A DNA stretch of 63,859 nt, counting the filler, from Bigelowiella natans CCMP2755 (taxonomy: Eukaryota > Protista > Cercozoa), in NCBI GenBank assembly GCA_000320545.1. It is 5 parts of 5 records of this genome, joined end to end, with 100 filler letters (N's around TTAATTAATTAA, not from the genome) between each part and the next. Parts side by side here need not be neighbours in the genome. Positions count along the whole stretch, not along the records: positions 19,509 to 41,104 come from ADNK01002875.1; 4 more parts are not named here. One strand, written 5' to 3'. A model generated the notes under the pieces. It was not told where the DNA came from, made no database searches, and was given only the letters and a program-made list of their open reading frames with translations. Below are positions 1 through 63,859 of the stretch, one piece after another. The position numbers and the translations under genes are program-made. Numbering within the stretch: the first letter of the stretch is position 1; every line of letters starts with the position of its first letter.

Positions 1-817
1 TTACATATAGACACTAGCTTGTCACACATTAGGAGTATAGATGCAGACGAACGTGGGGAATTTTTCGTTAATGGTGTTATATGTAGTGGGAGACGTAAGT
101 CCGCTCATGTATTTCACACACTCTCTCTTCCTCACACGCACACGCAAACACTCTGTCACAGCAACAGAGAGAGAGGTTGAGAGAGAGAGAGAGAGTGAGA
201 TATACATATATATATTTCAATATATAATTACACTGTATTTACAGTATCATCGATGCACACACCCAAAGTCATCAAAATACATTCAATCTCTTTCACCCAA
301 TTAATATTTTCCAAGTGTCTATCATTTGCAAAACCAAAACTCCCCGCGCCGAGGACAACAACAACAGCAACAACAACGACTACACCTTAGCAGTATTACC
401 GGCTTCATTGACGCGAACCCAACATCTCGAAAGGCCATTTGCTAGTGCAGAGATATCGAGAGAGTCCCTTGCAGACCGAAAATACCACACATGAAACGAG
501 TTATAACATACATAAAAAGCTGTTTGTGGTTATATTGAGCTCTGGTACACAAATCTTATCAAGGAATGGCAGAGAGAAAAAAGGGGGGGGGGGCGTCAAT
601 ACCTTGAAATCCGAGTAATCTCATTGATCTTGACACTTGCTGCTAAGAGATAGAGTCGGGGAAAAACCTAACGGCGCAGACAAAACGTTTGCTGATTCAA
701 AAAAAGAATTGCATGAGAAACTACTGGACTGGGCGCGCTGGTTCGTGAGGACTGTGATGTATTGCTCTCTTAACACTAATGGTGCCTATGCATCTACACT
801 GGGGGAGGAAGGGGGAT

Positions 818-865
<48 letters not shown>

Positions 866-1180
866 CAATGGGGGAAAGAAATAGCAGATCGATATTGTTA
901 AGAGCGGTAGTCGTCGTAGTTGTGCTTTTCACGCGTAATTTCAGTGTTCTCTGAGCACATAGCTTCGATGCACGATTTATGTTGTTAGGTGAGATATAAC
1001 CCTCTGAAATTTGATGGGGGCGCTGCGTCCTGGCATGCCTGCAAACGCCGTTTTTGGCATTTATAGTCGTGTAATAATGGAGGGTATATTGGCAATGGTT
1101 AGGTGTTGTGCACATCATTGGGTTCTGCTCTCTCTCTCTTTCTTCGTCTCTCTCTCTCTCCCCCTCTCTCTCTCTCTCTC

Positions 1181-1224
<44 letters not shown>

Positions 1225-1256
1225 TATTAATATATATATTATATGCGTGTGTGTAC

Positions 1257-1335
<79 letters not shown>

Positions 1336-1907
1336 AAATAGAGTATGTATGCAAGTTACTGCCACGCATAAAGAACAAGAAACGACACAGATACACACAC
1401 ACACACACACAAGAAAAGGAAATGGCGTCCTGAGCTATCAACCTTTCACCCCATCTTCGGAAGGAGAGAAGATACTTGCTTCAAACGCTCGAGACTACAT
1501 AACGATTAGGAACCATACCATTGTATCCAAACCAATAAAGAAAACAGCCAGAAGATAAAAGTAAAAACGAACAAAAAAGACAAATCAAATGAAAGTAATC
1601 CTCCTGAACTCCACAGAGAGCATCTATGGAAGGCTTTGGAAATCAAAAAATAATGAAAAACTAAAAGCTCTCTCTTGGCATCTTATTCAAGATGGCGCCG
1701 CTGCGCTTGGCCATATGATGTAGTCAGGTTTATGATACGACTGGTTGGCTTCTGAGCGTGTGCGTTGCGAGCTGTTTGGCAATCTACCCCTACCCCCCCC
1801 TCTCGCTAGCCCTGGGAAGCAACCATGGGAATTGTGAGGATAATGCGCTTTATTGAAATTGGAAGGCCTGACGTGTAAAGGACTGTTGTGTGATCACATT
1901 AGCGAGG

Positions 1908-1945
<38 letters not shown>

Positions 1946-2208
1946 GCGTGTGCATGTTTATTCATGGGGACGTAAGTGCTGAACGATAATAGATATATTC
2001 ACGAGAGGTACTTCTTCAATCCCGTAATCCCCCCTCCCCCCCTCTCTGCTCTCGCTCTTAGTACACGCACCGAAAGCGAGGGTGTCGAGTTGTCCTTGAC
2101 GTTCCTTCGCATAAACAAATTTGCGTATCATTTGAATACGTCTGCTATGCATTCATGTATAGCCCTCCGGTCTGCTGAATGCTGCAGCTTTGCGGGTTAT
2201 TTTATTGT

Positions 2209-2253
<45 letters not shown>

Positions 2254-2346
2254 CATTAGCATGCCTACCATCGCCTCAATCACAGTTCGTGACGCGAAGA
2301 TGTACGCGCCAATGATGTTCAGCCCTCCAATACTTCGATACAGTTG

Positions 2347-2385
<39 letters not shown>

Positions 2386-3229
2386 ATATGCAAAAAAAAT
2401 ATATTCGTACAATAACACCGGTAACGATAAAAACGATGATTAAATACCAATAGTGATAATATTTGTGATAAATTAAAAAAATCCGAAGAAAGCATACTGT
2501 ACATATACGCGTGTATGTGTTATATGTCTTGACTCTTAATTGATACTGAGTCTACCCAGGGCGCACTCACCTCATCTTCTTGACTAAATCAGCGTGTGCA
2601 AATATCCATTTCCGGGCCTTCAGTTACGATGACAGGTAAGCTCGCAGTAGACGTGTCGCGTATGCATCAACGAGCGAAGAAACGATTTTTCTTACGTTCT
2701 CTTCTTCTTCGAGCTCATCGACCACCATATGTCAATACAATGTGCGCATTTGCGTGTGAGAGTGTAAGTGTGTAGGTGAAAGCCACTTACAGTAAGATCC
2801 ATCGAAGGCTGCTGTTTCTTGCTGTCCTCGGGTGTCGGTATTTTTCCCTTCACACACACAAACAAACACAAACACACACAGAGCGGAGGAGAACCCATTC
2901 ATATATACACAAAAGTGACAGCATGCAACGGCGAGAAAGAGGCATGATGTACAATGACGCGGTGACGACGACCATACCAATATGTGTGGTCGGCCCCTAT
3001 GCATTTGCCCGATTAGCAGCCCTGGCGTTTCGATAAAGCATGACTGAACTTCGCTGCCAATAATCTATGAACCAAAGGACGCAATAACCTGTCTCGTAGT
3101 CGTGGCGCTCATCTATCAGCTCATCGAAGTACCCTCGCACAGACTCGTCGCATATCACCTGCGTCCAGACGACCGACGAGGCAAACGACCCACAGTCAAA
3201 TAAACCCCTTCCGTTACCTCCAATGGCAT
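1..3229 (-). CDS. ODR-4-like ER membrane protein, multi-exon; 3' part uncertain and probably runs off the window
   Basis: Spliced exons read MPLE|VICDESVRGYFDELIDERHDYET|GLLIGQMHRGRPHIL|..GKIPTPED..|..WIFAHADLVKKM|SIGGLNIIGAYIF. This follows the ODR-4 N-terminal pattern (GLLIGQ ... TP ... W..HA..V..M..GGL.V.G.F). Further exon-like segments with GT/AG ends lie at about 385-470, 600-640, 1000-1125 and 1440-1500. Confidence 0.7.
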
Positions 3230-4598
3230 ATTCTTCATACCCAACACTAGAAATATCACCTGTGCCGCCATTGCTTCGCAATGTGGCCAGTTGAAGCACC
3301 GTCCACTCGTGACAGCGGCGAAGGGGCGGGGGAAGGGAGCGAATTGCTACGAGTACGGCTCCTCCCGAAATTCTCCCGACAAAATGTTTCCTAACCCGAA
3401 AAAATAAACTTATGTACGTAATTGTTTGAAAATAAAAAATCGCTAAAATCCACAAAGCTGGCACAGCCGCCTCGACCCACATCCAAGCACAACCGGCCAT
3501 CGTGGCCGGCTAGCCGGCGTGATGGCATGCCAGCATGGCGCCGATTTCCCTTCTTTGCATGCGTGCTGGCCAAACATCTTGAACATCACCGTGAATGTGG
3601 CTGGAGCCAAAATTGCGTCGAGAACAGAATCCGTGCGCTCGCCAGAAACGTGACAGGTTTCTGGGTTTGCACAAATTGACGAGCAAGCGTTGAACACCAG
3701 AACAAGGAATTGCAACGAGCGTTCTAGCGTTGGCTGCGCCTTTTGGTTTTGCAATGTTACTTGCACGTTGCACGCGTGCACAGGCGTGCACAGGAGATCA
3801 ACGATCACACGAGCAGGAAGTTTGCACTGAGGATTTTGTTTCTGAAACTGATGATTGAATGACTGCGTTTCCAAGCTGCCTAGCTGGTCAGATCGTCAGT
3901 TCCAGAGTTGTGCTGCACGCACGCGTGTGTGTGTGTGTATGCTAGCGCTGCAGCGCAGCACTCCAGCACTTACATTGCAAAGTGTGAAACGCAGTGCCTC
4001 GCTAGCTCAAGCTTCGGATGTCATTGCGTGTGTTGCACGTGGTGAAACACTTCCAGACTTCCAGAGCTAGAGTTGCTAGCTTGATTGAACAACCAACAAC
4101 GGATTTCAAGTCACTTCAGCAAACTGCCATTTCCAGATTTCATTTTTTTTTCATCTGTGTCGAGACACGAACACAGGTTTTTTTGGCTCAGTTCGTCCGC
4201 ACACCTCCATTTAGACCTTACGCACCAACGCATCATCCCGCCCTGCTAGCGTGTCGTCGTGTGCTAGCAGGCTGCACAACGCATGAAGCTACAAACGCGC
4301 GAGCACAGATGAGCATCATTGGTACCACGATGTAAAATGTTTGGGACAGGAATGCGCGTAGTAGAGTTAGACGTCTCGGTCATACTAGTGACTAGTGGTA
4401 GTAATTGCAGTAGTAGTAGTGGTAGCTGCGGCATGAAATCCAATTCATGCATCACATCATGCACGAATGCGTAGCTGTTTACAGTTGATTGGGAACACTT
4501 CTATCGAGCATGTGGCCAAAGGCGTTCCTGACAGCTACTGGGTTTTTCTTGAAGTGTTGTGTACGCATGCTATTCTCCAACATCGGTCATCATCCCAT

Positions 4599-6147
4599 TT
4601 ATCGAAAAAGCATTCTCTGTGCCTGAGATACATGCCAGTAAATGAGCCACATGATGCGATCTATAGTGCACATGACGTTATTGCAAAAGCTCGTATACAT
4701 TATAGAACATATGTTAAGGAGAGGGTAGGGTGTGGTGGGTAGGTTGTACTGATTACCATCGTCATCACCATTCATTCCTTTCTTTCACATACCCTCCTCC
4801 CACCCCCTTCCCCTTGCATGTCTACCATCTCGTATCCGAAAGGTGGGTAGGTTGTACTGATTACCATCGTCATCACCATTCATTCCTTTCTTTCACATAC
4901 CCTCCTCCCACCCCCTTCCCCTTGCATGTCTACCATCTCGTATCCGAAAGGTGGGTAGGTTGTACTGATTACCATCGTCATCACCATTCATTCCTTTCTT
5001 TCACATACCCTCCTCCCACCCCCTTCCCCTTGCATGTCTACCATCTCGTATCCGAAAAACAACCCCGCATTAGCTGGGAACGCACGTAGCAAAGCGGCAC
5101 TACAGGGGTGGGATATGTGGGGGGGGAGGGAGGGGGGGGGTTAACGGTCTTAAACGCACGAACACGCGCACACACAAACTCAAAGATAGAGAAAGATAAT
5201 CTCCGCATGAAACTTCAGGGAAATCGCTTCTTCGCTTTCATGTTCGCGAACGACAGACCTGCACCCCAGATAGAAGGCGCCTATTCCCTCGGTCGCTAAA
5301 ATCCGTCGCGCAACGGAGAGCATGCCTTGATTCTGACAGTGAGTACATTCGTTATTGATGCCACGTACAGCAAGGTTGGAAATAAACCATCAGTCGTTAT
5401 CGTGGCCAAGGGAAAATAGCTACCCGCACCCGTACCTTGATTTTGCTCGTCTGCAGCCTCGATTTGAGCACATCGACTGGGAATATAACGGCCCACCCTA
5501 TTGTCCCCGCAAATCCTCCTGTGTACACGCACAAAGAGAGCACGATGCTGCTCACTTCCTAGCTCACTCGGGATGGACTCGAAGTGCAATGCTTGCGCGT
5601 GCGTGATTCTCGGTGCGATTGGTATGGCGTGTGTGCGCAGAGTCTATATTGAGGCTCATTTTCTTCTTCTTCCACCAAACAAAGGTGCTTCGCGTGTAGC
5701 TTTCAATCAATCCTTACATTGCCCCCCTCAATCCCCCTCCCCGCCCCCCCCCCCCAAAACAAGCTCCCCAATATCCGTACCCGCGAGAAGGATTTCTAAT
5801 GACGATAGTTGGTCTTTGCTTGCGAGGGCAGCCTTGTCTGCCCCCCCCCCCCGAAAGGACAGCATTCCATGGATGATCACTTCGTAACTAGATGTGCGGC
5901 AATGGACACAGAGTGCGGTTGTTGGAGCCAGAAATTAGAAACAATAATCTCTTATAATCTTGATTGGATACCCTCTCGTTTTATTCAGTCGCATCATGTA
6001 CACAGTCTCGTATATTGCTACCTCGATAGAAAGACGCAATTAAATGGCAAATCACGAGCCAGGACGCTATTCAGTCCGCGAAAGAGGCCAGGTATTCCTT
6101 CGGCCCTCACCTTTTCCACACACACACACACACAAATTGAGAGAGAG

Positions 6148-6190
<43 letters not shown>

Positions 6191-6206
6191 AAAATATATT
6201 ATATTT

Positions 6207-6241
<35 letters not shown>

Positions 6242-7068
6242 GGGGCGGGGAAGGGGGAGGGGAGGACGAGCCAAAAAACAAGCTAAAATCTGATCGAAAA
6301 CACAACCAACCGTTTTCCTAACACAATCAATCGGCCCCTTATACTGATGAACGTCTCCCTTAGCAGCGCACTTGCCCCGGGAAACCTGCAATCGCACTTT
6401 GACAACCTGCGATATGCATCACATAAGTACTAACCGTGTGAAGTTGTGCGAAAGCGAAACGCGTCTCCTCCGTCGCTAGAGCTATTGAAGATTTGCATTT
6501 CCCTCGCCTCCTGTCTCTCTCCCCCCCCCTCCCTCCCCCCTTATATCCGGTATGTTTTTCCAACCTCAGCGGGTGTGATGGCGACTGCGGAAAAGATCCC
6601 TGCCAGGCCTCCGCACAACGCATGTTCCGAGAAGTTCAGCGCCCTGTCCGTCCCTCGCATGCAGTATTTCTGTTATATGGGGGGGGGGGGAGAGAGGAGA
6701 CAGAAAACGGCGGCACCGCTGTGAGACTTGGCTTTTGGCAGAAACAACAAAGGTAATGATGAAAGAGAGAGAGGGAGGGAGAGAGAGAGAGAGAGAGAGA
6801 GGAAATGTGGCCCCACCCCCCTCTCCGAACCCATCAGGAGGATGGTGATTGATAATGATGATGATTGATGATAATGATGATGAACATGGTGCTACCCGGT
6901 ACATCGCCTTTATCCCCGTGTTGGCCGTTAGTAACACGACGTTCTCTGTCATTATCGATGCAAACGCGCCGCTTGTACCTGCGAGTGGGAGAACATATGT
7001 AGATGTAAGGGGTTGAAAGAGGAGGAGGTGTCAAGTGAGAAGCGGTAGAATTCTAGTACCGATGTGCA

Positions 7069-7103
<35 letters not shown>

Positions 7104-7661
7104 GTATAAATGTTATTTATTTTTACACATGTAATTGTACTGAATGCCATCGTCGGCCCCGTCACCTTTGTATAATGAGAACATTCCCTCCTTGCGAACC
7201 ATTTTGGAGAAGCAGTCGAACGGGCCCGCGTACAGCTTCTGTGCAAAGGAAGGGGAGCGGGGGGGTGTCAGAAAACACATCGAGGGTACGGCTATATGAT
7301 GGAATTGCATGGCGGCATTGTACAGATGCCATTGGTTACAACTGTTTAGTGTTCTTCGCGCGTATATTCCTGTAGTATGCTTGCGAAAGCCGTTTTGTGC
7401 TGCTGCGGCGCTCGACTCCTCCACACCCTCTATGGATATAAAGGCCACATTGCCGTGCTACCTTTTCTCTTGTGCCCTGCGTCTGAAGCCGTACCTTTAT
7501 CGTGTCGAAGGGTTGGCCTGGCGTAATTTGTAAATCAGTGTTCATATACACAAACGAACGTCCTTCCTCCCTATCAGTCCAAATTGCATTCTTCGGTTAC
7601 AATGCTTGCACTGACCTGCTATGACGTTGCAGACTCCTCCAAACATGGCTTTATTCAGCAT
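4599..7661 (-). CDS. Mitochondrial carrier (SLC25), carnitine/acylcarnitine- or ornithine-carrier-like, about 12 exons
   Basis: Three carrier signatures after splicing: GQPFDTIKVRLQ, TPAE|VVKVRLQ and FPVDVLKSRLQ. Also YAGPFDCFSKMVRKEGMFSLYKG, EGIPGLFRGL..LARDLP and EGIGAFYLG..LLRAFPANAGLFFGYE. ATG at 7661; proposed last exon AQRMLFR* with stop at 4599-4601. Confidence 0.9.
4734..5057. repeat. Perfect tandem repeat, 3 x 108 bp
   Basis: Units start at 4734, 4842 and 4950 (ggtgggtaggttgtactgatt...cgtatccgaaa) and are identical, with no spacers. Confidence 0.97.
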
Positions 7662-9121
7662 CGAAGAGAAGGATCGGAAGGGGGGAAATAGTAGCACATT
7701 CAATTAGTGGTGCTATCAAGGCATGCCTAGACTCGGTTGTGATAATGTTCCTTAAGTATGAGTTGAAAAAAGGTGTTTATTAGGCATGTACACTCGAAAA
7801 ACCTGATGTTGCTGACTGCGTCATCGATAATGGTTGGCGTTTCCTTTTTGCCATTTTTGCCGGCTCTTCTTCTGGATACGAACAAGAAAGATTTTTTTTC
7901 TCTTTGATGCTTGGAGAGGCAAATATTTGATCATTCATTATATCTGAGCAACCGTATTCCAATCAGCTCATCGTGCGGAAAATGAAAGAATTCGAACGGT
8001 CCTCGTGGCCAGAGGCCATCAACGAATGTCAAAGCCTAGCGGCCCTCCATTCTCTCCGTAGACATGAATGTTTAAAATTTCTAAAGTTGCAAAATGTACC
8101 TAGTGAGCTTGTGCGTTGGCTCTACGATCGCGTGGTGAAACGAGAGGCTGCCGGTGCAGATGGGTACAGAGGGAGGGAGGCTGCTTCGACGAGTTCTCAA
8201 ACTGAACGGGCAGAAGTGTATTTATTCTTACGACAAAAGTATTTTATTGTCGCAACTACAAATAACAACCTGTTTTATTTTAATTCCGTTTCTGCTAGGT
8301 CGGGAGCCAGGTAGCTTCAGCTCTACTAAATTTTCAGACGAAGACGTAGCTATCCATGCGAAGCAGAGACTATAGTTTGTGGGTAATAGCCCCCTAATTT
8401 GGAATGCGATACCATTCATAAAGCGAAAGAAACCGCATTCGCAGCAGCCATATCAGCTTTGGGTTAGGCTTGAGATCTGACATTTTTTACCACACTTTAG
8501 TCGTACTTTTCAACAGCAATTTATATATTATACGAAAAAATCGTGCAATCACTTCCATTTTCGTCCTATTTCTTTGCTTTCACATAAAAATATACGGCAA
8601 TTCATGTAGCGGTTATTATTCTGAAAATCTGAGCCAAGAAACACAAGAAGTTTCTCACCTTTCAATTGTAACGCCGTAGTTCCGGATTTGTTTAGGATGT
8701 ATTTTATGATGTCGCAGCTCCATAAAGGATTTAATATTTGCTTCCGGAATTTAACTTGCATACCCCATCGAAGAGAGTCGGGAAAAAAGTCATTGTCGCA
8801 TTAATGAATTATAGGCTATTCTTTCTCATTCAGCATCAAAAGATGTTGGGAAAATATCCGTCACTGGCACAAATACCGGGCCTTTTTCCGGGGGTCACGG
8901 CAAATATCGTTCTCGATACCCCATGTCGGAGATTCTTTGCTTTCGAAGATTTTTTCAGATGTTTTTCCTGTAAAAAAGCTTTCCGGGTATGCGAACCGCT
9001 TTTGTCTGTCCGGAGGTTACTGATCGAATTTCTTTATAAATAATATTTAGGATGTTTTCGGGTGTAAATATTGTCTAATTAATTTTTTTAACCAAGTTAA
9101 AAATCAAACAGAGGAAAGAGG

Positions 9122-9600
9122 ATGTATCGTCGCGTTGGCTCAGCACTCCGCCCCCTGTCTTGGAGAGGACTCTCCACAGCGCCATCTTCGCTTGGAGTGA
9201 TAGGAGGGGGCCAGATGGGCACAGGGATAGCATTTGTCGGCGCCGTGCATGCAAAGCTACCAGTTATTATCGTCGACACCGCGGAGGAGAAGTGCCAGGT
9301 TGTTCTTCCATTCCTTTTCTTTCTCTTTCAAATAAATATATTTAGCAGCTAAGAGGAGTGGGAGTGGGAGGAGAAATGAGGATGAGGATGATATAGAAAG
9401 TGGGAATTTCTATTGAGAATTACTCTACCCGACATCTTCTCACACAAACCCAACCACGCCTCTCTACCCCCCCCCCCGTGCAGGCATCGATGAAATTTTG
9501 CGAGAAGCTATTGTCCAAGCAAATTTCAAAAGGGAAGATCAGCGAGGAGGACAGTAATGCTGCCCTATCAAGGTAGGAGTTGAAAGAAGAAGGGACGGGG

Positions 9601-9644
<44 letters not shown>

Positions 9645-9958
9645 AATCGATGGGTAATATGACATAAAATCAACTCGCTTGCGCATTGCATGTTTTCTTC
9701 TACTGCTCAGAATATCAACCAGCACCGAGATGAAGGCCCTGTGCGAGACGGATTTCGTCATCGAAGCTGTGAACGAGAACATGCAGCTGAAAGACAAGAT
9801 CTTCGCGACACTTGACGATGTGTGCCCCGAGCACGCAATCCTTGCGACCAATACTTCCTCGATCAGCATCACTCAAATAGCTGCGGCTACGTCTCGGCCT
9901 GACAAGGTTAATACTTTGTATATAAAAACATATCATATACATATATATATATATATAT

Positions 9959-9999
<41 letters not shown>

Positions 10000-10563
10000 T
10001 GTACATATTATGTTTAAATGGAGAAGCATCAACAGCTGGTCGATGCTACTGCTTCTTCTGTTTATTCTTTTTCGTCGTCTTCCCTTATTTCTTCAGGTTG
10101 TTGGCATGCACTTCATGAACCCGGTCCCCGTGATGAAGCTCATAGAGCTCATCTCAGGCTTACGGACCTCGGATGAGACGATGCAGACGACGCGCGCGCT
10201 GGGTATGGAAAGATGCGACCACCGCGCTACATCTTCTTCCCCCCCCGTAGGAGAGATGCTTGTTTGATGTTGTTCCAATCTGCATAGCGCGCGGCGGTCG
10301 CAGTGGCCTTCTCTCGCATAGCCTTGCTCCGTGGCGGTTTGTCTTGCGCTGTTCTTTTATTTCCGTGGTTATCCCTCCCCTTCGGTGCCGCATCTCTGCG
10401 ACGATGTGGTTGATATGGAATCCTGCCCAGGCGAGTCGATGAAGAAGATCACGACGGTGTCCAAGGATATACCCGGGTTTATTGCAAACCGGATCCTCAT
10501 GCCCTACATCAACGAAGCTGCCTTTGCCCTCGGAGAAGGTGCTTGCTGTCGTGAGTTGTGCTT

Positions 10564-10600
<37 letters not shown>

Positions 10601-11113
10601 TTATACTGATATTTATATATGTAGTATATATATATGTAAGATATTCCTTTTCCGCCCCGCTGCTGATCTCTACCCTTCCCCCATCGTTGGTGTCTACCCC
10701 GCCACACGTGCCTTTGCTGCTTTCAACCCCAACGGTAGGAATTGGTACGAGGGAGGACATTGACACGACGATGAAGCTCGGTACCAATGTACCCATGGGG
10801 CCGCTCACGCTCGCGGATTTCATCGGTCTCGATACTTGCCTAGCGATTATGGAGGTGCCTCTTCTCCCTGCCCCATTTGTGCTTTGATGGAGAACAACGA
10901 CCGATACATTTCATACCAGATCAACATGCGACTTCTGCCGCATACATAAAGAGTTACCGGTCGCGTGTTTTGACGGTGTATAATCAATAACGCTAGGTTC
11001 TTCATACGGAATTGGGTGATAGCAAGTACCGGCCCGCGCCGCTTCTCAAAAACTATGTAAAGGCTGGTCTCCTGGGGAAGAAGACAGGGGAGGGTTTTTA
11101 TAAGTACGATTAA
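9122..11113 (+). CDS. 3-hydroxybutyryl-CoA / 3-hydroxyacyl-CoA dehydrogenase, mitochondrial, 7 exons
   Basis: Arg/Ser-rich presequence [18 protein letters not shown]; Rossmann motif [11 protein letters not shown]; DFVIEAVNE; [11 protein letters not shown]; [15 protein letters not shown]; [14 protein letters not shown]; [14 protein letters not shown]; final exon ...[15 protein letters not shown] (stop 11111-11113). Confidence 0.95.
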
Positions 11114-11143
11114 CTCTCAGCACCGTTGTGCATATGAACATCA

Positions 11144-11180
<37 letters not shown>

Positions 11181-12300
11181 AATAATATATATGTATATAA
11201 ATATATATAATATATATGTATATATTTATACATATGCTAGACACCATGATCGTATGCTAGCCATAAATAGCTATGCAAGGAATACCGAGCTGCCATATGA
11301 TCGATTGAGCGAAGATGTTGTCAGCTCTACAGCTCGTATGTGCGAGTCATAAATAGCTACACATGACTAGATCATTATCGCGATGCTAGCGCACAATTTA
11401 TTAACAAAGCTGTTTCACATGACGGGCAAACAACAACATATATGGGCACTAGCTAGAGCGAATGAGCTATATGCACTACATCAATGTGTGCTTCAGGGCA
11501 GTGATGCAAGATGCAGCCCCAACTAGCCAATTGCTATATAGCCGCATGCAACCAATGACATGTGTGATGATGTGATGATACACACAGCATTAGGATCATA
11601 TGCACATGTTGTCTACGCTAGCGCAGCCATGATGCTAGATAATCTAGCGCATGGGCTTGCGCTAGTAGTTCAACGTACAAGACATGCATGCACTAGCACA
11701 TGCAAATCGTATCAATAAGTAGTCATACGCGCGTATATGCGATGCATCGCATATTGCATTCACCCCACATCCCTAGCTACATGCACAAATGTGTGGCATT
11801 GTGTCTACTGTACTAGGCAGTACATGCAGTGTGTGTGCATCGATGTCCATTATCTAAGGCATGTACGTGCGACAAGTTTCACCCTAACAGAGTTCTGTGT
11901 CCCGTTGCGCGCATGTGCTGCTGACCAATAACGGTAGTTTCCATTACACAGTATCCTGTCAGCGCTCATTATAGCATTGCGTGACGCCTTCAATGCAATA
12001 TTACAGCGCTAGCACGTGTAGCGCACAAGCATACATCGCTCACGCATGCCGAGACCAGATGAATATAAACTCGAGTTATCAATCAAAATTACACCGCACA
12101 CGCTCGAGCAAAGGCTGTTTACACACAAGAGAGAATGTACTAATATTTGCAGTCCGGCTCCTCATTGAGCTGCTACGCATTTGACTTCACGTTCGATGTT
12201 TCTATCATTATCCTTCAAAATCTGTTCCCGGGCGAAAAACGCCCCCAAGCTTTTTCAGTCTAAGAGGCCTGAGTAGTATCACCGGCCAAACCGTGGGTGT

Positions 12301-13367
12301 CTACTCCTTACAAGGGCAGCACATCTTCTCAGCGCCATTGATCTTTCCATGCCTGATGGTATCGAGAACTTCGAGGAAGGAAGGAAGCATCTCGGTCTTA
12401 GCTCCAGTCATCGATGCGCCTGCAGATGCAACCGCAGCAGCGGCGTTCCCAGCAGCAGAGCACTCGCAGCACTTAGGAGTAGTGGCACACTCAGGCTTTT
12501 CGCATTGTAGCTCGCACTTAGGCTTAGGGCAGGTGGTTGGCTTCTTGCACTTCCAGTCGCAGTTGGTCTCTTCGCACACAGGGTTGCACTTCGGCTCAGG
12601 AGCGACGCACTTGGTGTGGCACTTGGCTGGGGAGCAGACCGTCTCGCACTTTGGGCATCCCTCCTCCTCACACATGTCCTTAGGGCAGCGGACGGAGCAG
12701 ATTGGCCTCTCGCAGTGGATCGTGCACTTCGCGCACGGGGTCTAGGTGTAGCGACAAGGGAATAGAAAGACGCTCAGAGTAGTCGCAGAGGATTGGACTT
12801 TTAGAAAAGACAAGTGTGCAAGGCAACCAAAGCATTGTCTGCCGCTCTACAATGTGCGTAGAATGTCAAACCATGTGTAACCGTATTTTCCGTATTCTCA
12901 CCAATGCGATCTATCTTACTATAGCTCCGCTACCTCTTCGCAAGAAATCTCGCACTTTGGCCTTTCACAAACAGGGTGGCAGACAGCTGGGCATGACGGA
13001 TCGTCACACTGCCACTTGCATTCCGGGTGACACTGAGTGGTAATGAAGTTTGGGTCAGCTACAACGTGCAGGTGGAGGTTGGGGGTGGCAAACGAGAGCA
13101 GGCCATTGAAAAAAAGAACATATTTCCGCTAAAAAATGTTAGCCTTATTTATCCATTGCATTGTGCGAGCTCATTTGTTATACAGTAGTCGCTGGATACG
13201 CCAAATCACAGTTCCGCACACATAACCAACAACTTGGTTTTGGTGAGGGAAACATAGAAGAAAACAGTATGTGATCGAAAACTAACCTGGGATCCAGCAG
13301 TAGAGTTAGTAGCGAATGCAACAGATGCAAGCGCAGCAATGAAAGGGAGGAGAACAGTGGTTCGCAT
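12301..13367 (-). CDS. Secreted cysteine-rich protein, about 206 aa, 3 exons (13367-13287, 13032-12934, 12741-12301)
   Basis: Signal peptide MRTTVLLPFIAALASVAFA; exon 2 CHPECKWQCDDPSCPAVCHPVCERPKCEISCEE; exon 3 with regular CxxxC/CExPxC spacing. Both introns are phase-0 GT-AG. Confidence 0.88.
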
Positions 13368-26607: not shown

Positions 26608-28570
26608 ATATATAATATCAAAACCGGGTTTTGCGAACGCGAATACAACTCTGTGCGTACGTGCGCATGTGTGTGTATGTGTGTGGAGGGGGGGGGGGGG
26701 GGATGCTACTGAGACGTCTTCCAAATCATTAACAATGATGCTATGGATGATGATAACCCAGGGCGATAGCGAGCACCAATATGAACGCGCAGAGCAGCAG
26801 GAGTCACAGCGTGTTTCTAATGAAAGTGAGGCAGCTGCATAAGGACAATGCCAGCACGAAGCAATCCAAGCTCATACTCGTGGACTTAGCAGGGAGCGAG
26901 AAGGTATAATATATATATGTAAAGAAATGTGTGCTTGTGTGTGTGTGGTATGTATATGTATATGCGTGCGAAGATAAAACATTGATTTGGGTAGAGCAAA
27001 CGCATATAAGATAAAGCACAGATAAGAGATATCTCCCAACGCGTCATCTCCTTCGACTTCCTTCACGCGACCCGCCCCCGCCCCTCCCCCCCCCTTCTCA
27101 CCCTGACGTGCTCAAGGTCGAGAACACTGGCGCTAGCGGGCAAACATTGAAAGAAGCACAGCAGATCAACAAGTCCCTTTCCGCGCTCGGAAACGTGATC
27201 CACGCCCTCACATCCACGAAGACCCATCACATTCCATACCGGGACTCGAAGTTGACCAGAATTCTCTCCGATTCGTTGGGAGGCAACTCTCGAACGTGCA
27301 TCATCGTCACTGCCTCGCCAGCAGCCGGGAACATTGAGGAGACGCTGTCCACGCTGCGGTTCGCCTCGCGCGCGAAGATGGTGAAGAACAAGCCGAAGGT
27401 CAACGAGAACAAGTCGCTCGGAGAGTACAAGCGGCTGCTCAAGAAAGCGAAGGCGGAGGTTGAAGAGCTAAAGAGGCAGGTTGTGCGCGGTTCCAACACA
27501 ACAACTCGTATTTCGTCTGGGTCGAGGGAAAAGAAAGGGGAGAGCGGGGGGGGGAGGGGGGGGGGGCTCGGCGAAAAGCCCGGCCCGAGTGTATTTTGGT
27601 GACTATACTTACGATGCACTTTGTTCAGCGTGCGATAAGATATGTTGGCAAACTCACATTTGCACATTTTAAATTCACATAAATCATAATGTAAAAATAT
27701 ATATCAATAAATAACATTTTTTTTTCGCGCACGTGGGTGCGCGTGCTGCGTCTATGTAAATCATTATGCAGCAATTTGTCTTCGTAACGAGGAATGCATT
27801 TCGTCCGTTTTACAACTCAGCTTCAAGCCCATATTGACGTCGCGGCCTCCTCCGATCCTGGAGACCAGAAAACAATCAAAGACCAGCTTCTCGCCCTCAA
27901 TGAAGCTCATGCGGAGGAGATCAAAGTTCTGGTTACCAAACACAACACGGCGATCTTCGAGACACGAACCCTCGTTGAAGGAAAGGACAAGGCAATTATG
28001 GAGCTAACACAGGAGTATCAGGACAAGAAAATCGAGCTCAATCACGAGCGGTACGTGGGCGGTTTTTCGGTGGAGAAAACTGAAAATTATCAGCATATAC
28101 ACACACGTGTGTTGTAGAAATCCAGATATATGCGCGCGCAATCCGAGCGAAAGCATTGATCGATCTACCTGCTGCTCTCGGCATGTTCACCACATGTAGA
28201 GTTTTGACATGTGATCCCAGAAGTCTCTCTGGAAAAAAAGGCATTTGGTTCCTTTAGCATCACATTGCATCGGATGCGACTGAAACCGCAAACGGCGGCG
28301 CCGCGTAATCTGACCGCACTCATCGTCATGAACATTCTTTCTTCTGCAGGGAGGGATCCATTCTCAACCTGGCTAAGATCTCCATTGGCGTATCCGAAGG
28401 GATCGAGAGCTGTGGGGAAGTTCGTTCCGCGCTGCAGCAAACAGTCCAGGAGCACAGAAACTTCCAGAGTTCCCACGAGATGCATGACCTGAGCTACCTG
28501 TACAACATGAAGATCAAGGCGCTCGAGGTTTGTCACGTGTTCCCGTATGTTCTCATGTTTGCCGTACTTT

Positions 28571-28624
<54 letters not shown>

Positions 28625-30295
28625 TAAGCAATGTACACATTTACTTAGTGTTTCTTGTTCTGCGAATGGCGACTTTTGCGACCTCCTGCAAGGAGCAGAC
28701 AATGACCGCTGCTGCGAGCGCTGCATGTAGATGATCTCTCGCTCATTTTCTAAAAGTATGGTCTTTGGGGTGGGGACCAGGTTTTCGCGGAAGTGAAGAA
28801 GTCCTTAGATGCTAGCCGAGAAGAGCACGTCACCGCAAAAGAGCGTGTGAAGGGGTTGGAGGCCGAGCTTTCTAAAAAGGCTTCGGAGCTGAAGGCATCT
28901 GTCGAAAGCAAAGAGAAGGCCTTTGCGCAGGTATCCACTTTAGAAGACTCGCTTAAAGCAGCAAAAGAGGCCGCATCGAAAGCCACAGAACGAGCAGCGG
29001 ACTTAGAGAGAAAGACAACAGAGCAGCAGATGGCAGAGAGATCAGCTTTTGCGACCGCCGAGAAATCCGCGTCAGAACGAGTGACTAGCCTAGAAGCATC
29101 CCTTGCAACCTCCAAAGAGGCCGAAGCAAAGGCCACAGCGCTCGTCAAAGGCTTACGGGCTGAGCTTTCGGAGAAGGGGGCCGATATGCAAAGTTTTGTC
29201 GAAGCGAAGCAAAAGGTGGTTCTTGCATTTGCTTGCATTTGTAGAAAGCGAGCATGTGGATGGCGCTTCCCTCCTCCTCAACGTGACACGTTGTCTAATT
29301 GGCGCAAACCCGCCTCTACTTTCTGAATTTCGCAGGCAGCCGAGGAGCTGGAAAAGTCGCAGCTTCAAGTCGCAAAGCTCAGCAAGTCTCTTGCATCATC
29401 CGAGGATGAGCTCGAGCGAGGGCGGACCGAAATCGCCACGCTAAGGTCTTCTCTTCAAGAGATAGAGTCAAAGGTGTCATCTCGAGCAGCGGAGTTGGAG
29501 AAGAAGATGAAGACCGCTGAGAAGGCCTCGATTGAGGCCTTCAAAGCTGCAGATTCAAAGAGCCAAAAGCGCATTGCGGACTTAGAAGCAATGCTGGCGA
29601 GGACATCTTCGGAGCTAGAGGCAGCGAAGAGGAAGAATTCCGAGGTGGTGTGGTTGCTTTTCCGCGTTTTCATTTTGTTTTGGAGCTCGGCAAGATTCTC
29701 ATCGACGTACCAATGGGTTTTACTGTCCTTTTTTTTTGAAACATGTGACTTCCGCAGCTCAAAGAAGAGGTCAGCCTCTACAAACTCGAGGTGCGTGCGC
29801 GTTCGTTTCCGATATGTGATGCACTTCTTACACTTGGAAAAATCGTATCTGGCCGCCCCCCCCCCCCCCCTCCCCTCCTCCTCCCCGTTATCTCCAATAA
29901 AAGTTTCAGCAACAGTCAAGCGTTGCGGGTATTGGGGAACACGAGGCGGACAGACATGAAGCAGACGAAAAAGCTACTTGGGTTGGCGCTATTTCTCTTT
30001 GATACATCTAGCTAGCTAGTGCTAGTAGTAAAAATCTCTGTGAAGAGTCCGACTAGAACGCATCGTTACGACGCCATCATAAGCATCATCATTGTTTTAT
30101 AATCACTATCATCATATGCTGCAGTTGTCACTATTATTTCTGAGACAAATGGTGTTTGTACAAAGGTATGCTGCTCCTACGTCGAGCCTGTTCGCACAAG
30201 GGATTCTTCGGGGAAGCGACGGCAGAGTCCCCGGGCCAAGAAAAATAAGTATAGAAGCATGGACAAGGCGCATAAGGAAAGTCTGCTTGACATGA
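24523..30295 (+). CDS. Kinesin motor protein (kinesin-1-like head) with basic N-terminal extension and long coiled-coil tail
   Basis: [17 protein letters not shown]-loop [22 protein letters not shown], switch I NAQSSRSH, switch [45 protein letters not shown] and [16 protein letters not shown]-rich coiled-coil exons at 27.8-29.8 kb. The last exon is uncertain. Confidence 0.93.
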
Positions 30296-30757
30296 AATGA
30301 CCTGAAGAGCGGTGCATGATTTATTTTACATCTAGATCTCTTCGAATTGAGTGATTCTGAATTCTGCACGAACAGCTAAAGCTTCCATACAAATAACTAG
30401 ATAAGTTGCTGCTGTTAGCAATGCCATGTTGATGTACAACTCGCAACAGCCGTCTAGACTGTAATAAATTACTATGTCTATTATATAACATGAGAGCGGC
30501 GTGAATTAGGTTTACACTCTTGCGTGATGCATGGGCGAATGCTGCTCTTGCTGCTATTTGGCAGCGTGGACAGCGTACATGTTTGGCATTGCTAAACTGC
30601 GGATTATTATGATTTATAAATAATCAATTTTCAATAGACATGACATTATGCTGCGATGCTACTCTATTCACTGCAGTAATCCCTTTGAACAGTAACACAT
30701 GCAGTATAGTTAAATAGTTACCATCGATAGATTGCTGTACCAACCGCGAAAGCGTTG

Positions 30758-32912
30758 TTAAACGGAATCATTTCGCTCTGCCTTCGTGAAAGTCGATACG
30801 CTCCCATTTGACGTATAGGCGTGCAGAACCCTATCTAAAGCCTTATAAGCGTGCATGGCCCTTCCAGGCTCGTACGTTAATGAAGTAGACCCGCAAAATC
30901 CATAGCTTTTTCCGACTGTTACCTACACGTCGATATAATGTCGCGTACAGTGAATATATAAACAGTTGGTGCGACTGCTATCTGCTAAGGTGAAGTAATA
31001 AGCCACTGCTGGGTTTTTTAAGTCATGGTACAATACTATTAACACACTCAAGATATCAAGGGTGCATTTGGTCGCATCTTCGCGTGTTAGCTCTTTCTTG
31101 GTTTTGCCATACCGCATCTTGATTCGCAGCTAAGAAGATCCCAAGAGTCCCATTGGCCCTGCGAAGGAAAATAGAGAGTGAGCAATACTGAATATCTTGC
31201 AGAATAAAGATCGCAGATAGTATAGTTTCCTCGGATTCTTTTCACGAGTGCATATATGTTATCTAGATTCATTCTCTCATATGCACCACTCCGCATTATT
31301 TCGGGTACAGGGATGCTTGCGTCGTCTTCAAATTCAGTGCAGACCGCTTCAGTTACAACTAGGTTTTTGGGTGCGATTCGATAGCGTGCAGCACGCACCG
31401 TGCACTCCGCATTGCCCTATTGAAGGCCGCCACATCTTGCCTTGAGTCAGTGTCTTTGCCGTCAGTGAGAAGGACAAACGTTCGGCCGATGTTCTTGGGG
31501 CAACTCTTGGTATTTTTCCCCTCATAATCTTTGACCTATGGTGAGAGGTGTACAATCTAGGTGTTTTCAAAATCCGCTCCCCCCCCCCCGCCTTCTTTCC
31601 TTCCCCCTCCTCCTCCTCCTCCTTCACTTACGTGTTGGTTTTGAGCGTTCAATCGCTCAATCGCAGTATCGATTAGACGTGTCTTGCCGTCGGGTTCTAG
31701 CCATGCTGCCTAACATTGATGTAGCAGCATAAGATGATTAATGCAGCTTGTTGTTTATGTATGCTTTGGAACTCAGAAATGGTGTTGATCTACCAGTTGA
31801 TGTTCGTCGATTTTTAAGGTATCTAGCCGCACTTTGTCTAAGAAGAATGTTTGAAATATGGTTATGCAAACAGAAAAGCAACACTGTGCTCCTTATACTG
31901 CATAAAATTATGCAAATACGCATACACGTGTACGCACACGCACAATAATACGCACACGCGTGCGCTTGGTTGCTTGCGCACACAGGCTCACCTATTACGG
32001 TAGTAGCGGACGAATTGAACAAAGTTAGCGATAGAAACATCTCACACCTGACATTGTAATCATGTTCAGTGCGACTCCGATAAAAAACAACGACGATGAC
32101 GATTATAATGGTGATGATGAGGATAATGATGATAATGATGATAGTGGTGATGGTTATGTTAATGGTGAGAAGTTATATCGCCAAAAGAGAGGAATATTAA
32201 ATTCACCTCCCCTCCCCCCAAAAAAAATCATCGTTGTCGCATTTTTTCTCACGTTTCGCGTCTCTGTATAGCTATATTCTTCTGCTCCTTGAGGAGCTTA
32301 TAAATCTCCTTCACTGCTATGTCACGCATTTCCACCATAGACCCCGACTTGTCGCCCAAAACATCGATGAAGATAGCGTCCATCTGACTGTGTTTGTTTG
32401 CTTGATGTCCGAAGTCGCTCTGGTAGTTCATTTTATGGCTCTTGACTGCAGGATTCGGTTTTAATTGAGGAGACATGTAATTGCTCTCCGATGCGGAATT
32501 GCTCTGCGTTGAGGATTGCTGCTCGCCGTCTACCTTCGCCTTGTTCTCCAATACACCTAGAATACCATTCCTTTCATCTCCTTTTTGTTGTTTAGAGGAG
32601 AAGCGTGTCCATTAGTTAGTACGCTATTATTTGCTACATGACGATGCAGGAGTCGGCGCCGGCATTTCGGTGGCCCCATTACGAGTAAAAAGGTCTGTTT
32701 ACATGTCAATAGGGAAGGTTCATGCAATGTCCCAGAACGGCGCCCGGAATAAATGGCGGATAACACACATGTAGCGAATAATCTTGATAGGCGAGAGATC
32801 ACGATTCAAGAGCACAAACAGTGCGGTTTTGCCATTCTGCCAGAAGCTAAAGGAGGTACATACGTGATGTTGAGGGCGTCAAAGAAGGAGGTGTTGCCGG
32901 GAGCGCAGGCAT
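30758..32912 (-). CDS. von Willebrand factor A (VWA) domain protein
   Basis: MIDAS elements in successive exons: IFIDVLGDKSGSM, LSLTLFNS, PDGKTRLIDTAI, FVLLTDGKDTDS, GIFLAANQDA|VTVGKSYGF, and C-terminal FTKAERNDSV* (stop 30758-30760). The start is tentative. Confidence 0.85.
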
Positions 32913-33883
32913 GAGAGTCCCAGAAGGCGCAGGGAGAGAATCTTCTTCGGATCTTCGATTCCTACGTCCAATACCAAAAATCATGGAAAATTCAATTTTT
33001 CCATTAGAAACTCGTCACCCGTCATGGTCAGTGGCAGAATGTTCTTCCATCAACAGCTTAGAACTCTGATAGCTGTAAGGGGGGGGCTCCGGCCTCGTCT
33101 TCGTGCGGCCGAATTCGAAGCGTGGAATATGAATATGGCTACTCGGACACGCAGATGAAATGGGAAATATTTTATCCCGACAATATCTGAAATTAGTCCT
33201 TGATTATTTTTTTCTGAGAAGTGAATGTCTGACCACCGCAGCCGACAAACCGCTCCAGAAAGTTTTCGATACCGAGAACATCCCATTTCGGAGGCCGCTT
33301 TCCCTTCCGAGCAAGCCGGCAGAAGGGAGGGTCGGAAACGAGACTTGGGCCTTTGTGCCTTTTCTATGTATTTTCAACATTTCCCAATGACGTTTATGCT
33401 AAACCGCATCCATTTCGGAGTGTCGGTGTTCTGAGAAAGTGCTTTCTCTCAATGGTACCGGTAGATCTACTAGTTTTGCTTGTCGTCACTCTAAATTACA
33501 GGCGAATTTCGTGCGTGTACGCCAAAAGACCCACTGCGACGTCAGGCTCGTGTCGCAAATGGGAGAATACGGTGAGAATACAGGTGAATTTATGAATACG
33601 ACGATATTTTCTCTTGTCGCAGTACGAAATTACGACTATCCTTGATTGCTTGAGCACTTCTTGAGTCGACACAGAGGCTTTGCCGCCCCGCCCCTTAGAT
33701 ACTTTTTCAAACTCGCGGATTGCCCGCACGCTACCCCTGAGCTTAAGGCTATTCGATCCTGAGCTGCGCGGAGGAGGTAAAACCACTGCACGCGCGCGCC
33801 TTTGTTTTGAAAAATGATCATCTCTTTTCCTCCCCCCCCCCCCTTTTGCCAGTCTGACCTTTATCTAACATGTCAGCACAGAA

Positions 33884-35247
33884 ATGTCCACACTCGGCGG
33901 AGAGCAGCTCCGGAACATCATAATCACCAACTATGTGGTAAGTCTCACCAGGCGCGCAGAGATGTTTAGCTGGGCTTTATTACTAACCCTATGCGCGCTG
34001 ACGAGACTCACCCCTCTCGATTCATGTATATTTGGCCTTCGGTCTTCAGGTATCGAGCTTCTCGCTCGCGGGGAGCTTGGGAATCGTGGCGTCCTACATC
34101 GCGTATGATCCCACTAGCTCTAGGCCCGGCATTCGCTGCGATCATAAAGATGCGGCCAGCGGCCACTGAATATGTGTATATATCATCGCTTTTTGCAGGT
34201 TCCCGCAGCTCCGAAACTTCAGCTATAGCCTCGTGCTGTACCTTGCTATATCAGAAGCTTTTTACAGTGTCAGGTTGGTGGAATATGTAGAGTCTTCATC
34301 CCTGCGAAGGGTGGCTGGGGTAGTTGGTTTTTTGGTGATTATTGTTTCGTGTTTTCTCTCCCAGTAACATGCTAGGAAACCCGCCCAATGCGTCGGCGAC
34401 GTGCTACGTTCAGGTCGGCGCGCTGAGATTATGACCTAGCAAATAGCGAAAGACCGATGCGCTGGGGCAATTATTTGTGTGGGGATTTTCGATGTGGTTT
34501 GCCAGAAACGACCAGCCTTAGTGCGTTTGGGTGGAATCTGATTTCTCAATATTCGCATTAGCGGATGGTGGCCTTGTTGTGGCTTTTTGTGTCGCTTAGA
34601 TATATACTATATGTGCGCTTGTGTACGCGAGCGTGAGCGCAGAAGCGGGTCTTGATTCCATCTCGGTTTGAGCTCTTCCTAATTCGTCGGTGTTGTTCGA
34701 TGTTGTGGTTGTTGTTGTTGATATGGCTCCGCGTAGTCGGTGATGCAGTCTTACTTCCTTCTATCTGCCATTCTCTGGAATGCGGCCATTGCCTACCTCC
34801 TCAAGAACGCCATTCTCTATCCTGAGAAGGTACGTTAGCCGAGCTACTTCCAAGTCTTATTTCGCACATGGCTATGTGGCCCAGACGCGGCATTTGATGT
34901 TAATTTTCTCACTCTCTCCAATATCGCTACACCGCATCATCACGTGTTTCGAGCAAGCAACACTAGCTGCTGCAATGACCTCCTCCCTCCCTCCCCGCCA
35001 TTGCCCTATTCTCCCTCCCCGTCGCTTCGGTCGTGTGTCATGCAGGTGCTGGGGATTACCAAGTCGATGCCAAGATATCACGCGTACGTCATCACTCCTC
35101 CACCGCCGCCACGACCGATAAGAAGAAGAAGAAGAAGAAGAAGAAAGAAGAATAGCAGCATCAAGAACAACAACAACAAGCATAACAAGATATAAAGATC
35201 AACAACGCAAACACTGTGTTTTTGGGAGAGAAGAGTGTATATTACCC

Positions 35248-35295
<48 letters not shown>

Positions 35296-35654
35296 CGACC
35301 CTGCCTCTTTTCTATCTTTTTCTTCCTGCCCCCCCCCCACCCCTTCTCTCCCCTGAGCAGGTATTGCTGGGGAGTGCCTTTCATACTGACGGTTCTCCCA
35401 GCGGCTACAGGAAGCTATGGCAGCTCAGGAGCTTGGTGCTGGATTAAGTCATCAACGTAATCGATGAGAGATGCCAGATGATAGTAATGTCCTTTATTAC
35501 ATGATGAGAGGTGTGAGATAATCGAGATCCGACCTATTCTCTATTTGCTGCTGCTGCCACTACTACTACTACTACTACTACTGTGTGCCAACAAAACAAG
35601 TATAGGAAGATAATTTATAATAGTTACTATATAATACACATATAATATTAAATA

Positions 35655-35728
<74 letters not shown>

Positions 35729-35981
35729 AGGGGGAGGCGTTGAATACTGCTTACTACTACACTACCGAATATTGACACATATGAGCGCTGAAAAACCTCC
35801 GAAACTGCACACCACAGAGCCGGAGAGTTCTGGAGGTTCTTTCAATTATACCTGCCTCTATGGGCAGTTATGGGTTACAACATCCAGGTATTTGGATCTA
35901 CAACTTCGTCATCATCCTCTCATCCTCGTTTTCTTTGTCTTTCACTATATTAGATATATGCATATATTTTTAAATATATTA

Positions 35982-36015
<34 letters not shown>

Positions 36016-36268
36016 ATATTATATTTATAAATTATAAACATCATATCGGATAATCGCTAACTGTTCATCATGATATTCTTCCTCCCCACCCTCCCCCCTT
36101 GCCTCTTGCCCTCCTCTTCCTCTTCCTCCTCCCCAGATGTATCTTTCTGTGCGGTCGGTGCTGAACTCAGTTGAAGGGATATGTAATGGCGGCCGTTGGC
36201 TCTCACACGCAAACCACACCTCAATCATGCTAACTGCGAAAACAGAGAATAAGAGCAGAGCATAAAGG

Positions 36269-36310
<42 letters not shown>

Positions 36311-37016
36311 CTGATCATTCTCGAAATCGCCTAATCCCCTGGTTGCTTTGCCGACGAATAATGATTTTCCGCAGCGACGTCAAGGGCGCTGGTGCTATTT
36401 CCAATGATTGTCGTGGTAGTAGCGCACACTGCTGTGTTCTTTCTTTCATCATCACCGGAGACTCCATGATATTCCCTTCAGTCGCCTAATCCTCTAACTT
36501 GGACTGACGACAACTCTTGCATGCATGTATATTGAGAGGGGGAAAAAAAAGAAAGCCGTGAAATTTATGCGCGCGCGCGCGTGCGTGTGTGCATGTTGGC
36601 GGGTTGGTGCGCGAATACAGCTACTTCGTCTTCTATCAGGTTTGTTGGATATTTGGCTCTATCAATCGTCTTCAGAACATGGCTGCACCGTCACATCCTC
36701 AGGTGGGAGGCGCCTGCACCATGCATGGACGATTGGTTGGAGAAAAAAAGGGGGTGGGGGGGGAGGGGGGGGACACAAGTGCTGAAGACAGAGCCGGTTG
36801 AGCTATATTCTTCGTCGTTATCAGGCATGGTTGTTTCTTCTTCAAGTCGCATTTGGCAATTCCATAGGTGGGAAGCAGCATGAGAGGCCGATGTATTGTA
36901 TCATTTGATCTTCTTGGAGGGATTGGGAGGGGGGGAGGGAGAGAGAGAAAGAGAGAGTTTTTTTACAAAAACAATTATATGTTTATATATGTGCATATAT
37001 TCATATATGTATGTGT

Positions 37017-37056
<40 letters not shown>

Positions 37057-37118
37057 TTGAGCAGGGTTCTTTCACTTCATCGCATTTGCAATGACACCCC
37101 CCGTCCAACAAGCCTTTG
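33884..37118 (+). CDS. GCR1/cAMP-receptor-like 7TM GPCR domain (13 exons); N-terminal half of a putative fusion gene
   Basis: In-frame spliced TMs: VSSFSLAGSLGIVASYIA|FPQLRNFSYSLVLYLAISE; CYVQ|SVMQSYFLLSAILWNAAIAY; RYHA|YCWGVPFILTVLP..SYGSSGAWCWI; FWRFFQLYLPLWAVMGYN; RALVLFPMIVV|VCWIFGSINR; WLFLLQVAFGNSIG|FFHFIAF. All intron phases are consistent. Confidence 0.9.
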
Positions 37119-37270
37119 GCACGTATCTTGGCTACTCGTATCCCTCGGAGAGGGCATCATGTATTGCCTTTCTCCACGCAAACGCACATGCACACGCACC
37201 ACACACACACACACAAGCACACACACACGCACACACACACACTGCATGATGCGAGACGATGATGGTCAAG

Positions 37271-40200
37271 AGTATTTGCGTCTCTCATTGTGGTTGCTGA
37301 AGCGAATATGCGTGAGAGCGTCGTCGTGGAATATACGTTACTAAATTAAGATTTTAAGATTTATCCCCCCGCCCCTCCCCTCCCACCCCCCTTCCGACTT
37401 TGCCAATCTTGCTGCTAATTATGGTGTGATATGAAGACGCCTCACCTTCCTCCTCCTCCTCCTTCTCCTCCTCCTCCTCCTCCCCCTCGTCGTCGTTATC
37501 ATCGTAATGGTTCTCGTGATCGTCCTTCTCATGCAGTTGCCGATGATGGCTCGGAGAAGTTTTTAGAGGGTTCTGTTGGTGACATCGGCTCAGGACGGGT
37601 ATGCGGGTGTGCTGTGTGTTGTGTGTGTGTGTGTGCTGTGTGTGTGTGTGTGTGCGTGCGTGTATATTCTCCAGCCTCTCTAACTTATCATCGCCAATAT
37701 AGCAAGTAATTGCCACTCTATCATCAGCGTATCTCCACCCACCATCAACGGTGCGCGTGCAGGCTGTGTCCGCTTGATATGCTGTTTTTGCCCGTCAATA
37801 CGAGCCATAGATCACCGTTGTTTTTTCTTCTTCTCTGTTTGCTTGGTATGTGTATTTGGCGGGGAACGAACGATGCGACAAGTCGTCTCGCTCTATCACT
37901 GCCGATGAGAAGAAGAATGCTGGCGGAGTGCATGATGGGAAGAACCTCAAGGTAAAACTTGCATTTCAAAGCGTCTGCTAGAGCGGAGGAGGAGGGGGGG
38001 GGGGGGGCTATGGAACAGCCTCATCATCACCGCTGCAGCATTATCACTTTCACATGATTCGATTGAGAATATGATATCGCTAATGGCACCTGCCTCCCCC
38101 CTCCCCCTTCTCCGCCATACGCAGGATGAAGATGACGGCAAGTTTCCAGAAGCTGTGCGGCCGAGAAGAAGATCGAGTAGCACACATACGATAGACATTG
38201 TGCAGCTTCAGTAGCTTTATGGATAAGAGGATGATGCTGTGCAGACTAACCTCGTCACACGGCTCTCTTTCCATTTATTTCTTTTTCCTTTTTCTTTCAT
38301 TTACAGTGAGTAATACTAGTAAATCTCTGTTCAAGTCGTTTGTGTGTTTGGTGCGTTAAAACCGAGTTTGTGCGTGTGCTCTCTGGGTGGGGTGATGACG
38401 TTGCTCTTTTGCTGCTTTGCCTCTGCCGCTGCCAGGCGCGCTTCAGGATGTTTCGAGGCTGGTGAGAGGTGTGAAGTCGCATCATCATCATCATCATCAT
38501 CATCATCACTATCGTCACCATCGTCACCATCGTCATCATCATCATCATCATCATCATTATCATCACCATCGCCATCATCAACAACGTGCAAAATGCGCAG
38601 GAGCTTACATTCGAGAGCTTGGCATTTACCAGCTGATAGGAATCAACTCAAACAAGAAGAATGTCGTACAGGTACTACTACTTCTACTACTTCTACTTGT
38701 AGTAGTAGTGATAATAGTAGTGATAATAGTAGTAGTAGTAGTACATTTAGCAGTAGTAGTAGCAGTAGTAGTATCAGTATTAGGAGGAGGAGGAGAAGGA
38801 GGGGAAGGAGAGGTAAAAGCGAGGAGGGATGGGAGGAGACCATTGCTCTTATGAGAGGGGAGGGTATTCTCTTAGATTCCTTCACTTAGCGTAACTCTCT
38901 AGTATGATGATATATTTCTCAAAAATTGGTATTTTGGTAGTAATAATGACAATGATCATCACCCTCCAACCCCCCCCCCCCTCCTCCTCCCCTTTTCGTC
39001 CTTCTTAAGGTGTACGACATTCTGCAAGAGCGCTACACGATTCGAGCGACCGCGCCTATAGCTGAGGTGGGATGGATGATGATGATGATGATGACGATGA
39101 TGATGGTGATGATGATGATGGTGATGATGGTAATAGTGAGGATGATGAAGGTGATAGAAATAATAATACCGCATCATTTCTTCGTCGACAAGAGAGATCC
39201 TGAGGACATTAGTGCTGGAGGCGAGCGACGGCCACTTGTTTCCCCGGAGAAGACCACAACAACAGGTGTGTGTGTGTGTGTGTGTGTTTGTGTGTGCATG
39301 TGTGCGTGTAGTTTGCAGAGGTACGTGTAAAACAAGGAGAGGTCAGTGAGAGAGCAGAGAGAGAGAGAGAGAGAGAAAGAGCGAAAAGGAGGGGGGGGAG
39401 GAGGGGGGAGGAAGTAATGATAGAGAAAGGCCTTCGAGAGAAGTGGCGGGATGAATGTTATCGTTCTATAAAGTGTTAAAGCGAAACAGCTAATCGTCGT
39501 TTGATTTGTTTATTCTTGAATTATTAATACCCTCCTCCTCAATGATCAGGAGCCTACTTAACGCTGATGAAGGCATTCGTCGGAATCGGTATCCTAGCTA
39601 TGCCCGGGGCCTACGCAGAGGTGACAGCGACAGGCCGCTCGAGGAAAATGAAAAAGGGGGGGGGGGGGGGGCGGGAGGGGGGGGGAAGGAAAAATAATAA
39701 AACAATAAAACATAAAACATAAAAACAAAAAAAGCCAAAAATCACAAAGAAAACAGCTCCTTTTTCTCACCGCGTACGTCCTCCTATCGTTGTGAAGACA
39801 AGCTTCATCATGAGAATAGTGGAGAATCGTCGTTGTGATATCCTACATAATCGCTCGTTGTTTGGTATATCAGGCTGGCTACGTCCTTGCGACAGTATTC
39901 CTCGTGATCATTGCCGTGGTGTCGTACTACTGCGCCATTCTCCTGATTAAGGCGAAGAACATAATTGTCGAGAGACACCAGGAAGAACAGGATTCTAAGA
40001 TGGTTGCTTGAATAGATCATACACGCACATACACAGCGAGGGAGGGGGAGAGAGAGGGAGGGGGGGGCGCTTGTATGGGGCCGGATTTTGGTTTTAAGAT
40101 TGTTTCAGGGGAAGAGTCGTGTGAAGATGTGCTTTACATTCGATTTTAACCATGTTTTCTTATTATTACTCAAACCGTTGCGCACACACTATATAGATGT

Positions 40201-40467
40201 ATTTATATATATATATATATATATATATGTATAATATATTGATGCGCGGAAATACAGGGGAGAGAGCGGAGTCGATGTGAGCGCGCTGATTGTTTGATGT
40301 GTCCCGGCTGATTTTGACAACAGGGGGGGGGGACGATGACCTCGGATTCTAGTCTAGCTACAAACACCCCGACCCCGGTTATCACCTTCCAAGAACTGGG
40401 CCTAAGAGTAATGACGCGAATTATAAGTATCTCTTTGAGTGTTATCATACTTATATATGAATATATA

Positions 40468-40508
<41 letters not shown>

Positions 40509-40698
40509 AAATGTACGTATATATAATGTACATATTAACTTGTGTATTTGTGGTTTTGTTGTTTATCTATTTATATTGGATGTGCCCGACGAAGGTGATG
40601 GGAGAACGAGGTAAGGCGTTGGTGGAGGGAGGAATCGTCGTATGTCAGGTATTTGCTTCATATATAAATGTGTGTATTTAACCCACACGCATAAAATA

Positions 40699-40744
<46 letters not shown>

Positions 40745-41104
40745 GCTACATATGATTTAACTTAACATCTCTACCTCCCCCCCCCCCCCCCCCCCCCCCC
40801 CCCCGTCATCTCCTCCGTTAGACGAGCTTCGTATGCGCCTACTTTCTCTTCATTGGTGATTCAGTAGAGCGTGTTATCGGCAAAGAAGGTAGTTACAACA
40901 TCCATCGGTGCAGTAAGAAGCGATAATAGAATGACGACTGATCTTTTCGTGTCCTTTTCGGTGTGGGTTCCTTTCAAATCCAATTCGTCTGTTAGCGGAC
41001 AAAATGCCGCCATAATTGCAAGCCGCCCCCCTCCCCCCCTCGATTGTAAGATTTATGCGAATACTAATATGATGACCTCCGTGCGGTAGGCTTTATATAC
41101 TCCG
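37271..41104 (+). CDS. Linker plus amino acid transporter (Aa_trans, AVT3/SLC36-like), truncated by the gap; C-terminal half of a putative fusion gene
   Basis: GAYLTLMKAFVGIGILAMPGAYAE|AGYVLATVFLVIIAVVSYYCAILLIKAK; VITFQELGLR|VMGERGKALVEGGIVVCQ|TSFVCAYFLFIGDSV. These match TM1-TM3 of the AVT/PAT family. An E..PL motif (GERRPLV) precedes them. Confidence 0.85.
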
Positions 41105-41204
41105 NNNNNNNNNNNNNNNNNNNNNNNNNNNNNNNNNNNNNNNNNNNNTTAATTAATTAANNNNNNNNNNNNNNNNNNNNNNNNNNNNNNNNNNNNNNNN
41201 NNNN
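41105..41204. other. Assembly gap with TTAATTAATTAA linker
   Basis: 100-bp N block with linker. Confidence 0.98.
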
Positions 41205-44099
41205 GGGGAAGCTTGGGGACGATAGTTAAAGAGAAAAGGAGTGGGGAGAGGGATAGATTATCATTACTGTCATCATCATCATCATCATCATCACCACCAC
41301 CATTCTCTTCTTCTTCTTCTTCTTCTTCTTCTTCTTCTTCTTCGGACTCGAGCAGGGGTTGGAACTGTCGTTGCGAAGTTTCATAAGGAAGGCTACAAGA
41401 TCGAAATCACCGGGCATTCGCTAGGAGCCGGAGTAGCCACGCTGCTGGGACTTCTGCTAAGGTGCTCTGCTGTTGATGCTCAGTGCTCATAGAGGGATGG
41501 ATGGTACCGCATGGGAAGAGGGGGGGCGGGGGAGGGGGGGGGAGGATTATGAGTTCTCACGTGCCGGTTTCCTCTGTGACAGACAGGCATAATTTGTCAG
41601 AGAGGCAAAAGAAAATTCCTGTTTGTTGTGGGTGCGGGAGGGGGGGGGGGGGGGGGGGGGATAAGTGCCCGTTATTACCTCCTAAGCTCATCGATGTATT
41701 CCACAAATAGCGCCCAAGACCCGACGTTGTCGATCGATGTGTACTGCTTCGCACCCCCGGCGTGCGTTTGCGAGAACCTCGCCAAGCGCTGCTTGAGGAG
41801 AGGCTATAAGCTCAATGCGGAGGAGGAGGAGGAGGAGGAGGAGGACGGAGGGAGCGGGGGCAATAGACCGAAAGAGGATGCGAAGGATGGAACAGGGTTC
41901 TCTATGCGTTTTCTTTTGCTGTTGTGTCTGACAGAAAGCCTCAGCTGATGAGAGAGGGGATGTGTGACGTGAATCGTGGCGTTGTGACGGTGAATATCAT
42001 CGTCATCATCATCATGACCCTGTTGGTGTTTTTTTTATTTCCGCTGCCAATCGACCCTAACCTCCCCCCCCCTCCCAAGTAATGAGAGAAGTGAGGGCCG
42101 GATAATTTTCTTGTAAAGGCCGAGGAATCTCAACCACCGCAGCAGGAAGTACATGTGCCCTGGGAAGGAACGTGAAACAGGGGTGCGAAACTGCTCGTTG
42201 TCGCAATCATCGTCGTCATCTTCATCTCCTTCATCACTGTCATCATCATCACTATCTTTATCACCATCATCATCATGATCATATCCTGTACCATCCGTAA
42301 CACCTCATTGTCCCCCATTTCTATGGCGCGATTGCTGCTACTGCTGCTGATGACCACGACGACGACGACGTGTGTATGTGTCTAAATACATCGCTTATCT
42401 ACCATCGTTGGCATTGCTATGCTCAACCTCCCTACATTATTTGATCATTATCATTTTTGAAGGTTCGGGTATTGTCAATGGTGCTTGGAGACGACGCTGT
42501 CAGTTGTGTTTCCTAGCAGTAGTTCTGCGTCTCTCCCTTCGCGCGTGTACCTTCTGCCCGCCGTCGCTCCTTCACGTCTCTCACATATTCGGAATAGTTA
42601 AGAGTGTGTGATATTGTGTGCGTGCGTGCGTATTCGCGTTTGACTTAGGTGCCGAGAGCAAGCACAAAGAACATCCTTACATGCGCGCATGAGATCGTGT
42701 CAAAAAAGGGGTGAGTGCGCGAGCAATCCTTTACTCAGCACCATAACAACACTTCCACAACACTTGGCACAACAATTGAAGTTAAATCGAAAACAACAAG
42801 GAATCAGCAGCTAAAACCCTACTACCTCACCCCCCCCCACCCACCCCTCTTCTCTTCAGGCAGTGGAAGCCAGCTCTCCAACGTCACGTTGAAGATATAA
42901 GGCAGAGGGCCATGGGCCTATGGGCTCCGATGAAGAGGGCGACTCATTGGTACTACCAACGAACCACACACGTAAGAGAACAACGGCGCAAAAACGATAC
43001 GAGGATTACGATGGGGTGGACAAAAATGCATTACCAAACGTTTCACCAACTGTGTACGTATACTTCCCTCCTCGTTTCGTCTCGGAAAGGGGGCTAGCTG
43101 CGCTTCGCTTAACTCGTGGGACGCGGCGCATGCCGTCGTCGTTATCGTCGTCATTTTCGCTGCATCAGCGCAATCACAAATACACAATCGACGCGTTGTG
43201 TCTTCACTGCTGCAGGTGATGTGATGTTTGCTGGCCCCCCCCCCCCTTGGACTTAGGACGCGGATGGCGCGATGGCGCGGTCGAATACGCGAAATGCTTC
43301 CAGCTACTACCTAACTGACAGCGGGAGGGCAAGCATTGCGACAAGGGGGCCCCCCCCCCCCCCCTCCTCTTCATCCTGTTCTGTGTGATATAATATCATG
43401 TTTCTATCGTTATTTTTGTGCGTGGGGCGAAATGGCAAGAGGAGGGACGAGACGTGAATAAAGCTCTTAGTTGGTGATTCTCGGTTCTTGCCGGGATATA
43501 CGACCTCATCGATCACCGTTGATGATGGTGTGTTGGTCGATGCCGTTTGGTTGATTGTACGCAGGAATTCGGTCTGAAGACTGGGATCTTGCTCGTGCCT
43601 CCAGGGTGAAGAGGAGTTTGTTTGTTTGTTTGCTTGCTTGCGCACGGATGTGATCGTTGCGGTGGTGATGGTGATGAGGATGATGATAATGATGATACTG
43701 GCGACTTCTTCATTCTACTACACTTTCCGTTTACGTAAGAATAATAATAACAATAATCATCATCATCATCATGAGCATGAACAAGAATCATACGGCCACA
43801 ACTGCCTGCATTGAAGGAAACAATCCTGTCCTCGAATTTCAGGGCTATCATCCACGTATACTCACACAATGGAAGGAGAACTGCGTCTCTTGTTGACCAT
43901 ACATGGTGCTCGTGAGGAGAGAAGGAGAGAGGGGGGGGGGGGGGGGGGGGCAAACTCTATCAGCGCATGTCGCCATCTCTGAAATTGTAATGATGACAAT
44001 GGCAATGATGATGATGAGGAGGAGGAGGAGGAAGATGCCTACTGTCGTTATGCTCACTCAAAAGAAGACTATACACACACGATGATTCGCCATGGTCGC

Positions 44100-44136
<37 letters not shown>

Positions 44137-44363
44137 GTCATCACTAGGAGTGGGTTCCAGAGGGTGGAGATATCGAGGCACACGTTCAAGGACCACTCAA
44201 GGGAGGCCATCATTTCTTCCCTGAGAGACACCGCTTTCGCGCGGCGTGCGAAGAAGGTCGCACCGCTATTTGTGTCGCTGAAAACGATGAACGGCATGTC
44301 AGCGGACACCCATAATTTTTATATTAAATTGTATATTGTACATCTTTTTCAAGAATTTTTTTA

Positions 44364-44405
<42 letters not shown>

Positions 44406-44637
44406 AGTTTTTGACGATGTATTAAATATGGCATTTTACCGAAAGCGTGTAAACACGTGTACCATGTGTTTGATGCGCGTCGTCACGGAAAGGGAAAAAC
44501 CGTTTGTGAATCATATTCTTTACCCCCCCCCCCTCAGCCTCCTCCAAAATGGGCGCGAGCTCCACCATTCGGTTGATTAGCGTAGCTGTGACCGTGTCAC
44601 CCACCCACACACACACACACACGCATATATACATTTA

Positions 44638-44679
<42 letters not shown>

Positions 44680-45477
44680 CGTGTATGTTCATCGTTTACG
44701 ACCAAATTTTCATTCTTCATTAGCACATTATGTCTTCCATACTACCCAACTCAACCTTCCCTCCCCCCAAACCCCCTCCCCTTCCTAGGACCCGTGCTAT
44801 GTTCTGTTTGCGGCTACAGCGTCGCTTGGGCTTGTAGCAGCAACAACCCATTGGAGCAGTCTTGGTAGAAATAATAGTGTCACTGTTGTCATTAGTACTA
44901 CTACTAGTAAATATGGTGGCCATGCGGGGAAGAGGAGGAGGAAAGAAGAGCTGTGTGTTACTCTTCAAACACCACGATGGAGAAGTGGGCTAGGACGTTG
45001 TGAAAACAACGGCTACTAAGATTAACGCGAAAGCGTTTCTTCTCTGCCGCGAGATGGTTTGTAAGAGCCATTTCGAGGCCAGAAACATCAGCTTCTCCCG
45101 GCGAGAAGACGTCTAATGTTGATTTGGCTTCATTAATACTTCCAACTTGTTCGGTAGGGAGCTGCGGCATTGCTACTCTTGTGGCCGCATCGTTTGCGCC
45201 GGATGCTCATCTAATGAAGTGGCTCTGCCGGGTATTCAGATGATGATGATGATGATGATGATAATGCTGAATTTGGTAATGGTTTTCATGAGAGGAAAGA
45301 ATGCTAAATCTGAGCATTGGTCGCTTCAGTACTTTTTCGATCATACGATTTCATTTCATATCAGATATAGGAATCCCAACACCTGTGCGGGTTTGCGAGC
45401 AGTGTTTTTTGAACTCATGCCGCGGGGAGGCTCACGAACTGCTTGCTACAACACCTGCTCCTTCTGGGGGGAAATGA
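41205..45477 (+). CDS. Class-3 (DAGL-like) lipase with C-terminal FYVE-type zinc finger; 5' end lost at the gap
   Basis: GYKIEITGHSLGAGVATLLG (GxSxG), VYCFAPPACV, VLSMVLGDDAVS, and TFKDHS (candidate catalytic His). Then CSVC...RHCYSCGRIVCAGCS..VALP|DIGIPTPVRVCEQC, stop at 45475-45477. Confidence 0.82.
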
Positions 45478-46279
45478 CAATCAGAGTCACTGTTGGTTGG
45501 ACGTAATGTCACACATGCAATCGAGATGGGGAAATAGCTTAGATAGCTGAATACTTCCTTCTTTCTGCGCTGCTTCGGATGAGACGTGTGGTGCTTCATT
45601 TATGTGAGACGGATGTAATGAATAAATTAAATTTGTTCCATTTATGTACATGGCCTGAATAGTTTTAAGGGTCATCTAGTCATGCACAATAGTGACTTGG
45701 AGAGCTTGGCTCGTCAAATAACCATGTCTGGACTATTTGGCATGTCGTGCAGTGCTATGCTAGGCGACGCGATGTCACAGCGACTATAAGCATAACCGCT
45801 TGCTACAGCTAAACTGGCCGCTCATGATGCATCTATTGCACGTCATTATGGCACTAACGATGCTGACTGTGCTGGCAAACTATGCATGTAGTACTCGTTA
45901 AAAATATGTTCGTAGCAACTAATTATTATGTTGCGAGCAGTTGCATTGATTCGTCAGCACCAATAAGCGTAGCCAAATGACGTTTAGACAAAAAATCGAC
46001 GGATGGCCAATCGCCAACGTGTTGTTTAAATCTGTACATAAAATTTATATCGATCGAATAATGGTGTACACTACTGCGTGTCACAATGATCTAAAATGTA
46101 GGTAGGTCGGCCGAATACGCCGTTAGCAAGCGCAGCTAATAAGTACCATTAAGAGACTCATACCACGTACGTATCTAATTGGATTGTGGTCCTCCTCGAA
46201 AAGAAGCGTCGTACAAAGCATCGATTCATCAATTCTTTTTATCATTATTTTATGGTGCTGAATTGATATATCAGTGTTC

Positions 46280-47817
<1,538 letters not shown>

Positions 47818-48415
47818 TCTCACCTAAATAGATGAGGATGTTTCATGCTCGTGGTTTGAATCGAAAGGGCCACCGTTGGTACCAGAGGTCAGACCTTCCT
47901 TCTCTGAGATGCATTTTTATAGCTTCGATAATCCAGAACCAACTTGAAGGTTGCCAGAGTCCCGACTGCAGCGACCGCACCTGTGACCAAATTACTGCGA
48001 CAGGATGATTATTAGTTTTGATGTATTGAAAGGCACATATCAGTTGTCAATCAATACCATTTACTTTATAAACAATACACACGCACGCATGCACGCACGC
48101 ATGCACGTACACATGCACAACGCCCATGCACCCGCAGAGAGAAGAGACGGGGAGCGGTAGGGATTAGAGGAAGAGAACAGCAATTTCCGCAGTTTGGCTT
48201 TCACAAAACGGAACTATCTCTCGCGTAAGGAATTAATTTATTCTCTATGAACAATCTTCTGAAATTCTCAATGCTTTACATGTATGATGTTCCAACACGA
48301 GTTGTTTATGGTTGGGATTTGCTATGTATGTTCAACCTCCGTTGGAAATCACAACAGTGGGGAAGGGGGAAAAGTAAGGTGAATAGCATTATGCACTCAA
48401 CGTAACTCTCATACC

Positions 48416-48843
48416 GGATATTCCATAATGAACCCGGCGATGACATCCCGCCCTACAAAGGATCCGCCAAGATCTTCACGTGTCAAGTTCGAATGAAGAA
48501 ATGTCCGCGAACAAACGTCCTTTGATGTTCCCGCCCTGAAATCCCAAGTTGTCCCCAAAAGGAATCTTCCAGCTCTCCCTCAAAACTTTTGGCAAACGCC
48601 CTTTCCCTCGTATGCAGCTGGCTTCAAGTGATCAACAGAGCGCAAGCATCTGAAGGGTTAGATCTAGAAAGAAAAAGAAGGAGCTTCGTCCTTCTTCCTG
48701 ATCACCTAAAATCGATGGCGGTTCTCAAGCTGCGACATGTCAAAATGAGAGAACTATCGGAATTTTGCCCCGGGTTTTTGATGAAGAACCGAACCGAATT
48801 TGGGGCCGGAATGAATGAAACACTTTGTTTTCCTGAACACTGA
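48416..48843 (+). CDS. Possible 3' exons of a small hypothetical gene
   Basis: Exon-like IFHNEPGDDIPPYKGSAKIFTCQ and an acceptor-preceded ORF WLQVINRAQ...CFPEH*, followed by the 3'-flank signature tract. Confidence 0.3.
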
Positions 48844-49752
48844 ACCACACTGCGGCGAGGGGAGGAGCAGGCCGGGGAGGGGAGACGAAAACGTAGCATC
48901 TAGACATGAGATGAAAGGGAGGAAACAAATGGCAGACAGCACAGGAGTGGCTGGCTGCACAAAAGTGCACATTGCAAAAGTGGTCAGTGTGTGGAACGCA
49001 ATGCGAATTGAATTGAATTGAATTGAATTTGATGATGACTACATTCCCAAAACATTTCATGATGTTTGCAACGTGCGAAACGCAGTGCCTCGAGCTAAAT
49101 CTAGCGAGGTCTAACTTTGGGCATGACGCCGCGCTAGCGCGCTTGCGCGACATGCAACGAGCTTGCAAAAGCGAAAACAAACAAAGTGCAGAGAGAGAGG
49201 CTAGGCTAGTAGGGTGAAAGGGGGGGGGGCTAGAAGCTAGAAGGGGGGGGGGACAATGGCACACATGCGTGACAAACAATGGCGTCCAGCGCACACACTT
49301 GTCCAGCACACATTGTGTGTTCCTGATGCGACAATGACCCTTGCAAGCTTGCTGTAGCTTGCCTCATCGCACGTGACTTGCGGCCGCAAAGTCTAGAAGT
49401 GCTGCGCGCCACATCCTCACTGTGTGTGTGTGTGCATGCATGTGTTCGATTCGGTGCGTGCTGTGACACATGCTAGCAGACGTGCATGATGTATTTTAGC
49501 TAGCTAGCTAGCACGTTACACATTGTGCATTGTGCATGCATGCATTCGCATCGTCTCTAGATCTGTTGCTGCAGCTCATGCACAGTGCACAGTGTCAAGC
49601 ATTTCTAGACTTGGACTGATGCACATTTGCTATCTCGCCACGGCATTTCTAGATGTCTGCAAGCGCATGCTTCGCATCAATGCGAATGTGCAAATGTGTA
49701 AATCTACGATGTTACTGATAATGTCGATGACGATTTTCGACGTAAAATAAGT

Positions 49753-51590
49753 TCAAATCGTCGTGGATCTTAAACGAAGCACTGTAGCCGTTTGGTGCAT
49801 CTGCTGCAACGCTCGTAATTTTGCCTCAATTCTAATTGTTATTTTTCTGATCACATCAATGGGGTGCTTCAATTCGTCTGAAGCATTTCCTCCAAGAGTG
49901 AGGCGACAACGATCCATCTCATCTGCCTGATATAGTATCTCCCCTAGTCTGAGCAAATCCGCATGCTCAATGTCCGCCGTGTCAATGCTATTCGATGGCG
50001 CGTGTATGAGCAGACTTTCAACTCGTTGAACTCTTTTCGTTAAGTTTCGCGCAGCCTTTGCACGCGCCGAACTATTGCGGAACACGACCTTCATCAGATA
50101 TGTGCCCCCAACAGCAGCAAAAGCGGCTGGTAGCAGCACCATCATACTGAAAGCGAACCGATTCGCCTCAACAAGGCGGACTAGCTGTAGCATAGATGAA
50201 TCCAGATCCACGCGGAGACGTTGGATCTAATGAATGAAACGCACAAATCAAAAACAACTGGAAATTACACCACGTCTAGGAAACACAATACCTGCACCAA
50301 AAGCCCATGAATTACACCCTCGTACTCAACATTCGACTGGAGGCCTAAATGGAAACATGATAATGTGTGTGAAGGTAAGCCGGAGGTCACATTTCGATAT
50401 GATGAACTGAAAGACGCACCGTTGATGGGAACGAGGTGCCCCTTTGATGCCTTTCGCATCATTGCCTTGGTCTCGGGAGAGTATTTGTCTTCATAATTAT
50501 TGAGAAGGATAGAGAGCGTCGTGCGGCTTCGTTTCAAGCTCGCTGCTGCGGATCGAGAAGAATCATCCGGTTGAACGTTTGCGAAACCTTGGACTGTAGT
50601 GAACATGCTCCGCAGAAAAGGAGCAAGGAAGCAGTCCCATACTGCAAATTTACCCAGCTCGGTGCTACCAGCTACAATCGTCATCGCCCAAACTGATTGA
50701 GACACAAGACCGACGCCAGTGGCAAACGCCAAGTATGAGGGCAAGTGCTGGATGAGGTGGGAAGGCTGGTGTAGCTCCCAAATATCCATGTACTCGCTGA
50801 CCCTGTTTTCGAATTCTGTGAGGGATTCGGTGATTAGATGAGATAATGGTGCGAGGATATCCTTCCTGGCAGCCTTTCCGCCGAGAATCGAATCGGACCC
50901 CTCGAGCTGGAGGTAGATGGCGTCACAATAAAGCAAGTACTGCTTTGTGTGCTCGATGCTTAGGGTGTCGAGTTGTTCCATCTCATGAAGGCGGCAATGC
51001 ACAGCTGCAGCCTCTCGTAAAAGCCTTTTCCGGATTGATCGCAATTTCTGCATGTGAATTCTCAACTTTGACCTTCTCGCAAACATCACCGCATGAAACC
51101 AGCTTCGAACATCGGCTTGCAGGAGAGAAAAAGATGCTTCCTCGACGTAAGTGGAGACATTGCTCAAAATGTCAGAAACAGGATTTCGCGTTCTGCGTTC
51201 AAAATACTTGAGTTGGTCATTGATCTGAGAGATCATTCGGAGCATCGAATCACGGGTTATTTGATGGTAGCACATCAGAACCTCCATCGCAAATACGTGC
51301 CGTATGCGACGATATTCTGGAGTGCATATGAGAGCTACGTCCCCGGGCGAGGATGACAGCGAGCGCATCTGTTCGACCACACTCTGAAGGGTTTTTAGAT
51401 CTTGCGAAGGGAGCTGGGAAAGGATACTGTCGAGTTTGTGGAGAGTGGACTCATTGGCCACAAGCTTTGCCGCCTTCACATCTTGAAGATCAAGATCTGC
51501 GAGAACCTCAGGAGGCGTTTGGCGCTTTGCAGCTAGTGCAAAGGCACCAGAAAGATTGAGTGATCGCTTAGATAAGCCTGCCGACTCCAT
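49753..51590 (-). CDS. NCA2 / DGS1-like mitochondrial outer membrane protein
   Basis: GLLVQ|IQRLRVDLDSSMLQLVRLVEANRFAFSMMVLLPA matches the NCA2/DGS1 motif LLIQ.QK.K.D...AM..LD.IL.AN...F....ALPA. There is a short GT-AG intron at about 50292-50228 and probably another near 50420-50345. Confidence 0.75.
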
Positions 51591-52837
51591 CCCAGCAATG
51601 AGGTAATCTGAAATTGTGGGGGTTGCAAATCTATTAGTAAGATGTCAGAGCTTCCCCATTTCCTGCGTCCATCCCATCCCCCCCGCCCCCCTTCTCCCTT
51701 GATCTAGCCCTCCCGATTTGTGACTGACGTTGAGAAGGTGTCCACGTGAGGACACACTTATCTATACACCCTTGTCCACTTGGCCGTTTGGCTTGATTCG
51801 TCTTCCACCGTTGCAAGAGTTCTTTGCCAGTCTCCATCTGAGTGAAAATCCGTCACTGACGGGCATATATCGGTAAAATTGCCCTGAAAAGTACGTCGAT
51901 CAGTTTTTTTGGAAGAGCCTCCCATCGATCTATTTTTGCCGCCATGACGCATAGGAAGATTGGGATTTATTCTGTGTTGTCAGCAAAAACAGATGGGATT
52001 TATCAGGAGCGTCAGTGTGAGTATGGATCTGTACCGAGAAGAATACGAGAAAATGCGCCATCGGGTATCTTGTTGGTTACTCCCAGAATATTCCGCGAAA
52101 CTGTCCTCGGCTCTTCTCTCTTTCCTCCTCTCTCTCCGATCTGGATTGGGAAAATGTAAGCACCAACCAACCATATCACCATGATTGCTACTTTACGCCG
52201 TGCACAGTCAATTTCTATTTTTTATTGCTTTCTGTTTTGACTTCTTTTCTCTCTGAATCTAGCTCCTTCCCTCCTCCTTCGTCGCCCCGCCGTCCTGTAC
52301 TCTTCCTCCCTCCTTCCCCATATCTGTTCGAACCAAATATAAATGCAAACAGTAGCATTGAGCAACACAGCGACGTGCATGTCCTTGTCTGTTACCCCTT
52401 GTTGCGAACCATCTGTGTCTAAAAATCTGACACGACACTTGTCATTGGCCACGATGTAAGCCAACAGCTGCAAGGCTTGTGCAGGGTTTGCTGCAAATTC
52501 ACGCCATTCTAACGCTGCTTCTACAAACTACGCACGCCATGGGCATTTTGTGCAAATTTTGTGCGCTGCTGAACATGCACAGCAATCCAACAATGTCCTG
52601 CCCCAGCGAGCAATGACAGCACGCATGTTGTGCTGCACATGTAAAGCGCCGAAACAGGTGATTGCTCAAGTGAAATATGTGACAATAGCAATCTAGCATT
52701 TACATTTAGGAAATCCAGAAATATAGTCATACGTACATTATTATTCCTGATGCCCGGTCTCCTTTAGGTTAATGGTTACATCATACAGATCCAATTGTTG
52801 ACCACGGCAAGACTTATCGATCAGGATTCTGAGCATT

Positions 52838-55466
52838 TTATCCAATGGCTTGATCATCGTGGGCTTGGGAATTATTGCTGTTATTTCCTATTTTCAGGAG
52901 ATCCTCACCCCCTTTGGATAGCTCCGAGGCAAACCGAACGGAGAGATCGAAGTTAGGTCTATCTAATTCCAACACAAGTACTTCGATCTGGGGATGAGGA
53001 TTTTCTTCCACGGCAAAGAGCATGGGAGATTCAGCTAGCCAAACATTGCCATCGAGAAAGGGTGCAGGTACGTACAGGCAGTTTTGAGGACCCTTTTCGG
53101 TCCAATAGCGGCCCAGTGGGTTCGAATTCACCCATACATAGCCCTTACCCCACCCTTCCATGTCGATAAATGAGTCCTTTCGTCCTTCCGGAACCGTGAC
53201 CGTGGTCCAAAAGAAAGAAGGGCCTTCAAAGAGAATTGTAGAGTTGGAGCCAGTGGAGGTTTCTTGCTCGGGAAATGGAATGCCAGAAAGATCTTTGGAA
53301 TGCAAAGGCAGGCACGTGACTTCCCACCCGTTTCCCTTCGGAAGGAAGACCTCATCGTTGAGCAACACGCCGAATGGGAGGCCCTTCAGCTGTTCATCCA
53401 TTCCATGAGCAAAGTTGATGCGGCCTTTGTCTCGACAAGGATATCATTACGGTCGCTCTCCCTTGCACCAGGACCAAAGAGCGAGCGTGTAGTTGGTGTC
53501 TGTACGATATACAACCCCTTGTAACCTGCCATCAATGAAGACTTGTGCGCGATCACGAGGCCCCGACGGGAAAGTGAGTTTCGAACCAGATCTCAATGCA
53601 GGGAGTCGTGCAGAATACCTTCAGATTTTAAGGAGATAGCAAAAGCTATACATCAGATTTCAAAGAGCAGGTACAATGCAACAAAAGCCACTTCTCACGA
53701 TACATTTATTTGACTGACGACTTTACTAAATCTAATAGACACGGTAAACTTTGCTTCATTATTTCCATTTTTGGCAGTATGAATTACAGAGCAAGTCCGT
53801 AGTAGCAGCCAAATTTCTCCATTGCCAGATTCCTTGCTATGGGGCCTGAAGACTGCATTCTCCCTCCTGACAACGCAGAAATCGTTGAGGGAGCTAAAAG
53901 AGATGCCTTTCTTGATAGCTTCACAGACTTGCCTTTGAACAATGCAGTGCTCTGAATGTGATCTGGTTCGGCTGGGATTCGGGATGAGCCGTCAGACACT
54001 GGGTTCCAGTGGCGTTCCAACACTCTTCTAAGGGCAATAAACTTGTCCTCCTTGTTAATGTCAACGCCGTGGTGCCCGTTCTCTGCAATGGGCGCGCTGT
54101 AGTCGTAGCTGATATACAAAAATGCAAGACTAAGATTCAAATTTATGCTCTGGATTTATCCTTTAAATACGGATACATAATCCAGTTTGCGTATGGTACT
54201 CATGCACAGATTTTCTCGAATATTGACAGGATTTGTGGATGCACACTTACGAGGTGATCATGGGTTGGAAATCGGTCGCATTAGTCCCGGCCGCACCGCT
54301 CCAGAATCCAAAATTCGATCCTCCATGAGCCATATATAGCGCGAATGATGAGTTCCTCTTTAACAGGTCTTCTACTCGCTGTGCCAAATCTTTGGCCGTC
54401 ACATGCATCGTGCTATCTTCCCCCCAACGGGTCATCCAGCCAGTGTAAATCTCGGAGCACATGTTGGGTGATTTTCCTCGCTCGTTCATACCATGCTGAG
54501 CTCGGAATGTTACGCCAGGTTTCTTACAGGTGTCTCCAACTGTGTATATGGAACCCCCTGGGAAGCTGCCACGCCTTAAAAACTTCTCGTACCCGAAGTC
54601 TGTTGTGAATAGGACGATCTGGTATCCTAAGATCTCTTTGGCAGTGGAAATGAGTTTCTGCATGTAGCGTCTGTCCGAAGGATTCTCTTGCACATTGCCA
54701 TAGAATCCGTATTCGTTCTCGACCTGCACCATCACGATAGGCCCTCCGTTGGAGTATAGTTGCGGCCGTACCTAAAAGAAAGTCGAAATTTTCGTTATTC
54801 AAATATGCCTTTTCCTTTGGGATTTCGCAAGTGCTTCTTTTTTAGTTTATGAAGGAACGTGCGTGAAGCATAGATGACTTCTTGGTGGGTACCAAGAAGC
54901 GTAAATTTTCGCTAGAAATGTTGTTGAGTATCGACCAGAGCTAGGATGGTACGCCACCAGCGCATTGCATGGCTTATGAAAGGTTCGGCGTCAGTTCTGA
55001 GGGCGGTAGCACCTTCTTTTACAAGCCATCCTGGTAACCCTCCAAAGTCCCATTCAGCACAAATGTATGGTCCTGGACGAAGAATTACAAGTAAACTATT
55101 TTCTTGAGCCAAGCGAATGAACTCTTTCAGATCTTTTTGCCCTCCGAAATTGTAAGAGCCTTCGCTTTTCTCATGGAAGTTCCATGGCACGTAAGTCGAT
55201 ACAGTATTGAGCCCCATAGCTCTAATTCGCATCAGACGATCGTTCCAATATGCCCTTGGAACCCGAGAGTAGTGCATACAACCGGCCTTTAGAATGATCG
55301 GCCTCCCATTGATGACGAAGCGGTCTCTTTCTATTTTAAACGATCGTGATGGCGACAACGAAGAACTAGTATTGGAAATTAGAATCGGTGCCATGTTCTT
55401 CTCCCATGCTCCCCATGTCCGAGGAAATGAATACGCTACGAGAAGGGAGACGGTGATTGCGATCAT
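52838..55466 (-). CDS. Beta-galactosidase, glycoside hydrolase family 35, secreted/lysosomal, 4 exons
   Basis: Signal peptide; MGLNTVSTYVPWNFHE, ILRPGPYICAEWDFGGLPGWL, NGGPIVMVQVENEYG (acid/base E), CSEIYTGW (nucleophile E), YMAHGGSNFG, TS|YDYSAPI, GKGYVWVN..LGRYW, GPQNCLYVP. Confidence 0.95.
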
Positions 55467-55914
55467 CTTTTGGAGCTCATATCACCCGTTCCTTCCGGTC
55501 CCGAGCGCCATCAGATTTAGAACACTTTTTGCCAGATGTTTAAATATGTAATACAGCCGATTTCCAGTGAACGACAGAAAGTGTTCGCCCATTTCGGGGA
55601 AACTTCGATTGATGGGCTTTTGGTATTTTTCGATGTTCTACTCTCGCTTGCGCTTGTGAGCGCAGCAGCAGGTAATTACGGCCTCGTTTTGCCCAGTCGT
55701 ACGACGAGTTTCCAAGTCTTTTTGCCTTTCTCACGTGTGCTTGAATCTTAAATGTCAGGAGAAGGGAGGAAGGCAGAAGGGTGGGAAATTAGGCACGTGC
55801 GGCAACAGTAGTGTGATGGATGTCGCAGTGTTAAAAACACGTGGCGATTATTAAAAAAAAATCATTTCGCAGCAAAAAATGAGCAGAAACTTTCGACTGG
55901 CCAAACTCTGAGAA

Positions 55915-58322
55915 ATGATCACCCGCCGCCGGCGGCCTCATCCTCGCCACGCTGTGCTGGCTATCTTTCTCTTCCTGGCCTGGGCCCATCTCAGTTCGGA
56001 GAACCGCCCCCAGCGCAATCTTCGGGGAAGGAAGGGCTCAGGGGAGAATGACGAATCTGGCGCGATGGATGCGTCCAAAACGGCGCAGATATTGCTCGGG
56101 CGTGCTGGCGAGCATTTGAAGATGGGTATAGTAGGTCTCCCGAACGTTGGCAAGGTTGCGCATGTAGTACATGTAACAATTTAAATCTTCAACGCGAAGT
56201 GTGTCTGTTCCCGTTCTTTTTTCCCCTTTTCTCCTCCTCCTCCTCCTCCTTGTCATCGATGGTACCTCACGGAGAATCGGATACCTCCTCCACAGTCATC
56301 ACTCTTCAACCTGATGTCAAAGCTGCAAGTCCCAGCTGAGAACTACCCGTTTTGCACAATCGAGGTGTTGTCCATCAGCACTGCCGTCTACTTATTCGTC
56401 CGCATCCATTCTGAATAAATTCTAAATAGCATTCGTCGTTGTGATCAGCCCAATATCGCGAGAATGAAGGTGCCGGACCCGCGTTTCGACTGGTTATGCC
56501 AACAATTCAGCCCCAAAAGCACTGTGAGTACTACTCATTCCACAGATCAGTTCAGACTTCAGAAAATTTGAGAATAACCCACACGCGCGCGCGCGCGCCT
56601 TTACATATGTGTGTAGTGTATTAATGTTAAATTGTGTGTGTGTGTGTGTGTGTGTGTGTTATAAATTGAGATTCTTCAACTTAGATTCTGAAAGTATGCT
56701 TTAACCAAACATCTCCTGTAAAATTTTCCTATTCCCGGTCCTCCTCCTCCTCTCCGCCATGGCCAGGTTTGTGCCTACCTCGAGGTGACTGATATTGCTG
56801 GATTAGTGAGAGGGGCGGCGGACGGCCAGGTGCGTGCGAATGCGAGTGTGCCTAACACGAATGGGAGTTCACGTGATGTGCGAGAATCATTGCTGTTAGC
56901 ATGCAAAGTAGAGCTCCATTTAAGGGAAGATTACACGAACTCAGGGCCTTGGAAATAAGTTCCTGTCGCACATATACGCTGTGGATGGCATCTACCACGT
57001 CGTTCGCGCATTCAAGGCACGACGCTGATGCTGTGCTGTTGGTGTTTTCATGCTCGACAGCATTCATTCATTATGCGACAAGAAAAAGCACAGATAGACC
57101 ACCACACGCGATCCTGTATGCACGCCATGTTCCTAAGGCGTTGGTACAGCTAAAACCTTCCTTCTGTTTACTCTAACCCAACTACTCTCTTTCCCTTGTG
57201 TTAAAGGATGAAACCGTAGAGCATGTGGAGGGATCCGTCGACCCTGTGAGAGACCTGGAGATCATCACCACAGAACTCCGGTTGCTTGTAGATGATTGTG
57301 CAAAAAAGCTCTAATTCAAAACGACCGACACGCCCGCGCGCAACGATGTGAGACGTAAGCTAGCCTCCAGGAGCGACGCACCATCACTGTGAATGAATTC
57401 TCCCCGCGACGTGGTATTGAAAGAGTGGTGGTGGTGGTGGTGGTGGTGATTGACGTGAAATTGAACAGAAACAAGGATAAGGAGCTCATGGCAGCGCGCG
57501 TGTCCGACCTTGCAAGGAAGGTTGTTACGGCGGAAACTCAATGCGAGTAGAGCTCCTTTGATATGTTGTTGGATGCCGCCATTTCTGCTCACACCCCCGC
57601 CTCCCTCTCCTCATCTACTCTATCTTATATATCGTGCATCTCGTGCTCTGCCCGGCCGCTGCTTGTATTCCTCCGGGCCCCTTCTGAACCCCACTCTCCT
57701 CTGTGCAGTGTGCACGTACAAAGGACAAGGAGATCGAAACTCAGCATCAGGTACTCATCATCGTGGAGGAGGCAGGGAGACAAAGATAGAAGGGGAAAGG
57801 GGGAGATAGCGAGTGAAAGAAGTAGATTTGCATGCTGGGTTGCTGCTAAGAAGCAAACCTACCCATCTCCTTTCTCTGTATGCATTGTACTGTGCGTGAT
57901 ATCAGACGGCTGTGGAGATCCTGCGCGGCCTAGAAAATGGTACAGATGTGCGCTTCTTGGCCATGACGGCTAAGCAGGTTATCATAGCAACGGGGGGGGG
58001 GGGGGGGGGTTACCCCCCCCATTTTCTTTAAATTCAGTCGATCTAATTTAGCCGATTGGAAGTACACACACACACACACACCCCACGATTTTGAGATCTT
58101 AAGACAAGCACCTGAAAGGAAAATGACTGAGGACCTTTCCAACGAACGCATTTAGTGTATTTGTTTTTCAAAAGTGGCAATTGCGAAACGGTTGCGGGGC
58201 GGATTATCAAGCATCGGATGAACCCAAGGCTGCCATAAGAACTTTGTCCCTTCCCCCTGGTATCCAACCTAACTTGGTCGCGTCCATAGAAGAGTTGACG
58301 ACCAAGAAAAGAATCTAGGTGG
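55915..58322 (+). CDS. OLA1: Obg-like ATPase OLA1/YchF with N-terminal signal-peptide-like leader; truncated by the gap
   Basis: [18 protein letters not shown]|[15 protein letters not shown]|[21 protein letters not shown]..|[41 protein letters not shown]. Confidence 0.93.
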
Positions 58323-58422
58323 NNNNNNNNNNNNNNNNNNNNNNNNNNNNNNNNNNNNNNNNNNNNTTAATTAATTAANNNNNNNNNNNNNNNNNNNNNN
58401 NNNNNNNNNNNNNNNNNNNNNN
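58323..58422. other. Assembly gap with TTAATTAATTAA linker
   Basis: 100-bp N block with linker. Confidence 0.98.
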
Positions 58423-58481
<59 letters not shown>

Positions 58482-58534
58482 CTAGGCTTACTGATGCATT
58501 GACCCTCCCCCCCCTTTTTTTTCTGTACAACCAG

Positions 58535-58856
58535 TTTTACTCCTTTGATGTTGGCCGTTATGTTTGGACCTCCGGCTTCAGTGAAAGCTCTTCTAGATGC
58601 AGGTAAAATTTTCATCAGGAGAATATGACAGGAGTAAAAATATGTCGCTAGCAAGAAAAATTTTATTCTGCTGGACTCGTCCAGAGATGATGGTGGTTGC
58701 TTCGGCGTTTTAGGTGCAAAGATTGACCTGCAGACGAGTAGAGGCTTCACAGCAAAAATGTTCTCAACGTGCAGAAATGATGAAACTATTAAGGCCTATT
58801 TCGCACGCAAAAGGGAGTTCTGTTCTTCGTACTGGGGAACCTGCTCCATGATGTGA
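58535..58856 (+). CDS. 3' end of an ankyrin-repeat protein ending in a CaaX box
   Basis: FTPLMLAVMFGPPASVKALLDA|GAKIDLQTSRGFTA matches the ankyrin consensus; the C-terminus is ...YWGTCSMM* (TGA 58854-58856). Confidence 0.8.
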
Positions 58857-59362
58857 TTTTAACACATTTTGAAAGAGTTTCAAAGAGTTAGATGATAAGC
58901 TGCCTTTCTGTAAGATACTGTTTTGCACTCGCCTCTACGTGTAATCGGGCCATAAAAAGTGCAAAGTTTTGGATGAATTAATAGTGGTGATTGTCTTCGA
59001 TAAACCATGTATATTAAAAACCCTAATTGATACGCGACACTGTCGGTTATTGCACAATGCATGGATGCGCGCACCAAAACTGCATTGTACAGAACTCATC
59101 GCGAAGAGGCCTAATAAGTGTCGCAGCAGTTGCTGCGCAAGCTAGCTAGTTAGCTGCACACTTGTAAGTGTGAAATACGGCGATGCAACCATCCGTAGAT
59201 ATGCATGCTAGCATGCTTGCAAAAATTTGAATTTGGGCACTATGCTACTGGCGATGCACATAATATAATGAATGAATAAATTCAGTTGGTTCAATAACTA
59301 GATAAACATCCTAATATATAGACACATTCAGCTTGCCCCAATATGGACTTAACACTAACTAG

Positions 59363-59696
59363 CTAAGAATCCGGTTTTTGGCCTCTTTCTACGGTGCCAA
59401 AGTCCCGTCGTTCTTTGTGCGTCATGAAGCGATAGTTCAGCTTCGAGGAATAGGCGTCCTTCCAACTGCTGCCGGCGCCTTTTCGCTTTTGTCCGTAATG
59501 ACGACGATGATGATCATGCTGCTCTGTGCGGCGATGACGATAATCGTGACGTCCGAACGCCTTATGTCCTCTCCGAGACTCCTCACGACGATGATGCGGA
59601 TGATTGCGGTGGCTGTTGCTTCTGACCCCCTCCTCGCCTTCGGCGCGACGCGACCTAGATGCAAGATATGGACGAAGAAACATATGTTCACAGCTT

Positions 59697-59780
<84 letters not shown>

Positions 59781-60183
59781 GCTATGGTTGTGCTGCACGG
59801 ATGCTTAACGAGCAGCTTGCCATATATCATCATCATCATCATCATCACCATCATCATCATCAGGTGTTATTCGTGTATACGATGGTTGTCGCATATATGA
59901 GCACCGGGGACTGGAGATTGACGAAATCGATTGATGACGTGGATTTGCGTGTGCGTGCGAGCTGGTTTCACATGCCACTGCAATGGGCTCTGGTGATGAT
60001 GATGATGATGATGATGATGATGACGATGATGACGATGATGAGGAGGAGGAGGAGGGGGAAGAGGAAGGTCCACCTTCAGAAGTACGCCGTTCAATTCGTA
60101 GCCTGAAGCCGACGTGAAGTGCGAACAACAACAACAACAACAACCAACAACAATCATATAAACATGAAGTGTAGCACACACAA

Positions 60184-60241
<58 letters not shown>

Positions 60242-60529
60242 GAAATGGGAGAAGAGTCACTCACAGAGGAGTTTGCTATACATCCCCATTAGTTCCGCTA
60301 CTACCACTACTATTCCTACTATTCCTACCAATCCTACTTCTATATAACATCTGCTTCGGAACTTGCTGCTACTGCTGCTGCTGCTACTCCTACTACCATA
60401 TCAGTGTTGTCTATGGCCATAACACTCGAGTCCCAAGCCTTGTACTTCAAGAAACAAAAGCTGACAAAGAGCAATGAGAAGAAGAAGCAATGAGAGGCAT
60501 GCAACAACGCTGAGTGTTGAAATCACGCA

Positions 60530-60566
<37 letters not shown>

Positions 60567-60915
60567 TCGCCTTGATTTGGCCGAACATTAGGCATGCTCA
60601 CATTCTCAGTGACAAAGCAGAGTAGAATGGAAAAGACAGCAACCCTTTGAACTCGCCAGTGCTGCGGTCTCTGATAAGCCTCACATCCTCAACGGGGCCA
60701 TACTCCTCGAAGATGCCTTTTCATTCCAACGCAATAATACCAAACGGTGGCTATTCAAAACGACCCACAAAATACACGGTTCCGAGCGGTGACAATCCGC
60801 CTCAAAGTCGAATGAGGCTACAATAATCCTTTTAGGCAGAAACTCTTTTGGTTTATAAAACGTACACTCTTCGTGATACGACATAAATGTCCAGAGGCAC
60901 CTTGCTTTCGGACAT
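59363..60915 (-). CDS. RRM protein, RBMX2/Snu17-like, with Arg/His-rich C-terminus
   Basis: GIFEEYGPVEDVRLIRDRSTGEFKG|FCFLKYKAWDSSVMAIDN..GYELNGVLLKVD follows the RBMX2 RRM (RNP1 KGFCFL.Y, AVDN). The last exon is R/H-rich. The start is tentative. Confidence 0.7.
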
Positions 60916-61193
60916 CGCTCCTAAGGTAAATTCCGCATAATAATAATACATATTTGCAAATCGTTGCGGCAGAATATTACCACTTTACGACATGAGTTTA
61001 GCGAGTTGTGGAACCCGATGAAATATGTTAGATGTATTTCTGATGCAAGTTAGTTTATTTTTAGAATCTGGACCTGGTCGAAAAAGTGTGCGTGTGCATG
61101 ATTTCATGGCGGTCATCCTCGCTGGTCATGCAAAACTGGCTGTCATGCTAGCATGGACTGTTTGAGAAGGATCTTGTCATGTGTCAGCTACCA

Positions 61194-61293
61194 NNNNNNN
61201 NNNNNNNNNNNNNNNNNNNNNNNNNNNNNNNNNNNNNTTAATTAATTAANNNNNNNNNNNNNNNNNNNNNNNNNNNNNNNNNNNNNNNNNNNN
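61194..61293. other. Assembly gap with TTAATTAATTAA linker
   Basis: 100-bp N block with linker. Confidence 0.98.
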
Positions 61294-61440
61294 CGATCAG
61301 GCAGCCTCAACGACATTCGAGAAGTAAAGAGAAGGAAAGGCAGAGGACAAGGATATTACCACAGCAAATGGCAAGGCAGCAACATCGAGACGATTTGTGA
61401 CATTGAGGAAGATGGCTGTGGTTGGGGTTATGATGGTGGT

Positions 61441-61481
<41 letters not shown>

Positions 61482-62211
61482 TCTGCACTCTCCCCCCCCC
61501 TCCCTGAGCGTTTTCTCCCTCCCTATTCAATCAAAGGCCCGCAGCAGTGGGGGAGCGGGAGGGGCAAGCCTCGAGCCAGCCAGCAACTCATCAACCACGA
61601 AACTGATGGCCATCGATACGACCCACACGGACAAGACGGAGGTCGCTCTGCTGCCTACACGATATCATCAATAAACAAAGCGCCCACCACCACCGCACAC
61701 ATCAACCACGATGATAAGTCAATGATGATGATGATGATGATAATGATGATGATGATGGTGATGGTGATGATGACGGGGAGGAGGAGGAGGAGGAAGAGGA
61801 AGAAGAACATGCCCGGAGATATTTGAATATACATACCATTGCTTTCCGCACACGAGCACGCGCATGCGTTCAGTAGCTCCCGTGTCTAATCCCATCTACA
61901 AGCAGCAGCAATAGCAGCAGCAGCAGCAGCGTGTAGATGTAAAACATCAACTCCTCCCGTTTTTTTTACTCAGTACGCGGCGTTTGTCCGAGAGACCAAA
62001 TCAGGTAATAGTAGTAGCAGTAATGAGCGGTGCAATGGAGAATAATATGAAAAAGAAAAAGAAGAAGAAGAAGAAGAGTCGCTGTGGATATCCCACGCCC
62101 CAACGACGACGAGATGACAACACTGATGATGATAGTTCCCCCCCCCCACAACCCCTCCCCATTGACCGTGTTGAAGGGCATAAACCATCGGTGTATTGTC
62201 TTGGAATTTAA

Positions 62212-62249
<38 letters not shown>

Positions 62250-62814
62250 ATGGTGATAGATGATAATTGATGATAGCGATGATGATGATGACGATGATGA
62301 CTGACGATGATGACTGACGATGATGACTGACGATGATGACTGACGATGATGACTGACGATGATGATATGCTCCTATCATCATCGTCGTCATCATCATCAA
62401 TACAATGACACTTCAAATTTGCCGCTTCAGGAAACGTAGTCTTAACATTGCTAAAATGTGAGCACAGAACCGATGATAAAGGTATCCCCCCCCCCCCCCC
62501 CCTCCCATGGCTGCAACCTGTGCGATGGGGACTAGGAATTGAGATGCTGAGAGAGTTGGGTCTTGGACAGGTTCATCGGTGAGCATTGCAGCACTTGAGT
62601 ACGAGCAGAGGAAGGAAGAAGACGGGGAGGAGGAGGAGGAGGGGAAAGCTGATGCAAGAGCCAATGTAGCAAAGGCCGAGGTAGTAGATAATGGCAGAGA
62701 GCAGCTGATTATTTCCCTCTTTCATTTCGTCTTTCTAGTCGGTGAAACGGCCTCGCCGTAACCACAAGTAAACAGCAGCAGCAGCAGCAGTATGGCTCTA
62801 AGTATGATGATGAC

Positions 62815-62848
<34 letters not shown>

Positions 62849-63021
62849 CTCGTCTTCCTCCTCACACACCCTTTCCTGGGTATCTGCCTGCATGCACCCC
62901 CAGATAATATCAGTCGCGTTTTACGACGGCACGTATGTGGGATTGCTACTGCGCACCGCCAAGAACGAGTCACGTCTTTGGCTTGTTGACTACAAAGGTA
63001 GCAGCCGGCGGATAATGAGTC

Positions 63022-63062
<41 letters not shown>

Positions 63063-63379
63063 GAGAGAGAGGGAGAGAGCCTCCTCGAATATGGCTTTCC
63101 TGCTACACCCTGCTGTATTTATTTCGAGTTCCTCCTAGTCATTATTACTATTATATTACAATTTATTATTACTCCTACTACTATAATTATTATTATTATC
63201 ATCATCATTGCTGCTGGTTGGAAAATACCGCGGTGCTCGTCCCCGCGAGCGGATTGTTTCAGCCGCCATTGCTTACTCCGTTGCTGCCGCCGCTGCTGCT
63301 GCTGCTGCTGCTGTGATAGATCTGGAGTATAAGGATGTGTCAGAGAGGAAGAATACCCGAAAGCGTTCAGACAAAGCAG
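61294..63379 (+). CDS. Internal exons of a multi-exon gene; weak resemblance to the APC4 C-terminal region
   Basis: AG/GT-bounded exons, including IISVAFYDGTYVGLLLRTAKNESRLWLVDYK and DLEYKDVSERKNTRKRSDKA. The family assignment is a weak impression only. Confidence 0.4.
62299..62363. repeat. Intronic minisatellite (GACTGACGATGAT) x5
   Basis: Five exact 13-bp units starting at 62299, 62312, 62325, 62338 and 62351, inside a (GAT)n tract. Confidence 0.9.
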
Positions 63380-63529
63380 GTGAGTATGTGAGAGAGAGAG
63401 TGTGGGTGTGCTGTGGTTGACGTTGGTGTTGTTATGGCTGTATTGTTGCTGCAGCGGCGATTCGTGCGCGTTTATTGCGTGGATGGGGATGTGGATGTGG
63501 ATGTGTGTGGATGTGTGTGTGTGTGTGTG

Positions 63530-63859
63530 ACTCTGTCTGCACCTATTGTCGCACTTGGGATCTACGATGTTGCTTGCATCCATCGGAATACTTCCTGCCA
63601 TATCTGCAGCATACGAGTTGGTGTGGTCGCATCTAATGCCCTTGGCTGTAGCACTTGCATTGCTAGGATCGAACTTACGACAATTGTTAGAGAAGCAATT
63701 CAGAGTTGTACTAAAGGCTTTCGTAATTGGTGCGGTAGGGTCTATTATTTGAAACTTTAGTTGCATATTACTTTGGTTGGAGGACTGCTCGGAGTAGAAG
63801 GCTGGCGAATAGCTGCCTGGCTTGGTGTGCTAGCCTATATTGGGAGGGATCTTTAAATT
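63530..63859 (+). CDS. DUF819/YjcL-family membrane protein fragment with frameshifts (probably low-quality read end)
   Basis: LSAPIVAL/GSTMLLASIGILP..SAAYELVWSHLMPLAVALALLGSNLR...LKAFVIGAVGSII../..GWRIAA..ASYIGG..N. Several 1-bp indels accumulate toward the window end. Confidence 0.7.

What the first reader, a model, noticed from the sequence alone, without database searches (positions are those of the whole stretch)
33884..41104. Candidate GPCR-amino acid transporter fusion gene (possible transceptor)
Seen: a complete GCR1/cAMP-receptor-like 7TM domain (33884-37118) is followed on the same strand by an unbroken run of exons leading into an AVT/SLC36-type transporter. One stop-free splice path exists: ..PPVQQAF|EYLRLSLWLLKRICVRASSWNI|LADDGSEKFLEGSVGDIGSGR|SSRSITADEKKNAGGVHDGKNLK|DEDDGKFPEAVRPRRRS|SALQDVSRLVR|GAYIRELGIYQLIG..VVQ|VYDILQERY..AE|RDPEDISAGGERRPLVSPEKTTTT|GAYLTLMKAFVGIG. 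It needs a GC donor at 37119 (gcacgt), much like the gcacga donor that OLA1 requires at 57017. Between the halves there is no GCTAGC/TGCA 3'-flank tract and no promoter-like spacer, and two tandem + genes would break the alternating orientation seen elsewhere. Established: GPCRs fused to catalytic domains (e.g. GPCR-PIPK) occur in oomycetes and Dictyostelium; I know of no described GPCR-Aa_trans fusion. The topology fits, since the 7TM C-tail and the AVT N-terminus are both cytosolic. Inference: a nutrient-sensing receptor-transporter, perhaps vacuolar. Caveat: alternative acceptors give early stops (..GTICVSHCGC* near 37300; ..GRAVSA* near 37777).
Basis: partly seen in the sequence, partly recalled or inferred. 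Interest (0 to 1): 0.9.

Follow-up and report, generated by a model that had tools for sequence, protein, structure and literature searches.

The report
GPCR fused to amino-acid transporter
This stretch of the alga Bigelowiella natans most likely encodes one large membrane protein that joins a cAMP-receptor-type 7-helix receptor to an SLC36-type amino-acid transporter, a combination kept in related algae, apparently undescribed, and split into two broken gene models in the current annotation.

Summary
The window is Bigelowiella natans (a transporter exon is 100% identical to JGI model Bigna1/81725). From ATG 33884 to the gap at 41104 there are 26 exons on the + strand. For the first 22, a script confirmed canonical GT..AG borders and one stop-free frame. 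They encode a Dicty_CAR-type 7TM receptor, a cytosolic linker of about 130 residues, then an Aa_trans (SLC36/PAT-like) transporter.

The fusion is real in relatives:
- a complete 799-aa ORF in a Chlorarachnion reptans transcript;
- one annotated Amorphochlora gene that shares intron positions;
- one uninterrupted genomic ORF in a metagenome contig;
- a Gymnochlora transcript carrying both halves in one frame around a retained intron.

No GC donor at 37119 is needed. The exon runs on to a GT donor at 37161 and joins the acceptor ending at 37536. The "EYLRLS..." exon is spurious.

The JGI models 81724 and 81725 are broken ab initio halves. Function as a nutrient "transceptor" is inference only. 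The nearest known analogue is LYCHOS/GPR155, which has the opposite domain order and different families.

The parts
33884..41104 (+). Fused GPCR-transporter gene, 5' about two thirds. Starts at ATG 33884 and is cut by the assembly gap at 41105. About 545 of roughly 800 codons lie in the window.
   Evidence: Exon chain. Colinear tblastn with P0002 and P0005. JGI model P0001 continues beyond the gap.
33884..33937 (+). E1, start codon and receptor N-terminus (MSTLGGEQLRNIIITNYV)
   Evidence: First ATG after an in-frame stop. Aligns with residue 1 of P0002 and P0005.
34050..34102 (+). E2, TM1
34199..34273 (+). E3, TM2 (FPQLRNFSYSLVLYLAISEAFYSV)
34365..34413 (+). E4, first extracellular loop
34737..34829 (+). 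E5, TM3
   Evidence: Acceptor chosen at 34736, which keeps the same 3-residue spacing as the orthologues.
35046..35083 (+). E6
35361..35456 (+). E7, TM4 and second extracellular loop. JGI model 81724 stops here by reading into the donor.
   Evidence: Dicty_CAR 21.0 bits. P0019 ends ..WCWIKSST.
35818..35887 (+). E8, TM5 (EFWRFFQLYLPLWAVMGYNIQ)
   Evidence: 85% identical to P0002
36137..36182 (+). E9
36375..36415 (+). E10, first half of TM6
36640..36702 (+). E11, second half of TM6 (VCWIFGSINRLQN..)
   Evidence: Dicty_CAR 14.5 bits
36825..36867 (+). E12, TM7 start
37065..37160 (+). E13, TM7 end and conserved receptor tail (..TPPVQQAFGTYLGYSYPSERAS). Ends at donor GTATTG 37161, phase 1.
Evidence: Donor score 3.0, within this gene's range of -0.4 to 9.9.
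37161..37536 (+). Intron 13, the junction intron (376 nt). It has a CA microsatellite and a long pyrimidine tract before the acceptor. If it is retained, the frame stops at 37247-37249. It also holds an in-frame ATG at 37431, a possible internal start.
   Evidence: Length is within this gene's intron range of 91-376 nt, next longest 361 nt. Its acceptor is the only strong one between 37161 and 37620. ORF list.
37537..37598 (+). E14, first linker exon (F-ADDGSEKFLEGSVGDIGSGR)
   Evidence: Acceptor score 7.0, donor score 6.9-7.9. In frame with E13.
37883..37951 (+). E15, linker exon, 69 nt, phase 0 to 0. Its acceptor is weak. Skipping it would keep the frame, so it is the least certain exon.
   Evidence: Acceptor score -4.9; frame
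38125..38176 (+). E16, linker exon ending ..RPRRRS
   Evidence: Acceptor score 13.7. RRRS aligns with ..TRRRS of P0002.
38436..38468 (+). E17, start of the conserved linker motif (SALQDVSRLVR)
   Evidence: Matches STLQDVSHLVR of P0002
38601..38671 (+). E18, conserved motif GAYIRELGIYQLIG..
   Evidence: 72% identical to P0002. Among the proteins fetched here, the motif occurs only in the fused group.
39010..39066 (+). E19, VYDILQERYTIRATAPIAE
   Evidence: 75% identical to P0002
39193..39265 (+). E20, the tail just before the transporter core (..EKTTTT)
39550..39620 (+). E21, transporter TM1 (GAYLTLMKAFVGIGILAMPGAYAE)
   Evidence: Aa_trans profile positions 8-29. 88% identical to P0002.
39874..40002 (+). 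E22, transporter TM2
   Evidence: Aa_trans profile positions 31-65. 100% identical to residues 124-166 of P0001.
40324..40407 (+). E23, loop and ..VITFQELGLR
   Evidence: Read from the sequence. Matches P0001 and P0002.
40595..40648 (+). E24, VMGERGKALVEGGIVVCQ
40822..40888 (+). E25, TM3 (TSFVCAYFLFIGDSVERVIGKE)
   Evidence: 82% identical to P0002
41090..41104 (+). E26, first codons only (G-FIYS..), cut by the gap
   Evidence: Acceptor at 41088-41089. Fits the orthologues' ..K(D/Q)GF(L/F)...
37271..37336 (+). It is not an exon.
   Evidence: Acceptor score -9.9, donor score 0.2. No counterpart in any orthologue.

Best explanation
The locus is one gene of Bigelowiella natans. It has at least 26 short exons and continues beyond the gap at 41105. 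It encodes a hybrid membrane protein of about 800 residues and 18 transmembrane helices, in three parts:
- an N-terminal 7TM receptor of the cAMP-receptor/GCR1 (Dicty_CAR) family, exons E1-E13;
- a cytosolic linker of about 130 residues, E13 tail to E20. The first half is variable and rich in acidic and serine residues. The second half is conserved (RRRS..LQDVSxLVRGAYLxELGIYQLIG..VYDILQE);
- an 11-TM amino-acid transporter of the Aa_trans family, closest to proton-coupled PAT1/SLC36A1, from E21 onward.

The two halves are joined by ordinary GT-AG splicing of intron 13, from donor 37161 to the acceptor ending at 37536.

Shown:
- the exon chain and its single open frame in B. natans;
- the same architecture as one ORF or one transcript in four relatives;
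- both folds in a structure predicted for the C. reptans orthologue.

Inferred:
- that B. natans really splices E13 to E14;
- a topology with the receptor C-tail and the transporter N-tail both cytosolic;
- the function. I propose a 'transceptor', about 35% likely. Amino-acid binding or transport by the SLC36-like half and the conformational state of the 7TM half would influence each other through the conserved cytosolic linker, so that nutrient availability is read out by G-protein or other 7TM signalling, or transport is gated by a ligand of the receptor. The membrane, plasma membrane or vacuole/lysosome, is unknown.

Alternative use of the junction intron may also produce a receptor-only product, either by retention of the intron or through the out-of-frame donor at 37123.
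For: Identity of the organism and the existing models:
- Exon 39874-40002 is 100% identical to JGI Bigna1/81725.
- The neighbouring model 81724 is the receptor.
- Both are ab initio fgenesh models and visibly broken. 81724 ends at E7 and carries extra 5' exons with no counterpart in the orthologues. 81725 has an odd start and an extra exon.

Exon chain:
- 22 exons, all GT..AG, 478 codons, no stop.
- Colinear with fused orthologues over the receptor, linker and transporter.
- Intron 13 is 376 nt, like the other introns of this gene (91-361 nt).
- Its acceptor is the only strong one between 37161 and 37620.

Fusion in relatives:
- C. reptans transcript L001 has a complete 799-aa CDS with an in-frame stop in the 5' UTR, Dicty_CAR 5.3e-14 and Aa_trans 2.9e-56.
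- Amorphochlora gene AAMO2058_000710900 is a single gene with two isoforms and shares intron positions with B. natans.
- P0007 is one uninterrupted ORF in genomic metagenome contigs.
- Gymnochlora transcript L004 carries both ORFs in the same frame. They are separated only by two stops inside a 174-nt segment with GC 0.32, against about 0.41-0.42 on either side, bounded by GT..AG.

Folds:
- AlphaFold2 model of P0002: pLDDT 77, 7 plus 11 TM helices.
- Foldseek matches the C-terminal half to SLC38A9, AUX1 and LAX3 and the N-terminal half to GPCRs. TM-score normalised to the target is about 0.7-0.79 for the best matches.
- By sequence the closest solved structure is PAT1/SLC36A1, 1.1e-34.
Against: - There is no RNA evidence for B. 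natans itself.
- No B. natans transcript-derived protein turned up in the length ranges searched.
- No contig turned up in two DNA scans of the metagenome collection.
- The donor at 37161 is only moderate (score 3.0). A stronger GT at 37123 (score 5.8) is out of frame with E14 and would end the protein at ..QQAFGTCR*.
- An in-frame ATG at 37431 could start a transporter-only protein.
- Retention of intron 13 gives a receptor-only ORF that stops at 37249.
- The JGI annotation has two models.
- The proposed function has no direct support. The model's pTM of 0.53 says nothing reliable about contact between the two halves.
Confidence: 0.82

Rival explanations
1. In B. natans the two halves are separate tandem genes, either never fused or split secondarily. 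The receptor would end at the stop 37247-37249 in the unspliced continuation of E13. The transporter would start at ATG 37431 (MKTPHLPPPPPS..ADDGSEK..).
For: - JGI annotates two models, 81724 and 81725.
- The ATG at 37431 is in frame with E14 with no stop between them.
- No B. natans fused transcript was recovered.
Against: - Both JGI models are ab initio and demonstrably wrong elsewhere.
- The supposed intergenic space would be only about 180 nt, in a locus whose introns are 91-376 nt.
- The 'MKTPHLPPPPPS' stretch is a pyrimidine tract of the kind that precedes several other acceptors of this gene (for example introns 5, 6, 8 and 18). Such a tract is stop-poor by composition.
- E13 and E14 are in frame.
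- All four relatives keep both halves in one frame or one transcript.
Confidence: 0.1
2. The locus makes several products. Besides the fused protein it would make a receptor-only form, by intron-13 retention or the out-of-frame donor at 37123, and perhaps a transporter-only form from an internal start. The junction intron would then act as a regulated switch. This adds to the main explanation and does not exclude it.
For: - The Gymnochlora transcript retains an intron just downstream of the conserved TPPV motif of TM7, close to but not at the position of B. natans intron 13. This splits the ORF into receptor and transporter parts.
- In B. natans the GT at 37123 outscores the in-frame donor, 5.8 against 3.0, and gives ..GTCR*.
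- Amorphochlora is annotated with two isoforms.
Against: - One retained intron in one assembled transcript may be unprocessed RNA.
- The out-of-frame product would carry a premature stop far upstream of many exon junctions, so it may simply be degraded.
- There are no quantitative data.
Confidence: 0.3
3. The fusion seen in relatives is an artefact, from chimeric transcript assembly or read-through of neighbouring genes, and no fused protein exists.
For: Transcriptome assemblers can join neighbouring genes. The Gymnochlora contig contains stops between the two halves.
Against: - P0007 is a single uninterrupted ORF in genomic DNA, on contigs from two assemblies (ENA ERZ23491473 and Logan ERR4674720).
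- The C. reptans CDS is open through 799 codons.
- Frame, linker motif and intron positions are conserved across genera.
- In B. natans the frame is kept across 21 introns.
Confidence: 0.02

Closest known systems
LYCHOS / GPR155 (human lysosomal cholesterol sensor; PMC11525196)
   Same: One polypeptide combines a polytopic transporter domain with a 7TM GPCR-like domain. It is regarded as a nutrient 'transceptor'.
   Different: - The domain order is reversed: in LYCHOS the transporter is N-terminal and the GPCR C-terminal.
- Its transporter is PIN/auxin-carrier-like, not Aa_trans/LeuT-fold.
- LYCHOS has a C-terminal DEP domain. No DEP or other soluble domain was found here.
- The two are not homologous fusions and would be convergent.
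GPCR-bigrams such as GPCR-PIPK/RpkA of oomycetes, Dictyostelium and B. natans (PMC6033456, PMC5784254)
   Same: An N-terminal 7TM receptor is joined through its cytosolic tail to a C-terminal effector domain. In RpkA the receptor is also of the cAMP-receptor type (PMC3971589). GPCR-PIPKs were reported from B. natans itself.
   Different: The described accessory domains are soluble catalytic domains: PIPK, INPP, adenylyl cyclase, PDE and TKL. Here the accessory part is an 11-TM transporter. The survey in PMC5784254 deliberately discarded gene models resembling transporters.
PAT1/SLC36A1 and yeast AVT3/4-type vacuolar amino-acid transporters; SLC38A9
   Same: The C-terminal half is an Aa_trans protein. 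PAT1 is the best solved relative (1.1e-34). The fold matches SLC38A9, AUX1 and LAX3. From my own knowledge, PATs and SLC38A9 have been proposed as amino-acid transceptors for TORC1.
   Different: None of them carries a 7TM receptor. The conserved GAYLxELGIYQ linker motif is absent from the transporter-only homologues fetched here.
Dictyostelium cAR1-4 / plant GCR1 (Pfam Dicty_CAR)
   Same: The N-terminal half matches Dicty_CAR and, more weakly, the Frizzled/Smoothened membrane region.
   Different: Those receptors end in a free cytosolic tail. The ligand here is unknown, and nothing indicates cAMP.

Membership tests
Dicty_CAR (PF05462) cAMP-receptor/GCR1-like GPCRs | Profile match at or above Pfam's gathering score | tested here: met
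   B. natans was tested exon by exon only. E7 scores 21.0 bits against a cut-off of 21, and E11 scores 14.5 bits. Orthologues P0002 and P0003 score 52.5 and 49.1 bits. The joined B. natans protein was not scanned, by rule.
Dicty_CAR (PF05462) cAMP-receptor/GCR1-like GPCRs | Seven transmembrane helices with a GPCR fold | tested here: met
   The AlphaFold2 model of orthologue P0002 has seven helices plus helix 8 within residues 6-261. Foldseek matches adhesion, Frizzled and class A GPCRs at a target-normalised TM-score of about 0.6-0.78. The B. natans exons align along the whole domain.
Dicty_CAR (PF05462) cAMP-receptor/GCR1-like GPCRs | Ligand binding and G-protein coupling | not testable with these tools
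   Needs experiments.
Aa_trans (PF01490), SLC36/PAT/AVT3-4 branch | Profile match above the gathering score | tested here: met
   P0001, the JGI model of this locus, scores 115 bits. P0002 scores 191 bits. Exons E21 and E22 cover profile positions 8-65.
Aa_trans (PF01490), SLC36/PAT/AVT3-4 branch | Closer to SLC36 than to SLC38 or SLC32 | tested here: met
   PAT1/SLC36A1 (9v3t) scores 1.1e-34 against 2.9e-06 for SLC38A9. This was tested on orthologue P0002. No tree was built.
Aa_trans (PF01490), SLC36/PAT/AVT3-4 branch | 11-TM LeuT-type fold | tested here: met
   The model has 11 helices in residues 393-796. SLC38A9, AUX1 and LAX3 match at a target-normalised TM-score of about 0.7-0.79.
Aa_trans (PF01490), SLC36/PAT/AVT3-4 branch | Proton-coupled amino-acid transport | not testable with these tools
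   Needs a transport assay.
GPCR-bigram (van den Hoogen and Govers) | N-terminal 7TM receptor with a C-terminal accessory domain in one protein | tested here: met
GPCR-bigram (van den Hoogen and Govers) | The accessory domain is a soluble catalytic domain | tested here: not met
   The only C-terminal domain found is the Aa_trans membrane transporter.
LYCHOS/GPR155-type hybrid | PIN-like (Mem_trans) transporter N-terminal to the GPCR, plus a DEP domain | tested here: not met
   Pfam finds Dicty_CAR and then Aa_trans, with no Mem_trans and no DEP.
Single fused transcription unit in B. natans | Spliced RNA that joins 37160 to 37537 | not testable with these tools
No B. natans transcript contig was found.

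The most novel reading that the evidence does not exclude
Chlorarachniophytes and an unidentified environmental relative carry a conserved 18-TM 'transceptor'. In it an SLC36-like amino-acid transporter would be mechanically coupled, through a conserved cytosolic linker (GAYLxELGIYQ motif), to a cAMP-receptor-type GPCR. Amino-acid transport or occupancy would then directly drive 7TM signalling, or a receptor ligand would gate transport. This would be an independent, convergent counterpart of LYCHOS/GPR155, built from different families in the opposite order. The junction intron would serve as a switch between fused and receptor-only products.
Probability: 0.3. Interest if true: 0.85.

Novelty: new variant of a known kind. 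Interest (0 to 1): 0.68.

Why it matters
- **A second kind of GPCR-transporter hybrid.** Hybrids of a GPCR and a transporter were thought exceptional, and LYCHOS/GPR155 is the one studied case. A second type was invented independently. It joins a Dicty_CAR receptor to an SLC36-like carrier and is conserved across at least four chlorarachniophyte genera. That would show that wiring a nutrient carrier directly to a 7TM receptor is a recurrent solution.
- **A tractable system.** From my own knowledge, Amorphochlora is transformable. That would allow a direct test of how a transporter and a receptor talk to each other within one chain.
- **A wider 'GPCR-bigram' concept.** It would extend from soluble catalytic partners to membrane transporters, which earlier surveys filtered out.
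- **Annotation.** JGI models Bigna1/81724 and 81725 should be merged and corrected. Domain-architecture surveys based on them will have missed the fusion.

Tried and rejected
So there is no read evidence. Local BLAST databases left them out. Local composition and splice-site statistics for intron 12 did read them.
3. I found no B. natans transcript-derived protein with queries P0002 (candidates of 440-1398 aa), P0001 (186-593 aa) or the C. reptans receptor part (165-525 aa). These found only the two JGI models.
4. Exact-match scans of metagenome contigs with 40 nt of E14 and with the last 31 nt of E13 found nothing.
5. The ESM Atlas search gave no usable hit.
7. The GCTAGC '3'-flank tract' is not enriched: 8 occurrences against 5.5 expected. 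It was not used as evidence.
8. Gymnochlora proteins P0004 and P0006 first looked like a transporter-only orthologue. The transcript L004 shows the receptor ORF upstream in the same frame, so that reading is rejected.
9. The joined spliced B. natans protein was never assembled for a search or a fold. Exons were searched one by one by reference, and a natural orthologue (P0002) was folded instead.
10. Literature searches for Dicty_CAR + Aa_trans, Bigelowiella + GPCR + amino acid transporter, and chlorarachniophyte + GPCR + transporter + fusion found no description of this architecture.
11. The run list shows 18 runs that hold 0.06-0.17 of the sampled words. My own count of 31-mers lying wholly inside exons predicts about 0.12 if all exons of both halves are expressed. 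This is compatible with expression of the whole locus. The runs' nature, RNA or DNA, is only guessed, so I give it no weight.

Full report
**What the window is.** The sequence is an intron-rich eukaryote. Exons are 33-129 nt. Introns are full of TA and CA microsatellites and C/T tracts. I searched the 43-residue transporter exon 39874-40002 against 1.8 billion cluster representatives. It hit a 339-aa protein at 100% identity, which is JGI model Bigna1/81725 of Bigelowiella natans. B. natans is a chlorarachniophyte alga in Cercozoa, Rhizaria. The neighbouring model Bigna1/81724 is the receptor half.

**The observation.** Exon-level Pfam scans gave Dicty_CAR for 35362-35457 (21.0 bits, cut-off 21) and 36610-36702. 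They gave Aa_trans for 39549-39620 and 39874-40002, covering profile positions 8-65. I mapped exon borders from the sequence, guided by tblastn of the orthologues. A script then checked them:
- 22 exons from ATG 33884 to 40002;
- every intron GT..AG;
- one frame, 478 codons, no stop.

Four further exons follow: 40324-40407, 40595-40648, 40822-40888 and 41090 onward. The piece then ends in a gap. The gene goes on beyond it, because P0001 contains later transporter segments.

**The junction.** Both fail.
- On a leave-one-out matrix built from this gene's other introns, the GC site scores -0.4.
- The extra exon's acceptor scores -9.9 and its donor 0.2.
- The receptor tail is conserved beyond 37119. 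B. natans reads ..TPPVQQAFGTYLGYSYPSE and C. reptans reads ..TPPVRQALGNFFGYDVSDSE.

So exon 13 runs to 37160 and uses GTATTG at 37161 (score 3.0; this gene's donors range from -0.4 to 9.9). That donor leaves one base. The base completes a codon with the first two bases after the acceptor ending at 37536. This acceptor scores 7.0 and is the only strong one between 37161 and 37620. It is preceded by a long pyrimidine tract of the kind seen before several other acceptors of this gene (for example introns 5, 6, 8 and 18). Intron 13 is 376 nt. The other introns are 91-361 nt, so nothing marks it as an intergenic spacer.

**Relatives.** The same representative search returned fused proteins.
- P0002 is a 799-aa protein from a Chlorarachnion reptans MMETSP transcript. 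It has Dicty_CAR at residues 23-249 (5.3e-14) and Aa_trans (2.9e-56). Its contig L001 holds a complete CDS at 169-2568, with an in-frame stop in the 5' UTR.
- P0005 and P0003 are two isoforms of one annotated Amorphochlora amoebiformis gene, AAMO2058_000710900, which spans 19.5 kb. The exons mapped by tblastn begin or end at the same protein positions as B. natans exon borders: H(G/A)|YCWG, SS|AG, R|GAYL, T|GAYLT and YAQ|AGY.
- P0007 (827 aa, 50% identical to P0002, both Pfam families) is one uninterrupted ORF, L002/L003 6001-8484. It lies in genomic metagenome contigs of an unidentified organism with closely spaced, intron-poor genes.
- The Gymnochlora proteins P0004 and P0006 looked transporter-only. 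Their transcript L004, however, carries a 306-codon receptor ORF upstream in the same frame. Only two stops separate the two ORFs. Both stops lie in a 174-nt segment with GC 0.32, against about 0.41-0.42 on either side, bounded by GAG|GTAAAT and AAAAG|. This is a retained intron whose removal restores one frame.

The architecture is therefore present in four chlorarachniophyte genera and one environmental relative. It cannot be an assembly chimera.

**The JGI models.** Both are fgenesh ab initio models. Model 81724 (P0019) starts with exons that have no counterpart in any orthologue and contains an intronic insert. It stops at ..WCWIKSST because it reads into the donor of exon 7, so it lacks TM5-7. 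Model 81725 (P0001) begins in a wrong frame upstream of exon 18 and includes an extra 'VCRGTCKTRR' segment. They are no evidence for two genes.

**What the protein looks like.** I folded the natural orthologue P0002 with a 17-row alignment instead.
- Mean pLDDT is 77.
- There are seven helices plus helix 8 in residues 6-261.
- Residues 267-325 form a disordered linker.
- Short helices cover the conserved motif at 321-368.
- Eleven helices span residues 393-796.

Foldseek matches the C-terminal half to SLC38A9, AUX1 and LAX3. It matches the N-terminal half to adhesion, Frizzled and class A GPCRs. By sequence the transporter half is closest to PAT1/SLC36A1 (1.1e-34) and far from SLC38A9 (2.9e-06). 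The receptor half matches Smoothened weakly. The pTM of 0.53 does not allow any statement on how the halves pack.

From established knowledge of both families, a 7TM receptor ends in the cytosol and Aa_trans carriers start there. The fusion is therefore topologically consistent. Among the proteins fetched, the linker motif RRRS..LQDVSxLVRGAYLxELGIYQLIG occurs only in the fused group.

**How it probably works.** The single 18-TM chain is well supported. Function is inference. My preferred reading, about one in three, is a transceptor. In it the state of an SLC36-like amino-acid carrier and that of a cAMP-receptor-type 7TM domain are coupled through the conserved cytosolic linker. De Mendoza et al. 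report lineage-specific diversification of G-alpha subunits in B. natans and suggest that it has canonical GPCR signalling (PMC3971589). A canonical output is therefore conceivable.

The junction intron may also act as a switch.
- Its retention stops the frame at 37247-37249.
- The stronger but out-of-frame GT at 37123 gives ..QQAFGTCR*.
- An in-frame ATG at 37431 could start a transporter-only form.
- Gymnochlora's retained intron lies close to the same junction.

**What is missing.** There is no RNA evidence from B. natans. I worked beside those places and sent none of their letters to any search tool. Protein searches in three length ranges found no B. natans transcript. Two exact DNA scans also found none.

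**Known or new.** Full-text searches found no description of a Dicty_CAR plus Aa_trans protein. The closest known systems are:
- LYCHOS/GPR155, a PIN-like transporter followed by a GPCR and a DEP domain (PMC11525196). It has the opposite order and unrelated families.
- The GPCR-bigrams, 7TM receptors with soluble catalytic C-terminal domains (PMC6033456, PMC5784254). That survey discarded transporter-like gene models.

I therefore rate this a new variant of a known kind. I put 0.82 on the locus being one fused gene, with function open.

Noticed in passing
window 19538-20155: A 309-nt arm repeated as a perfect (99%) zero-spacer palindrome, centred on a (CA)n(TA)n tract, right at the start of the piece. 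It may be a fold-back assembly artefact at a contig end or a real hairpin-forming repeat.
   Followed up: partly
window 21695-22921 (- strand): An intron-free 408-aa ORF in a GC-rich island (GC 0.57-0.62, against 0.44-0.51 nearby). It has repeated 'LY.LD..G.L' units and only faint Kelch or beta-propeller hits. This is unusual in a genome where the neighbouring genes have exons of 33-129 nt. It could be a retrogene or an acquired gene.
   Followed up: partly
window about 25300-30000 (+ strand): A kinesin heavy-chain-like gene. Motor-domain exons score Kinesin 4.6e-37 and 9.1e-20, and coiled-coil exons follow.
   Followed up: partly
window 33160-33880 and P0019: JGI model Bigna1/81724 has about 118 residues of 5' exons upstream of the orthologous start codon at 33884. 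None of the orthologues has them. They are probably spurious or 5' UTR exons.
   Followed up: partly
window 38601-38671 and 39550-39620: Exons E18 and E21 are both 71 nt, in the same phase, and both start with G-A-Y-(I/L) and carry I-G 12 residues later (GAYIRELGIYQLIG against GAYLTLMKAFVGIG). The conserved linker motif might be an old duplicate of the exon encoding transporter TM1. The similarity is weak and was not tested.
   Followed up: no
L002 6001-8484: The metagenomic fused ORF has no ATG before the middle of TM1. It was called from GTG, and there is an in-frame stop 31 codons upstream. The true start probably lies in a small upstream exon. The organism has closely spaced, mostly intron-free genes with GC 0.54 and is unidentified.
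   Followed up: partly
window 21141-21248 and 30011: Three GCTAGC copies lie within about 110 nt downstream of the minus-strand ORF, and one lies near the end of the kinesin gene. Within this window the motif is not enriched.
   Followed up: partly
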